A stretch of 64,000 nucleotides of DNA. Origin: an uncultured Gammaproteobacteria bacterium. Its GTDB lineage: Bacteria > Patescibacteriota > Patescibacteriia > UBA1558 > 2-01-FULL-52-15. The notes under the pieces were generated by a model. That model saw only the letters and a list, made by a program, of their open reading frames with translations. It was not told the origin of the DNA and ran no database searches. Positions within the stretch are counted from its first letter, which is position 1. Each line of letters begins with the position of its first letter. The DNA is taken from assembly GCA_964540995.1 (NCBI GenBank), contig CAZIOU010000001.1, positions 103,407-167,406 on the forward strand, given 5' to 3'. Positions 1-64,000 of the stretch are shown here, piece by piece. Both the position numbers and the translations under genes were made by a program.

Positions 1-156
1 ATCAGCTTTGACTTGCGTGCCGGCGCCACTATGGTGATCGCGGCTCTGATTGCCCAAGGCGAAAGTACTATTACCAATATCAATCAAGTTGATCGGGGAT
101 ATGAGGCGATTGATGAGAGGTTGAAGGCTTTGGGGGCGGAAATTTCTAGGAGTTAG
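1..156 (+). CDS. murA: UDP-N-acetylglucosamine 1-carboxyvinyltransferase MurA, C-terminal fragment (5' end outside window)
   Basis: Frame-1 translation [51 protein letters not shown] resembles the conserved MurA C-terminus. Stop TAG at 154-156. Confidence 0.65.
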
Positions 157-178
157 GAAGTAGGCATTAGGAATTAGT

Positions 179-511
179 ATGTCGAAAGTAAATTTGAAAA
201 GGGATAAATACAAAAGCTCGCGCGGCGGTTATTCGCGTTTGTTGGATATTCACTGTTATAAATGTCAGTTTTTAGTTCTGACCTATCAGAAAGATGGCCC
301 TGGTACTATTCGACGTTTATATATGGATAGGATATTTTCTCCCGAAAGATTGGTTGATTTGCAGAAGCACAACCTCAAAGATATAGCTCCTTTGAAATGT
401 TCTAAATGTGGATTTATTATGGGAATGCCCTATATTTACGAGAAAGAAAAACGTAAAGCCTTTAGAGTATTTCAAGATGCTTTGATAAAAAAGATAACAA
501 AAGTAAAATAA
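179..511 (+). CDS. hypothetical protein with CxxC...CxxC zinc-ribbon-like motifs
   Basis: 110-aa ORF with paired cysteines (CYKC ... CSKCG). No family recognised. Confidence 0.45.
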   Translation: MSKVNLKRDKYKSSRGGYSRLLDIHCYKCQFLVLTYQKDGPGTIRRLYMDRIFSPERLVDLQKHNLKDIAPLKCSKCGFIMGMPYIYEKEKRKAFRVFQDALIKKITKVK

Positions 512-515
512 TAAT

Positions 516-893
516 ATGCTCAAAATCTTTAAATCCATCCTCGCAGTAGTCGCCGGTTTCCTCACTATCGCAGTTTTGAGTATCGTCACAGACACGATAT
601 TAGAAATGACTCATGTTTTCCCGCCGCTGACGGAGAAGTCAGCTGATTGGATGTTAGTGTTAGCTTTGGTCTATCGCTGTGCCTATTCTGTATTAGGTGG
701 CTACGTAGTAGCACGTTTGGCGCCTAGTAAGCCGATGAAACATGCGGTTATCTTGCTTATCCTCGGTACGATCGTGGGTACACTTGGTGCAGTGGCCAAC
801 TGGGATAAATCGGTCGGGCAGGAGTGGTACCCAGTTTTGCTCGTCTTATTGTCTATTCCGGCGGTGTGGTGGGGCGGTAGAATGAAGAAGTAG
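516..893 (+). CDS. hypothetical integral membrane protein
   Basis: 125-aa ORF with several hydrophobic helices. Starts 5 nt after the previous stop. Confidence 0.5.
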   Translation: MLKIFKSILAVVAGFLTIAVLSIVTDTILEMTHVFPPLTEKSADWMLVLALVYRCAYSVLGGYVVARLAPSKPMKHAVILLILGTIVGTLGAVANWDKSVGQEWYPVLLVLLSIPAVWWGGRMKK

Positions 894-1026
894 GACGTCT
901 GGCCTAACCCCTCTGTCATTTCGAGTGTTCTCGCACGAGAAATCATTATTATAGTTAATGGACTAGAGTAATGATTTCTCCGCTCCCCAAAGTCGGTCGA
1001 AATGACTACGGTAGTGGCCAGACGTC
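894..1026. repeat. 133-bp nested imperfect inverted repeat (three matching arm blocks of 11, 10 and 12 bp)
   Basis: Outer gacgtctggcc (894-904) pairs with ggccagacgtc (1016-1026). Middle gtcatttcga pairs with tcgaaatgac. Inner gagaaatcatta pairs with taatgatttctc. Lies between the membrane-protein stop and ctpA. Confidence 0.6.
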
Positions 1027-1081
1027 ATGATTTTGCCCCCAGCCTCAAAGTACGATATACTACCCAAGTATAAATTTCCTC

Positions 1082-2329
1082 ATGGCTAAAACTGTTACTA
1101 CATCCGAACCCAAACGCAGCAACAAGATAGGCTGGCTTGTGGTCGTCGCGGTGGCTTTCTTGGCTGGGTATTTCCTCGCCTTATCCGACGGCAGATCTAG
1201 TGATCAGCCGTTTAATTGGTTTCATTTTAAACAAAGTGGTGACCAGTTGGCTCAGAATCATGCTCGTGATTTCACTACTTTCTGGAAAGTGTGGGACCTG
1301 TTGAAAACTGAATACGTCGACCGTTCCAAGTTGGACGAACAGCAACTGTATTATGGTGCGATCAAAGGCATGGTTGATGCCGTCGGTGACCCTCACACTC
1401 TATTCCTCCCACCCAAAGAAAATGAAGAGTTCACTACTGATCTCAATGGTTCATTTGATGGTATCGGAGCAGAAATTAGTAGCAAGAATGGCAATCTCGA
1501 AGTTGTAGCACCCTTGCCGGGAAGTCCAGCCGAGAAAGCCGGTATCCGCGCTGGCGATATTATCCTTTCGGTCGATGACACGCAGGCCAAAGATCTGAAC
1601 TTAGACGAAGCGGTAGCTAAGATCCGTGGCGCCAAAGGCACGTCAGTTACTTTGATGGTTTTGCACAAGGCTGATACCAAACCGGAGAAGATAGTGGTCA
1701 AGCGTGATACTATTGATTTCCCGGTAGTGACCACTTCCATCAATGATCAGAATATTGCGACCATTCGTATCGTTAGCTTCAATCAAGAAGTTGATAAGAA
1801 GTTTATCTCGGCGTTAAACGACATCAATAAGAAAAATATCAAAGGTTTGATTATCGATTTACGCAATAACCCCGGTGGCTATCTCGATCAAGCAGTTACG
1901 GTCGCCAGTGCTTGGGTCAAAGAAGGTGATCTGGTGGTTAAAGAGTCGTTTACCGACACCGGCAAAGATATTAGCTATAGCGCCAAGAAATCGGTCCTCG
2001 CACCTCAAGTCCCGACAGTAGTCTTGATCAATGGTGGTTCGGCTTCAGCTTCAGAGATTCTAGCCGGTGCACTTCAAGATTATGGCCTGGCTACACTAGT
2101 CGGCGAGAAGTCCTATGGTAAAGGTTCGGTGCAGAATTTGGAGCAACTCGTTGACGGTTCGGCGCTCAAAGTTACTGTCGCGAAGTGGTTAACACCTAAG
2201 GGCCGCTCTATCCAAGATCTGGGTATCCAACCAGATGTAGTGGTGACTTATACGGAAGATGATTCCAAAGCCGACAAAGATCCGCAAATGGATAAAGCCA
2301 TCGAAATAATTAGCACTAAGAAGCCATGA
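1082..2329 (+). CDS. carboxy-terminal processing protease (S41 family, PDZ domain)
   Basis: PDZ-like GIRAGDIILSVDD, S41 signature DLRNNPGG, and a catalytic-region GGSASASEILAGALQD. Confidence 0.85.
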   Translation: MAKTVTTSEPKRSNKIGWLVVVAVAFLAGYFLALSDGRSSDQPFNWFHFKQSGDQLAQNHARDFTTFWKVWDLLKTEYVDRSKLDEQQLYYGAIKGMVDAVGDPHTLFLPPKENEEFTTDLNGSFDGIGAEISSKNGNLEVVAPLPGSPAEKAGIRAGDIILSVDDTQAKDLNLDEAVAKIRGAKGTSVTLMVLHKADTKPEKIVVKRDTIDFPVVTTSINDQNIATIRIVSFNQEVDKKFISALNDINKKNIKGLIIDLRNNPGGYLDQAVTVASAWVKEGDLVVKESFTDTGKDISYSAKKSVLAPQVPTVVLINGGSASASEILAGALQDYGLATLVGEKSYGKGSVQNLEQLVDGSALKVTVAKWLTPKGRSIQDLGIQPDVVVTYTEDDSKADKDPQMDKAIEIISTKKP

Positions 2330-2757
2330 AAGTAGTCCTCCTACAGCAGGTACCAAATATTGGGAACAAAGGAGAAGTCAAAATTGTCCGTGACGGTTTC
2401 GCGGCCAATTTTTTGATTCCTCAGAAATTGGCGCAACCGGTCAATGACTCATATATCCCACCGAAAATTAGTGACGTAGTAGCTACAGCGGTGGCTAGTG
2501 GTTTACTCAAAGGACTTGATGGCGCCACCATATCGATCAGCGCCAAAGTAACTGGGGCCAAGAATCTTTATGCTGGTATCGGCGTTGAAGAAATTATCAA
2601 GCAGATCAAGCAACAATTGGGCATCACGCTGACAGAGAAAAATCTGAAAGACTTCAAATCCTTGAAACACGTAGGACATTTCCGCTTGCCTGTCGTCAGT
2701 GGTAAAGAAAAAGCGATGCTAACCGTAAATGTCAAAGCCGAAACCCATGGCGATTAA
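2326..2757 (+). CDS. rplI: 50S ribosomal protein L9
   Basis: N-terminus MKVVLLQQVPNIGNKGEVKIVRDGFAANFLIPQKLA matches the L9 consensus. Overlaps the upstream stop by 4 nt. Confidence 0.85.
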   Translation: MKVVLLQQVPNIGNKGEVKIVRDGFAANFLIPQKLAQPVNDSYIPPKISDVVATAVASGLLKGLDGATISISAKVTGAKNLYAGIGVEEIIKQIKQQLGITLTEKNLKDFKSLKHVGHFRLPVVSGKEKAMLTVNVKAETHGD

Positions 2758-4411
2758 TACCAAATATATTTTTGTCGTTGGTGGAGTGATGTCGGGCGTC
2801 GGCAAAGGCGTGACGACTGCTTCCATCGCCAAGATTTTGCAGTCCAAAGGTTTTAGCGTCACTGCCATCAAGGTTGACCCTTATATCAATGTCGATGCCG
2901 GCACCATGAATCCCACCATTCATGGTGAAGTTTTTGTTACTATTGATGGTGACGAGACGGACCAAGATATCGGCAATTACGAACGCTTCCTCAACGTCGA
3001 TATCCCTCGGGCCAATTATATGACTACCGGCCGCGTCTATCTGTCGGTGATTCAGAAAGAACGTAACTTAGGCTATAACGGCGACAATGTTCAAGTGGTG
3101 CCGGATATTCCTAATGAAATTATTGCGCGTATCAAGCGAGCGTCTCGCCTAGCCAAGGCTGATTTCACCATCGTTGAGATTGGCGGCACCGTCGGCGAAT
3201 ATGAGAATCTGATTTTCCTCGAGGCAGCGCGAATGATGAAGCTCAAGACACCGCGTGATGTTTTGTTTGTCTTGGTTAGCTATTTACCGATCCCCGCCAA
3301 AGTCGGGGAGATGAAGACCAAACCGACGCAACACGCTTCACGCACTCTCAATAGCGCCGGCATCCAGGCGGACTTCATCGTCTGCCGGTCAGAGCATCCC
3401 CTAGACCGTAAGCGTCGAGAGAAGATCGCTACTTTCTGTAATGTGAATCCTGAAGATGCTATCTCGGCACCGGATGTAGAAAGTATCTATGATATTCCGG
3501 TTAATTTCGAGAAGAATGATCTGGGCAATAAGATTTTGGTCAAATTTGGTCTGAAACCTCGCAAGAAAGATATGCATGAGTGGCGAGCGATGGTAAGTAA
3601 ATTGAAAAGTTTGGCCAAGAATGCGAGCACCAAGAAAAGCGGCAAAGTCAAAGTTGGGGTGGTGGGGAAGTACTTCATGTCGGGTGATTATGTTTTGTCT
3701 GATGTCTATATTTCTGTTATTGAAGCGATCAAGCACGCCGGTGTAGCAGCAGGAGTGAAGCCAGAATTGATCTGGATCGATTCGGCTGATTTCGAGACAC
3801 CGCGCGCTTCGATGAAAGTATTGGATTCCGTCGATGCCATTATTGTCCCTGGTGGTTTTGGTAGCCGCGGTATCAAAGGTGTACTCAAAGCCATCGAATA
3901 TGCTCGGACTAAGAAGATTCCTTATCTGGGTTTGTGCTACGGTATGCAGCTAGCGACGATCGAATTCGCTCGTAATGTCGCTGGTATCAAGACCGCGGAA
4001 ACAGTGGAGATTGATCCCAAGACCAGAGATGCGGTGATTCATGTGAACGAGCAACAAGCCAAAAATATGGCAGAGAAAAATTTCGGCAATTCGATGCGTC
4101 TCGGAGGTTATACTTGTATTTTGAAAGAAGGTACGTTGGCTCGTAAGCTCTATGGTCAGCGCAAAATCGTCGAACGGCATCGCCATCGTTATGAATTTAA
4201 TAATCATTATCTGAAACCACTGGTCAAGGCCGGCTTGGTTTTCTCTGGTATTTGTCCCGATAATAATCTGGTAGAAGTGATTGAATTACCGACAAGCATT
4301 CATCCCTATTTCATCGCTACTCAATTCCATCCCGAATTACAATCCCGACCCTTACGACCACATCCCTTGTTCGTCGGGTTATTGCAGGCCGCCAAGAAAC
4401 GAGGTCATTAA
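2747..4411 (+). CDS. pyrG: CTP synthase
   Basis: TKYIFVVGGVMSGVGKGV N-terminal synthetase motif and C-terminal glutamine amidotransferase GLCYGMQ. Start at ATG 2747 (MAINTKYIF) preferred over 2729. Either start overlaps the rplI 3' end. Confidence 0.9.
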   Translation: MAINTKYIFVVGGVMSGVGKGVTTASIAKILQSKGFSVTAIKVDPYINVDAGTMNPTIHGEVFVTIDGDETDQDIGNYERFLNVDIPRANYMTTGRVYLSVIQKERNLGYNGDNVQVVPDIPNEIIARIKRASRLAKADFTIVEIGGTVGEYENLIFLEAARMMKLKTPRDVLFVLVSYLPIPAKVGEMKTKPTQHASRTLNSAGIQADFIVCRSEHPLDRKRREKIATFCNVNPEDAISAPDVESIYDIPVNFEKNDLGNKILVKFGLKPRKKDMHEWRAMVSKLKSLAKNASTKKSGKVKVGVVGKYFMSGDYVLSDVYISVIEAIKHAGVAAGVKPELIWIDSADFETPRASMKVLDSVDAIIVPGGFGSRGIKGVLKAIEYARTKKIPYLGLCYGMQLATIEFARNVAGIKTAETVEIDPKTRDAVIHVNEQQAKNMAEKNFGNSMRLGGYTCILKEGTLARKLYGQRKIVERHRHRYEFNNHYLKPLVKAGLVFSGICPDNNLVEVIELPTSIHPYFIATQFHPELQSRPLRPHPLFVGLLQAAKKRGH

Positions 4412-4432
4412 GCGCAAAATCGGTAAGATGCC

Positions 4433-4456
4433 AAACAGGAATTATCCTGTTTTTTG
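4433..4456 (+). terminator. Rho-independent terminator after pyrG
   Basis: Hairpin aacagga-atta-tcctgtt followed by TTTTT. Confidence 0.6.
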
Positions 4457-4760
4457 CTATACTTTGTCACTATCTAGCTGGGGCGGTAATAGTATGGCCA
4501 CCACTGCGTCACTACATATGCAAGGTCGAATAGATCTCGGAACTATGTAACTAGATAAGCGCGCTTAGCTTGCTCATAGTTCTTCTAATTATTAACCTAT
4601 TACACTATGAATATTAAATTAATTTTTCGCAGACAATTATTAAGTTTGGTCGTAATCGGACTTTTAGGGTTGGGCGGTTAGCGCTGGATTTGATACTCAT
4701 CATGACAAGTATGGTGTCAAATTCAAATTCGAAGCCAGCATCGGTGTTATTGAATATTGG

Positions 4761-5075
4761 TTGACCCATTGGCAGGCCAAGGCGCTCTTCCAACCGAGAG
4801 ATGTTGAACTCGGTTCTTACGTTGGCATCCCCGCTGACCGAGTGAAGTTTGTGAGAACAACTTTGAATGATGCGGACGTAGCGGGCATAATCCAAAAGAT
4901 TAAAGCCATTATTGCTATCTATTCTAACGATGCGGAAAGTGAGAGGCAAGTTGAACTTAGCGAAATAAGGTGGCACGCTCGTGTGCTTGGCTTGAATAAA
5001 TGCTGGGACTACGTCGTCCTTACTGTTGAGTTTTTGACGCGGCTGCAGAAGCTACGGCAAGAACAGAAAGCGTAA
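4761..5075 (+). CDS. hypothetical protein (weakly supported, TTG start, no SD)
   Basis: 104-aa ORF ending 5 nt before a bidirectional hairpin terminator. Overlapping antisense ORF 4614..4976 is the alternative. Confidence 0.3.
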   Translation: MTHWQAKALFQPRDVELGSYVGIPADRVKFVRTTLNDADVAGIIQKIKAIIAIYSNDAESERQVELSEIRWHARVLGLNKCWDYVVLTVEFLTRLQKLRQEQKA

Positions 5076-5079
5076 ATAC

Positions 5080-5122
5080 ATACACCCCGCGATCGAGCAC
5101 AGCTCGCCGCGGGGTGTTTTTT
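5080..5122. terminator. bidirectional hairpin terminator between convergent genes
   Basis: 9-bp stem caccccgcg/cgcggggtg (5083-5091 and 5108-5116) with an A-tract upstream and T6 downstream. Confidence 0.6.
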
Positions 5123-5480
5123 ATTCTTCACAGATGTCTAGCGTCTCGATCTGGAAACTGAGTTCATCCAGGATCAGAAGTTGCTCCGCCAGCTCCTTCA
5201 TGTGTGTAGTGAAGTGATGGCGGGTGAAGTCATCCAATGAGCCGTGAGTTTTGACGAACATACTGGCTTCGGCACGAACCAGATAACCGATCATAGACAG
5301 TCTATTCTTTTCCAATCGCTCACGCTCAGCATGTAATCTCAGATCATACCAACCGTTATTGTGAACGCGTCCAACTTCTTCCCACTGTATCATGTTGAAA
5401 GCGCCGACAGGATAGAAGAGTTTAAGCTTGGCAAATATTGCTGCTGCTTTGGGACTGAGGGTTTCGACGTCTCTGGCCAT
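5121..5480 (-). CDS. hypothetical protein
   Basis: 119-aa ORF with a perfect AAGGAGG Shine-Dalgarno 7 nt upstream of the ATG at 5480. Confidence 0.65.
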   Translation of the reverse strand: MARDVETLSPKAAAIFAKLKLFYPVGAFNMIQWEEVGRVHNNGWYDLRLHAERERLEKNRLSMIGYLVRAEASMFVKTHGSLDDFTRHHFTTHMKELAEQLLILDELSFQIETLDICEE

Positions 5481-5615
5481 GGGTGACCTCCTTGAGAGTT
5501 GATGCTGAGATAAGGGACAGTAAGCTGAGTCATTTAAACATAGCCACCATGTCTGGTCAATTCAATTGACAAAGACATAGAAACATATTACTTTATCTTG
5601 GTATTAATTATATAT

Positions 5616-5689
5616 TCGGGGATCGTCTAATGGTAGGACAGTGGCCTTTGAAGCCATCAATCATGGTTCGAATCCATGTCCCCGAGCCA
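5616..5689 (+). tRNA. tRNA-Gln (anticodon UUG), CCA encoded
   Basis: Cloverleaf with acceptor tcgggga/tccccga, D-stem gtc/gac, anticodon loop cTTTGaa and T-loop ttcgaatcc. Confidence 0.85.
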
Positions 5690-5851
5690 CCCTGCGTCGT
5701 CAAGAGACGACTTCGGGTGGTCTCCGACCACACGACGAGACGAAGTCTCATGCAGGGTAGTCACCCGAAGCTTTAGCGAAGGGTGACAAAAGCAATTTTT
5801 AAAAGGTCTGAAAGGGCTGTTTTTTATTCTAACCTCACTGCATATGAGTTG

Positions 5852-5860
5852 TGCTATAAT
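5852..5860 (+). promoter_or_regulatory. extended -10 promoter element (TGcTATAAT) for eno
   Basis: Perfect TATAAT at 5855-5860 with TG at 5852-5853, about 34 nt upstream of the eno ATG. Confidence 0.5.
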
Positions 5861-5893
5861 GATTTGACCCTATTAATAGACTATTAAGTAATT

Positions 5894-7183
5894 ATGAAAA
5901 TTCAACGAATTCAAGGCAGAGAAATCCTCGATTCACGAGGTAACCCCACCCTAGAAGCTGACGTTTATTTGGATAATGGCTCTATGGGCAGAGCCGCTGT
6001 ACCTTCCGGAGCGTCCACTGGCTCTCATGAGGCTCATGAGCTCCGTGATGGCGATCCTAATCGTTATAACGGCAAAGGAGTATCGCAAGCAGTGGCTAAT
6101 GTGAATGGACCGATTGCACAGGCATTACAAGGTGTCGATGCTGCTGATCAGAAGAATATTGACGATATTATGATCAAGCTTGATGGTACGGAGAACAAAG
6201 AAAAGCTAGGAGCTAATGCTATATTAGCCGTTTCTCTCGCCGTAGCCAAAGCAGCTGCTGCCAGTCAGAATATTCCTTTGTTCCAACATATCAATCAACT
6301 GGCCAACCACCCGGCTATGTCTTTGCCCTTGCCGCTATGTAACATTATCAACGGTGGTAAGCACGCTGCTGGCTCGACCGATATTCAGGAGTTCATGATC
6401 ATGCCGGTCGGTGCTAGTACCTTCCGACAAGCTATACAGATGTCGGCTGAGATTTTCCACGCTTTGGGCAAATTGTTATCACAGAAAGGCTACGCCACTA
6501 CCGTCGGTGATGAAGGTGGTTACGCGCCAGCTGTTCGCGAGGGCAATTCAGAAGCGTTGTCACTTATCAGCGAAGCAGTGACTATGGCTGGCTATCGTGC
6601 TGGTGAGGATGTAGTTTACGCACTCGATGTGGCTGCTACCGAACTATATCAAGACGGCTCGTATGTACTAGCTACGGAGAAGACCCAGAAGTCAGCTGAA
6701 GAAATGATTGCTTTCTACCAACAGTTGACGACCAACTATCCAGTGTATTCGATCGAAGATGGTTTAGCCGAAGATGATTGGGCCAATTGGACTAAGCTGA
6801 CGGCCAGCCTCGGTGCGAGCAAACAAATTGTCGGCGATGATCTATTGGTAACCAATGTTCGGTTCTTGAAAAGGGGAATAGAGGAGCAAGCTGCTAATGC
6901 TATCTTGGTTAAGGTCAATCAGATTGGAACGTTATCAGAAACTATCGACGCGGTTACGATGGCTCAAGCAGCTGGTTGGAAAGCGGTCATCTCGCATCGT
7001 TCCGGTGAAACTGAAGATACTTCTATCGCGCACATTGCCGTTGGCTTGGGTTGCGGTCAGATCAAAGCTGGCTCCATGTCCCGCACCGATCGTGTGGCGA
7101 AATATAATGAGTTATTGCGTATCGAAGAGCTTCTGGGAGACAAGGCTGCTTTCGCTGGTCGCCAAGCTATCATCAAAGAATAA
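5894..7183 (+). CDS. eno: enolase (phosphopyruvate hydratase)
   Basis: [24 protein letters not shown]... gives a full-length match to the enolase consensus. Confidence 0.95.
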
Positions 7184-7186
7184 TCT

Positions 7187-7798
7187 ATGGCCAAACTTTT
7201 CTTAGTACGTCACGGCAAATCAACCTGGAACGATCTCGGCTTATGGACCGGTCATACTGATGTCGACCTCACACCCGAAGGCGAGGAGGAGGCTCGCCAA
7301 GCTGGTCAAGCAATGCGTCATGAGACGATTCATCGCGCTTTCGTCTCGCCTTTGAAACGTACCAGACAAACCTTGCAGCATATCCAACAAGTCTTGGAGC
7401 TGGCGGAGCTGGATATCCAAGAGCATCCAGCCATTATTGAACGGCACTACGGTGTACACACGGGCAAGAATAAATGGCAGGTCAAAGATGAGATTGGCGA
7501 GGAAGCTTTCCAGAGTATTCGCCGCGGCTGGGATACACCGATTCCTGAAGGCGAGACTTTGAAAGATGTCTATGACCGCGTGAAGCCGTATTACGAAGAG
7601 CATATCAAGCCCGAGTTAACGCAAGCCAAAAATATCCTTATCGTGGCTCACGGTAATTCATTACGCGCCCTAGTCAAACACTTAGAAGATCTGACCGAAG
7701 AAGAGATTGTCGGAGTGGAGATCGGTACTGGCGAGGTGCATTGTTATAGCTTGGATGAGAGTGGCAAAGTGGTAGAGAAGGAAGTGTTAAAAGTCTAG
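7187..7798 (+). CDS. histidine phosphatase / phosphoglycerate mutase family protein (2,3-BPG-dependent type)
   Basis: LVRHGKSTWN catalytic His motif, HGNSLRAL second His motif. Sits directly after eno. Confidence 0.8.
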   Translation: MAKLFLVRHGKSTWNDLGLWTGHTDVDLTPEGEEEARQAGQAMRHETIHRAFVSPLKRTRQTLQHIQQVLELAELDIQEHPAIIERHYGVHTGKNKWQVKDEIGEEAFQSIRRGWDTPIPEGETLKDVYDRVKPYYEEHIKPELTQAKNILIVAHGNSLRALVKHLEDLTEEEIVGVEIGTGEVHCYSLDESGKVVEKEVLKV

Positions 7799-7827
7799 AA
7801 AATAATCACAGTATCCCGAATTTTTAA

Positions 7828-7857
7828 GAACAGTTTTCTACTGTTTTGAGATTTTTT
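7828..7857 (+). terminator. hairpin plus T-tract after the mutase gene
   Basis: aacag-ttttcta-ctgtt followed by ttgagatttttt. Overlaps the stop of the convergent minus-strand gene. Confidence 0.4.
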
Positions 7858-8419
7858 GCTGTCTGCGTCTTACTATCAACATGATTGAGAAGATAGCGTT
7901 CATCGTTGCCCAGGCTGCAACCCATAGAGTTGAAAGGATAGTATATTTTTCGATTGCTAGTAGTGCTAAGCCAAAACGAAATGAGTTCGTTATATAGAGT
8001 GATAATGTCTCAGTGTACGGCTGATGCCAAGATTTGCGGAATGTCGGGAAGAAGGCTAACACATCAGCAGTCACCGCCAGAAAGATTGATACTATCGGTT
8101 GGCTCGCTAGTAGCCAGAATATGATAGCTAGGAGTGATAAGATGGCGGTAATGGTATCAGAAATAGTAATATCCTTTTTGCCATTTTTGAGACTAAGAAA
8201 TACAACACCTAGACACAACAAGCCAGCTGAAATAGTTACCCAGGTTGCAGGACCTGCGCCGCCCTTAATTTGTAGAGCAACAATTAATATAGTTAGCAGT
8301 CCCCAGAGCGACCAACTGTAAACATGGGGATGAGTCTTGCCTTTTAAAATATCCCTATAATAAGGGATGTAGGCTAGAAAAGTTAAAATTACGGCAATGA
8401 TACCGAGTGTTGCTTTCAT
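7838..8419 (-). CDS. hypothetical integral membrane protein
   Basis: Multi-helix hydrophobic ORF. Start placed at the internal ATG (MKATLGII...) because the longer 8479 start would overlap the upstream gene. Confidence 0.5.
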   Translation of the reverse strand: MKATLGIIAVILTFLAYIPYYRDILKGKTHPHVYSWSLWGLLTILIVALQIKGGAGPATWVTISAGLLCLGVVFLSLKNGKKDITISDTITAILSLLAIIFWLLASQPIVSIFLAVTADVLAFFPTFRKSWHQPYTETLSLYITNSFRFGLALLAIEKYTILSTLWVAAWATMNAIFSIMLIVRRRQQKISKQ

Positions 8420-8448
8420 TGTATTACACTGTTTTAGTTTTGATCGTT

Positions 8449-8697
8449 CTAGCGATGTGTGCAGCCGGCCCAGCAGCACGGTCTACGCATGCCGCCTTTC
8501 ATTTTGGATAACGCTTTAGTGATGCGGATATTTCTGGTCTCGGCTAATTTACCCGAAGTAACCCAACAGATCCACTCATTACGTGCTAGTGGCGTGATGT
8601 CGTCCCACAGAGCTTGGACAGCCGGGACAGTAGCGATGGCTTGCTTCAGATCAGCTGGGAGCTGGTGTGGTGTTTTGGGGGTTGTAACTTTGCTCAT
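8449..8697 (-). CDS. YdeI/OmpD-associated family-like small protein
   Basis: 82 aa ending in the RPCCWAGCTHR motif typical of that family. Upstream of and co-oriented with the membrane protein. Confidence 0.5.
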   Translation of the reverse strand: MSKVTTPKTPHQLPADLKQAIATVPAVQALWDDITPLARNEWICWVTSGKLAETRNIRITKALSKMKGGMRRPCCWAGCTHR

Positions 8698-8788
8698 GGG
8701 GTCATTCTAGCAAAAAGTGGCTCATCTTGAAACCAGATGACTGTAATTGTGCCGATAGCCCATCTTTGCTACTATAGAGGCATTATTA

Positions 8789-9160
8789 TTGGCTAATTGC
8801 ATTATGAATCAACTGACTTCCGAGGAGAAACACGTCATTATCGATAAAGGCACTGAAGCACCATTCGTGGGTGAATATGTGAATACCATGGACACTGGTA
8901 TCTATGTCTGTCGTCAGTGTGATACACCTTTGTATACTTCAGAATCCAAATTCCGCTCTGACTGCGGTTGGCCTAGCTTCGATCAAGAGATAGCAGGCGC
9001 CGTCATAAGTACGCCCGATGACGATGGTAGCCGTACCGAGATTACCTGCGCTCACTGTGGCGGACATCTAGGACATGTCTTCACTGGTGAACATCTGACG
9101 GACAAAAATACTCGTCACTGTGTCAATTCGCTGTCGCTCAAATTTATCCCTGGTAACTAA
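8789..9160 (+). CDS. msrB: peptide-methionine (R)-S-oxide reductase MsrB
   Basis: Two CxxC zinc sites (CRQCDTPL and [12 protein letters not shown]) and GWPSF. Confidence 0.85.
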
Positions 9161-9161
9161 T

Positions 9162-9659
9162 ATGATCAAACAAGCTGTATTAGCGGGCGGTTGTTTCTGG
9201 GGTATGCAAGATCTGATCCGTAAGCAACCCGGGGTTGTGGCGACACGTGTCGGGTATACCGGAGGATCGGTGGATAATCCTACCTATGAGAATCATACGG
9301 GTCATGCGGAAGCGGTGCAGATTGATTTTGATGACAGCCAGACTTCCTATCGCGATATTCTCGATTTCTTCTTTCAGATTCACAATCCGACGACGCTCAA
9401 TCAACAAGGCAATGATCGCGGCACAGCCTATCGCTCAGCTATCTTCTATGCTAACGATGAGGAGAAGCGGCAAGCTCAAGATTTCATCGACATTGTGAAC
9501 AGTTCTGGTCGCTGGCCCGATCCCGTGGTGACGACTTTGGAACCACTGAAGCAATTCTATCTGGCAGAGGATTATCATCAGGACTATCTGATCAAGAATC
9601 CTGACGGCTACACCTGTCATGTGCGTCGCTTCGGTTCCTATTTAGATAATCAAAAATAA
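9162..9659 (+). CDS. msrA: peptide-methionine (S)-S-oxide reductase MsrA
   Basis: [13 protein letters not shown] active-site motif. Start at ATG 9162, 1 nt after the msrB stop. Confidence 0.85.
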
Positions 9660-9660
9660 T

Positions 9661-10449
9661 ATGGATCAACCATTAGCCCCACAACCAACGCCAACCGTCA
9701 CTCCAAGTATTGCGCCTAGTCCGACCATAGCTTCTGTCGGAGCTGATCTCAAGAAGAAACAATGGCGTAACTTCACGATTTTTACCGTGACTTCTGTCAT
9801 CTTCTGGGCTCTCGAGTACGCTGCCCAATTTTACCTCTATAGCGTAGGGGATAGCGCTGGAGCCTGGGTAAGAAGCTTTGCTCTCACTGGTATGACGCTG
9901 TTCTCGCTGTCGCTCTTCAGCAGTACGATCTTCAAATGGTTTCCGCGCACAGCTCGATTATGGCGCTGGCGTCGGTGGCTGGGAGTTTCGGCCTTCATCT
10001 TCATCACCCTGCACATGCTGTCGGTTATCGCCTTGTTCTTCAATTTCAATTTGACCTATCTCTATTTCAGCTTTAATCCATTGGTCAATCTGATCATCCC
10101 TGGTACAGTGGCCTATATTATTCTACTAGTTATGGCTAGTATCTCGACTGATACTATGGTCAGCAAGATTAAACCCAAGAAGTGGAAGTTTATCCATCGT
10201 TTCGTTTACTTAGCCTTCATCGCTGCAATGTTACATTTCTTCTTCGTCCATCCGGTAGCCATCAAGAATGCACCTGGATATTTCTTGACGCTGATCGTCT
10301 TCGTCACGGTACTTAGCCAAGTCTATTGGTTTTTGCGAATTGCCGCTCGGAAGAAGTTTATGACTCGGGGAGCGTTGGTAGGATTTGGTCTGATTGCTTT
10401 GGCGATTATTAGTTTCTGGTTGACTAATCGGGCGCAGCAAGGGCAATAG
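9661..10449 (+). CDS. ferric-reductase-like transmembrane heme protein (MsrQ/YedZ-like) with Pro/Thr-rich N-terminus
   Basis: Six predicted helices with paired His motifs (WRRWLGVSAFIFITLHML and KKWKFIHRFVYLAFIAAMLHFF) matching the MsrQ pattern. Immediately follows msrA. Confidence 0.5.
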   Translation: MDQPLAPQPTPTVTPSIAPSPTIASVGADLKKKQWRNFTIFTVTSVIFWALEYAAQFYLYSVGDSAGAWVRSFALTGMTLFSLSLFSSTIFKWFPRTARLWRWRRWLGVSAFIFITLHMLSVIALFFNFNLTYLYFSFNPLVNLIIPGTVAYIILLVMASISTDTMVSKIKPKKWKFIHRFVYLAFIAAMLHFFFVHPVAIKNAPGYFLTLIVFVTVLSQVYWFLRIAARKKFMTRGALVGFGLIALAIISFWLTNRAQQGQ

Positions 10450-10533
10450 TTGCCCAGTTACGGGAGATATGAGAAAATAGAAGTAACAGGGACTAACGCC
10501 TCGCAAAGGCGGATTTATTAGTCTTTTTATTTT

Positions 10534-11523
10534 ATGAAGAAAATCATTCAAAAGAAGGGAAACGTTGTTATCTATCAGGCACCAAGCGGGGCAATTGAGC
10601 TTCGTGGGGATAACTCTAAAGAGACTATTTGGGCTACTCAGGCTCAAATGGCGGCTGTTTTTGGTGTCAATTCGCAAGCGATAACAAAACATATTCAAAA
10701 CATTTATAGACAAGGGGAATTAAGTCAGAAGGCAACTTGTTCCAAAATGGAACAAGTTCAAACTGAAGGAAATCGTAGCGTTAAACGTCAAGTCGAGCTG
10801 TACAATCTTGATGTCATCATCTCGGTCGGTTACCGAATTAGCTCGAAGACAGGCACTATGTTCCGCCAATGGGCAACCAAAACCTTACGCCAGCATATTA
10901 CCAAGGGCTATACGGTTAATCGTGTGCAATTGAGTAAGAATTACACTGCCTTTGCCGCAGCCATTAACGACATACGAACATTAATTCCAGCTCAAACAGC
11001 AGAGTTATCGCCACAGCATGTGCTCGATCTGATTACCGCTTTTGCCGACACCTGGTTCTCCTTAGACGCCTATGATAAAGGTCAGCTGAAACCAGCTAAA
11101 GTTACCAAGAAGAAAGTCTCTCTAACCTCGGATGATATTATCTTAGCTATTGACCAGCTCAAGCAGAGCTTGATCAAGCGGGGAGAGGCTACCGATATAT
11201 TTGCCCAGGAGCGAAGTACCGGGGCTATCCAAGGTATCATCGGTAATATAATGCAATCATTCGGCGGTAAGGAACTCTATCCCAGCTTGGAAGCTAAGGC
11301 GGCTCATCTGCTCTATTTCATCATTAAGAATCATCCATTCACCGACGGTAACAAACGTTCGGCTGCTTTTGCTTTCGTCTGGTTCTTACGCCGTGCTGGG
11401 TTACTCAACCTTGCCCGCCTGACTCCATCGGCCTTAACTTCATTGACACTACTCATAGCTGAAAGTAATCCTCGGGACAAAGAAAAGATGGTTCAATTGG
11501 TGGTGATGTTACTCGGACGATAG
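10534..11523 (+). CDS. RhuM-family protein fused to a C-terminal Fic/Doc domain
   Basis: N-terminal RhuM-like block (GNVVIYQ...IWATQAQMAAVFGV...YNLDVIISVGYRISSKTGTMFRQWATKTL) and C-terminal Doc-type motif HPFTDGNKR. Confidence 0.75.
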   Translation: MKKIIQKKGNVVIYQAPSGAIELRGDNSKETIWATQAQMAAVFGVNSQAITKHIQNIYRQGELSQKATCSKMEQVQTEGNRSVKRQVELYNLDVIISVGYRISSKTGTMFRQWATKTLRQHITKGYTVNRVQLSKNYTAFAAAINDIRTLIPAQTAELSPQHVLDLITAFADTWFSLDAYDKGQLKPAKVTKKKVSLTSDDIILAIDQLKQSLIKRGEATDIFAQERSTGAIQGIIGNIMQSFGGKELYPSLEAKAAHLLYFIIKNHPFTDGNKRSAAFAFVWFLRRAGLLNLARLTPSALTSLTLLIAESNPRDKEKMVQLVVMLLGR

Positions 11524-11537
11524 TATAAAAATATATT

Positions 11538-11588
11538 ATAAAACCCGCGCGTTCTCACCAAGTTGGTGATACTAGCGCGGGTTTTCTC
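11538..11588. terminator. bidirectional hairpin terminator
   Basis: aaacccgcgc ... gcgcgggttt 10-bp stem with A/T-rich flanks, between convergent genes. Confidence 0.6.
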
Positions 11589-11593
11589 GTTAT

Positions 11594-12439
11594 TTACTTT
11601 TTCAGTAGGTCGTAAACCAGCATCATAGCTGCTCCGCTATACAGCAGACCGATGTACAGCCAGCTCACGCCCTTGATCTCGCCGCTGTTCATGGCTTGAG
11701 GGCTGTAGCTGCCGTTGGGATCGTCGTGGGTAGCCTGTTTGGTCAGCCCCAGAACAGTCAGTGTCATGGGAATCATCATGTCGACATAGACAAACATGAG
11801 TAATACCATGAATGCCGGTAGCGCTGCTCGTTTCAGGTGGCGAGCGATGGTCAGATCCTGGTCTTCGGGGATGCTGTTGAACAGTAGCTTGCAGAAGCGA
11901 CCGCCATCCAATGGACCGACAGGAATGAGATTCCAGACGATCATGCTGCCGTTGATCATGGCTATGAATCGCGTCGTGTCGCTATCCAGTACGCCGCAGA
12001 AGTACAGCAGCACACTGATCATCGCAATCAGAGCGTTGACACAGACACCGGCGAGCGTGATAGTGCTTTGCTTACGCCAGCTCAATGTCGACATCTTCTC
12101 GAAGCTGGTGAAAGCGCCGCCCATCACAATCAGCAGTAGGATTCTGGCCCGCAGACCGTACCGCTCCATGAAGAAGGCGTGGCCCAGTTCATGACCCAGG
12201 ACCGAGATGACGGTGATCGTCGTCAACAGTCCGATGTCGATATGACTGACACGACTGTGACTGAAAATCTGGGTATAGAGCCAGAACAGCGCCAGCCAGG
12301 TGACGAAGCTGGAGGCGATCATCAGGAACAGATCAAAGATACGAGACAGGGCGTTTTTCACGACTGGTCTCCTTATGGGGGTTGGTGAAGCCCGAAGTGG
12401 GCGAAAAAAAGGACTAGAGTTAATTTCAGATATTAACAT
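11594..12439 (-). CDS. M50 (site-2 protease) family membrane zinc metalloprotease
   Basis: HELGHAFF zinc-binding motif in a helix plus NLIPVGPLDGGRF (the second S2P signature). Multi-pass membrane protein. Start codon uncertain. Confidence 0.65.
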   Translation of the reverse strand: MLISEINSSPFFRPLRASPTPIRRPVVKNALSRIFDLFLMIASSFVTWLALFWLYTQIFSHSRVSHIDIGLLTTITVISVLGHELGHAFFMERYGLRARILLLIVMGGAFTSFEKMSTLSWRKQSTITLAGVCVNALIAMISVLLYFCGVLDSDTTRFIAMINGSMIVWNLIPVGPLDGGRFCKLLFNSIPEDQDLTIARHLKRAALPAFMVLLMFVYVDMMIPMTLTVLGLTKQATHDDPNGSYSPQAMNSGEIKGVSWLYIGLLYSGAAMMLVYDLLKK

Positions 12440-12497
12440 ATTAAATCATTTTTGTCAATGTCAGCCCTTAAACTCCGAATGTGGGCCTATGAGCTAA

Positions 12498-12552
12498 TGT
12501 AAAAAGCGCGTCGAGCTGCTTGTCCACCTCTGGTGGAAGCTCGACGCGCCTA
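12498..12552 (-). terminator. Rho-independent terminator after the 134-aa secreted-protein gene
   Basis: 11-bp stem gcgcgtcgagc/gctcgacgcgc (12506-12516 and 12539-12549) followed on the minus strand by TTTTT. Confidence 0.6.
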
Positions 12553-12579
12553 TTTGTTTTGCCTTGTGTCGTAATGACA

Positions 12580-12984
12580 CTACTTTGGCGGAGCGAACTT
12601 GGCTTTGATTTCGCTCCAGGTTGAAGACTGAACTGCAGTCGGACCAGTCGGGAGAAATCCGACACTTTGCCAACTTCGATAGTTCGGGCTCCACCAGCCT
12701 TCTCCGGCATCAGTGATTGCACAAAGCCCGTTGAAGAAGACCAAATTGGAGACCTGCACCGGAGGCCGTTCTTCAATTGCCCCAATCTGCCACGAACCGT
12801 GCCCAACCTCAACGTAATAGATGTTTTCGCCGACTGCCACCAGAAGACTGTTTCCGCTACTTCCGAGCACTCGGAAGCCTGTCATGCCTTGCGCCCCAGC
12901 CGTACCCTGACCGATATGAAATCCGATCAGCGTGGCAAGTGCCAGACAAAACACACCAACAGACAGATACATGAACCGTTTCAT
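12580..12984 (-). CDS. small secreted protein with a shared C-terminal tail motif
   Basis: Strong SD (AAAGGAGG, 5-nt spacer). N-terminal signal/TM segment. Ends ...GPTAVQSSTWSEIKAKFAPPK*. Confidence 0.65.
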   Translation of the reverse strand: MKRFMYLSVGVFCLALATLIGFHIGQGTAGAQGMTGFRVLGSSGNSLLVAVGENIYYVEVGHGSWQIGAIEERPPVQVSNLVFFNGLCAITDAGEGWWSPNYRSWQSVGFLPTGPTAVQSSTWSEIKAKFAPPK

Positions 12985-13038
12985 TCTCGCCTCCTTTGTC
13001 CAGCGCCTTCCAGAATACCTTCTGGGATGGTGCTGGAC

Positions 13039-14181
13039 TTAGCGATACTGAGCCTTGATGGCTGACCAGGTGGTTGGTTGGACCGCGGTTGGAGTTACGC
13101 ATCCGGGCTGTGTGTACGCTCCCATCGGACCGCAGTCTTGATGTAACGCAGGAGACACATCCCGGAGACTGTAGTCGCCATGTACTGAATCGCAGAACAT
13201 GGGATCGACTGAGATATTGTTGCCATCAGGGGTGTCGTTCGGAAAGTCCGAACAGTTTGCAGACACGCCGCCAATATCAATCAATATGTCCGGGCTACCT
13301 ATGTTGCCCCAGACAATACAATGGTCGAGACTAAAATTTGCCTCATGACCATTGATTCCCGAGCCAGACTGGATGAGAGGTGAGACGTTACCAGCAATCG
13401 TGGTATTAACCAGCACGGCCGGGCCATAAGATCTGGCCAGCCCAACTGCTCCGTTTCCGGTGATAGCGGTACTGGTAATTGCCAGTGTCCCGCCATTACG
13501 TGCCCAGATGGTTGCAACGTCAGTGCTTGGTGTTGTGTTGTTCGTGATGGTACACCGTTCCACAGTTGTTGTTGAATTGGAAAGCAAGAGTACCAAGGCC
13601 GGACCAGCGCACTGATTGTTCCGTATGATTGTATCCCACATGAACACCGATCCGGTATTCTGAGATACGATCAGCGCACGTTCCGATATGTCCACCGTGT
13701 TGTTCTCGATGAGAGAATTACGTATGTAGATCTTGCTATTACTGAAGGGACCTACATACACAATGCCATTACGGCACTCCCTAATAACGCAGTTGATGAT
13801 TGCAGACTCATAGCCTACGTTATTCAGAAAAACACCGTAAGTCCCATCTCCCATCTCACTGTTGAATCTCGTCAACGTCACGCCGACTAGGTCGAAACCT
13901 TGATGGGAAATGACTGCCCGAGCTGCACGGTTCTCGCCATCGATAATGACATCTGAAGGGTTTCCTGATTCGGAGGCGAGTTGAATTGGATGCCACACGT
14001 CAAGATTGATATTACGATCTCCGGTGTAGGTGCCCGGGGCAATCAGGACGGTGTCTGCGTAGACGGATGCATCTAAAGCATCCTGAATCGTGGGGTACTC
14101 GTACGGCACATGAAGAGTAGTTGCCGAGACATTAGCTGCGCAACAAAGCGCAATCAAAATGACAAAGAACAGAGCTTTCAT
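13039..14181 (-). CDS. secreted right-handed parallel beta-helix repeat protein with a shared C-terminal tail motif
   Basis: Signal peptide MKALFFVILIALCCAANVSA. Repeated xNNxxIxxN rungs (IRNSLIENNTV, IIRNNQCAG, CTITNNTT, TAITGNGAVG, TTIAGNVSP). Ends ...TPTAVQPTTWSAIKAQYR*. SD GGAGGG. Confidence 0.75.
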   Translation of the reverse strand: MKALFFVILIALCCAANVSATTLHVPYEYPTIQDALDASVYADTVLIAPGTYTGDRNINLDVWHPIQLASESGNPSDVIIDGENRAARAVISHQGFDLVGVTLTRFNSEMGDGTYGVFLNNVGYESAIINCVIRECRNGIVYVGPFSNSKIYIRNSLIENNTVDISERALIVSQNTGSVFMWDTIIRNNQCAGPALVLLLSNSTTTVERCTITNNTTPSTDVATIWARNGGTLAITSTAITGNGAVGLARSYGPAVLVNTTIAGNVSPLIQSGSGINGHEANFSLDHCIVWGNIGSPDILIDIGGVSANCSDFPNDTPDGNNISVDPMFCDSVHGDYSLRDVSPALHQDCGPMGAYTQPGCVTPTAVQPTTWSAIKAQYR

Positions 14182-14432
14182 AATTCCCTCCAGAAATTCT
14201 GACCGCGCACAATGCGTAGGCAGGAAGCTGGAGGGGAAGAGAATATCGTAGCTTTAGCAGAAATAAGGGGTTTTGTCTACAATATTCAGCTAGTCAAAAG
14301 ATTGCAAAATTTGGCTAAAAATGGGATGATGGGAGCAGATTTATTATAATTTGACAGAGTTCGAATCGTACTATCTCTGCCAGATTGGCAACTTTGAACC
14401 CAAGCAAAATAAGGGCAATCTAAGCATAAAAC

Positions 14433-15701
14433 GTGGACAAGAAAAAACTCAAGAAAATATTGAATGAAACCAAAGCTTGGGCAAATCAGTCTGATAGTCT
14501 TGTCGCCGTTCAAAAAACAGGAGGTGGATTAGAAAAGAAAGTTCAAATAGAACTGGGGTGGAAAGGAGGTCGTGTTGTCTATGACCGCACAAGAGGGTAC
14601 AAGGTACAAGTAGATGCCGCATATCCAAACACAAACAATCCAGAGGTGATCATGTCGGTTACCTACACCGACCCAGATTTAAGAGGTCATAGTAATGAAA
14701 ACAAGCTACACCTAAAAGTCGGTGAACTTGCCCTTCTAAAATTTGCATACCCAAGTATCAAAGTCGTTTTGGTGCTTGGCGGCAATCAGGAAGCATGGCT
14801 CCCTTATGTTCTTAAAGCGTTTGAGCATTTCTTTGATGAAGTAATTTGTTTGTGGAGAAAAGATGGCTCAGAACGCTTACTATCCATTAAGAAGAGTCAT
14901 GAGTCAGTCAAACAAAGACATGTTGAATTCTGGAAACAAATAACCACTGAATGGGGCAGGATTAAGTTTTATTCGGATAAAGATTTTACTATTCCACATA
15001 GTCTATTTAGGTATAAAACACTGGATGATTTTAAGTCTCAAAAACCAAAAGTTTTTCATCCTTCGTTAATTAGGAATGAGGTTGCTCGTCTTTGCATGCA
15101 AAGATCAAAGGATTATAGCGGGGCTGAATGGGACTCGTATCTAAAAAATCGGTGGCAAAACATCGAAATGTCTCGAAATTATTTTAACCCAATGGAATCA
15201 TTGATTGAAATTTTGCTGACAGATTCAAAGTTGAAATTTGAAGGTGGTGTCGCTCGAGATATTCAAGTTCCATCATTCCTCCATCAGCTCGGATTAAAAG
15301 GAACTCGCGTATCAGAAGATTTTGTCTTGTTCTCCAAAAAACTTAACAAAAAAGTATATATTCAATGTAAGTCATCTGGTGGAGGAAGAGATCAACATGG
15401 TAAAAATATTCAAAATCGAACAAAAGAGCAGATCACTCGTAGTATTTTGTATAGGAGTTCACTCAAAGACGGGGAAATGTATCTGGATGAGAAGAAATTT
15501 TACTGGATCTCTATTTTAGATGGCAATTGGTCTGTCAACAGTCGAGAGTCATTCAAATATATCCATATGTTACAAATAGCAGGATACGACAAGATCTATG
15601 GCGCACAAAACTTAATACTTGAGGACGATTTAACCCCAATGAAAAAGAATAACCCCTTACTTAATCACCTTATAAATGATCTTGATTGCGAATCAATTTA
15701 A
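14433..15701 (+). CDS. hypothetical protein, candidate restriction endonuclease partner of the adjacent methyltransferase
   Basis: 422-aa low-GC ORF with GTG start, convergent with and overlapping by 4 nt the stop of the MTase gene. No motif recognised. Confidence 0.5.
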   Translation: MDKKKLKKILNETKAWANQSDSLVAVQKTGGGLEKKVQIELGWKGGRVVYDRTRGYKVQVDAAYPNTNNPEVIMSVTYTDPDLRGHSNENKLHLKVGELALLKFAYPSIKVVLVLGGNQEAWLPYVLKAFEHFFDEVICLWRKDGSERLLSIKKSHESVKQRHVEFWKQITTEWGRIKFYSDKDFTIPHSLFRYKTLDDFKSQKPKVFHPSLIRNEVARLCMQRSKDYSGAEWDSYLKNRWQNIEMSRNYFNPMESLIEILLTDSKLKFEGGVARDIQVPSFLHQLGLKGTRVSEDFVLFSKKLNKKVYIQCKSSGGGRDQHGKNIQNRTKEQITRSILYRSSLKDGEMYLDEKKFYWISILDGNWSVNSRESFKYIHMLQIAGYDKIYGAQNLILEDDLTPMKKNNPLLNHLINDLDCESI

Positions 15702-18700
15702 GGCTTCTTAAATATCACAACAGATTCTCTGACTGGAATCTTACCAAACTGTTTCATCTGCTGAGGGCTATTTCCTTTCATCCTAGTAACGAAAATCTTC
15801 TCTGCTTTGAAACCCTGCTTTTCCGCGAGAAGTAAAAGTAAATGGTCAACAGGTACTACAACACCGCCCCATCTAGAATTTCCAACTACGAAGGCCGCTC
15901 TCCCTCCTCTTCGCATTACGTCAAATAAATTTACCAAGTTCTGTTCGAGATCGAAAAAATAACCAGCAATCATTTGAGGTATTTTACCGTTATTGCCGTC
16001 AGTCAATTCCATTGCAGAGATAATTTTTTGAACTTCAGGAAGTGCCTCGGAAATATTCAAGTCCAAATCGCTATCAGTGTGTGATCTAAAGGTGGATCTA
16101 ACAAGTTTCTTATACTCAACTCGATTCTTTACAAGTGACAATAAAGATAGTTCTGCTTTTTGTTGGGCAATGTAATTATTCCTATTTAAATAGGGTGGTG
16201 AAGTTATTACAAAATCAATAGAGTTTTTTTCTAGTTTAAATGTCATCGCATCTCCTAATAATATTTGATGTCGAGAATTATGTTTCTTTGAGACTTTTGC
16301 AGTAATCTCTATGTCCTCGATCATTTTATTAATTTGCTTCTTGAATATTGGAAGGATGTCTGACTCCGGGTTTAAGATCTTTATATTCAACTTCTGAAGT
16401 CCAATACTATCTGGATTAAGCATGTAGCGATAATGCGAGCCATGTTTCCTAATCTGACTGATATCCTCTAGGATGCCAACTAGTCCAAGGACTAGGAGGT
16501 CTTTTTCTTGTTGGGAGAGTGTTGAATTACTAATTTCATTTTTAATCATTTTGACTTGTTCCCAGATTTGTAAGGAGAACGCCTTACTGAGGAATTCTGG
16601 AAAAACATCCTCGTTTTTCAATGATTTTTTTTCAACTTTTAATTTAGATAAGAAATCATTTATTTTTTTAAAACTTTTTATATCAAGAGAAGATACTTTA
16701 ATCTTACTGACCCATATCATTAAAGGAGATATATCAAATGATATAGTATTAATGCCTCTTTTTTTGCTTGTAAGTATGGTAGTTCCTGAACCTACGAATG
16801 GATCAAGAATGACGGCATCACTATTTTTTTCTACGCCCAGATACTCTATAAGAAAATCAACTAAAGGTTCGGAATACCCTTGTGTAAATGGGAACCATCG
16901 ATGAACAGGAAGTTTTTTATTTATTTGAAAAGTGACAGATCTGCGTAATTCCGGTTTATCTTCCTGTAGGTTTTGATATTTCTTAATATTGATAGGGACG
17001 AATTTTTGAAGCAGTTCACTATTGTCAATTACTCGTTCTCTCTTCTCCTCTTTTGAGTTATTTTTACTTGGTAACGACCTTTTGTGACAATTTATAATGT
17101 GGTCTTTTATAAATTGATGTTCAGTAGGAGAAAGTTTGAAGGCTAGGGCAACGGCATTGTCCAATGAGATCCAACTTTTTTGATGTTCCGGGTTTTTATA
17201 TAATTCATCGACAATCTTCCGAGCAAAAATGTTTTGCTTCTCATCAAATTTTGGTAGACGGATTGATTGTAGATGGTGTTTTAATAACCTAAACCATCCA
17301 CTATGGAGTTGCGTTCCACTGTGCCGAAGAATAAATTCCATTACAGGGGTACTTAACACCGCACTCCAGAATTTTAGGTCTGCTTCACTCATCGATCTAT
17401 TGACGAATGCGTAGCCAGATCCGATTGCAACATCACCAATAGTATCCGCAGCGAATTGAGAAGAGGGCATCATTTCTTTTACTAAGATTTTTGGTGTGTG
17501 GGGTAGGTGTAAATTCTGAACTCGACTAAATGCATACCAAGAGCTATTTTTATCAAGATCTCTGTCGGAAAGTGATTGTTTATTAGATAATAAGTATGTG
17601 TATGTATTAGGTGCATTAGTTTTAAGATCATTCTCTTCCACAATGCTAACCTTACCGCTTAAAGAAACCTCGTATGGGTAAATTAGCCTATATTTCTCTC
17701 TAGATATAACGAGTCTCTTTATTTCCTCTCCACCTACGAATGGCCTTAGAAAAGATTCCTCCAGGTTCGCCCCAATTTCTTTTTTTAGTACAAAGATATC
17801 ATTTTGGCCTGTACGAAGACCTTGGAGAATATTTGGAAATATATGACCAATAAGAGGATGGCTGGGATCGTTTAATTTCTGAATAATACTCTGAGCTTCG
17901 TCCGTCGCTAAATTCCATGGAAACTTTTCTAAAATGTTAGTATTTAAACTAAAGGTTTGTGATTTATTTAGGTCGCCAGCAGATACTATTCCAGTTGGGA
18001 AATGGGTGACTGTAAATTTCTTTGCGGCTGGAAGTTTTGTAAAAGTAATAACCGTTGTGTAAGTTGTATGATCAGGAAAAACTTGAGAATCTTTAAAATC
18101 AATTATGTTGAGCACTCTCACATCTTTTGCCAATCGATTGCACATATTCTTTCCATACTCGGAATGCATGAACTTACTAGTGGTGATGTAACAGCAGATT
18201 CCACCCTCCGTAAGACTTCTTATGGCGTGCTCAATAAATATTATTGATAGATCAAAATTGCCAGAGGTAATGTCTGGATATCTTTCTTTTATTGATCGAG
18301 TGTAATGTTTTGGAAGGTTTTGTGACCTAACGTAAGGCGGATTTCCGATTAATATATCAAATTTCTCGTTCTCTAATTCAGAGGAAAACAAGGAGTTGTT
18401 TTGTAAGGCGAGTAAAGAGTCCTTGTGTTCAATTTTAGCTTCCAATCCAAGTGTCTCGTTCAATATTTTTGCAAATATAAGTGATGTTTCGTCTGTATCG
18501 TTTCCATAAAGTGATACCTCGCTACCAAAAAATTCTCTAGCACTAGATAAAAAGACGCCAGTACCACAAGAAATATCCCCAACTCTTTGAACCTTTCTTC
18601 CTGTCCTGTGTAATTTATTCCAGTGTTGCCATGCTGTTTGAGTAACCTTATCCGCTAACCATTTTTGAGTAAATACTGCACCAGAATTTTTCTGATCCTC

Positions 18701-18955
18701 ATCAGATAATATTGAGGTCCGCAATGATGCGAGTGCATCTTCAATATCGATTTGGGTGTTACTAATTGAACTCGGGGAAGCGTCTGAATTTTTTCGGGTA
18801 AGATATTCTATTTGTTTATGTATATTAGGCAGCAGATCAAATTTCTCATTCTTGGCAAGAATCAACAGTGCTCGAGTCAAGGCTTCATTTTTTGAAGAAA
18901 ATTTAGAGGATCGGGGAGTAGTATTAGAGATGTCATGTTTTGATAGAATTTGCAT
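15698..18955 (-). CDS. fused two-domain N6-adenine DNA methyltransferase (type IIS/IIG-like) with a central TaqI-C-like target-recognition region
   Basis: First module has motif I DISCGTGVFL and motif IV GNPPYV. A TRD-like region follows (LRTGQNDIFVL...IYPY...WYAFSRVQ). The second module has DPFVGSGTT and SPPYLNRNNY. No nuclease domain recognised. Confidence 0.8.
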   Translation of the reverse strand: MQILSKHDISNTTPRSSKFSSKNEALTRALLILAKNEKFDLLPNIHKQIEYLTRKNSDASPSSISNTQIDIEDALASLRTSILSDEDQKNSGAVFTQKWLADKVTQTAWQHWNKLHRTGRKVQRVGDISCGTGVFLSSAREFFGSEVSLYGNDTDETSLIFAKILNETLGLEAKIEHKDSLLALQNNSLFSSELENEKFDILIGNPPYVRSQNLPKHYTRSIKERYPDITSGNFDLSIIFIEHAIRSLTEGGICCYITTSKFMHSEYGKNMCNRLAKDVRVLNIIDFKDSQVFPDHTTYTTVITFTKLPAAKKFTVTHFPTGIVSAGDLNKSQTFSLNTNILEKFPWNLATDEAQSIIQKLNDPSHPLIGHIFPNILQGLRTGQNDIFVLKKEIGANLEESFLRPFVGGEEIKRLVISREKYRLIYPYEVSLSGKVSIVEENDLKTNAPNTYTYLLSNKQSLSDRDLDKNSSWYAFSRVQNLHLPHTPKILVKEMMPSSQFAADTIGDVAIGSGYAFVNRSMSEADLKFWSAVLSTPVMEFILRHSGTQLHSGWFRLLKHHLQSIRLPKFDEKQNIFARKIVDELYKNPEHQKSWISLDNAVALAFKLSPTEHQFIKDHIINCHKRSLPSKNNSKEEKRERVIDNSELLQKFVPINIKKYQNLQEDKPELRRSVTFQINKKLPVHRWFPFTQGYSEPLVDFLIEYLGVEKNSDAVILDPFVGSGTTILTSKKRGINTISFDISPLMIWVSKIKVSSLDIKSFKKINDFLSKLKVEKKSLKNEDVFPEFLSKAFSLQIWEQVKMIKNEISNSTLSQQEKDLLVLGLVGILEDISQIRKHGSHYRYMLNPDSIGLQKLNIKILNPESDILPIFKKQINKMIEDIEITAKVSKKHNSRHQILLGDAMTFKLEKNSIDFVITSPPYLNRNNYIAQQKAELSLLSLVKNRVEYKKLVRSTFRSHTDSDLDLNISEALPEVQKIISAMELTDGNNGKIPQMIAGYFFDLEQNLVNLFDVMRRGGRAAFVVGNSRWGGVVVPVDHLLLLLAEKQGFKAEKIFVTRMKGNSPQQMKQFGKIPVRESVVIFKKP

Positions 18956-19292
18956 GATTGAATTATAGTACTTTTACCACGTTCGTGTAAACACGGATGT
19001 GTGGATAGTTTTCTACTACCCTATTTAAATCGAGTATTCGACTGCGGTCTGCCCCTTATCGGATTTTGGTCTCGGCACCTCAAACCATTCGAGGTAAACC
19101 TTGTAGATTGCCCTCAATTCGCGTATTATTTTATCAAGATACTCGGATTTAAGCGCTTTTTAGGTTAAAAGTTCCTAGATAGCGCCCCCGCCAGATTTCC
19201 GACTTTGACCTGAGGTAAAACTGCTGGCAATTTTAGTTATCAGAATAAGCGAAAGTTGCTCTCCTGATCATTTCATGATCTAATACCTGTAT

Positions 19293-19730
19293 ATGGCGGG
19301 TAATAAGAAAGCTGGCGATCAGGGGGAACAAGAGGTTATACAATTAGTACTTTGTCCTAACTGTGGCAAGAAATTAATGGGGTTACCAACTGGGTATCCT
19401 CTTTTTGATGTCCAGTGTACTGGATGTTCGTTTCGAGCGCAGGTAAAAACTAATCAAACAAAGCCAAAGAAAGTGATATTTGGTGCTGGTTGGGAGATTA
19501 TGAATAAGGTTCTGAAATCGGGATTTATAACCCCACCTCTGATTACAAATTTTAAGTGGTCAGACAAAAACGGTAAACATCAAGAAATTCGTTTTTATCC
19601 ATTTATCCCCAAAGCAAATCTAAAAAAACATCGATTATCTAAAACCGCTCGCCGAGCAAATTATTGGATGTTTAATTATGTTGGGTTAGATAAATTGCCC
19701 CATTTTGTTGTCTACCAAAAAAAGGTATAA
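19293..19730 (+). CDS. hypothetical zinc-ribbon protein, possibly a PD-(D/E)xK-like nuclease
   Basis: 145 aa with CPNCG...CTGC. The arrangement E13 ... D40 ... QVK52 is reminiscent of an Hjc-like nuclease core. Divergent from the MTase gene. Confidence 0.45.
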   Translation: MAGNKKAGDQGEQEVIQLVLCPNCGKKLMGLPTGYPLFDVQCTGCSFRAQVKTNQTKPKKVIFGAGWEIMNKVLKSGFITPPLITNFKWSDKNGKHQEIRFYPFIPKANLKKHRLSKTARRANYWMFNYVGLDKLPHFVVYQKKV

Positions 19731-19780
19731 TCAGCAAAACTCAGCGTCCCCTTGGTTGAAAGCCTAGATCACAAATAAAT

Positions 19781-20308
19781 ATGGCAATATTCTATATTCT
19801 CCCAATACTTTTTATTATCGGCTGCATAATAACGATCGTCGTTATAGTGCGTTCAGTTTCGCATGGAGCTGATGCTAATGTAGAAGAAAAAGTTAAGTAT
19901 TACTATACTCGTAAGAACTTCTTCATGACCAAAGCAGAACATGGATGCTATGACGCTCTAGTAGAGGCCGTAGGGTCGGATTATCGCATATTCGCCCAAG
20001 TACATTTACCGACACTGGTCGATCATACTATTCGCGGACAGGATTGGCGTGCTGCTCTGGCGCATATCAATCGAAAGTCTGTTGATTTTGTTCTTTGCGA
20101 CAAGGCATATCTTTCACCCAAACTTGCTATAGAGCTGGATGATAAATCACATGAACGCGCGGATCGACAAGAACGCGATCGTGAAGTGGAATGTATCCTC
20201 CGTGAGGCTGGCTTGCCACTTTTAAGAGTTCCCAATCATAGCAATTTAGACCCAAACAAGCTCAAAGAAGAGATTATAGATGCTATCAATTTTGAACAGA
20301 CAGCATAA
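19781..20308 (+). CDS. DUF2726-like (NERD/restriction-endonuclease-like fold) protein with N-terminal TM helix
   Basis: VDFVLCDK ... IELDDKSHERADRQERDREV motif pattern recalled for DUF2726. Confidence 0.55.
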   Translation: MAIFYILPILFIIGCIITIVVIVRSVSHGADANVEEKVKYYYTRKNFFMTKAEHGCYDALVEAVGSDYRIFAQVHLPTLVDHTIRGQDWRAALAHINRKSVDFVLCDKAYLSPKLAIELDDKSHERADRQERDREVECILREAGLPLLRVPNHSNLDPNKLKEEIIDAINFEQTA

Positions 20309-20310
20309 TT

Positions 20311-20451
20311 ATGATTAATAAAGCATGGCACCTAGCCAACCGCATGCCTAAGAACGCGACGATCAAACAACGCGTGGCTTGGCACAAAGAACATCTGAAA
20401 GCCTGCGGTTGCCGCAAAGATGCGCCCAAGAGCTTAGCTAAATACTTCTAA
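20311..20451 (+). CDS. small Cys/His-rich protein (46 aa), below the ORF-track length cutoff
   Basis: ATG 20311: MINKAWHLANRMPKNATIKQRVAWHKEHLKACGCRKDAPKSLAKYF* has a metal-site-like H..H...C.C pattern. Fills the gap between the DUF2726 gene and bcp. Confidence 0.4.
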   Translation: MINKAWHLANRMPKNATIKQRVAWHKEHLKACGCRKDAPKSLAKYF

Positions 20452-20457
20452 CACCCC

Positions 20458-20928
20458 ATGAAACTAAAACAGTCCCAAGCTGCTCCGGCTTTTTCATTAC
20501 CTGACCAGTCCGGTCAAGCCCACGCTCTCAAAGACTATCTCGGTCAGTGGGTTTTGATTTATTTTTATCCGAAAGACGACACACCAGGCTGCACCACTGA
20601 AGCTTGCAGTCTGCGCGACAACTTTCCCAAGTTCAAGAAGCTGCAGGCCGTCGTACTCGGCATTAGTGTCGACACGGTGAAAAGCCATCAAAAGTTTGTG
20701 ACGAAATATCAGCTGCCTTTCACCCTGCTGGCCGATGAAGATAAAACAGTGGTGAAAAAATACGGCGTCTGGCAGAAGAAAAAGTTTATGGGACGGGAAT
20801 ACATGGGCATTGTCAGAAATTCTTTTCTCATTAACCCGAAGGGCAAGATTGCCAAAATCTACGAAGGTGTGAAGCCGGCAGAACACGCTGATAAGGTGTT
20901 GGGGGATTTGAGGGTATTGATTAAATAG
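20458..20928 (+). CDS. bcp: thiol peroxidase Bcp (peroxiredoxin, AhpC/TSA family)
   Basis: FYPKDDTPGCTTEACSLRD peroxidatic-Cys motif. Confidence 0.85.
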   Translation: MKLKQSQAAPAFSLPDQSGQAHALKDYLGQWVLIYFYPKDDTPGCTTEACSLRDNFPKFKKLQAVVLGISVDTVKSHQKFVTKYQLPFTLLADEDKTVVKKYGVWQKKKFMGREYMGIVRNSFLINPKGKIAKIYEGVKPAEHADKVLGDLRVLIK

Positions 20929-20959
20929 ATCGCTTTTGTTAGCATAATGATATAATTGA

Positions 20960-20986
20960 AAAACAGGGAAATAATCTCTGTTTTTT
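20960..20986 (+). terminator. hairpin aaaacag-ggaaataatct-ctgtttt plus T-tract, abutting the NYN start codon
   Basis: 7-bp stem and TTTTTT run. The ATG of the next gene starts at the next nucleotide (20987). Confidence 0.55.
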
Positions 20987-21508
20987 ATGTCTAAAAACCT
21001 GAATAATTACGCTTATATTGATGGGCAGAACCTGAATCTCGGTATTCAAAGTCTAGGTTGGAAATTGGATTATAAAAGATTTCGTATCTATTTAAAAGAC
21101 AAGTATGGTATTATCAATGCTTACCTCTTTATTGGTTTCATTCCTGAACAAAATAAGCTATATACCGCACTCCAACAAAGTGGGTTCATCTTAAAGTTCA
21201 AACCCACTTTTGCGAATCCGGAGGGTAACTACAAAGGCAATGTTGATGCCGATCTAATCTTACAGTTAATAGTTGATTTTTATGAACATCGATTCAACAG
21301 CGCTTTAATTGTTACTAGTGATGGTGATTTTTACTCAACAGTTAATTTTCTTTACAAAAAAGGTAAACTAATTGCAGTCTTAAGCCCCTATTTTAGAACC
21401 TGTTCATTCTTGCTCAGAAAAACGGCTAGAGAAAAGCTATTATTCATGAATACTTTGAGATCAAAACTAGAATATAAAAAAACACCGCCCAAGGACGAAA
21501 CCAATTAG
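20987..21508 (+). CDS. NYN-domain (LabA-like) predicted RNase
   Basis: YAYIDGQNL, KGNVDADLIL and IVTSDGDF acidic motifs of the NYN/PIN-like fold. Confidence 0.7.
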   Translation: MSKNLNNYAYIDGQNLNLGIQSLGWKLDYKRFRIYLKDKYGIINAYLFIGFIPEQNKLYTALQQSGFILKFKPTFANPEGNYKGNVDADLILQLIVDFYEHRFNSALIVTSDGDFYSTVNFLYKKGKLIAVLSPYFRTCSFLLRKTAREKLLFMNTLRSKLEYKKTPPKDETN

Positions 21509-21703
21509 GAGGTATTTTTGAGTGTGTATTACTCAGATAGTATATCAGCAATAATAAATGTGTCAAACCCTTATTCACGGAAAAGAAAAAGCCCCCGATA
21601 GAGACTAGCCCTATAGGGTCCTTTTCGTAGTAATATTGGTAGTTTATCAAGTACACCTATTGTGTCAAATCAAGCAAAGATAACCGTGAAATAACCCCCT
21701 TTA

Positions 21704-21732
21704 TTGATGAAGTAGTATTAGTCTGCTATACT
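21704..21732 (+). promoter_or_regulatory. sigma70-like promoter TTGATG-17-TATACT upstream of the MFS transporter gene
   Basis: -35 at 21704-21709 and -10 at 21727-21732 with a 17-nt spacer. Confidence 0.45.
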
Positions 21733-21738
21733 CTGAAA

Positions 21739-21768
21739 TCAAATACAATCAATTGTGATTGTATTTGA
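21739..21768. promoter_or_regulatory. perfect 13-bp inverted repeat, candidate repressor operator over the transcription start
   Basis: tcaaatacaatca-attg-tgattgtatttga begins 7 nt after the -10 and ends 43 nt before the MFS ATG. Confidence 0.45.
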
Positions 21769-21810
21769 ACCCAATACCTAATTCCTAAAGCATAATTCCG
21801 ATTTAAATTC

Positions 21811-23001
21811 ATGTCCCAAAAAACTCTCATCCTCCTAACTGCCTTCGTCGATGTACTCGGCCTCGGCATCGTCATACCGATCTTACCTTTCTATACCCAA
21901 CAGTTTGGCGCCAGCGCCTTGATGGTAACACTATTGTTTACCGTTTTTTCTTTGTGTTCGTTTGTTAGCGCGCCGTTCCTTGGTGCTTGGTCGGATCGTA
22001 TTGGCAGACGTCCGGTGTTGTTACTTAGTATCGCTTCGACGGCCGTGGGTTGGCTGGTCTTCGCTTCTGCGAGCAGTCTAATCGTCTTATACATCGCTCG
22101 CATTATCGATGGTTTGGCAGCTGGAAATTTCCCTATTACTCAGAGCTACTTGGCTGACATTGCCAAAGACGACAAAGAGCGAACTCATAATCTAGGCTTG
22201 ATCGGTGCTATCTTCGGTATCGCTCTGACCGTTGGACCGATGATCGGAGGACTACTGGCTACTTTTGGACCAAGCGTGCCATTTTGGTTTGTCGGTATCC
22301 TGGCCACCATCAATTTCCTCCTGGCTTTACGTTTCTTACCGGAATCACATCATAAGCGCAGCGTGGAGAAAATGTCGGTCAATCCTTTGAAGCCAATTAT
22401 CAATGCCATGCGTGACAAGCTTTTGCTGCCTGGGTTTGTTGCTTTCTTCCTTTTCAGTCTAGCGATTGCCACACAGCAATCAGTCTTCGCACTTTTCCTC
22501 GGGACAGCTTTCAATTACACGGCAGTAGCTACTGGTTGGTTCATGACAGGCGTTGGTATCTTGCTAGCTTTCAACCAAGCCGTGCTACTGAGACGTTTTT
22601 GGCTCAAGAAATTCAAAGAGCCCTTGCTAGAAGTAATAATGTTTATCGGTTTAGCTGCTGGTTTCCTCTTCATGTCGGTTGAAGTTTTGTGGGTGTTTAT
22701 CATTGGATTGATCTTGCTAACCTTCGCTCAATCGGTGTTACGTGTGGTCATGACCAGTCAATTGGTCGCTCTACGACCGGATAGGCGAGGAGAGGTACTT
22801 GGTACTATGACCTCCGTTATGTCGCTTGGTATGGTTATTGGACCTGTCGGCGCTGGTTTACTCTTTGAACGTCATCCCGCAGGACCGTTCTTAGCAGCTT
22901 CAATAATTTCCGTTGGTGCCTTACTTATTATTTTCTATTTCCGGAAACGCTTCACTGCAACTAATTTACCTGATGACGTTGAGCCGGTGGAAACGCTCTA
23001 G
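21811..23001 (+). CDS. MFS transporter (drug/proton antiporter-like)
   Basis: 12 helices. MFS motif A GAWSDRIGRRPVLL. Confidence 0.85.
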   Translation: MSQKTLILLTAFVDVLGLGIVIPILPFYTQQFGASALMVTLLFTVFSLCSFVSAPFLGAWSDRIGRRPVLLLSIASTAVGWLVFASASSLIVLYIARIIDGLAAGNFPITQSYLADIAKDDKERTHNLGLIGAIFGIALTVGPMIGGLLATFGPSVPFWFVGILATINFLLALRFLPESHHKRSVEKMSVNPLKPIINAMRDKLLLPGFVAFFLFSLAIATQQSVFALFLGTAFNYTAVATGWFMTGVGILLAFNQAVLLRRFWLKKFKEPLLEVIMFIGLAAGFLFMSVEVLWVFIIGLILLTFAQSVLRVVMTSQLVALRPDRRGEVLGTMTSVMSLGMVIGPVGAGLLFERHPAGPFLAASIISVGALLIIFYFRKRFTATNLPDDVEPVETL

Positions 23002-23056
23002 TGTGCTGCATCTAAACTGGTGCTATAATTATTCTAGTTATAATTAATAATATTGT

Positions 23057-23473
23057 ATGGTGATAAATTATTGGGCGATTGCGGCGTGTGCCGTTCTTTC
23101 GATGGTGATTGGTTTCATCTGGTACGGACCATTATTTGGTAAGAAGTGGGCAGAGATTATTGGCGCTACAGCGCGTACTGCTGAAGAACGTAAGAAGATG
23201 CAAGCAACAGCTGGACCGTTGTATGTTGTGCAATTTGTTTTGAGTATTTTCCAAGTCTGGGTCTTGGCTTATTATATTGCTGGTTGGCAGGACGCTCCTG
23301 GTGTGGTCAACGCCTTATGGATCTGGGCGGCTTTCGTTATGCCAGTAGTCGCTGGCGCTAGCATGTGGAACAATGACTCTGGCAAGGTTAAGTGGACACG
23401 GTTCTTACTTCAGAGCGGTTATCAGTTAGTGTTGTTTATCGTCTATGGTTTGATTTTGAGCAGCTGGCGTTAA
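23057..23473 (+). CDS. DUF1761-like small membrane protein
   Basis: N-terminus MVINYWAIAACAVLSMVIGFIWYGPLFGKKW typical of that family. Four helices. Confidence 0.55.
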   Translation: MVINYWAIAACAVLSMVIGFIWYGPLFGKKWAEIIGATARTAEERKKMQATAGPLYVVQFVLSIFQVWVLAYYIAGWQDAPGVVNALWIWAAFVMPVVAGASMWNNDSGKVKWTRFLLQSGYQLVLFIVYGLILSSWR

Positions 23474-23487
23474 TTAAGAATTACAAT

Positions 23488-23513
23488 AAAACAGGGATAT
23501 TAATCTCTGTTTT
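23488..23513 (+). repeat. hairpin aaaacag-ggatattaatct-ctgtttt abutting the transposase start codon (copy 2 of the motif at 20960)
   Basis: Near-identical to 20960-20986. The ATG at 23514 follows immediately. Candidate IS left-end or REP-like hairpin. Confidence 0.55.
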
Positions 23514-24131
23514 ATGTTATCAAATAAATATTATCGTCGCAGACCTCGTCGCATGACTGATTTTGATTACAATCAGCCGGGTTGTTATTTCATTACTATC
23601 ACACCACAGAAGCGCTATCCGTATTTCGGAACTATTCAGAATGGTGTTGTTTGTATAAATGCCTTGGGGCAGATCGTGTACAATCAATGGTTGTGGTTAC
23701 AGAAATACCCGCAGATTGAGCTTGATCAGTTCATCGTAATGCCTGATCACGTGCATGGGATTATTTGTATTAAGGACGTCGACGATGTGGGGGACGACCG
23801 ACTCCCCCGGGACGTAGTCCGGCCAACCCTAGGGTTGGCCAAACCAAGAGCAGATGATGATCGGTTGAGTTCGAAAGATCGTCGACGTATGCTTCTCTGC
23901 CGCACAGTCTGCGCCTTCAAGACAACCAGCTCGAAACTTATTCATCTTCAAGGCGAGACCGATTTCCGCTGGAAAAGATCCTATCACGACAAGATAATTC
24001 GCGTAGAAGATGCGATGGAAAAGATTCAAGAATATATTTACAACAATCCCTATAATTGGACGCTTAAATATGGTGACTCGGCTAACCCTAGGGTTAGCCC
24101 GACGGGAGGCGAGTTGGGAGCGCTCGAATGA
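23514..24131 (+). CDS. IS200/IS605-family Y1 HUH transposase-like protein (REP-associated tyrosine transposase-like)
   Basis: HuH motif MPDHVHGII and catalytic-Tyr region FRWKRSYHDKIIR. Contains an apparent ~35-aa insertion that includes a perfect 20-bp palindrome. A second palindrome copy lies at the 3' end. Confidence 0.7.
   Translation: MLSNKYYRRRPRRMTDFDYNQPGCYFITITPQKRYPYFGTIQNGVVCINALGQIVYNQWLWLQKYPQIELDQFIVMPDHVHGIICIKDVDDVGDDRLPRDVVRPTLGLAKPRADDDRLSSKDRRRMLLCRTVCAFKTTSSKLIHLQGETDFRWKRSYHDKIIRVEDAMEKIQEYIYNNPYNWTLKYGDSANPRVSPTGGELGALE
23821..23840. repeat. perfect 20-bp palindrome GGCCAACCCTAGGGTTGGCC inside the transposase ORF
   Basis: Self-complementary. Encodes RPTLGLAK in frame. 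Confidence 0.8.
24080..24099. repeat. perfect 20-bp palindrome GGCTAACCCTAGGGTTAGCC near the transposase 3' end
   Basis: Self-complementary, 2 differences from the 23821 copy. A related split hairpin ggacaaccc...gggttgtcc lies at 24162-24211. Confidence 0.8.
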
Positions 24132-24271
24132 GTTTTATCGCGTATCATTTCGCGTCTCCGCGGTAAGTTCGGACAACCCCTCGCCTCGCTGAAGCTCCGT
24201 CGAAGCGGGTAGGGTTGTCCCTGCCGTGCATCATTGCCCATCACCTGAAATCATATATAATAAACATCTCT

Positions 24272-25903
24272 ATGACCCAATCCCAAGCCCTCACCATCAT
24301 GAAAACCGGTGCCAATATCTTCCTGACCGGAGAGCCAGGCGCCGGCAAATCCTATACTATCAATCAATATGTGGACTATTTACGCCGCCATGGCATCGAT
24401 CCAGCTATCACCGCTTCTACAGGAATAGCGGCTACCCATATCAGCGGCATGACCATTCATAGCTGGAGTGGCATCGGTATCCGAACTTTTTTATCCAATC
24501 GTGACCTCGACACCTTGTCCAGCAATGAGTATTTGGTCAAACGGGTGACTCGCACCAAGGTGCTTATCATCGATGAAGTTTCTATGTTAGCGCCTGAGAC
24601 TATCACCATGGTTGATCAAGTCTGTCGGGAGATCAAGCGCACCGATGAACCTTTCGGCGGTATCCAGATTATTTTCGTCGGCGATTTCTTCCAGCTGCCG
24701 CCGATCAATCGTTCCAATGTCAACGAAACATCGCAAGGTGGCTTCTTCGAAGAAGAACCAGTAATTTTTGCCTATCAATCTCCTGCCTGGGCCAATGCCA
24801 ATCCCTTGGTCTGTTATCTGGACGAACAGTATCGCCAAGACGATCCGGAATATTTGCAAGTCCTCAATGCTATTAGGCGACATGATTTCGGTGAAGCGCA
24901 TCTGAAACACATAGCTAAACGCAAAATTGAAATAGCTAATGCTCCAGCCGATGTAACCAAGCTGTTCTCTCACAATGCCAACGTCGACGCCGTCAATGAC
25001 GCCTTGCTCGATCAGTTACCCGGTAATGCTCATACCTATAGCATGAAGTCTCAAGGCAAAGCTCATATGGTGCAGAATTTACAGAAAGGTTGTCTCTCAC
25101 CTGATACGTTGCAACTCAAAACCGGTGCATCAGTAATGTTTACCAAAAATAATCCTACCGCTGGTTTCGTCAATGGCACGATCGGAGTGGTCGAAGGATT
25201 TGATCCGGTCTATCATTATCCCATCGTCAAGACGAAGCAAGGAGAACGTATCACCGTGGAACCGATGGATTGGACCGTGGAGGACGGTGGCAAGATTCAA
25301 GCCAAGATTACCCAATTCCCTTTGCGTCTAGCTTGGGCCATTACAGTTCACAAAAGTCAGGGTATGAGCCTTGATGAAGCGATTATGGATTTGCGGCAAG
25401 TATTTGAATACGGTCAGGGCTATGTGGCTTTGTCTCGAGTCAAGCGATTGTCAGGATTGTATTTGCTCGGATGGAATGAACGGACCTTTGAAGTGCATCC
25501 GCAGATTTTGCGGCAGGATGAAGCGTTTCGCGATGGTTCATTAGCTGCTGTCAGCACCTTTGAAGCCCTCGTATCGGCCGAGCTGCAGAAGTTACAAGAT
25601 AATTTCCTCTTGGCCTGTGGTGGCAACTTGAAAGCTTCTGGTGAGAAGAAAGCGGTGTCTATCAAGATTAAGTCCAAGAAAGCACCAAGTACTCGCTATG
25701 ATGAGATCCGCAAAACCCATCCCAATGCCAATAGACGCTGGGATCGACAGCAAGATGACCAGCTGACAGCGTTATTCAAAGAAGGTATGGAGATTCCGAT
25801 GTTGATGAATCAAATGGGCCGCAAGAAAACAGCAATTATTTTACGCTTGATCAAATTACGATTGTTGCCAGAAGATTATCTGGAGCACAACGATAGCGTA
25901 TAA
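24272..25903 (+). CDS. PIF1/RecD-family ATP-dependent DNA helicase
   Basis: Walker A GEPGAGKS, DEVSM (Walker B) and later helicase motifs (TVHKSQG). Start placed at ATG 24272 (MTQSQALTIMK) rather than the upstream TTG. Confidence 0.8.
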   Translation: MTQSQALTIMKTGANIFLTGEPGAGKSYTINQYVDYLRRHGIDPAITASTGIAATHISGMTIHSWSGIGIRTFLSNRDLDTLSSNEYLVKRVTRTKVLIIDEVSMLAPETITMVDQVCREIKRTDEPFGGIQIIFVGDFFQLPPINRSNVNETSQGGFFEEEPVIFAYQSPAWANANPLVCYLDEQYRQDDPEYLQVLNAIRRHDFGEAHLKHIAKRKIEIANAPADVTKLFSHNANVDAVNDALLDQLPGNAHTYSMKSQGKAHMVQNLQKGCLSPDTLQLKTGASVMFTKNNPTAGFVNGTIGVVEGFDPVYHYPIVKTKQGERITVEPMDWTVEDGGKIQAKITQFPLRLAWAITVHKSQGMSLDEAIMDLRQVFEYGQGYVALSRVKRLSGLYLLGWNERTFEVHPQILRQDEAFRDGSLAAVSTFEALVSAELQKLQDNFLLACGGNLKASGEKKAVSIKIKSKKAPSTRYDEIRKTHPNANRRWDRQQDDQLTALFKEGMEIPMLMNQMGRKKTAIILRLIKLRLLPEDYLEHNDSV

Positions 25904-25942
25904 ACTATCGCCAACTTCACTTGACTGCGCTATACTATTAGG

Positions 25943-28444
25943 GTGAAATCAAAAGCTAAAACGAAAAATAAAAAGTTAGGGTTAAGTTCGATTGAAGCTA
26001 AGATTCGCCTGCAACAGTACGGCGAAAATGTTGTGTTTAAGAAAAAGCATCTACGTCCGGTAGTTGCTTTTATTCAAAAGTTCAACAGCCCACTGTTACT
26101 TATTTTGATCGCTGCCTCCATTGTATCGTATTTCGTAGGACAGCGGACCAATACCGTCATCTTACTGTTCATGGTTCTGTTATCGGCGGTATTAGATTTC
26201 GTTAACACCTACAAATCAGAGAAAGCGGTCGACAGTCTAATCGCCAAAGTTATTACTACCGCTACAGTCTGGCGTGACGGCAAGAAGCGAGAAATTTCTT
26301 TGAAAAACATTGTCCCCGGCGACATAATATTTTTATCAGCTGGTGATATCGTACCAGCTGACGGTCGCATTATTGAAAGTGATGACTGTTTCGTGAATCA
26401 ATCGGCTCTGACAGGAGAGTCATTTCCGTCTGAGAAGGAACCGGTTAGTTCGGTAGTACCCAAAGAATTAACAGCCGATTTGAAACAAATTGTCTTCATG
26501 GGTACGAGTGTGGTCACGGGATTTGCCACTATCGAAGTGTTACGCACGGGTACTCAGACAGAGTTTGGTAAGATCGCCAAGCAATTGCAGAAGACCGAGA
26601 CAGAAACGGATTTTGACAAAAATATCCGCAAGTTCAGTTTATTTATCATGCGGTTGACGTTGCTGCTCGTCAGCTTCGTTTTCCTCGTTAACGTCTTGGG
26701 TCATCGTGATCTGTTTACTTCATTTATTTTCGCTATCGCGATTGCCATCGGACTCACGCCGGAATTGCTGCCAGTTATAATCTCTGTTTCCCTTAGTCGC
26801 GGATCCGTACGAATGGCGGCCAAAGACGTTATCGTGAAACACCTGCCAGCTATTCAAAACTTCGGCAGTATGGATGTCCTCTGTACTGATAAAACTGGCA
26901 CACTAACCAAAGATCAGATTGAGTTGGTTAAATATGTCGACATTCGTGGACAAGCATCCGATCAATTATTGACTTACGCTTACGCCAATAGTTTCTATCA
27001 CACCGGTGTGCAGAATCCACTCGACACTGCTGTCAAAAATTTCAAGAAAATTAGTTTGGCTGCCTTGAAGAAAGTTGATGAGATTCCTTTTGACTTCATG
27101 CGCAAACGTCAATCGGTAGTAGTTGAGAGTGGCGGCAAGCATGTCCTTATCAGCAAAGGTGCGCCGGAGGAAATACTTAAAGTCAGCTCTCATTACGATG
27201 AAAACGGTGTTACCAAGCCATTGAGCGCCGCGATAATCCTGAAAGCCAACAAACAGTTTCAAGCTCTCTCCCAAGATGGGTTCCGAGTCCTTGGAGTCGC
27301 CACCAAACCACTAACCACCAAAGCCAAAACTTATTCTCATGACCAAGAAACCAACTTGGTCTTCCAAGGTTTTATCGCCTTCCTTGATCCAGCTAAGCCA
27401 ACGGCCGATGAAGCGATCAAAGAATTAGCGGAACTAGGAATAGAAATTAAGATTCTCACAGGTGACAACGAATTACTAACCCAGAAGATTTGCCGTGATC
27501 TCAAATTACCGATCAAAGGTACTTATACCGGTCAACAGATTGCCAAAATGTCTGATCTCAAGCTACAGCAAGTAGCCAATGAGGCTACTATATTTGCACG
27601 CGTGACGCCGGATCAGAAAGAACGGATCATTACGCTTCTACGCAAGAGCGGTCGGGTAGTAGGCTATCTCGGAGACGGCATCAATGACGCACCAGCGCTC
27701 AAAGCAGCCGACATCGGCATCTCAGTCAATAATGCTGTTGATGTGGCTAAGGAATCGGCTGATATGATTCTGTTGCAGAAAAGTCTGCGCGTACTCAAAG
27801 ACGGCATTATCGAGGGCCGCCGCACCTTCCACAATTCTCTCAAGTACATCATGATGGGGTTAAGCTCCAATTTCGGCAATATGTTCTCCATGATGGGCGC
27901 CTCGGTGATGCTACCATTTCTCCCTATGCAGCCAACACAGATCTTGCTTAATAACTTCATGTATGACAGCTCGCAACTCTCACTGTCATCCGATACCGTT
28001 GATGATGACGATATTAAGAAGCCGACCTCGTGGAATTTGAAGTTTATCCGTAAGTATATGTACGTCTTCGGTTTCGTCAGTTCAGTCTTTGATTTCTTAA
28101 CCTTTGGTTTACTCTATTTCATCTTTCACTTATCAGAGGCACAGTTTCAAACTGGCTGGTTCATTGAGTCGATTGCCACGCAGGTGTTCGTCATTTATGT
28201 TATCCGTACTAAGAAGATTCCTTTTATCCAGAGTCGACCGAGTATGTTGCTGCTGACCAATACACTGCTGGCAGTAATCATCGCTTGGGTATTGCCGTTC
28301 ACACCGATTGGTAGCTACTTCGGGTTGCAGCGTCTACCGTTATTAATCTTAATGCTAATAGCAGGGTTAGTCGTTGCTTACTTGATCCTCGTCCAATTTA
28401 CTAAGCAGATTTTTTATCGCCGGTTGTTAAGGTTAAAAGCGTAG
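25943..28444 (+). CDS. mgtA: magnesium-translocating P-type ATPase (MgtA-like)
   Basis: ICTDKTGTLT phosphorylation motif, GDGINDAPALK, N-terminal RLQQYGEN. Ten helices. GTG start. Confidence 0.8.
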   Translation: MKSKAKTKNKKLGLSSIEAKIRLQQYGENVVFKKKHLRPVVAFIQKFNSPLLLILIAASIVSYFVGQRTNTVILLFMVLLSAVLDFVNTYKSEKAVDSLIAKVITTATVWRDGKKREISLKNIVPGDIIFLSAGDIVPADGRIIESDDCFVNQSALTGESFPSEKEPVSSVVPKELTADLKQIVFMGTSVVTGFATIEVLRTGTQTEFGKIAKQLQKTETETDFDKNIRKFSLFIMRLTLLLVSFVFLVNVLGHRDLFTSFIFAIAIAIGLTPELLPVIISVSLSRGSVRMAAKDVIVKHLPAIQNFGSMDVLCTDKTGTLTKDQIELVKYVDIRGQASDQLLTYAYANSFYHTGVQNPLDTAVKNFKKISLAALKKVDEIPFDFMRKRQSVVVESGGKHVLISKGAPEEILKVSSHYDENGVTKPLSAAIILKANKQFQALSQDGFRVLGVATKPLTTKAKTYSHDQETNLVFQGFIAFLDPAKPTADEAIKELAELGIEIKILTGDNELLTQKICRDLKLPIKGTYTGQQIAKMSDLKLQQVANEATIFARVTPDQKERIITLLRKSGRVVGYLGDGINDAPALKAADIGISVNNAVDVAKESADMILLQKSLRVLKDGIIEGRRTFHNSLKYIMMGLSSNFGNMFSMMGASVMLPFLPMQPTQILLNNFMYDSSQLSLSSDTVDDDDIKKPTSWNLKFIRKYMYVFGFVSSVFDFLTFGLLYFIFHLSEAQFQTGWFIESIATQVFVIYVIRTKKIPFIQSRPSMLLLTNTLLAVIIAWVLPFTPIGSYFGLQRLPLLILMLIAGLVVAYLILVQFTKQIFYRRLLRLKA

Positions 28445-28475
28445 TGTAATCATTTTTTTAATCGCAAACTATCTA

Positions 28476-28517
28476 TTACGGTTTACGCCTTACGCATTAC
28501 GTTTTACGCTTTACGTC
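28476..28517. repeat. tandem heptamer repeat (TTACGNN x6)
   Basis: ttacggt ttacgcc ttacgca ttacgtt ttacgct ttacgtc, in the 3' flank of mgtA. Confidence 0.6.
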
Positions 28518-28520
28518 CTA

Positions 28521-28582
28521 AATAAAAAAGCGGTTCGCGTTGCACTGTGTGCTGTGCACTGTCGTGCTCGCGAACCGCTGTG
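28521..28582 (-). terminator. Rho-independent terminator of the minus-strand GC-rich operon (also follows mgtA)
   Basis: 11-bp stem agcggttcgcg/cgcgaaccgct with a 29-nt loop. The minus strand reads the hairpin then TTTTTTATTT. Confidence 0.6.
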
Positions 28583-28585
28583 TTG

Positions 28586-28978
28586 TTATTTCTGCTTCAC
28601 CCAGACAATGGAGTAGTAGATATACTCCATTGGTCCGGGCTTACACAGAGGATCAATAATAACCTCGATTTTCACCTCATCGCGGAAGAAATCCGGATAC
28701 TCATTCATCCAGTAGGTGAGAACTTGGGTGACCTGCTCAGCCACTTGTCGCATCACCTCAAGGGTGCGCTCAGGCCGGTACAGGAGACCGACGAAATTCA
28801 CCACGATGGTATCAGTTTGCCCTGGTTCGATCTGCGACCAGAGCAAGAAAGGTGTTACCAGACCTGGGTGTACCTTCATAGCAGACACCGATGCTACCCC
28901 TTGAGCCAGTGCTCGTATCAGACCCGCTTCGGCACCAGGGTCCATCTGTGACAGACCCATTACTTGCAGAATGGGCAT
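28586..28978 (-). CDS. hypothetical protein, N-terminus tautomerase-like (Met-Pro-Ile start)
   Basis: 130 aa beginning MPILQV, resembling Pro-1 tautomerase-superfamily starts. High GC. Confidence 0.45.
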   Translation of the reverse strand: MPILQVMGLSQMDPGAEAGLIRALAQGVASVSAMKVHPGLVTPFLLWSQIEPGQTDTIVVNFVGLLYRPERTLEVMRQVAEQVTQVLTYWMNEYPDFFRDEVKIEVIIDPLCKPGPMEYIYYSIVWVKQK

Positions 28979-28982
28979 TTCA

Positions 28983-29198
28983 GACCTTCCTTTCGATTAC
29001 GATCGTAGTGACAGAGGATTCCCATAGGCCTAAAAACACAGAATATGGCACCGTGACTGCGTTCTTGATGCCCCATTGATCACGAAGTAGGTGGTTCTCT
29101 TCTAGGAACTCTGTAATTGTCTTCTCAATCTCACTTGGCGTTGGTAGTTTATCAGTCCTAGTATGAATATGGAGTACTATTTCCCTCGGCTGTGACAT
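28983..29198 (-). CDS. hypothetical small protein (72 aa)
   Basis: Internal ATG at 29198 preceded by AAAGGA SD. Sequence MSQPREIVLHIHTRTDKLPTPSEIEKTITEF... The longer 29387 start is less likely. Confidence 0.4.
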
Positions 29199-29217
29199 GA
29201 GTTGTCCTTTCGCCTTA

Positions 29218-29406
29218 TCAATGGAGTAAGCGCAGGCCGAGATTTCCCAGCCAGCGGAAAAAATAAAACGGGAGACGCAGGAAGAAAAATCCGACCATTC
29301 GCAACGTCCGCCAGTACCACTGCACCGCGCCATTACCGAGGATACGGCAGAGCGCGAACAGAAGTAGTAGTATGATACCGATACCACCGATCAGTGGTGT
29401 GATCAT
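29218..29406 (-). CDS. hypothetical small membrane protein (62 aa)
   Basis: Single hydrophobic helix LIGGIGIILLLLFALC. GGAGG SD upstream of the ATG at 29406. Confidence 0.4.
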   Translation of the reverse strand: MITPLIGGIGIILLLLFALCRILGNGAVQWYWRTLRMVGFFFLRLPFYFFRWLGNLGLRLLH

Positions 29407-29433
29407 TGATTCCTCCGATATGTGAAAGAGCTA

Positions 29434-29513
29434 GACTCTCTTGAGCTTACGATTGAGTTTTATCATAAGCTCGAGAGAGTCCCGCATCAGCTTCTAAGTG
29501 AAGTTGATGCGGG
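29434..29513 (-). ncRNA. two consecutive intercistronic stem-loops without a U-tract
   Basis: An imperfect 17-bp inverted repeat (29434-29450 pairing 29466-29481) and a 13-bp stem cccgcatcagctt/aagttgatgcggg (29481-29513), between the 126-aa and 62-aa genes. Confidence 0.4.
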
Positions 29514-29519
29514 AAGTGT

Positions 29520-29900
29520 TCAGCCGGTAGTCGTTGGCTTCGAGTCCTTGACGGACTTACGAACCAGCGGCTTATGCGGCATCTGATTGGACGCGAACAG
29601 CAACAAGCCACCCGTGGCCATGATTGCCAGTCCCAACCAGAAATACAGTCGGGGATTGTGAAACAGACAGACCGCTGCCGTCGTCAGTCCTACCGCCATC
29701 ATGATGGGGGCGACGATCGCCAGCAGCTCCTTCAGCGACATGGTTGCCACTCTTAGACTGAAGCCGAGTCCGATCAGAAGGAAGGCCAGTGCCATCAGGC
29801 AAATAACAGCCACGTTGTCAGTGTCTCTGGGCGGGAACAGTGCTACGCCAATCGAAAATATCCCCAGAAGTATCACGCCGTGGGACAGCTTCTTGTTCAT
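29520..29900 (-). CDS. hypothetical small membrane protein (four helices)
   Basis: 126-aa hydrophobic ORF in the GC-rich block. Confidence 0.5.
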   Translation of the reverse strand: MNKKLSHGVILLGIFSIGVALFPPRDTDNVAVICLMALAFLLIGLGFSLRVATMSLKELLAIVAPIMMAVGLTTAAVCLFHNPRLYFWLGLAIMATGGLLLFASNQMPHKPLVRKSVKDSKPTTTG

Positions 29901-30094
29901 GACTTCTCCTCCTTGGATTTGGTCTCGGTATTCTGACCACGTAATTCACTTATGATCTCGTCCCGCGCTTCGGCAATAAGCATAGCAACAGCACCTAGAG
30001 CGCAAGCCGTAGCCAAAGCATAGCTGAAGCTCTGTGATGCTTCCCAGACTAGAAAACTTGAAAGCATTGCAAGTATCATCGCTATGGTTATCAT
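29897..30094 (-). CDS. hypothetical small membrane protein
   Basis: 65 aa with two hydrophobic segments. 4-nt overlap with neighbours on both sides. Confidence 0.45.
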   Translation of the reverse strand: MITIAMILAMLSSFLVWEASQSFSYALATACALGAVAMLIAEARDEIISELRGQNTETKSKEEKS

Positions 30095-30450
30095 GACCTC
30101 TCCTTGGCAGGTGATAAGGTAAGCAACTTAATGATTAACGCAATTGTCATAAGTATTATGCTTACCACTATCACGAACCACATATGTGGGCTGAGTATTT
30201 GTGTGGCTACATACAAGAATAGAGCAGCCAGCATCATAGCTGTAGATTCTGCCTTGAGAAACCCACGAACTGTCAAATCATCTGTGAATAAAATATGGCT
30301 CTTGCCATAGAGCGCCAAATACATGGCTGTCAGCAAGCCAATCAGCTCGGGTTCAGGTCGCAACACGATGCAAATTCCTGCTACCATTAAGCAGACGAAA
30401 GCAAATACTAGTATCAGTATCGACAGAATTGTTGTTATGCCCCGAACCAT
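30091..30450 (-). CDS. hypothetical small membrane protein (four helices)
   Basis: 119-aa hydrophobic ORF, first gene of the block. Confidence 0.5.
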   Translation of the reverse strand: MVRGITTILSILILVFAFVCLMVAGICIVLRPEPELIGLLTAMYLALYGKSHILFTDDLTVRGFLKAESTAMMLAALFLYVATQILSPHMWFVIVVSIILMTIALIIKLLTLSPAKERS

Positions 30451-30574
30451 TTTGACGCACCTCCAGGAAAAGGAGTGAAAATGTCTGATATTGTAAAGAG
30501 CGGTAATCGCCTAAATCTACAACCGAGTTATAGACTTGGGTGAGGCCCCGATAGTGATGCTATCGGGGCATGTT

Positions 30575-30781
30575 TTAGTGAAGTGCAATACCTTCCAGTC
30601 GCTTCCGGAAGTCGATCAGGAAACGCACTCGCGGCAATTGAGCTCGGAGCTCTTCTACAGCCGCTTGCTTAAGCAAGGCGTCCACTTCAGACGGGCATTT
30701 GGTCGGATCAGTCAGCCAGAGCTCGAAATAGTGCTCTATCAGCCTACCTTGTTCCGACATTAGGAGTTGGTGGAGTGTCAT
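30575..30781 (-). CDS. hypothetical protein
   Basis: 68-aa ORF with ATG and a distant GGAAG. Followed by a 10-bp stem gccccgatag/ctatcggggc. Confidence 0.3.
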   Translation of the reverse strand: MTLHQLLMSEQGRLIEHYFELWLTDPTKCPSEVDALLKQAAVEELRAQLPRVRFLIDFRKRLEGIALH

Positions 30782-30982
30782 GGTACACCGGTACTTCCTT
30801 TGATGGGTGTAACGAATAGAAGAAGGTGGGCCGGTTGAAATGAACTGTTGGCTAGTCTTTGATCGTCAATTTGCCTTCAAAAAGACGTTTTAACCAGTGA
30901 TTCGCTATTATATTAACTATTGCTAGATATGTCAAGTGAGTCTGGCTTGCTCAAATAGCGGCTATTTTCTATACTAGGAGGT

Positions 30983-31870
30983 ATGAAAAATTCAACTATT
31001 ATAGCCGTAGTCATCGGCCTGATCATCGTGACTGCTGTTAGCTATGTCATTTTCCAGCAGCCTTTCAAGCAGGTAGTCTGTACTGAAGAAGCTATGGTCT
31101 GCCCTGATGGCACACCAGTAGGACGCCGTGGACCCAAATGTGAATTTGCCCCTTGCCCGTCCAAGCCCCAGCAGAACATTACTGTCAGCGAGCCAGCAGC
31201 AGATCAAGAGATTGGATTACCTTTGGTCATCTCCGGTCAAGCTCGAGTATTTGAAAATGTAATGAACTATCGACTGAAAGATGCTGACGGTTCAGTCTTG
31301 GTAGAAGGTTTCGCTAGCGCGCAAGCTCCTGATGTCGGTCAGTTCGGTCCTTATCGTGTAGCGGTGTCCTATCCGCAACCTAAAGGTACTGTCGGTAGTG
31401 TCGAAATATTTAGCCGTTCAGCCAAAGACGGTGCTGAAATTAATAAGACGACTGTCGCTATTAAATTCGCAGCCGTTGAATCACAGACCGTCAAAGCTTT
31501 CTTCGGCAACCGTTTGAAAGATCCCAAAATTTTAGATTGTTCCAAAATCTTCCCTGTCACTCGCCGAATTGCTAAAACAACAGGCGTAGCTCAAGCAGCT
31601 CTGACTGAATTATTGCAAGGAACTAGTTTCAATGAATTGAACCAGGGGTATTTCAGCAACATTAATCCCGACGTTAAGATTAACTCTATTACGATAGAAA
31701 ATGGTGTTGCCAAAGTTGATTTCGGTGATATGTTGCAGGCTGGAGTAGCTGGATCGTGCCGAGTCACCGCTATTCGCTCGCAGATCGAGCAGACATTGAA
31801 ACAATTTCCGACAATTAAGTCAGTTGTTCTTTCTATCAACGGCGAAACCGAAGATATCTTACAACCCTAG
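30983..31870 (+). CDS. GerMN-domain protein with N-terminal Ig-like (Gmad2-like) region
   Basis: Signal/TM anchor. C-terminal block FFGNRLKD...DCSKIFPVTRRIAKTTGVAQAALTELLQG...GSCRVTAIRSQIEQTLKQFPTIKSVVLSINGE typical of GerMN. Confidence 0.7.
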   Translation: MKNSTIIAVVIGLIIVTAVSYVIFQQPFKQVVCTEEAMVCPDGTPVGRRGPKCEFAPCPSKPQQNITVSEPAADQEIGLPLVISGQARVFENVMNYRLKDADGSVLVEGFASAQAPDVGQFGPYRVAVSYPQPKGTVGSVEIFSRSAKDGAEINKTTVAIKFAAVESQTVKAFFGNRLKDPKILDCSKIFPVTRRIAKTTGVAQAALTELLQGTSFNELNQGYFSNINPDVKINSITIENGVAKVDFGDMLQAGVAGSCRVTAIRSQIEQTLKQFPTIKSVVLSINGETEDILQP

Positions 31871-31914
31871 GTTGCATTGGTTCAACGTCGTACTAAACGG
31901 TTAAGGAGGTTCTG

Positions 31915-32112
31915 GTGGACCATAGGATTGTGCCCCAATCCAAGCTGATCGCAGTGCGTTGCGGCCAGCCGACGTGCAGTAAGCCATTTTATATCGCTCA
32001 CCGAGAGCAGGACAGGCTGCCTACCGAGACCAGGTGTCCCTGGTGCGACACAACTGAACGGTTGACGTTCGAGCCAACTTGCACCGTGGCAGTGGCATCT
32101 GTTGCTGCCTGA
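31915..32112 (+). CDS. small zinc-ribbon protein (65 aa)
   Basis: GTG start 6 nt after AAGGAGG. Cys pairs RCGQPTC and CPWC. Its own hairpin terminator follows. Confidence 0.5.
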   Translation: MDHRIVPQSKLIAVRCGQPTCSKPFYIAHREQDRLPTETRCPWCDTTERLTFEPTCTVAVASVAA

Positions 32113-32118
32113 CCACAT

Positions 32119-32157
32119 CCACCCTTTATTGCTTCGGCGATGGAGGGTGGTTTATTT
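32119..32157 (+). terminator. Rho-independent terminator
   Basis: 7-bp stem ccaccct/agggtgg followed by TTTATTT. Confidence 0.55.
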
Positions 32158-32267
32158 AAAGGCGACTTGGTACTCGCTGCTCGTCACTCGTTTTCTGGCA
32201 TTTGGCAACGATGTAACATGTTGGATTTCCGAGCATCGAGTAGCCAGCACCGAGCACCGTTTTCTCT

Positions 32268-32296
32268 TTGATTTTCCCACCAATTCATTGTATAAT
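32268..32296 (+). promoter_or_regulatory. sigma70-like promoter TTGATT-17-TATAAT, likely producing a leaderless mRNA
   Basis: -35 at 32268-32273 and -10 at 32291-32296. ATG at 32304 lies about 8 nt after the -10. Confidence 0.45.
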
Positions 32297-32303
32297 AATG
32301 TCC

Positions 32304-33902
32304 ATGGAATTATCCCAAGGGATTAAGGATCTGTATCAGCGACTAGCGGCGATTCAGCGAGCTGAAGCCATCAGCCCTGATGTTTCCAAAATTGAAGTCG
32401 ATGAAATTGCTAGTCGATTAGCTACTCTGTACGAGCAAATTCGTAACACGATTGATTATCGCGAAGACTATCTGCTTCGTCGTTTTGCTATTCAGCGTTA
32501 TCTGCGCCAAGAGTTACTCGGCGGTGATCTCAAAGCGGAGACAGCCAAATCATTGCTAGAGGGTTTGATTCGCGGCAAATATCTCCCCAATAACACTTTG
32601 CCAGAAACGATCATTCCCGAAGTAGAAACCATAATTCACAAATATGGTCGTTTATTGCAGTTATTGAATGAAAGAAATTATAATCGCAAGCAACGCAAGC
32701 AGTATCAAGAATTTCTTATTGGCACAATTTCCTGTGAAATCGATCTTTTTCTCTCCCCAGAGTTCAAAAATGACGCCTTAATTGAAGCTGCATATCAGTT
32801 CGTCAAAGACCGTGTCAAAATCAAAGGTGACGGCCTGACGATACGAGAGAAGAATGTACAGCTGTACATAGCTATTCACAAAGATCTCGTAGTTTCAGAC
32901 GAAAATATCATCAATTTCCATCTATTCCAGCTTTATTTCCCCGATTGGTCTCAAGCTGACGAGCGACTGGTGGCCTATGTTGCTGACAAGTTTCCTAGTA
33001 TTTATCATGGGATCAAAGAGCATCTCAAATACCCTGACGGCTCCAAGATTCGGATCGCCATGCGCAAGGAGCTGGCAATATTTAAGATACTCAAGGACAT
33101 AATTTTCAACCCTGATCTCGATCTGACAGAGCTCATAGCTGATCCCGAGTTGCTGAAGCTTGAAGCTACAAAGTCCTTGGATGCTATGAATAAGCGTATC
33201 CGTAGCAAGATTCGTCGCAGTTCTGTGCGGGCCATCTTCTATATTTTCCTGACCAAGATGGTTTTGGCAGTTATTCTCGAGTATCCCTATGATCTGATCG
33301 TTATGCATCATGTCAAGTGGATACCACTGGCTATTAACGTCTTCTTCCCGCCGATCCTCATGTTCTTCGTGGCTCTGACAGTCCATATGCCCGGAGTGGC
33401 CAATAGCAAGGCTATTATTGATGCTTTCATGGGCTATGCCTACAATAATCCCGAAAGCCATACGCTTGTCGTCCTGACCAGCAAGAAGCGTCGCTCGGCC
33501 ATATTTTTGAGCTTCTTATACGCGCTCTACATCATTCTCTACGCAGTTGTCTTTGGCTTTATCATCTACTGGTTACGACGATTTGAATTCAACATTATGA
33601 GCGGCGGACTGTTCATTTTCTTCGTCACCGTAGTTAGCTTCTTTGCTACTCGTATACGTCTGCAGGCACGTGAATATAGCGTGGTACGACTACGACAAGG
33701 AATTATTGGTTTCTTATTGAACTTCTTTTCCTTACCGATTATCAAATTGGGTCATCTACTCTCTAGTAATATTAGCCGCATCAATATATTTATATTCATT
33801 TTCGATTTCGTACTAGAAGCTCCGGTCAAGCTTGTGGTAGCATTGATGGAGAATCTCTTTGGCTTCGTGCGTGAGAAGCGGGATGAAATTTATAAAGAGT
33901 AG
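32304..33902 (+). CDS. hypothetical large membrane protein (soluble N-terminal half, multi-helix C-terminal half)
   Basis: Long ORF. Start moved to ATG 32304 because the track's TTG start is the -35 hexamer itself. No family recognised. Confidence 0.55.
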   Translation: MELSQGIKDLYQRLAAIQRAEAISPDVSKIEVDEIASRLATLYEQIRNTIDYREDYLLRRFAIQRYLRQELLGGDLKAETAKSLLEGLIRGKYLPNNTLPETIIPEVETIIHKYGRLLQLLNERNYNRKQRKQYQEFLIGTISCEIDLFLSPEFKNDALIEAAYQFVKDRVKIKGDGLTIREKNVQLYIAIHKDLVVSDENIINFHLFQLYFPDWSQADERLVAYVADKFPSIYHGIKEHLKYPDGSKIRIAMRKELAIFKILKDIIFNPDLDLTELIADPELLKLEATKSLDAMNKRIRSKIRRSSVRAIFYIFLTKMVLAVILEYPYDLIVMHHVKWIPLAINVFFPPILMFFVALTVHMPGVANSKAIIDAFMGYAYNNPESHTLVVLTSKKRRSAIFLSFLYALYIILYAVVFGFIIYWLRRFEFNIMSGGLFIFFVTVVSFFATRIRLQAREYSVVRLRQGIIGFLLNFFSLPIIKLGHLLSSNISRINIFIFIFDFVLEAPVKLVVALMENLFGFVREKRDEIYKE

Positions 33903-33943
33903 GTGGTAGCTTGTAGGTCGTAGGCAGTAGCAAAACCAAAAAA

Positions 33944-34948
33944 ATGTTCAGTTCCAAAATGATTACAACAATTGGCAGCGCAGTTATGGACGTGATGTTC
34001 TATACGGAAGAATTGAGTGTTATCAACAACGCCCAAGATCCAACCCGTAAGAAACTTCTTGGTTTTGAATTTGGTGCCAAAATCGTCAGTGATGAAGTGT
34101 ATTTTACTCATGGCGGCGGAGCCTTGAATGCTGCGATGACCTTCGCTCGGCAGGGTATCCCAGTGCAGACGATGACTTGTGTCGGTAACGATCCGGCTGG
34201 TAAAGATGTTTACGCTGTCCTGCGTCATAATAAAATCGGACATCAGTTGCTTCAAGTTAGTAAGACGGAACGCACCGCTACCTCGTGGGTGATCAATTCA
34301 CTGAAACAAGAAGATCACGTCATATTCTTCTATCCAGGAGCACGTGCCGACTTAGATTTGTCCGTTAAGAAGATCAAACAGATTAGGACACCATGGATCT
34401 ACTGTACTTCATTGACTGGTGTCAAGAAATTACCCACAGCTTTGCAAGCGCTTTTTTTGCACGCCGGTAAACATGATCAGAAGATTGTCTGGAACCCTGG
34501 TGCGGGGGAATTGCAATTGGGTTGGAGTAAACTGAAGAAATGCTTTGCCTTAACTCACATCCTGATTGTTAATTTAGACGAAGCTTTGCAATTATTGCAG
34601 TCGGCGGGAGAGAAGAATCTTGCCTCCTTACCACCGAGAAGTGTGATCAAGAAATTGCAGGCTTTCGGCCAGACCATGACGGTAATTACTAATGGCGATA
34701 AGGGTTCGTACCTGTATGATGGTCGGACATTGCTTTTCAAATCAGCCCTGAAGAATTTGAAAGTCGTCAATACAACTGGTGCGGGTGATGCTTTCGGTTC
34801 TGGCTTGGTGAGCGGGCTGATCCGCTACAAAGGTAATATGAGTCGGGCTTTGAGTCTTGCCATCTACAATTCTGGCTCGGTGGTGACGCATTATGGTGCG
34901 CAGGCGGGTATCTTGACCTCACAGAAGATTCAGTCGCTCAACATCTAG
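33944..34948 (+). CDS. PfkB-family carbohydrate kinase (ribokinase-like)
   Basis: GGGALNAAMTFARQG and NTTGAGDAFGSGLVSGL signature motifs. Confidence 0.8.
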   Translation: MFSSKMITTIGSAVMDVMFYTEELSVINNAQDPTRKKLLGFEFGAKIVSDEVYFTHGGGALNAAMTFARQGIPVQTMTCVGNDPAGKDVYAVLRHNKIGHQLLQVSKTERTATSWVINSLKQEDHVIFFYPGARADLDLSVKKIKQIRTPWIYCTSLTGVKKLPTALQALFLHAGKHDQKIVWNPGAGELQLGWSKLKKCFALTHILIVNLDEALQLLQSAGEKNLASLPPRSVIKKLQAFGQTMTVITNGDKGSYLYDGRTLLFKSALKNLKVVNTTGAGDAFGSGLVSGLIRYKGNMSRALSLAIYNSGSVVTHYGAQAGILTSQKIQSLNI

Positions 34949-34949
34949 T

Positions 34950-35282
34950 ATGGCGCTAGCTCAAGCTGTGACTTCGACCTCGGCCGAATTGAGTCAGCAA
35001 TTACAGCAGGCGCAGCTGGAGCTACAAGCCATCAAGAATCACCAAGCGATACAGCCGATCTCAATATTTCATTGGTCAGAGCCTAAACTCTGGCTGCTTT
35101 TATTTTTTTTAATAGTAGCATTAGGTTGTCTCAATGCTATTCGCAGGCGAGCTAAGCGACGTCGCACGGCAGAGACGCCGGTCTTTGATCGACAGCAAGC
35201 AGAAGTTGAGTTACGCCAGGCCTTCGCTGACAAACTGCCGACTGTTACAGTTAAGCCACGAAAACGTCAAAAGTCCAAGTAG
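34950..35282 (+). CDS. hypothetical single-pass membrane protein with basic C-terminus
   Basis: 110 aa, coiled-coil-like N-terminus, one TM helix. Abuts the kinase stop. Confidence 0.45.
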   Translation: MALAQAVTSTSAELSQQLQQAQLELQAIKNHQAIQPISIFHWSEPKLWLLLFFLIVALGCLNAIRRRAKRRRTAETPVFDRQQAEVELRQAFADKLPTVTVKPRKRQKSK

Positions 35283-35316
35283 TTGAAAGCACTAATTTCT
35301 GCTAGACTGTCTGCGT

Positions 35317-37011
35317 ATGAAATGGCAGCTAGCACCTCAAAGTAATGATATTCCTTATGCTGAATATCCGGAGATTCCTACTCCGGTTGTTCGTATTCTG
35401 TGGAATCGAGGACTGACCACCCAAGTAGCAATTGATCGTTTCTTGCATCCGGAATACAGCGTTGATTGTCTCGATCCGTATCTATTTCGAGATATGCATA
35501 AGGCCTGCGATCGGATCTTCGCAGCACGTGACCAACATCAGAAAGTGGTAGTACACGGTGATTATGATGCTGATGGAGTTTCTGCCGCGACAATATTGCA
35601 TACAGTTTTGAAAAATCTGGGTGTTCAAGTCGAAGTGTTCTTACCTCATCGTGAGAAAGACGGTTACGGCTTAAATATTAATACGGTTAAGGATTTACAC
35701 GCCAACGGAGCGGATCTGATCATCACCTGTGATTGTGGTATTAGTAATGTCGAGCAAGTAGCTTTGGCCAATTCACTGGGCATGGATGTTATTATCACGG
35801 ACCATCACCAGATGGGGAAAGTATTACCGGCTGCACACGCTATTATTCATCCGCGTGTGCCAGGTGAGACCTATCCCTTTATCGATTTGGCGGGCGGAGG
35901 AGTAGCCTTCAAGTTGGCGCAAGGTTTGATTCATGATGCTAGGTCGGGCTGGAATGAACATGAGCAAGAGACACAAGAGAAATGGTTGCTGGATTTGGTA
36001 GCTATATCTACCGTGGCTGACATGGTTTCGCTGACAGGAGAGAACCGTGCCTTGGTCAGATACGGCTTAATGGTATTACGCAAAACCAAACGTATTGGAT
36101 TGGCGGCTTTGCTCAGTGGCGCCAAGCTCGACCCCAAGCAATTGACCGAGACATCGATTGGTTTCCAGATCGCTCCTCGCATCAATGCTGCCGGACGTAT
36201 GGATCATGCTAATGGAGCATATTTTCTGATGATTGAGGAAGATCCGCGCAAGGCTGATGAGTTGGCACTGGCATTGAATGAAGCTAATACGAGGCGACAG
36301 AAAGAAACGGAAATTACGGTACGAGAAGCGCTCGCGCAGAAGCCTGACGCTGAAGCACCGGCGCTATTTTTCTACAACGAAAACTGGACTCTTGGTCTGA
36401 CTGGTCTGGTGGCGGGGAAATTGGTGCGTCAATTCAATCGTCCTTGCTTCGTTATGGGGCATGATGGTGATAAGGTTGTTGGCTCTGGTCGCAGTATCCC
36501 CGGAATCGATCTCTATCAATCGATCAAACAAGCCGAGAAGATCCTTTTGGCTTTTGGTGGGCATAATCAGGCTTGTGGTTTCCGTCTGCCTTTGGAACAG
36601 TTACCAACCTTCCAGCAAATAGTTAGTGACTATATTGGAACTAACCTAGCTACACTTGATACTGAACAGAAGCTGTCCATCGATACAACGATGTTATTTC
36701 CCGATATTAGTTGGGAGTTATTAGATTTTTTAGCTTTATTTCCTCCTTTTGGCATCGGTAATGACCAACCACTATTTGAAACTGATGATGTTATCGTCAT
36801 CTCGGCTCAACCAGTTGGTAAGGATTTGAATCATTGGAAGTTAGTACTAGAACATCAAGGGCGTCAGTTGCCGGCTATAGGTTTTGACCAGATGCATGTA
36901 GCCTTGAAGCCGGGCGATCATATTGATATTGTATATGCGGCAGCGATCAATGAATGGAATGGCAATCGCGCCATTCAGTTACAATTAAAAGACGTCAAAC
37001 ATCATGAGTGA
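35317..37011 (+). CDS. recJ: single-stranded-DNA-specific exonuclease RecJ
   Basis: DHH motifs VHGDYDADGVSA, ITCDCG and ITDHHQ, with the DHHA1 region. Confidence 0.9.
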   Translation: MKWQLAPQSNDIPYAEYPEIPTPVVRILWNRGLTTQVAIDRFLHPEYSVDCLDPYLFRDMHKACDRIFAARDQHQKVVVHGDYDADGVSAATILHTVLKNLGVQVEVFLPHREKDGYGLNINTVKDLHANGADLIITCDCGISNVEQVALANSLGMDVIITDHHQMGKVLPAAHAIIHPRVPGETYPFIDLAGGGVAFKLAQGLIHDARSGWNEHEQETQEKWLLDLVAISTVADMVSLTGENRALVRYGLMVLRKTKRIGLAALLSGAKLDPKQLTETSIGFQIAPRINAAGRMDHANGAYFLMIEEDPRKADELALALNEANTRRQKETEITVREALAQKPDAEAPALFFYNENWTLGLTGLVAGKLVRQFNRPCFVMGHDGDKVVGSGRSIPGIDLYQSIKQAEKILLAFGGHNQACGFRLPLEQLPTFQQIVSDYIGTNLATLDTEQKLSIDTTMLFPDISWELLDFLALFPPFGIGNDQPLFETDDVIVISAQPVGKDLNHWKLVLEHQGRQLPAIGFDQMHVALKPGDHIDIVYAAAINEWNGNRAIQLQLKDVKHHE

Positions 37012-37411
37012 TATTACCTTATTTTCTGATGGTGGAGCTCGCGGTAACCCAGGACCAGCAGCCATCGGTGTAGTCTGTTATCGCGGCAGCGAGCAGCTCT
37101 GGACATTAAAGCGCTATATTGGCGAGACGACCAATAATCAAGCAGAATACCGCGCCTTGCTAGCGGGCTTACAGAAGGCATCCGGCCTAAGCCCCACCAT
37201 CACCTGTTATCTCGATAGTGAGTTGGTGGTCAAGCAGCTCCGAGGCGAATATAAAGTCAAAGATAAGGATTTGCAACTCCTAGTGCGTGAAGTGATAGCT
37301 GCTTTGCAAGCTTTCGAACGAGTCAACTTCGAGCATGTACCTCGCGCCAAAAATGCGGTAGCCGACCGGCTGGTCAATGAGGCACTTGATGAACAACTAG
37401 CTCGGGGTTAG
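37004..37411 (+). CDS. rnhA: ribonuclease HI
   Basis: FSDGGARGNPGPAAIG and TNNQAEYRALLAGL. Confidence 0.85.
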   Translation: MSDITLFSDGGARGNPGPAAIGVVCYRGSEQLWTLKRYIGETTNNQAEYRALLAGLQKASGLSPTITCYLDSELVVKQLRGEYKVKDKDLQLLVREVIAALQAFERVNFEHVPRAKNAVADRLVNEALDEQLARG

Positions 37412-37427
37412 GATAGGGATATTACTT

Positions 37428-38462
37428 ATGTCTACAGCAGCTTACGGGCAGTGGCCGGTTTTTGGCCATAGCCGCCAAATCTCCATTATCCAGCGTTCTC
37501 TAGAGCAGGGGACTATGTCTCATGCCTATGTATTGTATGGATTGCGAGGCATTGGTAAGAAATATTTTGTTAGTTGCTGGCTTAAGCAGTTGTACTGTGA
37601 AACTGGTCGGGTGGATTGTGTCGATTGCTCCGCCTGCCAACGGCTAGCAGAACGGCGTCATTCAGATGTTATGTATTTGCCGCAGGAAGAAGCGAGTGCT
37701 ATCACGATCGACGATGTGCGGTCAATCTTGCATTTTGTCTCGCGCTCCAGTGAAAGTAAGTTAGGCTACAAATGTATCATCTTAGAGCGAGCCGAATACT
37801 TAACCCCGGAAGCCAGCAATGCGCTGCTCAAAACTCTAGAAGAAGCGCCAGCTCGAGTACTATTTATACTATTAGCCCAGAATGTAAACGGGATTATACC
37901 TACGATTCGCTCTCGCTGTACGTTACTCAAATTATTGCCGCTGCAAGACAGTGAGATGCGCGGCTGGTTGCAGACCATGAATGTTCCGGCCGAGCAACAG
38001 GATACGATTATGGCTATCGCTATGGGTAGACCAGGTAAAGCTCTAGAATTAATCAAGGATAATCTTCAATCGTATCAGCAACAGATAGATCAGGGCTGGC
38101 AGCTTCTCGCCAATAGGACGTATGATAATTTTTATTCGCTCAAAGTATGGCTAGACGAGATTGCTCGTGAGGTCAAGAAAGGTAGTTCCTTTTCGGCCGC
38201 TGATGCCAGTCTCGATCGCATCAATTATTTAGAGCTTATATTACGCGATTGTCTGCTCGGCAAGATTCACTCTAATTTCACACTGCCGAGTATCAGACAG
38301 ACCAACGGCGTTGATAATTTGACGCGATTGTCGGTAGTTCAATTATTGAGGATCATGGCGGCGCTGCGCCAATTGCGATATACTATACGACAGAATGTCA
38401 ACGTCTCGTTGGCGTGGGAATATTTTTTCCTTCAAATCAATCAAATAAAACCAACCGCATGA
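37428..38462 (+). CDS. holB: DNA polymerase III subunit delta'
   Basis: HAYVLYGLRGIGKK P-loop-like region, CVDCSACQ zinc module and SRC motif (TIRSRC). Confidence 0.8.
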   Translation: MSTAAYGQWPVFGHSRQISIIQRSLEQGTMSHAYVLYGLRGIGKKYFVSCWLKQLYCETGRVDCVDCSACQRLAERRHSDVMYLPQEEASAITIDDVRSILHFVSRSSESKLGYKCIILERAEYLTPEASNALLKTLEEAPARVLFILLAQNVNGIIPTIRSRCTLLKLLPLQDSEMRGWLQTMNVPAEQQDTIMAIAMGRPGKALELIKDNLQSYQQQIDQGWQLLANRTYDNFYSLKVWLDEIAREVKKGSSFSAADASLDRINYLELILRDCLLGKIHSNFTLPSIRQTNGVDNLTRLSVVQLLRIMAALRQLRYTIRQNVNVSLAWEYFFLQINQIKPTA

Positions 38463-39556
38463 AAAAATTAATCCTCCTTCTGTGCTTACCATTGATCGTT
38501 GCAGGCTGTACGGTGATCAAAGTGAATAAAGGTGCTTCCAATACTACCGTCGCGCCATCGACCGGATTCTATAAAACTATTGACCGAGGCGACAATTGGT
38601 CGATCAAAAGCAGTATATTAGCCGTCAACGGCGATCGTAAGAGCTTTTCGGGAGCCAATGTGACCGTTATGGCCATGGATCCGACCGACGCCAAAACGCT
38701 TTATCTTGGAACGGCTGATCGAGGGTTATTAATTTCTCATGATCGTGGTGAAGGCTGGCAGGAAACATTAACTGGTTTGGGAGTTATCAATGGTGTGGCG
38801 GTTGACCCGCAGAGCCGCTGTACTATCTATGCTTTGGTTTATAACAAAGTCTATAAGACAGTTGATTGCGCTCGTGAATGGAAACCAATTCAATTGAGCT
38901 CGTTGGAAGGTGAATACTATTCTGCCTTGGCCATCGACTTTCAGAATCCGAGAATAGTTTATGTGGGGACTTCCAAAGGAACGATTCTACGGTCCACCGA
39001 CTCAGGCTTTAGCTGGCAAGCTATCAGCTATCAGCCCAGCCGCATCAGCTGGATGATCGTCAATCCAGCCAAAGCCAAAGAGTTCTACTTGGCTACTGTT
39101 TCTTCGGGCTTGCGTTTGAGCAATGACAATGGTGTAACTTGGAAGAATTTGGGTGATTTGGAAGTAGAAGGTACTGCCGCCAATGGCAAACCCAACAAAG
39201 CACTGAAGGACTTGGCGGGTAGTCAGAATTATCTCTACGCTGCCTACGATCCGAGCGGCACTAGTCAATTGCTCTACAGCAACAATTATGGTATGTTCAG
39301 ACTGACAAAGGGTAATATTTGGCAGGAAATACAGATCCTCAATAAGCCCAAACAAGAGCGTGTTTTGGCCATTGCCATCAATCAGACAAATGGTCAAGAG
39401 CTCTTTTTTGTCACCGATGGTGCCTTCTATCAAACCAAAAATGGTGGCACTGACTGGACGGTGCGCAAATTACCGACTCCGGGGACTCCACGTTTCTTGC
39501 TCGCCAATCCAACCAATGCCAACGAATTATATGTCACCTTTTTCAAAACGAAATAA
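38459..39556 (+). CDS. BNR/Asp-box repeat beta-propeller lipoprotein
   Basis: Lipobox LIVAGC. Five SxDxGxxW-type repeats (TIDRGDNWS, SHDRGEGWQ, STDSGFSWQ, SNDNGVTWK, KNGGTDWT). Start at the internal ATG overlapping the holB stop. Confidence 0.7.
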   Translation: MKKLILLLCLPLIVAGCTVIKVNKGASNTTVAPSTGFYKTIDRGDNWSIKSSILAVNGDRKSFSGANVTVMAMDPTDAKTLYLGTADRGLLISHDRGEGWQETLTGLGVINGVAVDPQSRCTIYALVYNKVYKTVDCAREWKPIQLSSLEGEYYSALAIDFQNPRIVYVGTSKGTILRSTDSGFSWQAISYQPSRISWMIVNPAKAKEFYLATVSSGLRLSNDNGVTWKNLGDLEVEGTAANGKPNKALKDLAGSQNYLYAAYDPSGTSQLLYSNNYGMFRLTKGNIWQEIQILNKPKQERVLAIAINQTNGQELFFVTDGAFYQTKNGGTDWTVRKLPTPGTPRFLLANPTNANELYVTFFKTK

Positions 39557-39558
39557 TT

Positions 39559-40110
39559 ATGTCTTATAGTGTAGAAGCCAAGAACGAATTTCAAGCCTCA
39601 ATCGAACATTTCAAAACCGATATTGCTTCCTTGCGTACCGGTCGTGTCTCGCCGTCAGTATTAGATGAGATCATGGTTGATGCTTACGGTAGCATGATGC
39701 CTTTGATCCAGCTGGCTAGTATTGCAGCGCCGGAACCGCGTCTGATCACTATTCAGCCGTGGGATAAGGCCGTGACCAAGAGTATCGAACAGGCGATACA
39801 GAAAAGTGAGCTCAACCTGCAGCCGATCGTTGATCGCGATACCATTCGATTGAATTTTCCAGCTCTGACAGAAGAGAAGCGCAAAGAGCTAGTCAAAATA
39901 TTAAGTCAGAAGGCCGAAGCGGCTCGTGTCAGCATGCGTCAGAAGCGAGAGAAATTACGCGATCAGATCAGTAGCGATCACAAAGATGGTGCCATGGGTG
40001 AAGATGAGAAGTTTAAAGCCATGGAAGAGCTGGATAAAATTATCAAAGAATTCCATGATCAGATCAAAGCTATTTCCGAGGCCAAAGAAAAAGAAATCAT
40101 GACTATCTAA
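39559..40110 (+). CDS. frr: ribosome recycling factor
   Basis: Full-length RRF-like sequence (RTGRVSPSVLDEIMVDAYG...). Confidence 0.9.
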   Translation: MSYSVEAKNEFQASIEHFKTDIASLRTGRVSPSVLDEIMVDAYGSMMPLIQLASIAAPEPRLITIQPWDKAVTKSIEQAIQKSELNLQPIVDRDTIRLNFPALTEEKRKELVKILSQKAEAARVSMRQKREKLRDQISSDHKDGAMGEDEKFKAMEELDKIIKEFHDQIKAISEAKEKEIMTI

Positions 40111-40113
40111 CCG

Positions 40114-41223
40114 ATGATTATAGCCATTATTACATTTATTATCGTTCTTGGACTGCTCGTGTTTGTACACGAGCTTGGCCATTTTATGACTGCCCGCCGT
40201 TTCGGGATCAAAGTAGAGGAGTTCGGCTTTGGTTTCCCGCCACGGATCTGGGGTATCCAGAAGGGCGAGACGCTTTATAGTATCAATTGGATACCACTCG
40301 GTGGTTTCGTCAAAATTCATGGTGAACAAGGCGAGGATAAACAATCGACCGAAAGCTTTGCCGGCAAGCCAGCATGGAAAAGGATCATTGTCCTGTCAGC
40401 TGGAGTACTGATGAACTTTGCTTTTGCTTTCTTGCTCTATACGGTAGGATTTACGATTGGATTGCCGCAAACCTTGAGTGATGAAGATGCTGCCAGCATG
40501 AAGCTCGCTGCTGCACCGGTAGTAATTTCTCAAATTATGGATGATAGTCCCGCTTCTCGTGCAGGATTGAAAGTGGGTGATCAGATCACTTCGGTGGAGT
40601 CAGTCGCTGTCAGCTCTATTGCTCAAGCCCAAGATGTCCTACGACAGCGTCAGGACCAGCCGACTGCAGTTATGATTCAGCGCGGTGCAGCCACCTTAGA
40701 CCTAACGATTACACCACAACAATTAAGCGGCAGCGATCATCCGATTATTGGAGTAGGTTTATCGCGAGTGGGCATTGTTAGATATCCCGTGTGGGAAGCT
40801 GTCTGGCGAGGACTACAAGCCACGGTGACTATGATTATCGCTATACTCTTGGCTTTCTTGGGACTACTACGCAACCTATTTGCTTCTGGTTCAGTCGGTA
40901 GCGATGTCGCCGGACCAATCGGCGTAGCTGTCATGACTAATCAAGTAGTCAATCTTGGCTGGGCCTATGTCATAACTTTTGCGGCAGCTCTGTCTATCAA
41001 TCTAGGCATCATCAATATTTTGCCATTTCCAGCTTTGGATGGTGGTAGAATCCTTTTTGTCCTGATAGAGAAGATCAAAGGTTCGGCTGTAAGTGAGAAA
41101 GTAGAAGGTACTGTTCATAATATTGGTTTCGGGTTATTGCTGCTGTTGATGGCGGTAGTTACTTTCCATGATGTATTGCGCTATGGTGGACAGATATTAC
41201 AGCGCATTACTAGCTTATTTTAG
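40114..41223 (+). CDS. rseP: RIP metalloprotease RseP (M50 family with PDZ)
   Basis: HELGHFMTARRFGIKVEEFGFGFPPRIWG, a PDZ segment and a C-terminal LDGGR motif. Confidence 0.85.
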   Translation: MIIAIITFIIVLGLLVFVHELGHFMTARRFGIKVEEFGFGFPPRIWGIQKGETLYSINWIPLGGFVKIHGEQGEDKQSTESFAGKPAWKRIIVLSAGVLMNFAFAFLLYTVGFTIGLPQTLSDEDAASMKLAAAPVVISQIMDDSPASRAGLKVGDQITSVESVAVSSIAQAQDVLRQRQDQPTAVMIQRGAATLDLTITPQQLSGSDHPIIGVGLSRVGIVRYPVWEAVWRGLQATVTMIIAILLAFLGLLRNLFASGSVGSDVAGPIGVAVMTNQVVNLGWAYVITFAAALSINLGIINILPFPALDGGRILFVLIEKIKGSAVSEKVEGTVHNIGFGLLLLLMAVVTFHDVLRYGGQILQRITSLF

Positions 41224-41226
41224 ACT

Positions 41227-41523
41227 ATGAAGTTTACGGTTAACGCACCTCAAGGCTCGCCAGAACAGCTGATGCGTAGTTGGGGTTATTCGCCTAATGA
41301 TAATCGTTCTGCTCAGCCCAATTATGTCCGTCGTTTACGACCAGGACAGCTATGGCCACGATATCATCTCTACATCTCGCTGCAAGGCACTACCATGGTT
41401 TGCGATCTGCATGTCGATCAGAAACCAGATACACGACATTATAATCCCACCCACGCTCATAACGGTGAATATGACGGACCGTTAGTGGAACAAGAAGTTA
41501 ATCGATTACAACAAAGTATATGA
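41227..41523 (+). CDS. hypothetical protein
   Basis: 98-aa ORF packed between rseP and proS. His-rich C-terminal half. Confidence 0.4.
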   Translation: MKFTVNAPQGSPEQLMRSWGYSPNDNRSAQPNYVRRLRPGQLWPRYHLYISLQGTTMVCDLHVDQKPDTRHYNPTHAHNGEYDGPLVEQEVNRLQQSI

Positions 41524-42791
41524 GTCTACTATTACAATCAAAACTATTCGGCCGCACTCGCAAAGAGGTGTCCAAAGAAGAAGCAAGTATCAATGCTCAA
41601 TTATTGATACGAGGTGGCTATATTGAGAAGAATATGGCAGGTGTTTATTCTTACTTGCCTTTAGGATTGCGAGTCTTACGCAAGATTGAAGATATTATAC
41701 GTGAAGAGATGAACAAGCTTGGCGCTCAAGAAGTGCTGATGCCAGCACTGCAGAATAAAGAAGTCTGGAGTCTAACGGGTCGCTGGCAGAATGCCGTCGG
41801 TGGCACGATGTATAAATTCCAAGATTCCGGTGGACATGAGTTTGGTTTGGGGCCGACCCACGAAGAGGTTATTGTGGATTTACTCAAACGACACGTCAAA
41901 TCCTACAAAGATTTGCCACTCTATGTCTATCAGATTCAGGATAAGTTTCGTGATGAACCCCGTGCCAAATCAGGCTTGCTGCGTGGTCGTGAGTTCTTCA
42001 TGAAGGATTTATATTCTTTCACCACAACCAAGGAAGAAAGTGATGCCTTCTACAAACGTGTTCAAGATGCTTATTTTGCCATTTTCCGACGGCTGGGACT
42101 AGAAGCTTTCTTGGTGGAAGCTTCAGGCGGTACTATGAGTAAGAAGCATTCACATGAGTTCATGGTGGTGACCAAGGCCGGCGAGGATATTACTTATTTC
42201 TGTCGCGCTTGTCATTGGGCGCAGAATAAAGAAATTACTGAAGTCAAAGCTGGCGATCCTTGTCCGCAATGTGGTAAGCCATTGGCTGAAGAGAAGACAG
42301 TTGAACTCGGTAACATCTTCGACCAAGAGACTATCTATACCGAACAGATGGGTGCCAATTTCACTGCTGCTGATGGTACTATTAAGCCTATGTTTATGGG
42401 CGCTTACGGTATCGGGGTGAGCCGAGCGATGGGTACCATCGTTGAAGCCAGCCATGATGACAAAGGTATCATCTGGACGCCAGAAGTAACTCCTTTTCAG
42501 GTTCACTTGATTTTATTATCTGACGATACTAAAGTAGCTGCCAAAGGACACGAGATCAGCCAGTTATTAGCTGACCGTTGGGATGTCTTACTTGATGATC
42601 GTGATGCTTCTGTCGGTCAGAAACTCAATGATGCAGATCTCTTGGGAATCCCAATACAGATAATTGTGGGACAGAAAAACTTGCCGCAGGTTGAATGGAA
42701 ACTGCGTCGCGATATGACAACTTCCATTGTTGAAGCGGCTGACATTGTGCAATTATTAGAAGCTTTTTATGCTCAAGCGCCTATTCGGTAA
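41520..42791 (+). CDS. proS: proline--tRNA ligase (short form)
   Basis: Class II motifs (FRDEPRAKSGLLRGREFFMKD and GAYGIGVSR) and a C-terminal Zn-binding CPQCG. Confidence 0.9.
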   Translation: MSLLLQSKLFGRTRKEVSKEEASINAQLLIRGGYIEKNMAGVYSYLPLGLRVLRKIEDIIREEMNKLGAQEVLMPALQNKEVWSLTGRWQNAVGGTMYKFQDSGGHEFGLGPTHEEVIVDLLKRHVKSYKDLPLYVYQIQDKFRDEPRAKSGLLRGREFFMKDLYSFTTTKEESDAFYKRVQDAYFAIFRRLGLEAFLVEASGGTMSKKHSHEFMVVTKAGEDITYFCRACHWAQNKEITEVKAGDPCPQCGKPLAEEKTVELGNIFDQETIYTEQMGANFTAADGTIKPMFMGAYGIGVSRAMGTIVEASHDDKGIIWTPEVTPFQVHLILLSDDTKVAAKGHEISQLLADRWDVLLDDRDASVGQKLNDADLLGIPIQIIVGQKNLPQVEWKLRRDMTTSIVEAADIVQLLEAFYAQAPIR

Positions 42792-43821
42792 ATTTTCCAA
42801 GGATCTCGGCATTGATCTTGGTACGGCCAATACCTTGGTATACGTCAAAGACCAAGGTATTGTCATCAACGAACCGTCAGTGGTAGCCATCAATAACCGC
42901 ACTGACCAAATATTGGCCGTAGGTCAAGATGCCAAGATTATGATCGGCAAGACGCCGGCTTACATTACAATCACTCGACCGATGGTCGATGGTGTGATTT
43001 CTGATTTTGAAGTTACTGAGAAGATGTTGCGTTATTTTATCGATAAGGTGCATAAAGAAAGTTTCACCCTCATTCCGCGGCCTCGTGTCGTGGTAGCTAT
43101 CCCTCTAGATATTACTGAAGTCGAGCATAAGGCGGTCGAAGATGCTGTTACGAGCGCTGGTGCGCGAGAAGTATTGTTGATCGAACAGCCGGTTGCAGCA
43201 GCTATTGGCGCTGGGCTGCAGATCCAGGAGGCTACGGCTAATATGGTGGTGGAGATCGGTGGCGGTACTACTGAAATAGCTGTAATATCTCTGGGCGGTG
43301 TCGTCACTTGGAAATCTTTGAAGTTAGCGGGTGACAAATTCAATGAAGCCATTGCTCAACATATTCGTGATAAATACAATTTGATCTTGGGCGACAAAAC
43401 TGCGGAACGAGTCAAAATTGATGTTGGTTCGGCCATGCCCCTAAAAGAAAAAATTTCTGTCACCGTTCGCGGTCGAGACGCTATCAGTGGTTTACCTCGC
43501 GAAATCGACGTTTCTGATAGTGATATCCGAGAGGCGCTGGTTAAGCCCTTGCGTATTATCACAGACAATATTAAATTAACTATCGAGAACACTCCACCCG
43601 AACTGGTAGCTGATCTGTACCAGCGTGGCCTCGTCTTATCTGGTGGTGGAGCCTTACTTCGTTCACTTGATCGCCTTATTGAGCATGAAACCAAGATTCC
43701 AGTACATATAACTAATGATCCTTTAACTAGTGTTGTCAGAGGTACGGGAGTTGTGTTGGAAGAGTTTGATACCTTGAAACAAATTCTCCTACCATCTACT
43801 CGTGACGGTGCCTGGAAATAA
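42769..43821 (+). CDS. mreB: rod shape-determining protein MreB
   Basis: DLGTANTLVYVKDQGIVINEPSVVAI actin-fold N-terminus. Full length. Confidence 0.9.
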   Translation: MLKRLFGKFSKDLGIDLGTANTLVYVKDQGIVINEPSVVAINNRTDQILAVGQDAKIMIGKTPAYITITRPMVDGVISDFEVTEKMLRYFIDKVHKESFTLIPRPRVVVAIPLDITEVEHKAVEDAVTSAGAREVLLIEQPVAAAIGAGLQIQEATANMVVEIGGGTTEIAVISLGGVVTWKSLKLAGDKFNEAIAQHIRDKYNLILGDKTAERVKIDVGSAMPLKEKISVTVRGRDAISGLPREIDVSDSDIREALVKPLRIITDNIKLTIENTPPELVADLYQRGLVLSGGGALLRSLDRLIEHETKIPVHITNDPLTSVVRGTGVVLEEFDTLKQILLPSTRDGAWK

Positions 43822-43823
43822 TT

Positions 43824-44546
43824 ATGCCCTCCAATCGCTTAGCTATCATTGTAACTTCAGTTCTAATCCTGGCCGCCCTTCTCTTGGGTGGTCAGTTGGT
43901 TAGTGCTTCTTGGTTGCGCTGGCTCTATCAGGCTGAAGCCTCAACTCAGAAGACTGATGTCAGCGACCAAGAGCAACGCTTAGCCCTTCTCTCATTGCAA
44001 GTGGCTGATCTACAGCAAGTTCGCAAGGAGAATGATGCCTTACGAGAACAGCTGAAATTTTACTCTCGTCATGCTTATCATTTTCAAGTCGGTTATATCA
44101 TAAGCCGTGATCCTTTTAATGATAATTTAATTACCCTTGATCTTGGCTCAGCTGAAGGTGTTCAGCCGGGACAACCAGTGGTAGTCAAAGACGGAATCAT
44201 TATCGCCAAAATTATTAAAACAGAAGACCACAAATCAGTCGCGGAGCTTCTGACGAGCGGTTTAAGTAAATTACCAGTAACTACTGCCGGGCTGAAAGAG
44301 ACTTCTGGCTTGCTCGTAGGTAGCTTAGGAAACTCCCTGCGAATGCAATATATCCCTACGCAGAATCAGCTGACCGAGCGAGAATTGGTGGTCACGTCAG
44401 GTCTCGAGAACGCGGTGCCAGCAGGACTGGTGGTCGGTACGATAGAACGTATCGAATCACCAGCTTCAGAAGTTTACAAAGTAGCTTACATCAAGCCTGT
44501 TATGGATTATCAGCAGGCACGGTTAATTTCCGTAATTACCGAATAA
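43824..44546 (+). CDS. mreC: rod shape-determining protein MreC
   Basis: N-terminal TM, coiled coil, beta-rich C-terminal domain. Position after mreB. Confidence 0.7.
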   Translation: MPSNRLAIIVTSVLILAALLLGGQLVSASWLRWLYQAEASTQKTDVSDQEQRLALLSLQVADLQQVRKENDALREQLKFYSRHAYHFQVGYIISRDPFNDNLITLDLGSAEGVQPGQPVVVKDGIIIAKIIKTEDHKSVAELLTSGLSKLPVTTAGLKETSGLLVGSLGNSLRMQYIPTQNQLTERELVVTSGLENAVPAGLVVGTIERIESPASEVYKVAYIKPVMDYQQARLISVITE

Positions 44547-44547
44547 T

Positions 44548-45030
44548 ATGCGCTACCTTTATGCCGTTACCAGCTTGGTAGTCGTTTTGCTGCAGGTATT
44601 ATTTCTTGACTTCGGTCCTTGGGCCTTAGTTTCCTTACCATTGATTTTCACTCTGGCTGTGTATATTCGGCGGGGCTTTCAGTGGGCTCTTGTCTATGGA
44701 GCTGTGGCTATGTGGCTGTGGGATCTGCATTTCTTTACCTTCGGATTACGAGCTTTGCTCTTGCTGGTAACCTTAGCGGCGCTGCACTTCCTGCGTGTTA
44801 CATTATTTTCCGAAAATAGTTTCCTCGGCATTGCTGCTCTGTCCTTGGTCGGCAGCTTACTGTTTAATGGCTTATTGATTTTTTCCCAAGGAATACTTCT
44901 AGGATTTCGCTATATTAGTTTCAATTGGAGCCAGGTATGGCTTATGCTTGTGGCTCTTGGCATCACTGTAGTTATCTGTTGGTTAGCTCATCAGCTTGGT
45001 GAGCGCTGGCATACTGTCATAAAACGATGA
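44548..45030 (+). CDS. mreD: rod shape-determining protein MreD (putative)
   Basis: 160-aa polytopic membrane protein between mreC and the PBP2 gene. Confidence 0.55.
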   Translation: MRYLYAVTSLVVVLLQVLFLDFGPWALVSLPLIFTLAVYIRRGFQWALVYGAVAMWLWDLHFFTFGLRALLLLVTLAALHFLRVTLFSENSFLGIAALSLVGSLLFNGLLIFSQGILLGFRYISFNWSQVWLMLVALGITVVICWLAHQLGERWHTVIKR

Positions 45031-46916
45031 ACTCAGATCCTTTCAAAATTAAAGACTCGCTTTTCCGCGATAGTCATATTAAGAACTTCAATACCGATCG
45101 TACCGAAGGTGATGCGGTGTTTTTTAGCTATAGTGCTTCCTGGATCGGTAAAAGCTTACGTCACAAGACGGTGTGGCTGTTCTATGGGTTGGTTATCGTC
45201 ATTTTTGGAATTCTAGTTAGTCGTGCGGTTTCTTTGCAACTGGTTCATGGGGTCAATTATTTTGGTCAATCTGAGGGTAACCGTTTGAAAGAAATTGTTA
45301 TTAGAGCACCTCGCGGCATTCTCTATGATCGCAATAGTAAGCCCTTGGTCTACAATAGTTCATTATTCTTTTTGTATGTGCATCCAGAAAGTCTACCTAA
45401 GGACGAGACGCAACGTACGGCCATCTATGACCAGATAAGCTCGGCCATCGGCGATACAACCTGGCAGACCAATCCCAAGCTGCAAGGCCGCCAGCCACTA
45501 TTGATCGGTGAGAAATTACCCTATGATCAGGCCATGAAATTACTGGCCCTGTCGAGGACGATCCCGAGTATCGAAGTTTCGCTTGAACCTAGTAGGCAAT
45601 ACCTAACCGGTTTTGGCTTGTCACACATTATTGGCTATGTTGGTCAACTGACTGATCAAGATCAGAAGAATCCTGCCTATCGTGACTATGGTTACAATGA
45701 TGTCGTCGGTAAAGTTGGACTGGAGACACAGTATGAGAAGTGGTTACGCGGCCATAATGGGTATCAGAAATTTGAAACCGACGCCGTCGGCCGTGACGTC
45801 TCCATGGTAGCTTCACATGATCCCGAGAAAGGCTCTGACGTCCGACTAACGATTGATCTTGATATGCAGAAAAAGCTCTACGATGCCTTGGAAACTATCA
45901 GCCGTGATTATGGCAAGAAGCGTTCGGCGGGCGTAGTCATGGAACCGCGGACAGGTGCTATCCTAGCTGCAGTGTCGCTACCTGATTATGATAATAATGT
46001 TTTCAGCACTCGTTTGACCAAGAGTAATTTTCAAGATTTAATTCTCAATCCGGACAAGCCACTCTTTAGTCGTTTCGTGGCGGGCGAATACCCACCTGGA
46101 TCAACTTTCAAGATCATTATGGCTTCAGCAGCCCTGCAAGAGAAGGTGATTGATACCGCTTTTACCGTCATGAGTACCGGCGGAGTGCATATTGGCAACG
46201 CCTTCTTTCCCGATTGGCGCCCTAGTGGTCATGGGTTGACCAATATCTATTATGCCCTAGCTGACTCGGTAAATACGTTTTTTTACATTATCGGCGGAGG
46301 CGACGGTAAGACAACGACTGGTTTGGGTGTGGAACGTATCAATAAATACGCCCAGCTATTTGGCTTGACTAAGCCTACGGGCGTTGATTTCCCGGCAGAA
46401 GCCGACGGCTTCGTGCCGACGGAAGATTGGAAGCTTCAGACCAAGGGTGAACGTTGGTATCTCGGTGATACCTACAATATTTCTATTGGTCAAGGTGATA
46501 TTACGGTCACCCCTTTACAAATAGCACACTATACTTCTATAATTGCCTCAGGTGGCCGCGATACGCAGCCCCATTTTTTTGGCCAGTCTGATGCCAAGCT
46601 GTCAGAGCCTACGTGGGCCAGCTCACAAGTCAACTGGTTATCTGCCGATACGATCAATACTGTTCGTAAGGGCTTACGAGAAACGGTCGTAAATGGTAGC
46701 GCTAAGAGCCTTCAGAGTGTCAGTGTGCCGGTGGCCGGTAAGACTGGTACTGCGCAGTTTAACAAGAATAAAGTTCCTCATTCTTGGTTTACTGGTTTTG
46801 CTCCGTATGATAATCCCGAATTGGTAGTCACTATCTTGATCGAAGAAGGTGGCGATCAGGGGTATGCGGTCAAAGCCAGTCGTTTATTTTTAGAATCATA
46901 TTTTAATCATTCGTAA
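45027..46916 (+). CDS. mrdA: penicillin-binding protein 2 (peptidoglycan D,D-transpeptidase)
   Basis: Transpeptidase SxxK motif PGSTFKII plus SxN and KTGT (AGKTGTAQ). Confidence 0.85.
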   Translation: MNSDPFKIKDSLFRDSHIKNFNTDRTEGDAVFFSYSASWIGKSLRHKTVWLFYGLVIVIFGILVSRAVSLQLVHGVNYFGQSEGNRLKEIVIRAPRGILYDRNSKPLVYNSSLFFLYVHPESLPKDETQRTAIYDQISSAIGDTTWQTNPKLQGRQPLLIGEKLPYDQAMKLLALSRTIPSIEVSLEPSRQYLTGFGLSHIIGYVGQLTDQDQKNPAYRDYGYNDVVGKVGLETQYEKWLRGHNGYQKFETDAVGRDVSMVASHDPEKGSDVRLTIDLDMQKKLYDALETISRDYGKKRSAGVVMEPRTGAILAAVSLPDYDNNVFSTRLTKSNFQDLILNPDKPLFSRFVAGEYPPGSTFKIIMASAALQEKVIDTAFTVMSTGGVHIGNAFFPDWRPSGHGLTNIYYALADSVNTFFYIIGGGDGKTTTGLGVERINKYAQLFGLTKPTGVDFPAEADGFVPTEDWKLQTKGERWYLGDTYNISIGQGDITVTPLQIAHYTSIIASGGRDTQPHFFGQSDAKLSEPTWASSQVNWLSADTINTVRKGLRETVVNGSAKSLQSVSVPVAGKTGTAQFNKNKVPHSWFTGFAPYDNPELVVTILIEEGGDQGYAVKASRLFLESYFNHS

Positions 46917-46921
46917 TAATT

Positions 46922-47380
46922 ATGTACGACGAAATTATATTATCCCCCTTGGGACGACAGAAGCTCGAAGAAGAGCTCGATGACTTGAAGAAGAACCGTC
47001 GCCGGCAAGTAGCCGAGCGTATCAGTTTGGCCAAAGAGTTCGGCGATTTATCAGAAAATGCTGAGTATCACGAGGCCAAAGAAGAGCAGGCATTCATCGA
47101 AGGACGTATTCTCGAACTAGAGCACATCCTTAAGGTCGGACGTGTGGTTGATCAGTCAGCCAGCAAGACGGTCAATGTCGGCTCCACGGTGACTATGAGT
47201 AAAGACGGTAAGCCTCTGACTATCCAGTTGGTAGGTGCTACCGAAGCTGATCCTAGCAACAGTAAGATTTCACTCGATTCACCGCTCGGACAAGCACTGC
47301 TGGAATTAGCCGTCAAAGATGAATTTGATTTGCAGACTCCGGCTGGTTTAAGTCATTATCGTATCGAGAAAATTAGCTAA
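46922..47380 (+). CDS. greA: transcription elongation factor GreA
   Basis: Coiled-coil N-terminus with DLSENAEYHEAKEEQ and an FKBP-like C-terminal domain. Confidence 0.85.
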   Translation: MYDEIILSPLGRQKLEEELDDLKKNRRRQVAERISLAKEFGDLSENAEYHEAKEEQAFIEGRILELEHILKVGRVVDQSASKTVNVGSTVTMSKDGKPLTIQLVGATEADPSNSKISLDSPLGQALLELAVKDEFDLQTPAGLSHYRIEKIS

Positions 47381-48393
47381 TGTTTATCAAGAAAATCGCC
47401 ATTGACTTAGGTACTACCACTACGCTGGTAGCACTACCCAAGCGCGGTATAATCATCAACGAACCGTCGGTGGTGGCGATTTCTGTTATTGATCGTAAAG
47501 TTCTAGCAGTAGGAGATGAAGCCAAAGAAATGATCGGGCGTACGCCTGACACCATTGTTGCTTCTCGTCCACTCAAAGATGGTGTCATCGCTGATTATCG
47601 TACTACCGAGAGCATGCTCAAATATTTTATCGGCAAAGCTACGACCGGGTTCCGTCTTTTTCGTCCAGAGGTTATGATCGCGGTACCAGCCGGTATCACG
47701 TCGACTGAACGTCGAGCGGTGATCGATGCCACGATGAATGCCGGTGCCCGCGCAGCCTATATTATCAAAGAACCCATTGCGGCGGCGATTGGTGCAGATA
47801 TACCTATTGGTTCGGCTTCAGGTCATATGATCGTGGATATGGGCGGCGGTACCTCTGAAATTGCCGTTATTTCCTTGGGTGGTCTCGTGGCCAATACTTC
47901 AGTACGTATCGGTGGTAATAAGCTAGATGTGGCTATTATGGAATACGTCAAACGTAAATATAATATGGCCATCGGGGAGCGGACAGCTGAAGAGCTGAAA
48001 ATCCGCATCGGATCGGCTCAATATTTACCCAAGGGCGAGAAATTGGAGATGGAAGCCAAGGGCCGTGACATGATCAGCGGCTTACCCCGCACTATTCGGG
48101 TGACTTCAGATGATATCACTGATGCCTTACAGAATGAACTTCAAGGTATCATCAATGCCGTTAAATCAGTGTTACAGAAGACGCCGCCAGAACTAGCCGC
48201 TGATGTCATAGACAAAGGTATGGTGCTCTCTGGTGGTACTTCACAGCTCCGCAATATGGATAAGCTCTTATCGCAAGCGACTGGGGTGCCGGCTATGAAT
48301 GCTGATGATTCGCCACTTTGTGTCTGCAAGGGTACTGTTATTGCTTTGGAAAATCTCGATAGTTATAAACGTAGTATATTATCGGCTCGGTAA
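47380..48393 (+). CDS. second MreB-family actin homologue
   Basis: IAIDLGTTTTLVALPKRGIIINEPSVVAI. About 45-50% similar to the first MreB by eye. taATG overlap with greA. Confidence 0.85.
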   Translation: MFIKKIAIDLGTTTTLVALPKRGIIINEPSVVAISVIDRKVLAVGDEAKEMIGRTPDTIVASRPLKDGVIADYRTTESMLKYFIGKATTGFRLFRPEVMIAVPAGITSTERRAVIDATMNAGARAAYIIKEPIAAAIGADIPIGSASGHMIVDMGGGTSEIAVISLGGLVANTSVRIGGNKLDVAIMEYVKRKYNMAIGERTAEELKIRIGSAQYLPKGEKLEMEAKGRDMISGLPRTIRVTSDDITDALQNELQGIINAVKSVLQKTPPELAADVIDKGMVLSGGTSQLRNMDKLLSQATGVPAMNADDSPLCVCKGTVIALENLDSYKRSILSAR

Positions 48394-48430
48394 TTCTTGA
48401 CATTTTTTAGGATTTATAGTATTTATTAAG

Positions 48431-48914
48431 GGCTTTCTGCGGTTTGACGATCGCCGTTGCGCTTTCCCAAGAGTTTGCTAAAACTCTAGTGATATCTTGA
48501 GAAAGCGCAAAGGAGGAAAGTCCGAACACCGCAAAAAATGGTAGTTGCTAACGCCAACCCCCGATCATAGACGCTTGCGTCTTGAACGGGAGGACAAGTG
48601 CAACAGAAAGTAAACCGCCTACCTTCGCTCACTGTAAGTGAGTTCGGCGGCAGCCTCAATCAAGGGGCTTGCCCGCCGTAGCTCGCTTTTGGCGAGCGAA
48701 GGTGGGTAAGGGTGAAACCGTGAGGTAAGAGCTCACGCGTCTCTGTGGTGACACAGGGAATGAGGTAAACTCTACCTGGTGCAAGGCCAAGTTGTTCCCG
48801 CCAACGGCGGGACGGGTAGGCTGCTTGATTCCAGTGGCGACACTGGAACTAGAGAGATGATCGTCGCTCCGTCTTTGATGGAGAACAGAATTCGGCTTAT
48901 ATGCCGCAGAAAGC
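48431..48914 (+). ncRNA. rnpB: RNase P RNA (bacterial type A) with extended P3 and P12
   Basis: P1 gctttctgcgg/ccgcagaaagc and conserved blocks AGGAAAGTCCG, GTGCAACAGAAAGTAAACCGCC, GGTAAGGGTGAAA, GGTAAGAGC, GGTAAACTC, GCAAGGCCAA, GGGTAGGCTGCTTGA and CAGAATTCGGCTTAT. Confidence 0.8.
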
Positions 48915-50306
48915 ATGAAACGTTTTGATTTTGTCTTCACTATTCTTCAGGTACCGCTCGACTATTTGATGTTAGTCGTAGCTGGCTTAGCAAGTTATTC
49001 TTTGCGTTATCAAGGACTGGTCACACAGGTGAGGCCGGTTTTTTTTGATGTTGGCTACAGTGATTTCGTTCACCTCTTATTTGGAGTAGCTCTGGTTGGT
49101 ATATTGGTATTTGCTTGGAGTGGATTGTACCGTTCGGAACGAGTGCTGCACTCAGCGGATGAATTTCGAAAAATATTTCTAGCTGTCTCGACTACGCTTC
49201 TAATTGTTGTCATCGCTATTTTCTTACGTCGTGAACTGTTTTCTTCTCGCTTTATTATATTGCTAGCTTGGATCTTCGCAGTCATATTTATCTATACTGG
49301 TCGCGTAGCTCTGCGCTACCTAAAAGGAATGATCCTCAGCCATAGCTCTTGGGGTTATTCGATCGCGCTGATTGGCAACGGTGAATCAGTCAAGATTATC
49401 CAGCAGTATTATCATCATAAGAAACATCTGGGCTATCATGTACAAGCAGTGGTACCGGACTTTTCATTAGCTTCTCGCGATCAACTAGGGGCTCTGGCTC
49501 GTGAGGACAAGCTTGATGAGTTGGTGCAATTACGAACCGACTTCGATGAGGCACAAACCGAAGAAGTTATTACTTTCTGCAATACGCATCAAGTTAACTT
49601 GCTGTACCTCGCTAGTTTCGTTCAGACGCAACTTATTAACTACGAAGCTATCAATATTGCCGGCTATCCCATTATTCGGGTCAAACGAACTCCTCTTGAT
49701 GGCTGGGGTAGAATCGGCAAACGGCTGTTTGATTTGGTGGTAGCAGCTTTTGCTCTTATTATCTTGTCACCACTATTTCTGATCGTGACGGTGATTGTTC
49801 GACTTGATTCCCGCGGGCCAATACTGTTCTCCGCCATGCGCGTCGGTCAGAAAGGTAAGATTTTTAAACTCTACAAGTTTCGCTCCATGATCGTTGGCGC
49901 TGATAAGATGAAGCAGGAGTTGGCAGCTTTCAACGAACGAGCTGACGGGCCTCTTTTTAAAATGACTCATGATCCACGTATTACCAAGGCCGGCCGCTGG
50001 TTGCGTCGTAGTAGTCTGGACGAATTGCCGCAGCTGTGGAACGTGCTGATTGGCGACATGAGTTTGGTCGGTCCGCGCCCGCACGAACCAGAGGAGGTGT
50101 CTCGCTATACCAGCCAATACCGTAAGTTGCTGACCATCAAGCCGGGCATCACGGGCGCGGCTCAAGTTTCTGGGCGTTCGACTCTAACCTTTGACGAAGA
50201 GGCGCGTTTAGATATTTATTATATTGAAAATTGGTCGCTGTGGCAGGATATACGTATCTTAGCCAAGACTCCGGCGGCTCTGATTAACTACCGAAACGCT
50301 TCCTAA
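48915..50306 (+). CDS. polyprenyl-phosphate sugar phosphotransferase (bacterial sugar transferase family)
   Basis: C-terminal catalytic domain (LFDLVVAAFALIILSPLFL, KFRSM, DELPQLWNVLIGDMSLVGPRP). ATG is the first nucleotide after the rnpB P1 3' strand. Confidence 0.8.
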   Translation: MKRFDFVFTILQVPLDYLMLVVAGLASYSLRYQGLVTQVRPVFFDVGYSDFVHLLFGVALVGILVFAWSGLYRSERVLHSADEFRKIFLAVSTTLLIVVIAIFLRRELFSSRFIILLAWIFAVIFIYTGRVALRYLKGMILSHSSWGYSIALIGNGESVKIIQQYYHHKKHLGYHVQAVVPDFSLASRDQLGALAREDKLDELVQLRTDFDEAQTEEVITFCNTHQVNLLYLASFVQTQLINYEAINIAGYPIIRVKRTPLDGWGRIGKRLFDLVVAAFALIILSPLFLIVTVIVRLDSRGPILFSAMRVGQKGKIFKLYKFRSMIVGADKMKQELAAFNERADGPLFKMTHDPRITKAGRWLRRSSLDELPQLWNVLIGDMSLVGPRPHEPEEVSRYTSQYRKLLTIKPGITGAAQVSGRSTLTFDEEARLDIYYIENWSLWQDIRILAKTPAALINYRNAS

Positions 50307-51388
50307 TGAAGATTGCTCTGGCCCATGACCATTTGTTTCAGATAGGAGGAGCTGAAACTGTTTTGCGGCATTTCACCCAGATGTATCCGCGGGCGCCGCT
50401 GTATACCTTGATTTGTGATCAACGCGGACGATCGTACTTGCCGCAGACTGACATCCGTACCTCCTATTTGCAACGGTTAGCCGGCGATAGCAATTGGTTC
50501 AAATATTCTTTACCGCTCATGCCTGCCGCCTGGGAACGTTTTGATTTTAGCGACTACCAGGTTGTCTTGTCGTCGAGCTCGGCTTTCGTCAAAGGTATAA
50601 TCACCGCACCTGAAGCCGTTCATATTACCTATTGCCATAGTCCGATCCGCTATCTCTGGAGCGATAGTCATGAATATTTGGAGCAGCTGATGGTGCCTAA
50701 GCCAGTGAAGCTCTATCTTTCATTGTTGTTTTCTCGCTTACGGTTAGCTGATCAGATGGCTTCACAGCGAGTCAATTATTTTATTGCCAATTCACATTTC
50801 ATTGCGCAGCGCATCAAGAAGTATTATCAGCGCGATTCAGTGGTTATTTATCCGCCTGTCGACGTGGCCAAATTCCAAGTCGTACAGCATCATGATCCAT
50901 TTTTCTTGTTGATTTCTCGGCTACGACCATACAAGCGAGTCGATCTAGCGATTAAAGCTTTTAACGCCTTACGATTGCCATTGGTCATTATTGGAGGCGG
51001 GGAAGAAGAAGCTCGTCTGAAACGCCTGGCCAAGCCCAATATTACCTTTTTAGGTGAGGTCAGTGACGAAGTTCGTAATGATTATCTGTCGCGTTGTCAG
51101 GCTCTGATCCACCCCCAAGAAGAAGATTTCGGCATTACCATTGTCGAAGCTATGGCTTCTGGACGACCGGTGATTGCCTATGGATCGGGTGGTGCTACCG
51201 AAACAGTACAGCCAGGGGTCACTGGTGTTTTCTTCACTGATCAATCGTGGGAAGCCTTGACCTATACGGTGATGAATTTCCGTTCCAGCGAATTTGATCC
51301 GCTACTCATCAGACAGCAGGCCGAACAATTTGACAGTGCTATCTTCCGTCAAAAAATTGCTAGTTTCATCACTACGGTATGTCATTAA
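50306..51388 (+). CDS. glycosyltransferase family 4
   Basis: EEDFGITIVEAMASGRPVIA EX7E-type motif. Confidence 0.8.
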   Translation: MKIALAHDHLFQIGGAETVLRHFTQMYPRAPLYTLICDQRGRSYLPQTDIRTSYLQRLAGDSNWFKYSLPLMPAAWERFDFSDYQVVLSSSSAFVKGIITAPEAVHITYCHSPIRYLWSDSHEYLEQLMVPKPVKLYLSLLFSRLRLADQMASQRVNYFIANSHFIAQRIKKYYQRDSVVIYPPVDVAKFQVVQHHDPFFLLISRLRPYKRVDLAIKAFNALRLPLVIIGGGEEEARLKRLAKPNITFLGEVSDEVRNDYLSRCQALIHPQEEDFGITIVEAMASGRPVIAYGSGGATETVQPGVTGVFFTDQSWEALTYTVMNFRSSEFDPLLIRQQAEQFDSAIFRQKIASFITTVCH

Positions 51389-52464
51389 CCATCGCACTTG
51401 ATTGTCGTCCATTGCAAGATCGCTATCCTACTGGCATAGCGACTTACACGCAAGCCATGAGACAAGCTTGGCTCGGACGCCAAGACGTTCGTTGTATTAG
51501 CCTGACGGTCGGTCGACGGCAACAGCTGTTAGCCGGAGGAGAGCAAGTACATCAATCGCTGCCGGGCAAAGTTTTTAACTTAGCGTCAGCCCTTGGTCTA
51601 TCGGTATCAAAACCCCAAGCCGCAATAGATTATTATCTTCTGCCGCATCCCACACCTTGGCCCAAGAATCGTAAACCCTACATTGTCACTATTCACGACG
51701 TGGCTTATCTGGAACGTCCTTACTATTACAGCTGGCGTCAGCGTCTATGGCACCGAGCTATCCATACTCGGCAATTGCTAGAACAGGCTACTGGGCTGAT
51801 CTGCGTCTCTGAAGCCACCAAACAAAGGTTATGGCATCTGTACCCACAGTTAACCGCCAAACCGCTCGTGGTGATACCAGAAGGTCTCACAGTGTCTGAG
51901 GCTAAGCCAGTAGATGTAACCAAAGTGAAGGGCGGTAAACTGCCAGCTCGTTATTTGCTCTATGTCGGTACTATTGAACCAAGGAAAAATATTGCTTCCT
52001 TGATCAAAGCTTTTGATCTTGTTCGCCTGCAACAGCCCGACTTGGCTCTAGTGTTAGCCGGCAAATACGGTTGGTCGTCTCGAGACTTACGACGTCAGAT
52101 CCAACAGCATCCAGCTGTCTACTGGCTAAACTATGTCACCCCAGAAGAAAAATCCTATCTCCTACAACAATCGCAAGCACTTGTCTGGCCCTCATGGTAC
52201 GAAGGCTTTGGCTTCCCGCCGCTGGAAGCAGCGTATTGGGGTAAGCTGGTAATTACTAGTTGGTCGACGTCTTTACCAGAATTATTGGGCCACCAAGCAA
52301 TCTATTGTAATCCCTACAATTACAGTGAATTGGCTGCAGTCATCACGCAAGTTCTTCGGCGACCAGCTCAACCAGAGACTAAACAAATTAATTACCTTGA
52401 ATGGTCGGTTGTAGCTGAACGAACACTAGCCTTTATCCAATCCCTTCATGAAAATAGTCATTGA
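51379..52464 (+). CDS. glycosyltransferase family 4
   Basis: YEGFGFPPLEAAYWG. Confidence 0.8.
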   Translation: MSLTIALDCRPLQDRYPTGIATYTQAMRQAWLGRQDVRCISLTVGRRQQLLAGGEQVHQSLPGKVFNLASALGLSVSKPQAAIDYYLLPHPTPWPKNRKPYIVTIHDVAYLERPYYYSWRQRLWHRAIHTRQLLEQATGLICVSEATKQRLWHLYPQLTAKPLVVIPEGLTVSEAKPVDVTKVKGGKLPARYLLYVGTIEPRKNIASLIKAFDLVRLQQPDLALVLAGKYGWSSRDLRRQIQQHPAVYWLNYVTPEEKSYLLQQSQALVWPSWYEGFGFPPLEAAYWGKLVITSWSTSLPELLGHQAIYCNPYNYSELAAVITQVLRRPAQPETKQINYLEWSVVAERTLAFIQSLHENSH

Positions 52465-53533
52465 TGCGCGTTTCTGGGGTACGCCTGGCGGCTTCGGTCG
52501 TTATCTGCAAGAAATTATTAGCCGTATTGGGACCTTTGATCGCGCTAATCAGTATTATATTATCGTCCGTCGTACTGCTGGTTTACCGCTGTTAGACAAG
52601 AATGTTCACTATATCGTGGCCAATGTGCCGTGGTATGGCTGGCGTGAACAGATCGTGATACCACTCATCTTATGGCGTCTAAAACCTGATCTGGTACATT
52701 TCCCTCATTTCAATTTACCGTGGTTCTATCGCGGTAAATTCGTCGTTACGATACACGATTTGATTTTGTTTCGTTATCCTTCGGCCAAGGCTAGTTTATT
52801 GCCGAGCCTATTATTTCGCTGGAAATATTGGGTCTATCGTCAACTGTTAGTCAGAGCTATACAGTGGTCTCAATTTATTATTACGCCCTCACAATTTACC
52901 AAAGATGACATCATTTCCTGGTCACGGGTTGCAGCGGATAAAATTCGTGTTATACCAGAAGCTAGTAGTATGTCGGTTGTTCAAAGCCGTGATCAGGCCG
53001 ATCGATTGCTCTATGTTGGTAATTGTTACCCGCATAAGAATGTCGATCTATTATTGCAAGCTTTTAGGACATTGGCGGAAGGTAATTCAGCGCTTAGGTT
53101 GCATTTGGTGATTCCCGATGACTATTTTAGTCAACACACTCTAACTGTTACCGACAGTTGGCCACAGGACATCAAGCAACGACTCGTTGTGTTACATTCG
53201 ATTACTGATGAACAGCTGAAACAGGAATATCAGAACAGTACTGTGTATATCTTCCCTTCGCGCTATGAGGGATTTGGTTTGCCAGGTCTTGAAGCCATGA
53301 GTTGTGGCTTGCCCGTGATCGCTTCTCGCGTAAGTTGTTTGCCAGAGGTTTACGGTGAGGCTGCTTATTATTTTACTGATAATAATTGCGCTGATTTACA
53401 GGCAGCTATTACTAAGCTACTACAGTCGTTTGAGCTACGGGCTGATCTCCGTCAGCGAGGTTACCAGCAGCTACAGCGTTATTCATGGGATCAGGCGACG
53501 ATGCAAACGATCGACCTTTACTTAAAGGGCTAG
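52448..53533 (+). CDS. glycosyltransferase family 4
   Basis: YEGFGLPGLEAMSCGLPVIAS. Confidence 0.8.
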   Translation: MKIVIDARFWGTPGGFGRYLQEIISRIGTFDRANQYYIIVRRTAGLPLLDKNVHYIVANVPWYGWREQIVIPLILWRLKPDLVHFPHFNLPWFYRGKFVVTIHDLILFRYPSAKASLLPSLLFRWKYWVYRQLLVRAIQWSQFIITPSQFTKDDIISWSRVAADKIRVIPEASSMSVVQSRDQADRLLYVGNCYPHKNVDLLLQAFRTLAEGNSALRLHLVIPDDYFSQHTLTVTDSWPQDIKQRLVVLHSITDEQLKQEYQNSTVYIFPSRYEGFGLPGLEAMSCGLPVIASRVSCLPEVYGEAAYYFTDNNCADLQAAITKLLQSFELRADLRQRGYQQLQRYSWDQATMQTIDLYLKG

Positions 53534-53560
53534 TTTCAGTATAATTAGGTGTGAACTACC

Positions 53561-56008
53561 ATGCCTAAAACTTCTAAAAAGAAGACCAATTTTGAAACTG
53601 CCTTTGCTCAAGAACTAGAGCAGTTAGATCAGTTTCTCTACGATCCCAATGATGCACCAGCTTTGATAGAGCAATCCAACCCACATAATCGGGTGCACGC
53701 CAAACGCAGCTTGAGTAAATTAATAGCCCAAGATGCCGCTGATCAAGTCTATACAACTCCAGCGGCCAGCAAATCTGTTAAAGCTACCGAAGTTTCTCCG
53801 CATGTCACTGATTTGCGCGGCTCGGCTCGCAAGCAGAGGATTATTGCTGAAGGTTTCGATCATCTTGATCGCCCAGCTAAACCGAAGTTTCACTGGCCTC
53901 GAATAGTTAAGTCATCAACTGCGGCACCGCGGATTTCTTTTGATACTCCTGTCAAAAAAGAAGCCAAGCCTCTTGCCAAGAGTCTAGACAACCAGCGTCC
54001 ACCCCAACCTAAGACTCGAATCACTGCCGACGTTAATCCTTGGGCCACATCTTTAGCTTTTGCGGTCGTGGCACTACTTATCATTCTGCCCATCAAATCT
54101 GTCTGGTTCGGCTCACAGTTATTGGCTACTCGTAATGCTCTCATAGCTCAAGGTCAATCGGCCATTTCCCATCTTCAACAGGGAGTTAGTTCGATTTCTT
54201 CGGCTGATTTTCAGAAAGCGGCCTCTAGCTTCGAATCGGCCAACGCTGATTTTCAGAGTATTCGTACGGAAATTGATAGTTACAATCACACATTTATAGC
54301 TGTTACGCAGCAAATTCCATCTATTGGACAGGAATTTGCCTTTAGCACCCAGATACTTACTGTTGGTCAGAATTTATCTCAAGCCGCCGCTATTTTGTCA
54401 GCAGCCGCCAGCAAAGATTTGTCGATTACCGAATCAATTGCCGAGACACGAGAGCGCTTCAAGAATGTCCGTCAGGCCATGATCGAAGCCGATAAAAATA
54501 TAGCCTTAGTGCCTGACGCGTCGATACCAGCTGCTATCAGACCGGCTATCAGCTCGTTCAAAGATAAAGCGCCAGCTATTATCAATGACTTAGAGCGCGG
54601 TGATCGCGTTATGGCCATTGCCTACTCGCTGCTCGGAGGTGACCACTTGTCTCGTCAGCTGATCGTTTTCCAGAATGAACGTGAGTTGCGTCCGACCGGA
54701 GGTTTTATGGGCACCTATGCGGTAGCTGATTTCAACGCGGGCCAGTTGTCCAAATTTAGTTTGCCTGGAGGCGGCACCTACGATGTGGCGGGCGGCTTGA
54801 AATACCGTTTGGTACCGCCCTATGCCCTGCAGCTCATTAGTCCAGTATGGAATCTATGGGATGCTAATTGGTGGCCCGATTTCCCGACATCAGCCAAGAA
54901 AATCGCTTGGTTCTACCAGAAATCTGGCGGCACCACTGTCGATGGAGTGGTTGCTATCAATGCCGGCGCTGTCCAGCATTTGCTAGAAGTGGTCGGTCCT
55001 ATCGATATGCCTGAATATTCGATGACATTGAGTAGTGAAAATTTTTATGATCTCTTACAGGATGAGATTCAAGTTAATTACGACAAGACTACCAACAAAC
55101 CCAAGCAAATTCTGAGCGACTTAACTCCTATTTTGATGGATAAGATCATACAATACCCTGATAAATTGCAAATCGCTGACGTTCTGATATCTGCTTTGGC
55201 TAATCGTGACATTCAGCTGTACTCGCAGCACGAAGATATTCAGAAAGAGATTGATGCTTTGGGCTGGTCAGGCAAACAATACAGTACCGACGGTGATTAT
55301 CTTCAAGTTGTCTCAACCAATGTAGCTGGTGGTAAATCCGATGCTTATATTAAGGAAACCATCGACCATCGGGCCGTTATCAAGAACGATGGCTCAATCG
55401 AAGTAACTACGCGCATAACCAAAACTAACGACGCACCAGCCAGTGACAGTTTGGGGTATATGAATAACGTTGATTATCTTCGCGCTTATGTGCCGGCGGG
55501 CAGCGTCTTATTGGAATCAGGCGGCTGGCAACAACCATCACCCGATCTTTTCAAAACAGTAGTTGCGGGCAGTACGGCCGACGACTATTTGAAAACAGTA
55601 AGTGGTGACATCACTATTGACGATCAATCAGGCACGCGGATCAATCAGGAAAATGGCAAGACGGTTTTTGGCAATTGGATGCAGGTCAAACCTGGACAGA
55701 CGGCTAGCGTCTATTTCCGTTATACCTTGCCGCAACACATCACCATCTCTGATGCTACCGGATCTTTGTTTGTCAATTATTGGAGCCCACACTATCGAGA
55801 GATAGATAGCTATAGCTTCTTGGCTCAAGCTCAATCTGGTAATGACCACGCTACGATTACTCATAGTTTGCTTATCGACCCAGCTTACAAAGTTATCTGG
55901 AGCAGCGCTTTGCCTTCGACCCAATTATCACAAGAGGCCAATAAAGTTAGTTTCGAATTGCCGCTGACGTCAGTGGCTTATCATTCATTATTGCTGGCAG
56001 GCCAATAA
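53561..56008 (+). CDS. large membrane-anchored extracytoplasmic protein (possibly DUF4012-like, polysaccharide-locus associated)
   Basis: 815 aa, a single TM helix about 170 aa into the protein and a long exported C-terminal region. Sits between the GT4 genes and murJ. Family assignment is from memory only. Confidence 0.55.
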   Translation: MPKTSKKKTNFETAFAQELEQLDQFLYDPNDAPALIEQSNPHNRVHAKRSLSKLIAQDAADQVYTTPAASKSVKATEVSPHVTDLRGSARKQRIIAEGFDHLDRPAKPKFHWPRIVKSSTAAPRISFDTPVKKEAKPLAKSLDNQRPPQPKTRITADVNPWATSLAFAVVALLIILPIKSVWFGSQLLATRNALIAQGQSAISHLQQGVSSISSADFQKAASSFESANADFQSIRTEIDSYNHTFIAVTQQIPSIGQEFAFSTQILTVGQNLSQAAAILSAAASKDLSITESIAETRERFKNVRQAMIEADKNIALVPDASIPAAIRPAISSFKDKAPAIINDLERGDRVMAIAYSLLGGDHLSRQLIVFQNERELRPTGGFMGTYAVADFNAGQLSKFSLPGGGTYDVAGGLKYRLVPPYALQLISPVWNLWDANWWPDFPTSAKKIAWFYQKSGGTTVDGVVAINAGAVQHLLEVVGPIDMPEYSMTLSSENFYDLLQDEIQVNYDKTTNKPKQILSDLTPILMDKIIQYPDKLQIADVLISALANRDIQLYSQHEDIQKEIDALGWSGKQYSTDGDYLQVVSTNVAGGKSDAYIKETIDHRAVIKNDGSIEVTTRITKTNDAPASDSLGYMNNVDYLRAYVPAGSVLLESGGWQQPSPDLFKTVVAGSTADDYLKTVSGDITIDDQSGTRINQENGKTVFGNWMQVKPGQTASVYFRYTLPQHITISDATGSLFVNYWSPHYREIDSYSFLAQAQSGNDHATITHSLLIDPAYKVIWSSALPSTQLSQEANKVSFELPLTSVAYHSLLLAGQ

Positions 56009-56011
56009 AGT

Positions 56012-57595
56012 ATGAACAAACTATTCAACCGCTTGAGTAATTCTATCGGCGGAGGCGCTTTGTTGATCGCCTTTTTTTCGCTTATTAGCAAAATCCTCGG
56101 TCTTGTACGTGACCGCTTGCTGGCCAGCAATTTCGGTGCTGGAGCTGACCTTGATGTCTATTTTGCTGCTTTCAAATTACCGGATTTCATTTTCAATATT
56201 TTAATCTTAGGTGCCCTGTCGATGGCTTTTATCCCCATCTTTCAGCGCGTCTTCCGACAAGATGAGAAACAAGGTTATCGCTTAGCTAATTCCGCCTTCA
56301 ATATACTACTAGGGTTAATGGCCGTCCTGACCCTGATCGGATTAGGGGGGACACGTTGGTTGGTGAACTGGATCGTGCCAGGCTTTAGCGCTTCACAGCT
56401 AGAGTCTACGGTACATCTGACTCGCATTATGCTGTTAAGTATACTTTTCTTCACTGCCAGCAATGTCATGAGTGGTATGCTCAATGCCTGGCTCCGCTTC
56501 GTCACATTCTCCATCAGTTCCGTCCTCTATAACGTTGGTATTATAGTCGGTATCGTTTGGTTCTTACCGCGGTGGGGATTGGTTGGTCTGGCTTGGGGAG
56601 TTGTCTTCGGGTCGGCTATGCACTTTGGAATCCAGGCCATCGAAGCCATGATCTACGGCTGGCGTTGGCAACCAATTATTGTCTGGACAGCTGATCTGAA
56701 ACGGATGTTGCAGCTGATGGTTCCTCGGGCTGTCGGATCGGCTGCTTCGCAGATCAATATTGTGGCTATGACTATGATTGCTTCTTGGCTACCGATTGGT
56801 GCCTTGTCGGTGTTTAATCTGGCCAATAATTTACAAAGTTTCCCGGCTGGCCTTTTTGGAATTTCTCTGGCAGTAGCTAGTTTCCCGCACATTACCAAGC
56901 ATGCTCATGATCGCAATTACGCTGCTTTTGAGAAAATATTCTCCTTACAATTTAGACGTATATTGTACGTCATTATTCCAGCTTCCATCATACTAATTGT
57001 CGAGCGTGCTCATATTGTCCGCGTCATTCTCGGCAGCGGATCGTTTGATTGGTCAGATACTATTCTAACTGCCAACGTCTTAGGAGTATTTGCTATCTCT
57101 ATCTTTGCTCAAGGTCTTATCCCACTGGTCAGCTTGGGGTTTTACGCTCATGAGGATACCAAATCACCGGTTATCATTTCTTTGATCACCACGGCAATAA
57201 ATATTGGTCTGGCCTTTGCCCTTTCGCAGCATTATGGCGTACTTGGCTTGACGGCAGCATTTAGCCTCGCTACTATTGTAAACCTGCTGCTTTTGGTAGC
57301 TATTTTCAAGGCTAAGATCGGCCATCTCAATGAACATGAGCTCGTCAGAGCTTCGCTGCGCATCGCAGGGGCCTCTCTGGTGGCCGGAGCCGTTAGTTAT
57401 GTATCATTACGGCTATTCGTGCATTTGATCGATCAAAGAACCTTTCTAGGCATCCTACTACAAGGTTCTCTATCAGGTCTGGCTGGCATCGCCGTTTATA
57501 TCGCTATTTCAGTTATCTGGAGTTTCCCTGAAATCGAAGTGCTTCGTGAGTATGTCACACGTTTCTTACGCAAAGCAGGATTAAAGAAATCATGA
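56012..57595 (+). CDS. murJ: lipid II flippase MurJ
   Basis: N-terminus SKILGLVRDRLLASNFGAGADLDVYFAAFKLPDFIFNILILGALSMAFIPIF matches MurJ/MviN. 14 helices. Confidence 0.85.
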   Translation: MNKLFNRLSNSIGGGALLIAFFSLISKILGLVRDRLLASNFGAGADLDVYFAAFKLPDFIFNILILGALSMAFIPIFQRVFRQDEKQGYRLANSAFNILLGLMAVLTLIGLGGTRWLVNWIVPGFSASQLESTVHLTRIMLLSILFFTASNVMSGMLNAWLRFVTFSISSVLYNVGIIVGIVWFLPRWGLVGLAWGVVFGSAMHFGIQAIEAMIYGWRWQPIIVWTADLKRMLQLMVPRAVGSAASQINIVAMTMIASWLPIGALSVFNLANNLQSFPAGLFGISLAVASFPHITKHAHDRNYAAFEKIFSLQFRRILYVIIPASIILIVERAHIVRVILGSGSFDWSDTILTANVLGVFAISIFAQGLIPLVSLGFYAHEDTKSPVIISLITTAINIGLAFALSQHYGVLGLTAAFSLATIVNLLLLVAIFKAKIGHLNEHELVRASLRIAGASLVAGAVSYVSLRLFVHLIDQRTFLGILLQGSLSGLAGIAVYIAISVIWSFPEIEVLREYVTRFLRKAGLKKS

Positions 57596-59358
57596 ACCAA
57601 ATTCGCAATTTTTGTATCATCGCTCATATCGACCATGGTAAATCTACCTTGGCCGATCGTTTTATAGAAACTACTGGCACCGTAGCGAGCCGTGATATGC
57701 GCGCTCAACTTCTTGACTCGATGGATCTAGAGCGTGAGAAAGGCATCACCATCAAGTTGCAACCGGTGACCATGAATTGGAAGAATCACGAATTAAATCT
57801 GATCGATACACCAGGACATGTGGATTTTAATTATGAAGTTTCGCGATCTCTGGCAGCTGTCGAAGGTGCGGTACTTCTGGTTGACGCCACGCAAGGCATT
57901 CAAGCACAGACACTATCCAATTTGTTCTTAGCATTAGAACAGAATTTAACGATCATTCCGGTTATTAATAAGATTGATCTGCCAGCAGCCGATGTACCAG
58001 CGGCCAAACAAGAACTAGTATCACTGCTCGGCTGTGAAGAGAAGGACATTCTCTTAATCTCCGCCAAGACAGGAGAGGGCGTGACAGCTCTATTGGACGC
58101 CATCTTAGAGCGAGTCCCCGCACCGCAGCCACAATCAGAAGCGCGGGCACTGATTTTTGACTCAGTGTATAACGAATTTAAAGGCATTATCATCTATGTC
58201 CGTCTGTTCGGTGGCAGCTTGAAAGCCGGTGATTCAATTACCTTCGTATCCAACCAACAACAAGCGGAAATCCTTGAAGTCGGTCGGCTCAAACCACGAA
58301 TGCAAGCAGCTTCCAAGCTGGAAGCGGGGGAGATTGGCTATGTTATTAGTAATGTCAAGAAGATTGAATTGGCTCGTGTCGGTGATACCGTCACATTAAC
58401 CTCCGAACCAACACAAGAACCTTTGGCGGGATTCAAAGATGTTAAACCAATGGTCTACGCCGGAATATTTCCCGAAGACGGCGCTGATTACAATCATTTA
58501 CGCGATGCCCTGCATAAGCTGAAGCTCAATGACGCTAGTTTACAATTTGAAGTGGAGAATTCTACCGTCTTGGGATTTGGCTTCCGTTGCGGTTTCCTCG
58601 GTCTATTACATTTGGAAATATTTCAAGAACGTTTGTTGCGTGAATTTGATGTTCGGATCATTGTTACCGCACCATCGGTGGCTTATAATGTGCGACTACG
58701 TTCGGGCCAAGAACAGATAGTCACCTCGCCATCACTATTGCCCGATGTCAGTGCTATTGAAGAAATCCTCGAGCCGACAGTGATCATTAATGTCCTCATG
58801 CCCAAAGAATATATGGGTCCTGTCATGGATTATATTGCTCGCCTGCATTCGACTTTGAAAAATACTACTTTCCTTGATGAGCGACGTTTATTACTACAAT
58901 ACCATCTGCCCTTGAGCCAGATCCTGACTGATTTCTACGATAAGATCAAAAATATCTCTTCGGGCTATGCGTCCTACAATTATGAACTGTCAGAATATCA
59001 AGTTTGTGACGTGGTAAAATTGGATTTGATGGTGGCGGAGGAGTATGTGCCGGCTTTGACAACGATTGTTTACCGTGAAGACGCTTTTCGGGTTGGCAAA
59101 CATATCGTCAACAAACTAAAAGAATTGATTCCGAAGAAACAATTCGTTATTAAGTTGCAGGCAACTATTGGTGGCAAGATTATCGCGTCCGAACGTATCG
59201 CCGCTTTGCGCAAAGATGTTACCGCTGGTCTCTATGGCGGAGATGTAACACGCAAAAGAAAATTGCTCGAAAAACAGAAAAAAGGAAAGAAGAAGATGAT
59301 GGCCGAGGGCAAAGTTGAAATCCCTACCAAAGCCTATTTGTCACTACTTGAACGCTAA
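57592..59358 (+). CDS. lepA: elongation factor 4 (LepA)
   Basis: IRNFCIIAHIDHGKSTLADR G1 motif, DTPGHVDF, NKIDLP. The C-terminal LepA-specific domain is present. Confidence 0.9.
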   Translation: MNQIRNFCIIAHIDHGKSTLADRFIETTGTVASRDMRAQLLDSMDLEREKGITIKLQPVTMNWKNHELNLIDTPGHVDFNYEVSRSLAAVEGAVLLVDATQGIQAQTLSNLFLALEQNLTIIPVINKIDLPAADVPAAKQELVSLLGCEEKDILLISAKTGEGVTALLDAILERVPAPQPQSEARALIFDSVYNEFKGIIIYVRLFGGSLKAGDSITFVSNQQQAEILEVGRLKPRMQAASKLEAGEIGYVISNVKKIELARVGDTVTLTSEPTQEPLAGFKDVKPMVYAGIFPEDGADYNHLRDALHKLKLNDASLQFEVENSTVLGFGFRCGFLGLLHLEIFQERLLREFDVRIIVTAPSVAYNVRLRSGQEQIVTSPSLLPDVSAIEEILEPTVIINVLMPKEYMGPVMDYIARLHSTLKNTTFLDERRLLLQYHLPLSQILTDFYDKIKNISSGYASYNYELSEYQVCDVVKLDLMVAEEYVPALTTIVYREDAFRVGKHIVNKLKELIPKKQFVIKLQATIGGKIIASERIAALRKDVTAGLYGGDVTRKRKLLEKQKKGKKKMMAEGKVEIPTKAYLSLLER

Positions 59359-59517
59359 ATTAATTGAGCCGTTCCGACAGTCATAATAATCATGGAGGCG
59401 ATGACCATGACAGATACTATGACCCAGACCCATTTGATAATTTTTTTACTTTGTTTCATATTCTCTTTTTTCGGCTTTGACATTATAATACCAGTATCAT
59501 CCAAAAAATAACATACC

Positions 59518-59871
59518 ATGGTCTCTAAACTTCTACGATCTCGCATATTTCTGGCTATAATTGTGGTAATTTTCATTATCAGTAGCTTTGAATTGATCAA
59601 TGAAGTCGGTCGCCGCTACAAATTCGATCAGCAAATCAAGCAACAACAGAAGCAAATCGAAACTTTGCAGCAACAAAACGGTGATCTAAGCAATCTGATA
59701 CAATATCTCAATACCAATCAATTTGTGGAGGAAGAGGCGCGTAAGAAATTGGGTTTGAGCAAAAGTGGTGAATCAGTGGTAGTATTTCCATCAACTTCGA
59801 CGGCACCAGTAGCGACTTCGAGTACTAGCCAATCACATGTGAGCATGTGGTGGAACTATTTCTTTCAATGA
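59518..59871 (+). CDS. ftsB: septum formation initiator FtsB/DivIC-family protein
   Basis: Short cytoplasmic tail, one TM helix, Q-rich coiled coil, then EEEARKKLGLSKSGESVVVF. Confidence 0.6.
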   Translation: MVSKLLRSRIFLAIIVVIFIISSFELINEVGRRYKFDQQIKQQQKQIETLQQQNGDLSNLIQYLNTNQFVEEEARKKLGLSKSGESVVVFPSTSTAPVATSSTSQSHVSMWWNYFFQ

Positions 59872-60695
59872 TCACACGTTTGGTCGCTGCTCTCGTGGGT
59901 GTTCATCTATTGCTGTTAGTACTCTGGTACAGCGGCCTATGGATGCCAGACTACAGTTGGAAGTTGGTGGCTTGGCTGCAATTACCAGTGGCTCGTATCA
60001 GCGGCGTGACGGTGACCGCTGACGAATACTTAGCTGACAAGCAATCTATAACACGCGTCAACACCGCCGAAGCCTATACCGACCAACAGAAACACGAGAT
60101 GCTGTGGCAGAAGCTGCAAGATGAATATTTCATCGACTCTCTGGCAGCGCAATTGCAGATTCAGATTAGCCCCGCCGTCAGGCAGCAATTAGTAGTTAAG
60201 ACACAAGAGCAGTTTCAGTCACAAGATACATCAACCTTGGGCTATACCAATGAACAATTTATTGATCGTGTTATGATTCCTTGGTATCGTGAGCAGACGG
60301 TACGTCGTAACTTGATGGACAGAGTACCCAACCCTGACAAACGGGCGTTGGAAGCAGCCGTAGAGACGATCAGGGCCCATAGTGATCAGCTCGACACTCA
60401 AGCCAAATCTCTGGCAACTACCTATCAGACATCGTTGCCCGTGGAACGAGTTGCCGGTGCCGATGATCTCATTGGTCCATATTCGGTCGTTCGAACTTTG
60501 GCCGTGGGGCAGGTGAGCCCTGTCATTAGTGATAACGACGGCTATCACGCCTTCATCATCAAAGACAAGATCAACGAAGCAGGAGTTACTACTTGGAGGT
60601 TACAAGAACTTTTCGTCCCTAGCATGACCGATCAAATATTTATCAATCAACTCAAACCCAAAGTTAGAACAGAATTATTTATCCGTAATTTATAA
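59847..60695 (+). CDS. membrane-anchored parvulin-like peptidyl-prolyl isomerase (SurA/PrsA-like)
   Basis: N-terminal TM helix. C-terminal block VSPVISDNDGYHAFIIKDK resembles the parvulin motif. Confidence 0.5.
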   Translation: MVELFLSMITRLVAALVGVHLLLLVLWYSGLWMPDYSWKLVAWLQLPVARISGVTVTADEYLADKQSITRVNTAEAYTDQQKHEMLWQKLQDEYFIDSLAAQLQIQISPAVRQQLVVKTQEQFQSQDTSTLGYTNEQFIDRVMIPWYREQTVRRNLMDRVPNPDKRALEAAVETIRAHSDQLDTQAKSLATTYQTSLPVERVAGADDLIGPYSVVRTLAVGQVSPVISDNDGYHAFIIKDKINEAGVTTWRLQELFVPSMTDQIFINQLKPKVRTELFIRNL

Positions 60696-60723
60696 TGTCT
60701 AGAAATACAAAAACACAAACTTC

Positions 60724-60799
60724 TGGAGCCGATGGTCGGAATCGAACCGACGACCTCTGCTTTACGAAAGCATTGCTCTACCAGCTGAGCTACATCGGC
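60724..60799 (-). tRNA. tRNA-Thr (anticodon CGU), CCA encoded
   Basis: Reverse complement GCCGATGTAGCTCAGCTGGTAGAGCAATGCTTTCGTAAAGCAGAGGTCGTCGGTTCGATTCCGACCATCGGCTCCA folds as a cloverleaf with anticodon loop ttCGTaa. Confidence 0.85.
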
Positions 60800-60808
60800 G
60801 CAAGAAGT

Positions 60809-61810
60809 TTGCGTTATTTAGTCTGTTTGCTTATTTTGGCGGGATTTGGATTACAGCAGACCGAAGCAATGATCATCCAAGTCGATACTCAAGGTAATAT
60901 TCCTAGCCAAATTAGTCAAGGCATCGCTGTCACCGTCAGTTCTCCGACTGGCGAACCGGCGACTATTGATTGGTCAGAGGACGCGACTGCCGTCTACGTA
61001 TCTATCCTCCCGTTAAATAGCGATTTGACTACCACTGTTAGTGCTCCATCAGCCATTCGACTAATCAATCCACAGTACGCTTGGATCGGGGATAGCTTCC
61101 AAACCACTAACCACATCCTGTCTTTTTGGAAGAAGAAACCCAAGGTGCAAGGTACTAAGAAGAATCCCTATCTGCCCGATCCGACTTTGGTTCCTGATAG
61201 CGATGGACGCTATAAACAAATGATTGATGGTTTGACACTGTCGTCAAGCCAGAAAGTCGCAACGGTTACTGCCAGCAGCAATATGAATGCTTATCCCAAT
61301 GAGTCCTTGGACTTAGTATCGAAAGCTTATGAAATTTCTAATCCTCAGAATCTTCCGTTGATACTGAATATCGGGTATACTGATAGCAGTAATCGCGGCA
61401 AGAAATTGTATTATTTCCAACCCGATAGTCTGCAGTGGTTACCGATGCCGACCTCAGTTGATGGCCGAGCCAAACGAGCAACAGGTTACACCTCACAGGA
61501 TCAGCTGACAGTTGCCGTCTTCGCTGATCAAGCGGTGATACAAGGATTGGCCAGCTGGTACGATCAATCGCGTTACCGTAGCTTCCACTACCAAGGTGGT
61601 AATTTCGCTGCTAGTCGGACACTACCCAAAGGCACCCAAGTGAAAGTTACTCGTGTCAAAACTGGTAAGAGTATAGTAGTGACCATCAATGATTGGGGAC
61701 CAGAAGAACATACTGGCCGTATACTCGATCTCGAGAAGCAAGCTTACGCTCAATTAGCTAGCACCGGTTCTGGCGAAATGACCATCACATTAGAAGTTAT
61801 CAATGGTTAA
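60809..61810 (+). CDS. RlpA-like double-psi beta-barrel protein (secreted)
   Basis: C-terminal DPBB block QGLASWYDQSRYRSFHYQGGNFAASRTLPKGTQVKVTRVKTGKSIVVTINDWGPEEHTGRILDL. The TTG at 60809 is proposed as start: it yields a signal peptide (RYLVCLLILAGFGLQQTEA) and avoids the antisense tRNA. ATG 60869 is the alternative. Confidence 0.6.
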   Translation: MRYLVCLLILAGFGLQQTEAMIIQVDTQGNIPSQISQGIAVTVSSPTGEPATIDWSEDATAVYVSILPLNSDLTTTVSAPSAIRLINPQYAWIGDSFQTTNHILSFWKKKPKVQGTKKNPYLPDPTLVPDSDGRYKQMIDGLTLSSSQKVATVTASSNMNAYPNESLDLVSKAYEISNPQNLPLILNIGYTDSSNRGKKLYYFQPDSLQWLPMPTSVDGRAKRATGYTSQDQLTVAVFADQAVIQGLASWYDQSRYRSFHYQGGNFAASRTLPKGTQVKVTRVKTGKSIVVTINDWGPEEHTGRILDLEKQAYAQLASTGSGEMTITLEVING

Positions 61811-62483
61811 AGTACATAAAGTTTCCAAATCCTATCCCGGCAAAATCGTAGCTCTTAGAGACGTCAGCTTTGGGATTGAACCAGGTGAATTTGTCTCTAT
61901 CGTAGGACAGAGCGGTGCTGGCAAATCAACCTTGATCAAGATGTTGATTGCCGAAGAGCATCCTACCAGCGGTACGATTGAGATCGGAGGTTGGGATATT
62001 ACCCATATCAAACAGTCAGAGATTCCTGATCTACGTAAACAGATTGGCGTAGTCTTCCAAGATTTCAAATTATTACCCAAGAAAACTGTTTACGAAAATA
62101 TTGCCTTCGCCCTGGAAGTCAGCGGTGTCAAAGACCATGAAATATCGGTCACCATCCCCAAAATTTTAAAGATGGTTAATCTGGTCGACAAATCTGATCG
62201 TTATCCGCATCAACTATCCGGTGGAGAACAACAGCGCGTGGTTATCGCTCGTAGTCTGATCCACAAACCCAAGCTACTGGTAGCCGATGAACCAACGGGG
62301 AATCTCGACGCTATCAACAGCCGAGATATTATCGACGTCCTGAAGCAAATCAATGACCTCGGTACTACCGTCATCTTGGTGACGCACAATCGCGAGATTG
62401 TGAACGCTTTGAAACAACGCGTCTTGACGATTGAGCACGGAGAATTAATTAGCGACCAGAAGAAAGGTAAATATTTACTCTAA
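61803..62483 (+). CDS. ftsE: cell division ATP-binding protein FtsE
   Basis: Walker A GQSGAGKST, ABC signature LSGGEQQR and Walker B LLVADE. Confidence 0.9.
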   Translation: MVKVHKVSKSYPGKIVALRDVSFGIEPGEFVSIVGQSGAGKSTLIKMLIAEEHPTSGTIEIGGWDITHIKQSEIPDLRKQIGVVFQDFKLLPKKTVYENIAFALEVSGVKDHEISVTIPKILKMVNLVDKSDRYPHQLSGGEQQRVVIARSLIHKPKLLVADEPTGNLDAINSRDIIDVLKQINDLGTTVILVTHNREIVNALKQRVLTIEHGELISDQKKGKYLL

Positions 62484-62484
62484 T

Positions 62485-63390
62485 ATGCATTCTTTCGCTC
62501 GCATCCTACGTTTCGCTATCCAGAATTTCATGAGAAATGCCTGGCTGTCGGTAGTTACCATCTCAGTGCTGGTCATTTGTCTGATCGCTGTTAATGTCAT
62601 GATCTCGGTCGGTTATATCAAGGGTATCTTGCTGTCAGCTGTCTATGATCGAGTCAATGTGACGGTTAACCTCAATAAAGGTATTGGTGCTGATGAAGTA
62701 CAATCGATTGCTGACGATCTCAATAAACAACCCAAGATTGCCAATATCACCGTGGTAACACCCGAGGAGAGTCTGGCTGACTTTAAACTTCGTTTCCCTG
62801 ATGAGAGTAGGGCTATCTTACCGGTGCTCGATGGTAACCCGTTGAGCTTTAAACTGAAGATCCGCATGACTGATCTTAGTGACTACGCCAATATCCTGAC
62901 CTATCTCAAACAAGCTACCTACAAAGATAAGATTCAAAGCCAAAATTTCAACGATTACCGTACTTTTATCCAGCAAGCGGTAGCCGTCAGTGACAACGTC
63001 AATAAGATTGCATTCGGCATTGCCTTGTTATTCCTAGCACTCGGAGTACTGGTGGTGATCAATACTATCCGTGTCAGTATCTATACCCAGCGAGAAGAAG
63101 TGGGCATCATGAAGCTCGTCGGAGCGACCAATTGGTTTGTGCAAGCACCTTTCTTGGTGGAATCAGTTTTCTACAGCCTGACAGCGGTTTTGATCAGCTT
63201 CATTATCATCTATCCGTTGCTACAACTATTTTCAGCTTCTCCCTGGCTCATCTTTGGTGGTTTGCATTTTAATCTGATCGGTTTCTACCAGCGCGATTTC
63301 TGGTTACTGTTTGCGGGACAGTTTGTCGGACTGGTCATCATCAATGGAATTAGTTCCTATCTTGCCCTGCGGCGTTACCTCAAGATTTAA
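62485..63390 (+). CDS. ftsX: cell division permease-like protein FtsX
   Basis: N-terminal TM, a periplasmic domain, then a three-helix C-terminal FtsX region. Directly after ftsE. Confidence 0.8.
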   Translation: MHSFARILRFAIQNFMRNAWLSVVTISVLVICLIAVNVMISVGYIKGILLSAVYDRVNVTVNLNKGIGADEVQSIADDLNKQPKIANITVVTPEESLADFKLRFPDESRAILPVLDGNPLSFKLKIRMTDLSDYANILTYLKQATYKDKIQSQNFNDYRTFIQQAVAVSDNVNKIAFGIALLFLALGVLVVINTIRVSIYTQREEVGIMKLVGATNWFVQAPFLVESVFYSLTAVLISFIIIYPLLQLFSASPWLIFGGLHFNLIGFYQRDFWLLFAGQFVGLVIINGISSYLALRRYLKI

Positions 63391-63394
63391 TCTA

Positions 63395-63436
63395 AAACAA
63401 AAACACCGCTTTCATCCGAGAGCGGTGTTTCTTATT
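63395..63436. terminator. bidirectional hairpin terminator between ftsX and rpmA
   Basis: 10-bp stem aaacaccgct/agcggtgttt with A-rich and T-rich flanks. Confidence 0.6.
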
Positions 63437-63707
63437 ATTTGACGTCTACGTAGGTCAGTCTCTTGAGGGTGCCGTCGAAGCGACGACGCTTGAGACTGCG
63501 GAAGGAAACTTCACCGGGCTTCACAGCGTAGATAGTATCATCGTTACCGCGAGCAACATTGAGTCCCGGACGGAACTTGGTGCCACGTTGGCGAATGATG
63601 ATAGAACCACTGTTGGCCTTCTGTCCCGCGAATAGCTTCACGCCCAATCGTTGAGCATTAGAGTCGCGGCCTAGAGTAGTAGAGCCTTGGGCTTTCTTAT
63701 GTGCCAT
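63435..63707 (-). CDS. rpmA: 50S ribosomal protein L27
   Basis: [29 protein letters not shown]... is the canonical L27 sequence. Confidence 0.9.
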
Positions 63708-63820
63708 GTAAGTTTTAAGTTTTAGTTGTAAGTTCCCAGCCTTCGGTGGGACTAAATTCAGTACTCAGCAAGCATTTTTACATCAATTGCTTATCTTGTC
63801 AAGCTTGGGCTCGTTATCTA

Positions 63821-63849
63821 TTGACAAAGCTATAGCTATATAGTATATA
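63821..63849 (+). promoter_or_regulatory. sigma70-like promoter TTGACA-17-TATATA
   Basis: Consensus -35 at 63821-63826 and -10 at 63844-63849, 46 nt upstream of the GTG at 63895. Confidence 0.5.
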
Positions 63850-63894
63850 TCACAAATCATCTGTTGTTCGTTTCATTCTAGCCCAGGAGGTTAT

Positions 63895-64000
63895 GTGAAA
63901 ACCGTCATTGTAGTCGAGCCTCAAGAGTGTCCCAAATGTCACAACGAGGCGGAAGGCCGAGATCCAGGCGGAGACTTCAAATGTCCCAGCTGTCAGCAAG
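63895..64000 (+). CDS. zinc-ribbon protein, N-terminal fragment (3' end outside window)
   Basis: AGGAGG 6 nt upstream of GTG. VKTVIVVEPQECPKCHNEAEGRDPGGDFKCPSCQQ has two CxxC pairs. Confidence 0.4.
   Translation, partial: MKTVIVVEPQECPKCHNEAEGRDPGGDFKCPSCQQ

What the first reader, a model, noticed from the sequence alone, without database searches (positions are those of the whole stretch)
11594..14181. Two secreted proteins share a short C-terminal tail and sit next to an M50/S2P membrane protease: candidate uncharacterised tag-and-protease sorting module
Three consecutive minus-strand genes lie in a block that looks clearly more GC-rich than both flanks (by eye, not computed), bounded by hairpin terminators at 11541-11584 and 12506-12549.

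The 134-aa and 380-aa products both have N-terminal signal peptides. They end in nearly the same tail: ...GPTAVQSSTWSEIKAKFAPPK* and ...TPTAVQPTTWSAIKAQYR*. The shared core is PTAVQ-x2-TWS-x-IKA-x-[FY], and nothing follows it.

The tail is short and not hydrophobic. It therefore does not look like the LPXTG, PEP-CTERM, GlyGly-CTERM or PGF-CTERM anchors, which use a TM helix plus a basic patch. The larger protein is a parallel beta-helix, a typical fold for adhesins and polysaccharide lyases. The third gene is an M50 site-2-protease-family metalloprotease (HELGH plus NLIPVGPLDGGR).

By analogy with the exosortase, archaeosortase and rhombosortase systems, a shared C-terminal tag on co-located cargo plus a dedicated membrane protease is the signature of a sorting or maturation system. 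This combination (M50 protease plus a non-TM TWSxIKA tag) is not one I can place in a described family. The linkage is my hypothesis only.
Basis: partly seen in the sequence, partly recalled or inferred. Interest (0 to 1): 0.75.

Follow-up and report, generated by a model that had tools for sequence, protein, structure and literature searches.

The report
Widespread secreted-protein C-terminal tag; protease unlinked
The short tail shared by the two secreted proteins is real and belongs to a large, apparently undescribed family of C-terminal tags on exported proteins of uncultured bacteria, but the membrane protease next door is a chance neighbour and not its processing enzyme.

Summary
Three minus-strand genes (M50 protease, 134-aa protein, 380-aa beta-helix) form the most GC-rich stretch of the window, both hairpins exist, and the two secreted proteins share only a C-terminal tail.

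The tail is a widespread tag, not a local duplication. Its consensus is P-V-x-V-E-x-[ST]-[ST]-W-G-x-I-K-A-L-Y-R-COOH. A 20-position profile finds 260 cluster representatives (E<=1e-3) among 1.84 billion proteins, and 129 of 141 examined end within 5 residues of the C-terminus. Carriers are signal-peptide proteins with unrelated bodies (beta-helices, propellers, 'choice-of-anchor' domains). They come mostly from Eisenbacteria, Latescibacterota, Krumholzibacteriota and Gemmatimonadota, plus Komeilibacteria-like CPR. Untagged paralogues in the same loci carry T9SS-type C-terminal domains. No Pfam or NCBIfam model and no paper found covers the tag.

The M50 link fails:
- No M50 lies in 839 kb around 164 tagged genes.
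- The M50 subfamily has only three known members.
- In related CPR genomes the tagged pair and the M50 occur apart.
- A strong terminator and the M50's own promoter separate it from the tagged genes.

What is conserved in CPR is a tightly coupled pair: a large tagged protein followed by a small tagged p134-family protein. The tag's reader is unknown.

The parts
13039..14181 (-). Gene for the 380-aa secreted right-handed beta-helix protein, the large tagged cargo
   Evidence: ORF; PF13229; AF2 pLDDT 89.5; generic beta-helix fold matches; orthologues P0002, P0003, P0004 at 41-63% identity
14122..14181 (-). Signal peptide of the beta-helix protein (MKALFFVILIALCCAANVSA)
   Evidence: Read from the sequence; N-terminal helix 2-15 in the AF2 model. 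No dedicated signal-peptide predictor was available
13042..13092 (-). C-terminal tag of the beta-helix protein, PTAVQPTTWSAIKAQYR, followed directly by the stop codon
   Evidence: Matches the tag profile. AF2 shows a detached short helix at 371-379 with pLDDT 55-65, outside the fold
12985..13038 (-). 54-nt spacer between the two tagged genes, with a hairpin lacking a U-tract and an AAAGGAGG ribosome-binding site
   Evidence: Fold -24.5 kcal/mol, z -4.4. In L002, L128 and L129 the big gene's stop overlaps the small gene's RBS, so the pair is probably co-transcribed
12580..12984 (-). Gene for the 134-aa small tagged protein (p134 family)
   Evidence: ORF; homologues P0045, P0046, P0047 at 42-49% identity, each directly downstream of a large tagged gene; p134-like genes in the non-CPR locus L056
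12892..12984 (-). Nearly invariant N-terminal hydrophobic segment of p134 (MKRFMYLSVGVFCLALATLIGFHIGQGTAGA), a signal peptide or signal anchor
   Evidence: Alignment; HMM finds it only in the CPR loci and L056; AF2 helix 2-26; DNA alignment
12583..12642 (-). C-terminal tag of p134, PTAVQSSTWSEIKAKFAPPK
   Evidence: It differs from the beta-helix tag at many synonymous sites, for example Ser TCA versus AGC, which indicates peptide-level selection
12506..12549 (-). Intrinsic-terminator hairpin plus U-tract after p134, which ends the tagged-gene transcription unit
   Evidence: -34.2 kcal/mol, z -7.8, followed by UUUUU. Absent upstream of the M50 in L126/L127
12430..12458 (-). Promoter-like element of the M50 (TTGACA-17-TAATAT with TG)
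   Evidence: Conserved with L126/L127 together with the 5'-UTR, RBS and GTG start; homology to the window breaks at the -35 box
11594..12361 (-). A neighbour, not part of the tag system
   Evidence: PF02163; motifs; start site; only two other subfamily members; contexts
11541..11584 (.). Bidirectional terminator hairpin between the convergent M50 and RhuM/Fic genes
   Evidence: -27.2 and -26.6 kcal/mol on the two strands, z about -6

Best explanation
SHOWN. The window holds a two-gene unit (beta-helix 13039-14181, small protein 12580-12984). Both Sec-exported products end in a roughly 17-20-residue tag: a proline-rich linker followed by the core [ST][ST]-W-[GS]-x-I-K-A-x-[YF]-[RK] at the extreme C-terminus. 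The tag belongs to a large family on exported proteins of many unrelated folds. That family is abundant in Eisenbacteria, Latescibacterota, Krumholzibacteriota, Gemmatimonadota and related uncultured lineages, and is present in Komeilibacteria-like CPR. The adjacent M50 protease is a separate transcription unit in a variable, defence-island-like stretch, and its adjacency to the tagged genes is not conserved.

INFERRED. The tag is a short linear recognition peptide that acts after Sec export. It directs retention, attachment or further sorting at the cell envelope by binding a conserved partner that has not been identified and is encoded elsewhere in the genome. It plays the role that T9SS C-terminal domains, dockerins or PEP-CTERM-type signals play on homologous proteins. 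In CPR the small p134-family protein, which has a conserved N-terminal hydrophobic segment plus the tag, is co-expressed with a large tagged protein. It may act as a membrane-proximal companion of that protein.

My confidence is about 0.9 that the tag is a real, widespread C-terminal module, about 0.9 that the M50 is not its dedicated enzyme, and about 0.4 that the mechanism is partner-mediated sorting or retention. The overall figure given is a compromise between these.
For: Tag is real and widespread:
- Only the tails align between the two window proteins.
- CPR orthologues at 41-63% identity keep the tail nearly unchanged. The two window tails differ at synonymous sites.
- Distant beta-helix proteins end in the same motif.
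- A DNA pattern for WGxIKAxYR plus a stop codon gives at least 120 genome stretches.
- Of 38 motif hits not selected by that pattern, 35 lie within 3 residues of a stop codon.
- A position-free 20-column profile gives 260 hits at E<=1e-3 in 1.84e9 proteins. In 129 of 141 the core ends within 5 residues of the C-terminus.

Sorting-like role:
- 105 of 128 carriers have signal-peptide-like N-termini.
- Carrier bodies include Beta_helix, NosD, PMP repeats, NHL and other propellers, MAM, choice-of-anchor J/V/W, and relatives of PEP-CTERM, MYXO-CTERM and rhombosortase cargo.
- About 28 of 31 untagged paralogues in the same loci carry FlgD_ig/Por_Secre_tail domains. Other homologues carry dockerins.
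- AF2 places the tail outside the folded domain.

M50 not linked:
- Zero M50 genes in 839 kb around tagged genes, with a validated detector.
- Only three subfamily members are known.
- In MAG GCA_043801745.1 the tagged beta-helix, the tagged NHL protein plus p134 homologue, and the M50 lie on three different contigs.
- L002 and L128 have the pair but no M50.
- In L126/L127 the sequence upstream of the M50 promoter is unrelated to the window.
- A terminator and a promoter separate the M50 from p134.

Conserved pair: the window, L002, L128, L129 and L056 all show it, and the big gene's stop overlaps the small gene's RBS.
Against: - No partner was found. No untagged family recurs in more than 3 of 124 loci.
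- The function of the tag is inferred from position and from analogy with homologues. Nothing shows cleavage, attachment or localisation.
- The tag occurs both in CPR, which are expected from general knowledge to lack an outer membrane, and in FCB-type phyla. A single shared mechanism is therefore not obvious.
- The predicted tail conformation is low-confidence (pLDDT 50-65).
- Absence of adjacency does not strictly exclude an unlinked enzyme of the M50 superfamily, because many sorting enzymes are encoded away from their cargo and no genome-wide phylogenetic profiling could be run.
- MAG incompleteness weakens any 'absent from genome' statement.
Confidence: 0.55

Rival explanations
1. One reading: the adjacent M50/S2P protease is the dedicated enzyme that recognises and processes the C-terminal tag, making this a tag-and-protease sorting module analogous to exosortase/PEP-CTERM.
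For: The genes are adjacent and on the same strand in the window. The Komeilibacteria MAG GCA_043801745.1 encodes both tagged proteins and an M50 orthologue somewhere in its genome. The M50 has weak similarity to RiPP-maturation M50-like proteases, far below the curated cut-offs.
Against: - There is no M50 in 839 kb around 164 tagged genes.
- The subfamily has three known members, against at least 260 tagged clusters.
- The pair occurs without the M50 in L002 and L128, and the M50 without the pair in L125 and L126/L127.
- A strong terminator and the M50's own promoter lie between p134 and the M50.
- GC3 differs: 0.68 for the M50 against 0.53-0.55 for the tagged genes.
- S2P enzymes cleave within membrane-spanning segments (general knowledge), and the tag has none.
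Confidence: 0.05
2. The tag needs no dedicated partner. It is a self-sufficient short amphipathic, aromatic and basic helix (W, I, L, Y on one face; K and R alongside) that sticks exported proteins to the outer face of the membrane or to an anionic wall polymer, like the C-terminal amphipathic anchors of some penicillin-binding proteins.
For: AF2 draws the core as a short helix in both window proteins. The hydrophobic moment of the core (0.53) is in the range I computed for two amphipathic membrane-binding peptide sequences written from memory, labelled E. coli MinD membrane-targeting sequence and PBP5 C-terminus. No recurrent partner gene lies nearby. The mechanism would work in both CPR and diderm lineages.
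Against: - The hydrophobic moment is no better than for shuffled sequences, and is equal for helix and strand periodicity.
- The helix prediction is low-confidence.
- Residue identities (W, G, I, K, Y, R and the PV-VE linker) are conserved far more strictly across phyla than is usual for lipid-binding helices. The conservation figures are partly biased by how the sequences were collected.
- Nine residues is very short for a stable anchor.
Confidence: 0.2
3. In the FCB-type phyla the tag is a minimal type IX secretion signal, mimicking the last strand of the C-terminal domain (hydrophobic residues ending in a basic residue). The CPR copies would be horizontally acquired and use it differently or not at all.
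For: Tag-rich MAGs carry many FlgD_ig/Por_Secre_tail cargo proteins in the same loci on paralogous bodies. Both kinds of terminus end in hydrophobic residues followed by K or R (...KMVLLK against ...KALYR). A paper I read (PMC11969387) states, citing earlier mutagenesis, that only the last 22 residues of P. gingivalis Hbp35 were absolutely required for secretion and attachment of GFP.
Against: - The shortest described CTDs are 43-55 aa and keep motifs B, D and E (PMC11969387). The tag has about 17-20 aa and no Pfam or NCBIfam CTD hit.
- The tag is under purifying selection in CPR genomes, which are not expected to have an outer membrane or a T9SS (general knowledge, not tested here).
- Full CTDs and the tag coexist side by side, which suggests different destinations.
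Confidence: 0.12
4. The tag is a C-terminal processing or quality-control signal, either a removable pro-peptide or a degron, read by a C-terminus-binding protease such as a PDZ-containing S41 (Ctp/tricorn-like) enzyme.
For: The position at the extreme C-terminus is strongly preferred. Tricorn-like PD40-PDZ-S41 proteases lie next to tagged genes in 3 loci.
Against: - Three of 124 loci is not an enrichment.
- The terminal residue is Arg or Lys, and 1-5 extra residues are tolerated. By general knowledge, canonical PDZ recognition needs a hydrophobic C-terminal residue.
- Replacement of the tag by sorting or anchoring domains in homologues points to localisation rather than turnover.
Confidence: 0.1

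Closest known systems
Tripartite C-terminal sorting signals with dedicated enzymes (LPXTG/sortase, PEP-CTERM/exosortase, GlyGly-CTERM/rhombosortase, PGF-CTERM/archaeosortase, MYXO-CTERM/myxosortase)
   Same: It is a short conserved C-terminal module on many otherwise unrelated signal-peptide proteins, with several copies per genome and often in tandem arrays. It sits on the same kinds of bodies, including 'choice-of-anchor' domains and relatives of PEP-CTERM, MYXO-CTERM and rhombosortase cargo.
   Different: There is no hydrophobic transmembrane helix and no separate basic cluster after the motif; the protein ends within 0-5 residues of the 9-residue core. No co-located or co-distributed processing enzyme was found. 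No NCBIfam model matches.
Type IX secretion C-terminal domains (Por_Secre_tail PF18962 / FlgD_ig-type CTD), including the 43-55-aa 'short CTDs' of Prevotella intermedia
   Same: It is found in the same MAGs and loci on paralogous bodies, as an alternative C-terminal ending. Both end in hydrophobic residues followed by a basic residue.
   Different: It is 17-20 aa instead of 43-100 aa, with no beta-sandwich, no motifs B and D, and no Pfam hit. It is also present and conserved in CPR genomes.
Dockerin-type C-terminal docking modules
   Same: It occupies the position where some homologous beta-helix proteins carry dockerin-like repeats (P0006, P0009, P0013). It is plausibly a non-covalent docking element.
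   Different: There is no sequence or length similarity, no Ca-binding repeats, and no known cohesin-like receptor.
Site-2 protease (M50) regulated intramembrane proteolysis
   Same: The neighbouring gene is a bona fide M50 family member with HExxH and NxxPxxxLDG motifs.
   Different: The tagged proteins have no C-terminal membrane segment for an S2P to cut. The gene is not linked to tagged genes outside this window. It has no PDZ or CBS domains.

Membership tests
Tripartite C-terminal sorting signals (LPXTG, PEP-CTERM, GlyGly-CTERM, PGF-CTERM, MYXO-CTERM type) | Signature motif followed by a hydrophobic transmembrane helix and a basic C-terminal cluster | tested here: not met
   The protein ends 0-5 residues after the 9-residue core in 129 of 141 profile hits and in 35 of 38 unselected motif hits. 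There is no hydrophobic stretch in either window tail.
Tripartite C-terminal sorting signals (LPXTG, PEP-CTERM, GlyGly-CTERM, PGF-CTERM, MYXO-CTERM type) | Match to one of the curated signal models (NCBIfam/TIGRFAM) | tested here: not met
   No NCBIfam or Pfam family is shared by the 127 carriers or hits the tail of the window proteins.
   Zero M50 genes in 839 kb around 164 tagged genes, with a detector validated on 12 of 12 controls. Three M50 subfamily members against at least 260 tagged clusters. Pair without M50 and M50 without pair in the closest relatives. Full genome-level profiling was not possible.
Type IX secretion C-terminal domain | A 40-100-aa beta-sandwich domain with motifs B, D and E, matching PF18962, TIGR04183 or FlgD_ig-type models | tested here: not met
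   The tail has 17-20 aa with no CTD hit. Genuine CTDs are readily detected on untagged paralogues with the same tool. The shortest described CTDs are 43-55 aa (PMC11969387).
Peptidase family M50 (site-2 protease) | HExxH and NxxPxxxLDG motifs in a polytopic membrane protein, with a Pfam PF02163 score above the gathering cut-off | tested here: met
   PF02163 scores 50.3 bits against a cut-off of 27.2. HELGH and NLIPVGPLDG are present. Membrane topology was not computed.
Right-handed parallel beta-helix proteins | PF13229 match and a beta-helical fold | tested here: met
   PF13229 scores 32.7 bits against a cut-off of 25.9. The AF2 model has pLDDT 89.5 and is all-beta coiled. Foldseek matches PL6 lyases, alginate epimerases, pectate lyase and tailspikes. 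No catalytic assignment was made.
Sec-exported proteins (the cargo status of both tagged proteins) | N-terminal signal peptide with a basic n-region, a hydrophobic h-region and an AxA-like cleavage site | tested here: inconclusive
   Both N-termini fit by inspection (MKALFFVILIALCCAANVSA|T; MKRFMYLSV...GTAGA|QG), and a crude rule finds the same in 105 of 128 carriers. No dedicated predictor was available. The long, invariant hydrophobic segment of p134 could instead be a signal anchor.

The most novel reading that the evidence does not exclude
The [ST][ST]-W-G-x-I-K-A-L-Y-R-COOH tail is a new class of prokaryotic protein-sorting or surface-attachment signal. It has no transmembrane segment, is shared between tiny-genome CPR bacteria and FCB-type candidate phyla, and is read by an undiscovered machinery. 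That machinery's gene could be pinned down by profiling the small Komeilibacteria genomes against tag-rich Eisenbacteria. The p134-family small protein may be a CPR-specific component of that pathway.
Probability: 0.35. Interest if true: 0.8.

Novelty: new variant of a known kind. Interest (0 to 1): 0.6.

Why it matters
C-terminal sorting tags have repeatedly led to new envelope-biogenesis enzymes: sortases, exosortases, archaeosortases, rhombosortases and myxosortases. This tag marks hundreds of secreted adhesin-, lyase- and propeller-like proteins in phyla that have few or no cultured members. It has an architecture (no membrane anchor) that fits none of the described systems, and it is not covered by current annotation models, so these proteins are labelled 'hypothetical' or only by their body domain. 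A model for the tag would immediately improve annotation of surface proteomes in Eisenbacteria, Latescibacterota, Krumholzibacteriota, Gemmatimonadota and some CPR. The presence of the tag in about 1-Mb CPR genomes offers a small search space for its reader. The result also corrects a tempting but wrong inference, that the adjacent M50 protease is the sorting enzyme.

Tried and rejected
I replaced it with a DNA pattern scan and an exhaustive profile search using a padded first row.
- Literature searches for motif strings, for Eisenbacteria with sorting signals, and for FCB candidate phyla with T9SS found nothing relevant. The 'short CTD' T9SS paper was read and the idea rejected on length and motifs.
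- Neighbour clustering for a recurrent partner found none. The 3-locus families are a radical SAM protein, a spermidine-synthase-like protein, a response regulator, a TonB-dependent receptor, a sigma-54 activator and tricorn-like S41 proteases.
- The p134 N-terminal HMM, tested as a universal partner, is restricted to the CPR loci and L056.
- Hydrophobic-moment analysis of the tag was uninformative.
- The AF2 model of p134 was low-confidence (pLDDT 48).
- Looking up the window's own contig by protein P0001 found nothing on record. The organism is therefore inferred only from its closest relatives, named Candidatus Komeilibacteria.
- PADLOC and PHROGs gave no hits for the three genes.
- The viral-contig scan gave only 3 hits, of which 2 are plausible tags.
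- Recent duplication as the origin of the shared tail was rejected for the window, because the synonymous sites differ. Gene conversion is evident in L128.


Full report
**1. The observation**

The three minus-strand ORFs exist as described:
- The 281-aa ORF at 11594-12439 is an M50 family member. PF02163 scores 50.3 bits against a cut-off of 27.2, and HELGH and NLIPVGPLDG are present.
- The 134-aa ORF at 12580-12984 has no Pfam, NCBIfam, PADLOC or PHROGs hit.
- The 380-aa ORF at 13039-14181 is a right-handed beta-helix. It matches PF13229, its AF2 model has pLDDT 89.5, and Foldseek returns only generic beta-helix enzymes and tailspikes.

BLASTP of the two putative cargo proteins aligns nothing but the tail (11/16 identical, E 4e-5). 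The motif occurs nowhere else in the six frames of the 64-kb window.

Both hairpins are real. The one at 12506-12549 folds at -34.2 kcal/mol (z -7.8) and is followed by a U-tract. The one at 11541-11584 folds equally well on both strands.

The block is the most GC-rich 2-kb bin of the window, 0.52 against 0.454 +/- 0.031. The right flank is an AT-rich restriction-modification segment with GC 0.31-0.39.

There are three corrections:
- The 12506-12549 hairpin lies inside the block, between p134 and the M50.
- The M50 most likely starts at GTG 12361, giving 255 aa.
- The M50 differs in GC3 from the two tagged genes, 0.68 against 0.53-0.55.

**2. The tail is a widespread, strictly C-terminal tag**

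The CPR orthologues of the beta-helix (P0002 named Candidatus Komeilibacteria at 63%, P0003 at 51%, P0004 at 41%) keep the tail almost unchanged while the body diverges. The same holds for the p134 homologues.

In the window the two tails differ at many synonymous positions, and the Ser after the invariant Trp is encoded by TCA in one gene and AGC in the other. Conservation is therefore at the peptide level and does not come from a recent DNA duplication. In L128 the two tails share about 40 identical nucleotides, which indicates local gene conversion there.

Distant beta-helix proteins at 25-30% identity end in the same way...TSWGRIKAQYR...TTWGKLKAQYR and ...TSWGKVKAMYRN. One metagenomic contig has three consecutive beta-helix genes, each ending in ...WGx[IL]KAxYR*.

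My rough uniform-composition estimate of chance matches for the whole collection is about 26. Of the 80 loci listed, those with a named phylum break down as follows; most of the other listed loci are unnamed MAGs.

| Lineage | Loci among the 80 listed |
|---|---|
| Candidatus Eisenbacteria (including Effluviviaceae) | about 23 |
| Latescibacterota | 7 |
| Krumholzibacteriota | 2 |
| Gemmatimonadota | 2 |
| Coatesbacteria | 1 |

Within these loci, 38 relaxed-motif occurrences were not selected by the pattern. Of these, 26 are followed directly by a stop codon and 9 more by a stop within 1-3 residues.

An exhaustive search with a 20-position tail profile and no positional constraint found 260 cluster representatives at E<=1e-3 among 1.84 billion proteins. 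Among the 141 listed hits that contain the core, it ends exactly at the C-terminus in 89 and within 5 residues in 129.

The consensus from 161 unique tails is P(-8) [VTS] P V E x [ST] [ST] W G x I K A [LM] Y R. A Cys lies 9-11 residues before the Trp in about half of them, probably marking the end of the folded body. These frequencies are partly biased by the collection criteria.

**3. What carries the tag**

- By a crude rule, 105 of 128 complete carriers have a signal-peptide-like N-terminus.
- The bodies are unrelated to one another: Beta_helix (20 of 127), NosD, Chlamydia-PMP repeats, InhA-like MAM, NHL and other propellers, PD40, FG-GAP and pectate lyase.
- By NCBIfam they include choice-of-anchor J, V and W domains and relatives of PEP-CTERM, MYXO-CTERM and rhombosortase-dependent proteins. 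These are the kinds of bodies that elsewhere carry C-terminal sorting signals.
- No Pfam or NCBIfam model is shared by the carriers, so the tag itself is not modelled in those libraries.
- Source annotations read 'hypothetical' or 'beta-helix repeat-containing'.
- Full-text searches for the motif found nothing.
- About 28 of 31 untagged paralogues of the largest carrier family in the same loci end in a FlgD_ig/Por_Secre_tail T9SS-type domain. Other homologues end in dockerin-like repeats.
- AF2 places the window tail outside the beta-helix fold, as a low-confidence short helix.

The tag therefore behaves as an interchangeable C-terminal module in the slot normally used for sorting or anchoring domains.

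**4. The M50 is not linked to the tag**

(a) Across 124 loci (839 kb, 164 tagged genes), neither tblastn with the window M50 nor an HExxH...NxxPxxxLDG signature finds any M50. The signature detects 4 of 4 close and 8 of 8 distant M50 controls.

(b) The M50 subfamily is tiny. Among 5.8 billion proteins only P0034 (about 90-93% identity) and P0035 (53%, Komeilibacteria) are close. The next hit is at 33% identity over half the length.

(c) In MAG GCA_043801745.1 the relevant genes sit on three different contigs:
- the tagged beta-helix (L001);
- a tagged NHL propeller plus a tagged p134 homologue (L129);
- the M50 orthologue (L125).

(d) The MsrQ-like ferric-reductase gene (window 9661-10449) is a syntenic anchor. 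The genes between it and the tagged pair vary from locus to locus:

| Locus | Genes between the tagged pair and the anchor |
|---|---|
| Window | M50 + RhuM/Fic |
| L126 | M50 + Bro-N |
| L002 | small ORFs + Bro-N + a hydrolase, no M50 |
| L128 | two small ORFs, no M50 |

(e) L126/L127 share the window's M50 promoter, 5'-UTR, RBS and GTG start. Homology stops exactly at the -35 box, and upstream there is neither the hairpin nor a p134 3' end.

(f) In the window, the strong terminator at 12506-12549 and a TTGACA-17-TAATAT promoter-like element at 12458-12430 separate p134 from the M50.

(g) The flanks look like a defence or mobile island. The RhuM/Fic gene matches PADLOC candidate PDC-S23 at E 5e-115, and a double methyltransferase lies on the other side.

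By general knowledge, S2P enzymes cut within membrane-spanning segments, and the tag has none.

**5. What is conserved locally**

In CPR the recurring unit is a large tagged secreted gene followed directly by a small tagged p134-family gene:

| Locus | Large tagged protein + small tagged protein |
|---|---|
| Window | beta-helix + p134 |
| L002 | beta-helix + 109 aa |
| L128 | beta-helix + 132 aa |
| L129 | NHL propeller + 128 aa |

In three of these loci (L002, L128 and L129) the big gene's stop codon overlaps the small gene's ribosome-binding site. A high-GC non-CPR MAG (L056) shows the same layout, with NHL proteins and p134-like genes.

The p134 family has a nearly invariant 31-residue N-terminal hydrophobic segment. 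An HMM of that segment finds it only in these loci. It is therefore a lineage-restricted companion and not the general reader of the tag.

**6. Mechanism**

Shown: this is a Sec-type exported protein family with a selected, extreme-C-terminal peptide, positionally interchangeable with known sorting or anchoring domains, and present in both CPR and FCB-type lineages.

Inferred (about 0.4): the tag is a short linear recognition peptide bound after export by a conserved but unlinked partner, which mediates retention, attachment or further sorting. The strict residue conservation across phyla argues for recognition by a protein.

| Rival | Confidence | Basis |
|---|---|---|
| Partner-independent amphipathic anchor | 0.2 | Helix prediction and moment are suggestive, but the moment is no better than for shuffles |
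| Minimal T9SS signal | 0.12 | Coexists with full CTDs and is conserved in CPR |
| C-terminal processing signal or degron read by PDZ/S41 proteases | 0.1 | Tricorn-like S41 in 3 of 124 loci only |

A residual speculation is that the M50 might act on the conserved N-terminal hydrophobic segment of p134. It has no support beyond the single adjacency.

**7. Comparison and verdict**

The tag works like the C-terminal sorting or anchoring signals but fails the membership tests for all of them. It has no transmembrane helix or basic cluster, no CTD fold or motifs, no model match and no associated enzyme.

I rate it a new variant of a known kind (C-terminal tags on exported proteins), apparently undescribed, with an unknown reader. 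The specific 'tag-and-M50-protease module' is not supported. Interest is 0.6: the module hypothesis fails, but the tag is a solid, sizeable and actionable lead for discovering a new envelope-sorting or attachment pathway in largely uncultured phyla.

Noticed in passing
window 48435-48915 (+): Bacterial RNase P RNA class A (243 bits) spans 481 nt against a 367-position model, so it carries insertions.
   Followed up: no
window 10534-11523 (+): A RhuM-family plus Fic/Doc fusion protein matches the PADLOC candidate defence family PDC-S23 at E 5e-115 and a phage Doc-like toxin PHROG. It is convergent with the M50 and shares the bidirectional terminator.
   Followed up: partly
window 14300-19000: An AT-rich segment (GC 0.31-0.39) holds an unknown 422-aa ORF (14433-15701, no family hit) and a 1085-aa protein with two type II/IIG-like methyltransferase modules (15698-18955). 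It is probably a horizontally acquired restriction-modification or defence cassette.
   Followed up: partly
window 8789-10449 (+): An MsrB, MsrA and MsrQ-like ferric-reductase cluster. The MsrQ-like gene is a conserved syntenic anchor shared with L002, L126 and L128, and the gene content between it and the tagged pair is variable.
   Followed up: partly
P0048 (272 aa) and P0057 (398 aa): P0048 is a lipoprotein-like protein with four tandem copies of the tag at its C-terminus. P0057 is an internally duplicated protein with one tag after each half, so tags can be internal when domains are duplicated.
   Followed up: no
L128 5097-5168 and 5506-5577: The tails of the adjacent beta-helix and small genes share about 40 identical nucleotides, which suggests gene conversion between the two tag-coding ends. 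The window's two tails are diverged at synonymous sites.
   Followed up: partly
L029, L106 (1163-4432), L113: Tricorn-like PD40-PDZ-S41 proteases lie next to tagged genes in three loci. This is a weak lead for a C-terminus-reading protease, and no enrichment was shown.
   Followed up: partly
window 12892-12984 (-); L002, L128, L129, L056: The N-terminal 31 residues of the p134 family (MKRFMYLSV..CLALATLIGFHIGQGTAGA) are nearly invariant while the body is about 45% identical. A related N-terminus occurs in a high-GC non-CPR MAG next to a sigma-54 activator.
   Followed up: partly
P0095 (925 aa): I read this protein as a phage tape-measure protein from its sequence alone (no family search was run). 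It carries a fivefold internal repeat GWSALKALYRWSPLG that resembles the tag core, probably by convergence or chance and not as a C-terminal tag.
   Followed up: no
L131 3152-3181, L132 214-243 (viral contigs): Two high-GC contigs classified as viral encode small proteins ending ...TWGGIKAFYR* and ...TWGSIKAFYR*; the L131 one has a signal-peptide-like N-terminus. The tag is otherwise almost absent from 2.9 million viral contigs.
   Followed up: no
window 5616-5689 (+) and 60724-60799 (-): tRNA-Gln(TTG) and tRNA-Thr(CGT) genes.
   Followed up: no

What the first reader, a model, noticed from the sequence alone, without database searches (positions are those of the whole stretch)
20960..23513. 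Near-identical 26-nt hairpin sits flush against the start codons of two unrelated genes (NYN RNase and the HUH transposase); looser relatives terminate pyrG and the mutase gene
The two sequences aaaacagggaaata-atctctgttttttATG (20960-20989) and aaaacagggatattaatctctgttttATG (23488-23516) are near-identical. The 7-bp stem, the loop, and the position relative to the ATG are all conserved. Two 26-nt sequences this similar are unlikely to arise by chance in 64 kb.

Hairpins with the same AAACAGG...CCTGTTT(T) flavour follow pyrG (4434-4455) and the mutase gene (7829-7857). In IS200/IS605 elements the left-end hairpin lies just upstream of tnpA. REP elements mobilised by RAYT transposases are dispersed hairpins that often double as terminators.

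So this may be a REP-like family linked to the resident transposase rather than plain terminators. If so, the NYN gene would sit behind a solo element copy.
Basis: seen in the sequence. Interest (0 to 1): 0.5.

Follow-up and report, generated by a model that had tools for sequence, protein, structure and literature searches.

The report
Portable hairpin before swapped accessory genes
A 25-base stem-loop with an unchanging stem sits directly against the start codon of unrelated accessory genes (an NYN RNase, a RAYT-type HUH nuclease and, in a relative, a HigB-type toxin); it moves with the NYN gene and marks where gene modules are exchanged, but it was never found more than twice per genome and most likely works as a terminator-type insulator or leader hairpin.

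Summary
Copy 1 (20960-20984) and copy 2 (23488-23513) share identical 10-nt arms, AAAACAGGGA/TCTCTGTTTT, with one G·T wobble that pairs only on the + strand. The ATG follows 2 and 0 nt after the stem. The hairpin does not belong to the upstream genes. It is the first base of a ~710-bp NYN module (20960-21668) found in three genomic contexts. It stays in place when NYN is replaced by a HigB/HigA-like pair. It is absent after DUF1761 in two relatives that lack the RAYT-like gene. Its arms are 20/20 identical across NYN alleles whose third codon positions are only 47-57% identical. The exact-arm hairpin never occurs twice in any of 185,579 species genomes, lacks a GTAG foot and flanks the RAYT-like gene on one side only. 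GC-rich, GTAG-footed palindromes inside and after that gene are better REP candidates. A looser AAACAGG…CTGTTT class, including the pyrG hairpin, recurs more than chance; the mutase hairpin does not stand out. My best reading is a terminator-type insulator or leader hairpin fixed at the 5′ edge of potentially harmful accessory genes, probably read by a sequence-specific partner. It also serves as a crossover point. The mechanism is inferred, not shown.

The parts
20960..20984 (+). Hairpin copy 1: AAAACAGGGA-AATAA-TCTCTGTTTT, followed by TT and the NYN start codon at 20987-20989
   Evidence: Sequence; folds. It is identical in L043, L001 and L031, and has the same arms with an 8-nt loop in L107.
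23488..23513 (+). Hairpin copy 2: AAAACAGGGAT-ATTA-ATCTCTGTTTT, followed directly by the start codon of the RAYT-like gene at 23514-23516
   Evidence: Sequence; folds. It is 100% identical in L043, L044 and L045. It is absent after DUF1761 orthologues in L124 and L125.
20987..21508 (+). NYN (PF01936, LabA-like) predicted RNase gene
   Evidence: Pfam E = 3.2e-13. Homologues are named mostly as Patescibacteria. The alleles are 63-79% identical in protein sequence.
21509..21668 (.). 3′ non-coding part of the NYN module. Homology to L107 ends at TGTCAA (21663-21668). On the minus strand it carries two TTGACA-N16-TAnnnT promoter-like sites, each followed by a terminator-like hairpin.
   Evidence: blastn aligns window 20960-21668 to L107 6862-7565 at 75% identity; alignment; consensus scan.
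21677..21694 (+). 18-nt remnant (AAGATAACCGTGAAATAA) matching the last codons of the XRE/HigA-like antitoxin gene that occupies this site in L001
23514..24131 (+). RAYT/TnpA_REP-like Y1 HUH gene (205 aa), with HUH motif PDHVHGI and Tyr motif YIYNNP
20458..20928 (+). AhpC/TSA (Bcp-type) peroxiredoxin gene upstream of copy 1
   Evidence: Pfam E = 1.3e-43. In L001 only its last ~48 nt remain, yet the hairpin is kept.
23057..23473 (+). DUF1761 gene upstream of copy 2
   Evidence: Pfam. Orthologues at 75-77% identity have other neighbours and no hairpin.
4433..4452 (+). pyrG terminator hairpin AAACAGGA-ATTA-TCCTGTTT plus a T-run: a looser member of the same sequence class (same arms minus the wobble pair)
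7827..7847 (+). Hairpin AGAACAGT-TTTCT-ACTGTTTT between the convergent His_Phos_1 gene and a minus-strand gene. It is a generic terminator and is not shown to be related.
23821..23840 (+). GC-rich perfect palindrome GGCCAACCCTAGGGTTGGCC, with GTAG at 23814-23817. It lies in frame inside the RAYT-like gene, between the HUH and Tyr motifs.
   Evidence: The protein segment is hypervariable among relatives.
24080..24099 (+). Second palindrome GGCTAACCCTAGGGTTAGCC, in frame near the C-terminus of the RAYT-like gene
24171..24220 (+). Third related inverted repeat, GGACAACCC…GGGTTGTCC with a 32-nt loop, just downstream of the RAYT-like gene; GTAAG at 24163

Best explanation
The two copies are one and the same sense-strand stem-loop: A4-CAGGGA, an A/T-rich loop, UCUCUG-U4-6. 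This is the architecture of an intrinsic terminator. It belongs to the genes downstream of it, not to the genes upstream, and it is the fixed 5′ edge of small accessory-gene modules.

**Proposed working**
- In RNA the hairpin stops or attenuates transcription arriving from upstream.
- It leaves the AUG, which has no Shine-Dalgarno sequence, at the foot of a stable hairpin. In four of five contexts the AUG is partly paired.
- Together these effects would keep the synthesis of potentially harmful proteins low and insulated. The proteins are an NYN RNase, a RAYT-like HUH nuclease and a HigB-type toxin. The left-end terminator of IS200 does the same for its transposase.
- The stem sequence and its G·U wobble are invariant while neighbouring near-neutral sites are saturated. 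A sequence-specific partner therefore probably reads the hairpin. The candidates are the NYN RNase itself or the RAYT-like protein.
- The identical 25-30 nt also serve as crossover points. This would explain why module swaps start exactly at the hairpin and why the same hairpin ends up in front of unrelated genes.

**Shown:** the structure, the strand asymmetry, the invariance, the linkage to the downstream genes and the junction positions.

**Inferred:** termination, the effect on translation, the identity of any partner and the role in recombination.
For: **The hairpin travels with NYN**
- Homology between the window and L107 starts at the first base of the hairpin (20960) and ends at 21668, yet the module sits at a different locus of an otherwise syntenic relative.
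- In L031 the identical hairpin plus NYN follows an MFS gene.
- In L107 two strong terminators already precede the hairpin, so it is not needed there to end an upstream gene.

**The hairpin persists when genes around it change**
- L001 keeps the hairpin plus TTATGT, but a Gp49/HigB-like toxin and an XRE antitoxin follow it.
- L043 has flanks 92-99% identical to the window but an NYN allele only 72% identical in DNA sequence, with the divergent stretch beginning just after the hairpin.

**Copy 2 goes with the RAYT-like gene**
- It is present in L043, L044 and L045.
- DUF1761 orthologues at 75-77% identity in L124 and L125 have neither the RAYT-like gene nor the hairpin.

**Sequence constraint**
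- The arms are 20/20 identical across NYN alleles with 63-79% protein identity and 0.47-0.57 identity at third codon positions.
- An ordinary terminator shared by the same two genomes has drifted to 79% identity.

**Hairpin rather than spaced operator**
- Loop length varies (4, 5 and 8 nt) while the arms stay constant.
- The G·T wobble makes the + strand fold better than the minus strand, both as RNA and as DNA.

**Terminator architecture**
- An A-tract, a stem and a T-run of 4-6 are present.
- The related pyrG, L124 and L125 hairpins sit at gene 3′ ends.

**Context and precedent**
- The AUG is paired in an outer helix in c1, c2, L001 and L031.
- The surrounding region is a restriction-modification or defence-like variable island.
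- IS200 carries a left-end bidirectional terminator that protects tnpA from impinging transcription, with the tnpA transcript starting just after it (PMC4513863).
Against: - No expression data exist. Termination, transcription start sites and translation effects are all untested.
- The stem is A/T-rich, with 3 G-C pairs and one G·U in 10. The consensus terminator scan did not list either copy.
- If the hairpin terminates efficiently, the downstream genes need a promoter. None is convincingly placed. An embedded TAATCT box fits c1 and c2 but not L107, and the window shows no general leaderless signature.
- Pure structural function would allow compensatory changes, and none is seen. The RNA-terminator idea therefore does not by itself explain the invariance.
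- In L107 the AUG is not predicted to be paired.
- Copy 2 lies inside a broader ~250-nt conserved stretch, so its own conservation is not specific.
- The evidence that copy 2 goes with the RAYT-like gene rests on only two relatives, both with different overall synteny.
Confidence: 0.4

Rival explanations
1. A low-copy REP-like element. The hairpin forms in single-stranded DNA and is bound, and perhaps cut, by the RAYT-like HUH protein. Hairpin-directed cutting and joining would move or exchange the adjacent modules.
For: - A RAYT/TnpA_REP-type gene with intact catalytic motifs lies directly behind copy 2.
- A homologue of that gene is flanked by REPs.
- The invariant stem and the conserved wobble are what a structure- and sequence-specific ssDNA-binding protein would need.
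- The hairpin lies at module junctions.
- The AAACAGG…CTGTTT class recurs: three times in 64 kb, once in 9 kb of L124, and in L107.
- Some TnpA_REP subclasses have atypical REPs without a GTAG foot (PMC6006769).
Against: - Exact copies never exceed one per species-representative genome.
- There is no GT[AG]G foot, no REPIN doublet, and no copy 3′ of the gene.
- No empty site was seen.
- No conserved target or cleavage motif lies 5′ of the hairpin.
- The NYN module has no matching hairpin at its right end.
- The gene has better REP candidates of another sequence.
- It is unknown whether the L107 and L031 genomes carry the RAYT-like gene.
Confidence: 0.2
2. An RNA operator for the NYN RNase. The enzyme would recognise and cleave this hairpin in its own leader (autoregulation) and in the leaders of a few other genes (the RAYT-like gene, HigB), forming a small post-transcriptional regulon.
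For: - The tightest linkage seen is hairpin-NYN: three contexts with an invariant stem.
- The sense-strand asymmetry fits RNA.
- RNases that control their own mRNA through leader hairpins are established for RNase III and RNase E. This point is from my own knowledge and was not checked here.
Against: - NYN orthologues at 63-66% identity lack the hairpin.
- L001 has the hairpin with no adjacent NYN.
- The substrate specificity of PF01936 proteins in bacteria is unknown.
- There are no expression or cleavage data.
Confidence: 0.15
3. A terminator with an embedded promoter. The loop and 3′ arm would hold a -10 box (TAATCT, whose last T is the wobble T) that starts a leaderless or near-leaderless mRNA at the ATG, while the hairpin ends upstream transcripts.
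For: - TAATCT ends 9 nt (c1) and 7 nt (c2) before the A of the ATG.
- The reading would explain the flush position and why the wobble T never becomes C.
- The perfect-stem variant in L028 (TAATCC) sits after rplT with no gene flush against it.
- Several window genes have a TATAAT- or TATACT-type box 6-7 nt before the start codon.
Against: - The L107 loop ATATTACA gives no TAnnnT at the right distance.
- There are no good -35 boxes.
- TAnnnT shows no clear peak 6-9 nt before start codons across the 63 ORFs called mechanically in the window.
Confidence: 0.1
4. Ordinary intrinsic terminators of bcp and DUF1761. They would look alike because of one local duplication or recombination event, with no role for the downstream genes.
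For: - Both copies follow co-directional genes and have an A-tract, a stem and a U-tract.
- Exact-arm hairpins occur as terminator-like sites after genes and tRNAs in many unrelated genomes.
Against: - The hairpin moves with NYN to sites with other upstream genes.
- It is absent after DUF1761 orthologues.
- Its arms are more conserved than second codon positions of NYN.
- It lies flush with the ATG in five contexts and before three gene families.
Confidence: 0.1
5. A double-stranded DNA operator for a dimeric repressor, for example an XRE-type antitoxin.
For: - It is an inverted repeat directly upstream of a toxin-antitoxin pair in L001.
Against: - The spacing between the half-sites varies (4, 5 and 8 nt) while the arms stay identical.
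- The palindrome is kept imperfect in the same way in all copies.
- The hairpin is present without any XRE gene in the window, L107 and L031.
Confidence: 0.03

Closest known systems
IS200 left-end terminator hairpin (nt 12-34), which shields tnpA from outside transcription (PMC4513863)
   Same: It is a short A/T-flanked hairpin placed immediately 5′ of a Y1 HUH transposase-family gene. It has terminator architecture, and the gene's own expression signals start right after it. Its presumed purpose is to keep a harmful protein at a low level.
   Different: - No IS is present here. There is no right-end hairpin, the gene is single-copy and syntenic, and no 5′UTR stem-loop sequestering a Shine-Dalgarno sequence follows.
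- The same hairpin also precedes an RNase gene and a toxin gene.
- The stem sequence is conserved across diverged alleles.
REP/REPIN elements with their RAYT (TnpA_REP) gene (PMC6006769, PMC5581495, PMC3116915)
   Same: - It is an extragenic hairpin adjacent to a RAYT-type gene.
- A second copy lies elsewhere in the neighbourhood.
- A looser class with the same foot occurs at gene 3′ ends.
- The stem is imperfect in a constant way.
   Different: - It is not multi-copy in any genome scanned.
- It has no GT[AG]G foot and no inverted doublets.
- It lies on one side of the gene only.
- It is A/T-rich.
- It lies flush with start codons.
- The RAYT-like gene carries other, GC-rich, GTAG-footed palindromes.
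Rho-independent (intrinsic) terminators
   Same: It has an A-tract, a stem, a short loop and a U-tract, and both copies follow co-directional genes.
   Different: - The stem is weak and A/T-rich.
- Both the sequence and the wobble are invariant across lineages.
- It is linked to the downstream gene, not the upstream one.
- The start codon lies within 0-2 nt of the stem.
Integron attC sites
   Same: It is an imperfect hairpin at the boundary between exchangeable gene cassettes. The imperfection marks one strand, and different ORFs are found behind the same site.
   Different: - Pfam, NCBIfam and PADLOC scans of a subset of genes in 15.7-28.4 kb gave no tyrosine-recombinase or integrase hit.
- The R″/L″…L′/R′ organisation is absent.
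- Only two sites are present.
- The hairpin lies 5′ of the ORF's start codon, not 3′ of the cassette.
- The modules carry their own flanking non-coding DNA.
Autoregulatory leader hairpins of RNase genes (rnc, rne); from my own knowledge, not checked here
   Same: It is a conserved stem-loop in front of a ribonuclease gene that stays with the gene.
   Different: The leader is only about 30 nt with no Shine-Dalgarno sequence. The same hairpin also precedes non-RNase genes. No cleavage evidence exists.

Membership tests
REP / REPIN (RAYT-mobilised repeats) | Many copies dispersed in extragenic space of one genome | tested here: not met
   The exact-arm pattern (loop 4-6 nt) gave 42 stretches in 185,579 species genomes, never two in one genome. 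The window holds two copies. The looser class gives 3 loci in 64 kb.
REP / REPIN (RAYT-mobilised repeats) | 5′ GT[AG]G tetranucleotide at or near the foot of the hairpin (PMC6006769) | tested here: not met
   The 5′ flanks are TTGA, CAAT, ATAT and GGGT in the four contexts.
REP / REPIN (RAYT-mobilised repeats) | REPs flank the RAYT gene on both sides (REPtron), usually as inverted doublets | tested here: not met
   There is one copy 5′ of the gene and none 3′. No inverted partner lies within reach.
REP / REPIN (RAYT-mobilised repeats) | Presence/absence polymorphism at orthologous sites (mobility) | tested here: inconclusive
   No empty site was found. The hairpin persists while neighbouring genes change. 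Only a handful of short related contigs were available.
RAYT / TnpA_REP protein family (for the 205-aa gene product) | HUH motif and catalytic Tyr motif in a Y1 core | tested here: met
   PDHVHGI and YIYNNP are present, and these motif residues (P77, H79, H81; Y174, I175, N178, P179) are invariant in homologues. The profile hits only 4ER8 (E. coli TnpA_REP), E = 6.5e-7, across both motifs.
RAYT / TnpA_REP protein family (for the 205-aa gene product) | Score above the curated family cut-off | tested here: not met
   NCBIfam REP_Tyr_transpos scores 55.8 bits against a cut-off of 80. Pfam Y1_Tnp scores 20.5 bits against 23. The protein is a distant member or a sister group.
IS200/IS605 element ends | Similar subterminal hairpins at both ends of an element that contains tnpA | tested here: not met
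   No second copy lies 3′ of the gene, and the downstream inverted repeat has another sequence.
IS200/IS605 element ends | Several identical element copies and a conserved target tetra- or pentanucleotide 5′ of the left end | tested here: not met
   The gene is single and syntenic in L043, L044 and L045. The 5′ flanks are unrelated.
Intrinsic terminator | Stable stem-loop immediately followed by a U-tract, at the 3′ end of a transcription unit | tested here: met
   The stems have 10-11 pairs and are followed by T6 (c1) or T4 plus ATGTT (c2), both after co-directional genes. The stem is G+C-poor, and the consensus scan did not list either copy.
Intrinsic terminator | RNA 3′ ends mapped in the U-tract | not testable with these tools
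   No transcript data are available.
Any Rfam family | Match at the gathering score | tested here: not met
   The window matches only RNase P RNA and two tRNAs. Around the hairpins there are only sub-threshold sraA matches, at 22-28 bits against a gathering score of 56.
DNA uptake sequence (paired as terminators) | The core oligomer is strongly over-represented genome-wide, also as single copies | tested here: not met
   AAACAGG occurs 7 times against 5.3 expected, and ACAGGGA 6 times against 2.9.

The most novel reading that the evidence does not exclude
The hairpin plus the following TTATGT would be the recognition and joining site of a cassette-exchange system that works on single-stranded DNA and is driven by the domesticated RAYT-like HUH enzyme. 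It would be a functional analogue of integron attC/attI in a small-genome lineage whose closest protein matches are named Patescibacteria. ORFs (NYN, HigBA, the RAYT-like gene itself) would be placed behind a fixed hairpin-ATG platform.

What the evidence allows:
- Junctions lie exactly at the 5′ base of the hairpin (L107, L031) and about 12 nt after the ATG (L001).
- The hairpin, its 0-2 nt spacing to the ATG and the base T after the ATG are shared by three unrelated genes.
- The wobble marks one strand.
Probability: 0.1. Interest if true: 0.8.

Novelty: new variant of a known kind. Interest (0 to 1): 0.4.

Why it matters
If the best reading holds, this is a compact, portable expression-insulating hairpin shared by several potentially harmful accessory genes in a little-studied, small-genome lineage. 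It would give a handle on how such genes are silenced and exchanged there. It would also offer a simple sequence marker for module boundaries in variable defence-type islands.

The invariant stem points to an unknown sequence-specific partner. That can be tested directly with two proteins encoded next to it.

If the REP or cassette-exchange reading holds instead, it would give a concrete substrate for a domesticated RAYT-type enzyme outside the classical REP-bearing groups. It would also link HUH enzymes to gene-module shuffling.

Tried and rejected
- **Chance similarity.** Rejected.
- **Multi-copy REP family with these arms.** The genome scan found at most one copy per species genome. The metagenome scan gave 61 hits and the viral scan 2, none with the c1/c2 flanks or loops; most have a terminator-like A-tract/T-run form.
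- **Ancestral terminator of DUF1761.** Rejected for the two relatives examined.
- **IS200/IS605-type element around the RAYT-like gene.** There is no right-end copy, no conserved target and the gene is syntenic.
- **Spaced dimeric DNA operator.** The loop length varies between 4, 5 and 8 nt.
- **DNA uptake sequence.** The core k-mers are not over-represented.
- **General leaderless architecture supporting an embedded promoter.** TAnnnT shows no clear peak before start codons, and the L107 loop does not fit.
- **Known RNA family.** None matched.
- **Exact-sequence look-ups of the window's NYN and RAYT-like proteins.** Nothing was on record.
- **Cluster look-ups to name the organism.** No names were returned. 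The taxon therefore rests only on homologues named Patescibacteria. The two species-representative contigs that share the locus are labelled 'uncultured Gammaproteobacteria' in their records.
- **GCTATACT as a recurrent promoter box.** It occurs 4 times against 1.6 expected, which is not significant.
- **Enrichment of the exact hairpin in contigs labelled Saccharibacteria (4 of 42).** This is not distinguishable from chance, because such genomes may use many short A/T-flanked terminators. That is my own rough estimate, not a computed value.

Full report
**1. What is in the sequence**

Copy 1 (c1) is AAAACAGGGAAATAATCTCTGTTTT at 20960-20984. It is followed by TT and the ATG of an NYN-domain gene at 20987. 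Copy 2 (c2) is AAAACAGGGATATTAATCTCTGTTTT at 23488-23513. It is followed directly by the ATG of a 205-aa Y1 HUH gene at 23514.

The two 10-nt arms are identical. They form 10 pairs in c1 (loop AATAA) and 11 pairs in c2 (loop ATTA). One pair is a G·T wobble that pairs only on the + strand. As RNA or as DNA, the + strand folds better than the minus strand, and both fold far better than shuffles.

Chance does not explain the similarity. The consensus with up to three mismatches is expected 0.00 times in shuffles of the window. The exact arm pair is found in only 42 stretches among 185,579 species-representative genomes.

Both start codons are supported by homologues.

**2. Surroundings**

The local gene order is as follows:
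- a 1085-aa methyltransferase on the minus strand
- a DpnI-like nuclease
- DUF2726
- Bcp-type peroxiredoxin (20458-20928)
- c1
- NYN (20987-21508)
- MFS transporter (21811-23001)
- DUF1761 (23057-23473)
- c2
- the RAYT-like gene (23514-24131)
- a PIF1/RecD-like helicase
- a P-type ATPase

This looks like a restriction-modification or defence-type variable island.

The best homologues of NYN and DUF1761 carry Patescibacteria (CPR) names. The two species-representative contigs that share this locus are labelled 'uncultured Gammaproteobacteria'. I leave the taxon open.

**3. Is it a dispersed repeat?**

The scan of genome contigs with AAAACAGGGA-N4-6-TCTCTGTTTT returned 42 stretches, each from a different genome and each with a single match. 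Most are terminator-like sites after genes or tRNAs in unrelated phyla.

The metagenome scan gave 61 hits and the viral scan 2. None has the flanks or loops of c1 or c2.

The exact hairpin is therefore present once or twice per genome, not tens of times.

A looser class does recur:
- AAACAGG-N4-14-CTGTTT hits three loci in the window (pyrG at 4433-4452, c1 and c2) against 0.01 expected.
- The pyrG hairpin has exactly the c-type arms minus the wobble pair, and has the loop of c2.
- The same AAACAGGA/TCCTGTTT arms end a 157-aa gene in L124 and L125. Those loci were fetched for DUF1761, not for the hairpin.
- L107 has an AAAGCAGGG…CCCTGTTTT hairpin.

Among A3-stem-T3 hairpins in these sequences, roughly half share the CAGG core.

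The heptamer AAACAGG itself is not over-represented, so this is not an uptake-sequence phenomenon.

The mutase hairpin shares only AACAG/CTGTT. I could not measure the genome-wide number of the looser class.

**4. Which gene does the hairpin belong to?**

Five related contexts were recovered.

- **L043.** It has the same order as the window and both hairpins identical. Its NYN region is only 72% identical in DNA, while the rest is 92-99% identical.
- **L044 and L045.** Copy 2 is identical.
- **L001.**
  - The bcp gene is replaced by a 459-aa ORF except for its last ~48 nt.
  - The intergenic region and the hairpin are kept.
  - After TTATGT comes a Gp49/HigB-like toxin gene and an XRE antitoxin gene.
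  - The window still carries the last 18 nt of that antitoxin gene at 21677-21694.
- **L031.** An MFS gene (77% protein identity) is followed by unrelated intergenic DNA. Then come a hairpin 25/25 identical to c1, TTATG and NYN.
- **L107-L111.**
  - NYN is 78-79% identical in protein.
  - The module sits between orthologues of other window genes (window 10.5-14.3 kb).
  - It is preceded by two strong terminators and a GC-rich hairpin.
  - blastn homology to the window begins at the first A of the hairpin (20960) and ends at TGTCAA (21668).
  - The arms are identical and the loop is 8 nt, ATATTACA.

For copy 2, DUF1761 orthologues at 75-77% identity (L124, L125) have other neighbours, no RAYT-like gene and no such hairpin after them.

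More distant NYN orthologues (63-66% identity) and more distant RAYT-like homologues (38-40%) lack the hairpin.

The hairpin therefore goes with the downstream genes and sits exactly where modules are exchanged.

**5. Constraint**

NYN alleles are 63-79% identical in protein. They are 0.47-0.57 identical at third codon positions and 0.79-0.89 at second positions. The 20 arm bases and the wobble are nevertheless identical in the window, L031 and L107, which are different loci with different flanks.

No compensatory change is seen. Only the loop varies, at 4, 5 and 8 nt.

For comparison, an ordinary bidirectional terminator shared by the window (about 11538) and L107 is 79% identical, with substitutions in one arm.

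Variable spacing argues against a dimeric duplex operator. An invariant stem sequence argues for a partner that reads sequence as well as shape.

Copy 2 lies within a ~250-nt stretch of low divergence, so its own conservation is less telling.

**6. The neighbouring 'transposase'**

- It has PDHVHGI (HUH) and YIYNNP (Tyr) motifs.
- It matches NCBIfam REP_Tyr_transpos below the cut-off, at 55.8 against 80 bits.
- As a profile with its homologues, it hits only E. coli TnpA_REP (4ER8), E = 6.5e-7, over both motifs.
- A 40%-identical homologue (L123) is flanked by three copies of GTAG-GGAACGGTCGCGACCGTTCC, a textbook REPtron.

In the window, the gene carries three related GC-rich palindromes:
- GGCCAACCCTAGGGTTGGCC at 23821-23840, with GTAG at 23814
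- GGCTAACCCTAGGGTTAGCC at 24080-24099
- GGACAACCC…GGGTTGTCC at 24171-24220, with GTAAG at 24163

Two of these lie in frame inside the gene. The first falls in the hypervariable segment between the HUH and Tyr motifs.

In-frame REP insertions between these motifs, and a GT[AG]G foot, are described for TnpA_REP subclasses (PMC6006769).

These palindromes are the better REP candidates for this enzyme. None occurs elsewhere in the 64 kb.

**7. Mechanism**

The anatomy consists of an A-tract, a short stem, an A/T-rich loop, a U-tract, no Shine-Dalgarno sequence and an AUG 0-2 nt after the stem. The AUG is partly paired in four of five contexts.

This fits a terminator-type insulator or attenuator that also hampers initiation. 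It sits in front of genes whose products cut nucleic acids or poison translation.

IS200 offers a documented precedent. A left-end bidirectional terminator protects its tnpA gene from outside transcription, and the tnpA transcript begins just after it (PMC4513863).

The identical 25-30 nt would also be natural crossover points. That explains the junctions.

This does not by itself explain the invariant stem. I therefore add an unidentified sequence-specific reader, either the NYN RNase or the RAYT-like protein.

An embedded -10 box (TAATCT, whose last T is the wobble T) would explain both the flush position and the wobble in c1 and c2. It fails in L107, and the window shows no general leaderless signature.

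None of these functional steps is shown; all are inferences from sequence.

**8. Comparison and verdict**

The element is not in Rfam. It fails the defining features of REP/REPIN: copy number, GTAG foot, doublets and two-sided flanking. It also fails those of IS200/IS605 ends. It meets the structural definition of an intrinsic terminator but behaves unlike one in linkage and conservation.

I file it as a new variant of a known kind: a cis-acting insulating or leader hairpin.

The REP-like interpretation is only partly supported.

The most novel reading not excluded is a HUH-dependent, hairpin-delimited cassette-exchange site. I give that about 10%.

Noticed in passing
window 23821-23840, 24080-24099, 24171-24220: Three related GC-rich palindromes (GGnnAACCC…GGGTTnnCC) lie in and just after the RAYT-like gene, and none elsewhere in 64 kb. 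Two are in frame within the gene: the first lies between the HUH and Tyr motifs, the second near the C-terminus. The first and third have a GTAG/GTAAG foot. This resembles the in-gene REP insertions reported for TnpA_REP subclass 2.4 (PMC6006769).
   Followed up: partly
L123 215-240, 1003-1030, 1207-1232: A 40%-identical homologue of the RAYT-like protein is flanked by three copies of GTAG-GGAACGGTCGCGACCGTTCC, a classical REPtron arrangement.
   Followed up: partly
window 21485-21668, minus strand: There are two strong promoter-like sites (TTGACA-N16-TATACT at 21566-21539 and TTGACA-N16-TAAACT at 21668-21641). Each is followed by a terminator-like hairpin (21498-21485 and 21606-21590). They could encode small RNAs convergent with, or antisense to, the NYN 3′ end. 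The segment is conserved in L107 and partly deleted in L043.
   Followed up: partly
window 21677-21694; L001 2270-2287: An 18-nt remnant of the XRE/HigA-like antitoxin gene persists downstream of the NYN module. A toxin-antitoxin pair and NYN therefore alternate at the same site.
   Followed up: yes
window 21739-21768: A perfect 13-bp-arm palindrome, TCAAATACAATCA-ATTG-TGATTGTATTTGA, lies between a GCTATACT box and the MFS transporter start codon. It looks like an operator. It is imperfect in L001.
   Followed up: no
L124 7212-7234 and L125 1832-1854: These are orthologous terminators with AAACAGGA/TCCTGTTT arms after a 157-aa gene. The loop of one matches the reverse complement of the other better (13/15 against 9/15), which suggests a small hairpin-mediated inversion.
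   Followed up: partly
L117 1771-2851, L118 1818-2898: In a more distant lineage, a canonical IS200-type Y1_Tnp gene (148 aa, Pfam E = 2.7e-41) lies directly upstream of the NYN orthologue. Two other hairpins lie between them. This is a second, independent NYN-Y1 neighbourhood.
   Followed up: no
L001 145-1600: At the orthologous site the bcp gene is replaced by a 459-aa ORF with no Pfam match. The last ~48 nt of bcp and its intergenic region are retained.
   Followed up: partly
window 15698-20308: A 1085-aa type II/IIG-like methyltransferase, a DpnI-like methyl-directed nuclease and a DUF2726 protein lie just upstream of the finding, so the hairpins sit in a restriction/defence-type island.
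   Followed up: partly
window 48435-48915: The RNase P RNA (class A, 243 bits) spans 481 nt against a 367-position model, so it must carry sizeable insertions.
   Followed up: no
L028 7018-7041 and 7774-7797: An unrelated contig labelled Saccharibacteria has two hairpins of the same class within 800 nt. One is a perfect-stem version right after rplT. L055 and L072 also carry two each.
   Followed up: partly

What the first reader, a model, noticed from the sequence alone, without database searches (positions are those of the whole stretch)
23514..24215. HUH (IS200/RAYT-like) transposase gene carries two perfect 20-bp palindromes inside its reading frame, one within an apparent ~35-aa insertion
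Two perfect 20-bp palindromes lie within the ORF. GGCCAACCCTAGGGTTGGCC is at 23821-23840 and GGCTAACCCTAGGGTTAGCC is at 24080-24099. A related split hairpin ggacaaccc...gggttgtcc lies at 24162-24211, just past the stop.

The protein keeps the HuH (MPDHVHGII) and catalytic-Tyr (FRWKRSYHD) blocks. The spacing between them is about 35 residues longer than in the E. coli RAYT sequence I recall, and the first palindrome encodes part of that extra segment (RPTLGLAK).

One explanation is in-frame colonisation of the transposase gene by its own substrate hairpin (a REP-like element). Another is recognition sites kept inside the gene, giving an unusual autoregulatory or self-targeting arrangement.
Basis: partly seen in the sequence, partly recalled or inferred. 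Interest (0 to 1): 0.6.

Follow-up and report, generated by a model that had tools for sequence, protein, structure and literature searches.

The report
RAYT transposase gene carrying its own palindromes
A single-copy, transposase-like gene in a candidate-phyla-radiation bacterium carries copies of a palindromic hairpin sequence inside its own reading frame; this layout is real and kept at the DNA level, but it was already described in 2018 for this branch of the REP-associated tyrosine transposases.

Summary
GGCCAACCCTAGGGTTGGCC (23821-23840) and GGCTAACCCTAGGGTTAGCC (24080-24099) lie in the 205-aa ORF 23514-24131. A split relative follows the stop, at 24171-24220 rather than 24162-24211. The core occurs nowhere else in the 64 kb.

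The protein is a REP-associated tyrosine transposase (RAYT/TnpA_REP): HUH at H79/H81, closest solved structure 4ER8.

Palindrome 1 is the centre of a ~113-nt extended palindrome (23776-23888). It encodes residues 88-125, a low-confidence loop 39 aa longer than in E. coli. Palindrome 2 encodes the disordered C-terminal tail.

Across six orthologous loci the stems change only by paired C-G/T-A swaps and are read in two frames. The loop cassette and tail swap as modules. One allele has lost the 259 bp between the palindromes.

In 55 of 79 distant relatives a lineage-specific palindrome, often GTAG...CTAC, sits in the same loop, and it often recurs beside the gene.

Quentin et al. 2018 (PMC6006769) described exactly this for subclass 2.4 (Bertels group 4). 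This is a new, atypical member: no GTAG foot, no dispersed copies seen. Whether the internal copies function is untested.

The parts
23514..24131 (+). RAYT / TnpA_REP-like Y1 HUH gene, 205 aa. It is single-copy and sits between a DUF1761 gene and a PIF1 helicase gene.
   Evidence: ORF. NCBIfam REP_Tyr_transpos scores 55.8 bits, below its cut-off of 80. Pfam Y1_Tnp scores 20.5, below its cut-off of 23. A family profile hits only 4er8 in the PDB. The Foldseek top hit is 4er8_A. The gene is syntenic in L001-L005.
23748..23756 (+). HUH motif codons (H79-V80-H81)
   Evidence: H79 and H81 are invariant in alignments A1, A3 and A4. The profile aligns the PDHVH block with PEHMH of 4er8; HUH = H59-M60-H61 there.
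24033..24035 (+). Codon of Y174, the inferred catalytic tyrosine (EYIYNNP). N178 corresponds to N119 of E. coli TnpA_REP.
   Evidence: Profile alignment to 4er8. Y115, N119 and H123 are active-site residues in Messing 2012. Y174 and N178 are invariant in A4.
23776..23888 (.). In-frame extended palindromic element (REPIN-like). It has 11-nt perfect terminal inverted repeats, ACGTCGACGAT (23776-23786) and ATCGTCGACGT (23878-23888), around palindrome 1. It encodes residues 88-125, the variable loop.
   Evidence: Inverted repeat I7. The ssDNA fold has z -4.3; the L001 version folds as one ~105-nt hairpin with z -7.9. pLDDT is low across residues ~87-126. The interior is 57% identical to L001, while the rest of the ORF is 93-97% identical.
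23821..23840 (.). Palindrome 1, GGCCAACCCTAGGGTTGGCC. It encodes R103-A109 (RPTLGLA).
   Evidence: Orthologues carry GGTCAACCCTAGGGTTGACC, read in another frame as SVNPRVD. Residues 102-110 have pLDDT below 50.
24080..24099 (.). Palindrome 2, GGCTAACCCTAGGGTTAGCC. It lies in the C-terminal tail coding region (residues 189-196, SANPRVSP).
   Evidence: The variants GGTTAACCCTAGGGTTAACC and GGCCAACCCGAGGGTTGGCC occur in orthologues. Tail residues 190-205 have pLDDT below 50.
24171..24220 (.). Third, split copy downstream of the stop. GGACAACCC (24171-24179) pairs with GGGTTGTCC (24212-24220) around a 32-nt interior. A GTAG abuts the right arm.
   Evidence: It is present in L001-L004 and absent from L005.
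24144..24235 (.). Segment bounded by the direct repeat ATCATT (24144-24149 and 24230-24235). One repeat plus the 80 nt between the two copies, including the third hairpin, is missing from orthologue L005 (an 86-bp indel).
   Evidence: (tail sequences) read.
23486..23515 (+). AT-rich hairpin AAAACAGGGAT/ATCTCTGTTTT. Its 3' arm runs into the ATG at 23514. It is unrelated in sequence to the AACCC palindromes and is conserved in all four aligned loci.
   Evidence: Inverted repeat I4. Alignment A2. The ssDNA fold is -8.9 kcal/mol with z -6.6.

Best explanation
The gene encodes a REP-associated tyrosine transposase of the branch called subclass 2.4 by Quentin et al. 2018 and group 4 by Bertels et al. 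2017. Members of this branch typically carry copies of their own flanking hairpin repeat inside the reading frame, in the loop between the HUH strand (beta3) and helix alphaC.

Three copies of a lineage-specific palindrome sit at this locus:
- One is the centre of a ~113-nt extended palindrome in that loop.
- One lies in the coding region of the disordered C-terminal tail.
- One is a split copy after the stop codon.

The protein tolerates the copies because they encode peripheral, unstructured segments. Any frame without a stop codon is acceptable.

The palindromes persist through nucleic-acid-level processes, not through selection on the peptide. Candidate processes are hairpin formation on single-stranded DNA, repeated RAYT-mediated or recombinational re-insertion or replacement, and correction between the two arms. 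As a side effect they act as local recombination breakpoints: modules swap and deletions occur.

Shown here: the anatomy, family membership by similarity, conservation of the palindrome across frames, compensatory changes, mosaicism, the deletion allele, and the family-wide recurrence.

Inferred: that the palindromes are the protein's cognate substrate, and that they arrived and are renewed through its activity.
For: Identity of the protein
- HUH and Y174/N178 are conserved.
- A family profile hits only E. coli TnpA_REP 4er8 in the PDB, E 1.5e-6.
- The AF2 model (pLDDT 80.6) has 4er8_A as its best Foldseek hit, followed by the IS608 and ISDra2 TnpA structures.
- Many relatives are named 'REP element-mobilizing transposase RayT' by JGI.

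Placement of the palindromes
- Both fall in low-confidence segments: residues 102-110 and 190-205 have pLDDT below 50.

DNA-level maintenance
- Across 11 palindrome copies from 6 orthologous loci, 100% of stem cells pair. The two variable pairs change only as C-G to T-A double changes. Only 3 of 500 shuffles score as high.
- The same palindrome is read as RPTLGLA in the window and as SVNPRVD in L001.

Turnover
- The cassette interior is 57% identical between the window and L001, while the flanking ORF is 97% and 93% identical.
- Against L003 the cassette is 96% identical while the ORF is 90% and the tail is 77%.
- L002 has an exact palindrome 1 to palindrome 2 deletion.
- L005 lacks the 86-bp segment that holds the third hairpin.

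Family-wide pattern
- 55 of 79 relatives at 30-40% identity carry a perfect hairpin of at least 8 bp between HUH and Tyr. Density is 4.03 per kb there against 0.36 per kb elsewhere in the loci, and the median arm is 12 bp.
- 30 of them have a GT[AG]G foot. 24 have the same arm in a hairpin beside the gene.
- L006 carries GTAGGGAACGGTCGCGACCGTTCCCTAC in the loop, plus copies upstream and downstream.

Literature
[quoted passage not shown] The distance here is 93 aa.
Against: - The window's palindromes are not canonical REPs. They have no GT[AG]G...C[TC]AC double foot; a CTAG sits at the centre instead. A GTAG lies 3 nt upstream of palindrome 1 in the window-type alleles only.
- No copy lies upstream of the gene. 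No other copy exists in the remaining ~63.5 kb, so a genome-wide repeat population is not demonstrated.
- The curated models are not reached: NCBIfam 55.8 bits against a cut-off of 80, and Pfam 20.5 against 23.
- Subclass membership rests on similarity to relatives that show the subclass hallmarks, not on a phylogeny with reference sequences.
- Binding or cleavage of these hairpins by this protein is untested.
- The strict preservation of perfect stems, while the flanks are replaced, could equally mean the copies have a function rather than being tolerated passengers.
Confidence: 0.78

Rival explanations
1. The internal palindromes are kept because they do something. One option is autoregulation: the protein binds its own gene's hairpins on ssDNA or mRNA, or the hairpins limit translation or mRNA life. 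Another is that they serve as a protected 'master copy' that keeps the hairpin and its enzyme co-inherited.
For: Perfect stems are preserved by compensatory changes, while the surrounding loop sequence is replaced or diverged. The same loop position is occupied in 55 of 79 distant relatives by lineage-specific palindromes. Here there is no dispersed population that could keep re-seeding the gene.
Against: About 30% of relatives lack a detectable internal hairpin (for example L007). Position and frame vary: offsets run 24-116 nt, and frames split 11 to 7. This pattern fits repeated insertion into the only permissive site. Natural alleles delete or swap the copies. No expression or binding data exist. 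Quentin 2018 reads them as tolerated insertions.
Confidence: 0.15
2. The segment 23787-23877 is an invertible or otherwise switchable cassette, bounded by the 11-bp inverted repeats. It would give alternative loop peptides, as in phase or antigenic variation.
For: Perfect 11-nt inverted repeats bound the segment. Two very different cassette versions exist in otherwise 93-97% identical genes. The window cassette aligns better to the reverse complement of the L001 cassette than to its forward strand: score 41 against 20, with half-site z scores of 2.2 and 2.8 against 1.4 and 0.7.
Against: Even in reverse complement the two versions are far from identical, so a simple flip does not interconvert them. 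Any quasi-palindrome aligns partly to its own reverse complement. No recombinase gene adjoins the locus. The loop is predicted to be disordered and far from the active surface (Quentin 2018).
Confidence: 0.04
3. The palindromes are coincidental, or by-products of codon or peptide constraints, or artefacts of assembly.
For: Only three copies exist, all within 400 bp. The sequence GGCCAACCCTAGGGTTGGCC also occurs in unrelated organisms as ordinary terminator-like hairpins.
Against: 0 of 100 shuffles give two copies of the core. The peptide differs between alleles while the palindrome is kept. Stem changes are compensatory. The same architecture appears in five independent assemblies and, with other sequences, in 55 of 79 relatives.
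Confidence: 0.01

Closest known systems
TnpA_REP subclass 2.4 (Quentin et al. 2018, BMC Genomics 19:475), equivalent to RAYT group 4 (Bertels et al. 2017)
   Same: - A Y1 HUH protein with an enlarged, highly variable insertion between beta3 and alphaC. The HuH-Y distance is 93 aa here; the subclass median is 88.
- Hairpin repeats of the flanking type are inserted in frame between HuH and Y.
- The insertion is predicted to be peripheral.
- There is no conserved C-terminal extension domain.
- The associated repeats have low genomic abundance: about 14 per replicon for group 4.
- Relatives occur scattered across many phyla, including CPR.
   Different: - The palindromes lack the GT[AG]G foot or 'double foot' and are only 20 bp, with a CTAG centre.
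- No copy lies upstream of the gene.
- A second copy lies inside the ORF in the C-terminal tail; this is seen in only 5 of 79 relatives.
- No dispersed copies are found in 64 kb.
- Placement in the subclass has not been tested by phylogeny.
E. coli TnpA_REP / RAYT (PDB 4ER8; Messing 2012, Ton-Hoang 2012). Quentin subclass 2.2, Bertels group 2.
   Same: It is the best structural and the only sequence-profile match among solved structures. The HUH motif, the catalytic Tyr in the YIxxNP helix and the Asn ligand are shared. The gene is single-copy, and hairpin repeats are associated with it.
   Different: - Similarity is remote: 17% identity in the Foldseek alignment, and detectable by sequence only with a family profile (E 1.5e-6).
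- The E. coli loop is 39 aa shorter and holds no repeat.
- H123 of E. coli is W182 here.
- E. coli REPs are imperfect, GTAG-footed, extragenic and present in hundreds of copies.
IS200/IS605 TnpA
   Same: The fold and catalytic motifs are shared. The enzymes recognise hairpins on single-stranded DNA. IS200 has a stem-loop that occludes its ribosome-binding site (own knowledge); here a hairpin overlaps the start codon.
   Different: The gene is syntenic and single-copy in related genomes and is not a mobile insertion. There are no left-end or right-end subterminal hairpins bounding an element. The hairpins lie inside the ORF.
Rickettsia palindromic elements, and REPs found inside genes (Ogata 2000, own knowledge; Di Nocera 2013, PMC3733652)
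   Same: Short palindromic repeats are inserted in frame into protein-coding genes and are tolerated in surface loops.
   Different: Those elements are spread over many unrelated genes. Here the only gene affected in 64 kb is the gene of the putative mobilising enzyme itself.

Membership tests
RAYT / TnpA_REP (class 2 Y1 HUH endonucleases) | HUH motif on beta3 | tested here: met
   H79-V-H81 is invariant in A1, A3 and A4. It aligns to the PEHMH block of 4er8.
RAYT / TnpA_REP (class 2 Y1 HUH endonucleases) | Single catalytic Tyr on helix alphaD in a YIxxNP context, with the Asn metal ligand | tested here: met
   Y174 and N178 align to Y115 and N119 of 4er8 and are invariant in A4. H123 of E. 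coli is W182 here.
RAYT / TnpA_REP (class 2 Y1 HUH endonucleases) | Fold of TnpA_REP | tested here: met
   The AF2 model has pLDDT 80.6. The Foldseek top hit is 4er8_A (E 2.9e-6, TM 0.44/0.53), followed by the IS608, IS200 and ISDra2 TnpA structures.
RAYT / TnpA_REP (class 2 Y1 HUH endonucleases) | Score above the curated family cut-off (NCBIfam NF047646; Pfam PF01797) | tested here: not met
   NCBIfam scores 55.8 bits against a cut-off of 80. Pfam scores 20.5 against 23. The match is split by the insertion, and most close relatives also lack a Pfam call.
RAYT / TnpA_REP (class 2 Y1 HUH endonucleases) | Gene flanked by cognate hairpin repeats on both sides (REPtron) | tested here: inconclusive
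   Copies are present inside the gene and downstream of it. Upstream there is only an unrelated AT-rich hairpin.
RAYT / TnpA_REP (class 2 Y1 HUH endonucleases) | The same hairpin is dispersed through the genome (a REP/REPIN population) | tested here: not met
   There are no further copies in the 64-kb window. The rest of the genome is not available. The metagenome scan returned only unrelated organisms.
RAYT / TnpA_REP (class 2 Y1 HUH endonucleases) | GT[AG]G tetranucleotide at the foot of the hairpin | tested here: not met
   Palindromes 1 and 2 have no foot. A GTAG lies 3 nt 5' of palindrome 1 in the window, L003 and L002 but not in L001, L004 or L005. A GTAG abuts the right arm of the third hairpin.
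RAYT / TnpA_REP (class 2 Y1 HUH endonucleases) | Binds and cleaves its hairpin as single-stranded DNA | not testable with these tools
   This needs biochemistry.
TnpA_REP subclass 2.4 (Quentin 2018) / RAYT group 4 (Bertels 2017) | Variable insertion domain between beta3 and alphaC; long HuH-Y distance (median 88 aa) | tested here: met
   H81 to Y174 is 93 aa. Residues ~87-126 have low pLDDT. The loop varies in length and sequence across A1 and A4.
TnpA_REP subclass 2.4 (Quentin 2018) / RAYT group 4 (Bertels 2017) | Hairpin repeat of the flanking type inserted in frame between HuH and Y | tested here: met
   Palindrome 1 (23821-23840) encodes residues 103-109, and related copies lie at 24080 and 24171. 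The same is seen in 55 of 79 relatives.
TnpA_REP subclass 2.4 (Quentin 2018) / RAYT group 4 (Bertels 2017) | Clusters with reference subclass 2.4 / group 4 sequences in a phylogeny or profile assignment | not tested
   The reference sequences are not held here. Indirect evidence: the nearest relatives (30-40% identity) show double-foot GTAG...CTAC repeats and internal repeats.
IS200/IS605 insertion sequence | A mobile unit in variable genomic contexts, usually multi-copy, bounded by left-end and right-end hairpins | tested here: not met
   L001, L002 and L004 show DUF1761 immediately upstream of the gene; L003 and L005 are short contigs whose flanking genes carry no domain call, though L003 aligns with the window through both flanks. 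There is one copy in 64 kb.
In-frame palindromic elements of the Rickettsia RPE / intragenic REP type | The same palindromic element is inserted in many unrelated genes | tested here: not met
   Only this gene carries it in the window.

The most novel reading that the evidence does not exclude
The in-frame palindromes are not passive passengers. They would be a maintained cis element of the RAYT gene: either a binding or cleavage site through which the enzyme limits its own expression or inactivates its own gene (as in the palindrome 1 to palindrome 2 deletion allele), or a protected master copy from which the hairpin family can be regenerated. This would explain three things. Perfect stems survive by compensatory change in a genome with no visible dispersed copies. 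The surrounding loop is replaced wholesale. Most of this branch of the family keeps a lineage-specific palindrome in the same loop.
Probability: 0.15. Interest if true: 0.6.

Novelty: new member of a known kind. Interest (0 to 1): 0.28.

Why it matters
The general phenomenon, a RAYT gene carrying its own repeat in frame, is published. The find does not open a new category.

Its value is as a clean natural series. Six orthologous loci from a small-genome Patescibacteria lineage show the internal hairpins being kept by compensatory change, read in two frames, swapped as modules and used as deletion endpoints. No dispersed repeat population is seen in the 64 kb available, though the rest of the genome could not be checked.

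That makes this lineage a simple system for an open question about RAYTs: are the gene-internal repeats tolerated junk or working parts? More broadly, what do these domesticated transposases do when no repeat family is present?

The family scan also explains a recurrent peptide signature of these proteins. 'VGA...APT' is the translation of GTAGGGGC...GCCCCTAC. This is useful for annotation, because the insertion pushes many members below the Pfam and NCBIfam cut-offs.

Tried and rejected
- phmmer of the single protein against PDB sequences found only noise. A 68-sequence profile was needed to reach 4er8.
- The metagenome-contig scan for GGYYAACCCTAGGGTTRRCC returned 66 loci, none related to the window. 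Most are GGTTAACCCTAGGGTTAACC inside telomere-like GGGTTA tracts from a few samples. Others are terminator-like hairpins in high-GC organisms. None has a RAYT hit or any similarity to the window. The scan therefore says nothing about dispersal in the source genome.
- The genome-contig scan did not recover the window's own organism; the best hit was 40% identical. A genome-wide count of the palindrome was therefore impossible.
- A simple flip of the loop cassette between alleles was tested and is not adequately supported. The reverse complement aligns better, but weakly.
- The promoter/terminator scan called none of the three AACCC hairpins a terminator-like site; its only call near the 3' end (24110-24126) is a 5-bp stem overlapping the stop codon.
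That position is F/Y in the family and aligns to F98 of E. coli (PRFWEH), not to Y115.
- An RNA-level reading was considered. The absence of any G-T intermediate in the stems leans towards DNA, but the sample is too small to decide.
Full report
**1. What is in the sequence**

The ORF 23514-24131 (+) encodes 205 aa. GGCCAACCCTAGGGTTGGCC is at 23821-23840 and GGCTAACCCTAGGGTTAGCC is at 24080-24099, exactly as reported.

The 12-nt core AACCCTAGGGTT occurs only at these two sites in the 64-kb window. Chance expectation is 0.08, and none of 100 shuffles gave two. A looser AACCC...GGGTT search adds nothing related. Among all perfect hairpins in the window with stems of at least 9 bp, no other belongs to this sequence family.

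The third, split copy is GGACAACCC 24171-24179 paired with GGGTTGTCC 24212-24220.

Palindrome 1 is the centre of a larger symmetrical element. Perfect 11-nt inverted repeats ACGTCGACGAT (23776-23786) and ATCGTCGACGT (23878-23888) bound it. As single-stranded DNA the 113-nt segment folds with z -4.3. The version in orthologue L001 folds as one continuous ~105-nt hairpin with z -7.9.

**2. What the protein is**

Curated models give only sub-threshold matches. Pfam Y1_Tnp scores 20.5 bits against a cut-off of 23. NCBIfam 'REP-associated tyrosine transposase' scores 55.8 bits against a cut-off of 80.

A profile search shows a very large family: 37,520 cluster representatives at E <= 0.001. JGI names many members 'REP element-mobilizing transposase RayT'.

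A 68-sequence profile hits only one solved protein by sequence, E. coli TnpA_REP (4ER8, E 1.5e-6). The AlphaFold model (mean pLDDT 80.6) has 4er8_A as its best Foldseek match, followed by the IS608, IS200 and ISDra2 transposases.

H79 and H81 form the HUH motif. The profile alignment puts window EYIYNNP on DYIYINP of 4ER8. Y115, N119 and H123 are active-site residues there (Messing 2012). The catalytic tyrosine is therefore Y174, which is invariant in the family alignment.

H81 to Y174 is 93 aa, against 54 aa in E. coli. The 39 extra residues correspond to residues 88-125, which the extended palindrome encodes.

In the model the core is confident. The 10-residue blocks covering residues 21-80 and 131-180 average pLDDT 94-98, whereas residues ~87-126 and 190-205 are low. 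Residues 102-110 and 190-205 fall below 50. These are precisely the stretches encoded by palindrome 1 (R103-A109) and palindrome 2 (residues 189-196).

**3. Context and organism**

The gene lies between a DUF1761 gene and a PIF1-family helicase gene.

The helicase is 100% identical to an NCBI protein on a 179-kb contig. Its nearest named relatives are Candidatus Komeilibacteria and other Patescibacteria, so the window comes from a CPR bacterium.

Five metagenome contigs carry orthologues at 81-89% protein identity. Those long enough to show flanking genes have the same neighbours. The gene is therefore a resident single-copy gene and not a recently mobile insertion sequence. The architecture is not an assembly artefact of one data set.

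**4. Evidence that the DNA, not the peptide, is maintained**

- **Different frames.** In L001, L004 and L005 the loop peptide is completely different: IPSPDSLRSVNPRVDQTESGEVAQSQSY replaces VGDDRLPRDVVRPTLGLAKPRADDDRLSSKD. The palindrome is nevertheless present as GGTCAACCCTAGGGTTGACC and is read one base out of register, as SVNPRVD instead of RPTLGLA. The third register would read the central TAG as a stop codon.
- **Compensatory changes.** Over the 11 palindrome copies in the six loci, every stem position pairs. The two variable pairs change only by double C-G to T-A substitutions, with no one-sided or G-T states. Only 3 of 500 shuffles score as high. The sample is small, but the direction is clear.
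- **Mosaic alleles.** Window against L001: the ORF is 97% identical 5' of the cassette and 93% 3' of it, and the tail plus 3' flank are 100% identical, yet the cassette interior is only 57% identical. Window against L003: the ORF is 89-90% identical, but the cassette is 96% and the palindrome 2-to-stop segment is only 77%. The loop cassette and the tail are thus exchanged as modules, independently of the gene backbone.
- **Breakpoints at the palindromes.** L002 carries an exact deletion joining the left flank of palindrome 1 to palindrome 2. The gene is truncated to 140 aa, and the new tail is the +1 frame of the 3' region. L005 lacks an 86-bp segment containing the third hairpin; in the window this segment is bounded by the direct repeat ATCATT (24144-24149 and 24230-24235). 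L003 has a further short deletion just after the third hairpin's right arm.

**5. The pattern is family-wide**

The 40%-identical relative in L006 carries a different 28-bp perfect palindrome, GTAGGGAACGGTCGCGACCGTTCCCTAC, at the same place in the loop. Shorter copies lie upstream and downstream of the gene.

A degenerate-pattern scan of GTDB species representatives returned 80 loci at 30-40% identity from many phyla. Of the 79 analysable loci:

- 55 have a perfect hairpin of at least 8 bp between the HUH and Tyr codons. The median offset is 43 nt after the first His codon and the median arm is 12 bp.
- Hairpin density there is 4.03 per kb, against 0.36 per kb in the loci beyond the gene.
- 30 have a GT[AG]G foot.
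- 24 have the same inner arm in another hairpin next to the gene, and 5 also have it farther away.
- Both stop-free frames of the GTAG foot are used, 11 to 7.
- 5 also have a hairpin in the last 90 nt of the ORF, as palindrome 2 does here.

Translating GTAGGGGC...GCCCCTAC explains the recurrent 'VGA...APT' peptide of these proteins.

**6. Comparison with what is known**

Quentin et al. 2018 (PMC6006769) define TnpA_REP subclass 2.4, to which they assign the RAYT group 4 sequences of Bertels et al. 2017. They describe:

- a highly variable insertion domain between beta3 and alphaC;
- a median HuH-Y distance of 88 aa;
- canonical and 'double foot' REPs;

Bertels et al. report that group 4 flanking 16-mers occur only about 14 times per replicon. 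Di Nocera et al. 2013 note REPtrons in species that lack REP families, and REPs inside other genes.

The window's gene fits the subclass by similarity and architecture, but it is atypical in four respects:

- The palindromes are short and have no GT[AG]G foot; a CTAG sits at the centre.
- No copy lies upstream of the gene.
- A second copy lies inside the ORF tail.
- No dispersed copies appear in 64 kb.

A scan of JGI metagenomes for the palindrome returned only unrelated organisms, so it is uninformative.

**7. Mechanism**

*Best-supported explanation.* The hairpins are this RAYT's cognate repeat. The copies in the ORF sit in the two parts of the protein that tolerate arbitrary sequence. They are renewed or kept symmetrical by DNA-level processes such as re-insertion or replacement, correction between arms, and recombination. 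As a by-product they make the locus recombination-prone.

*Shown.* The anatomy, the DNA-level conservation, the mosaicism, the deletion allele and the family-wide recurrence.

*Inferred.* Cognate recognition, and the enzyme's role in placing the copies.

*Main rival.* The internal copies could be functional, either autoregulatory or a protected master copy. This is not excluded. It gains some weight from the strict preservation of perfect stems in a genome with no visible dispersed copies. It loses weight because about 30% of relatives lack an internal hairpin, and because natural alleles delete or swap the copies.

*Minor rival.* A switchable or invertible cassette has only weak support.

**8. 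Verdict**

The kind is already known. This is a new, somewhat atypical member, and it comes with an informative set of natural alleles.

Noticed in passing
window 23486-23515: An AT-rich hairpin (AAAACAGGGAT/ATCTCTGTTTT; ssDNA fold -8.9 kcal/mol, z -6.6) has a 3' arm that runs into the ATG of the RAYT gene. No clear Shine-Dalgarno sequence lies in front of the ATG. It is conserved in all four aligned loci. It could terminate the upstream DUF1761 gene, or occlude the start codon in the way the IS200 stem-loop does.
   Followed up: partly
window 24144-24235 versus L005:586-740: Orthologue L005 lacks an 86-bp segment that contains the third hairpin. In the window the segment is bounded by the 6-nt direct repeat ATCATT. 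This is either a microhomology deletion or an insertion with a duplicated target.
   Followed up: partly
L002:1625-2047: A natural allele has exactly the 259 bp between palindrome 1 and palindrome 2 deleted. The gene is truncated to 140 aa, with a frame-shifted tail.
   Followed up: yes
L010-L089 (for example L013, L035, L049, L053): The recurrent loop peptide 'VGA...APT' of this protein family (with variants such as GAQFIAP and GAINRAPT) is the translation of GTAGGGGC...GCCCCTAC-type palindromes. The insertion probably explains why many members fall below the Pfam and NCBIfam cut-offs.
   Followed up: partly
L031:6001-6603 and L032:6001-6588: Tandem peptide repeats lie in the loop: RAPTLRRAPTLRRAPTVERAPTVE, and NCAPTNCAPTNCAPTN. 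They look like tandem duplications of half-palindromes inside the ORF. L032 also has arrays of two different palindromes on both sides of the gene.
   Followed up: no
L006:920-997: A 26-aa fragment of a second RAYT (MNYITFAVMPNHVHGIVCIAYVNYEQ) lies just downstream of the intact gene. Copies of the same palindrome flank the locus at 5' and 3' ends (upstream of the intact gene and at 1006-1025, just past the fragment).
   Followed up: no
window 24272-25900: The downstream gene is a PIF1-family helicase. It is 100% identical to an NCBI protein on a 179,268-bp contig. Its closest named relatives are Candidatus Komeilibacteria and other Patescibacteria, which places the window in the CPR.
   Followed up: partly
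L090-L155 (for example L093:2014-2179, L107, L153): In a few JGI metagenomes the palindrome GGTTAACCCTAGGGTTAACC is abundant inside telomere-like GGGTTA/CCCTAA tracts. These contigs show no similarity to the window and carry no RAYT hit, and are unrelated to this finding.
   Followed up: partly
window 21739-21768: A perfect hairpin with a 13-bp stem (TCAAATACAATCAATTGTGATTGTATTTGA) lies just upstream of the MFS transporter gene (21811-23001). It is unrelated to the AACCC family.
   Followed up: no
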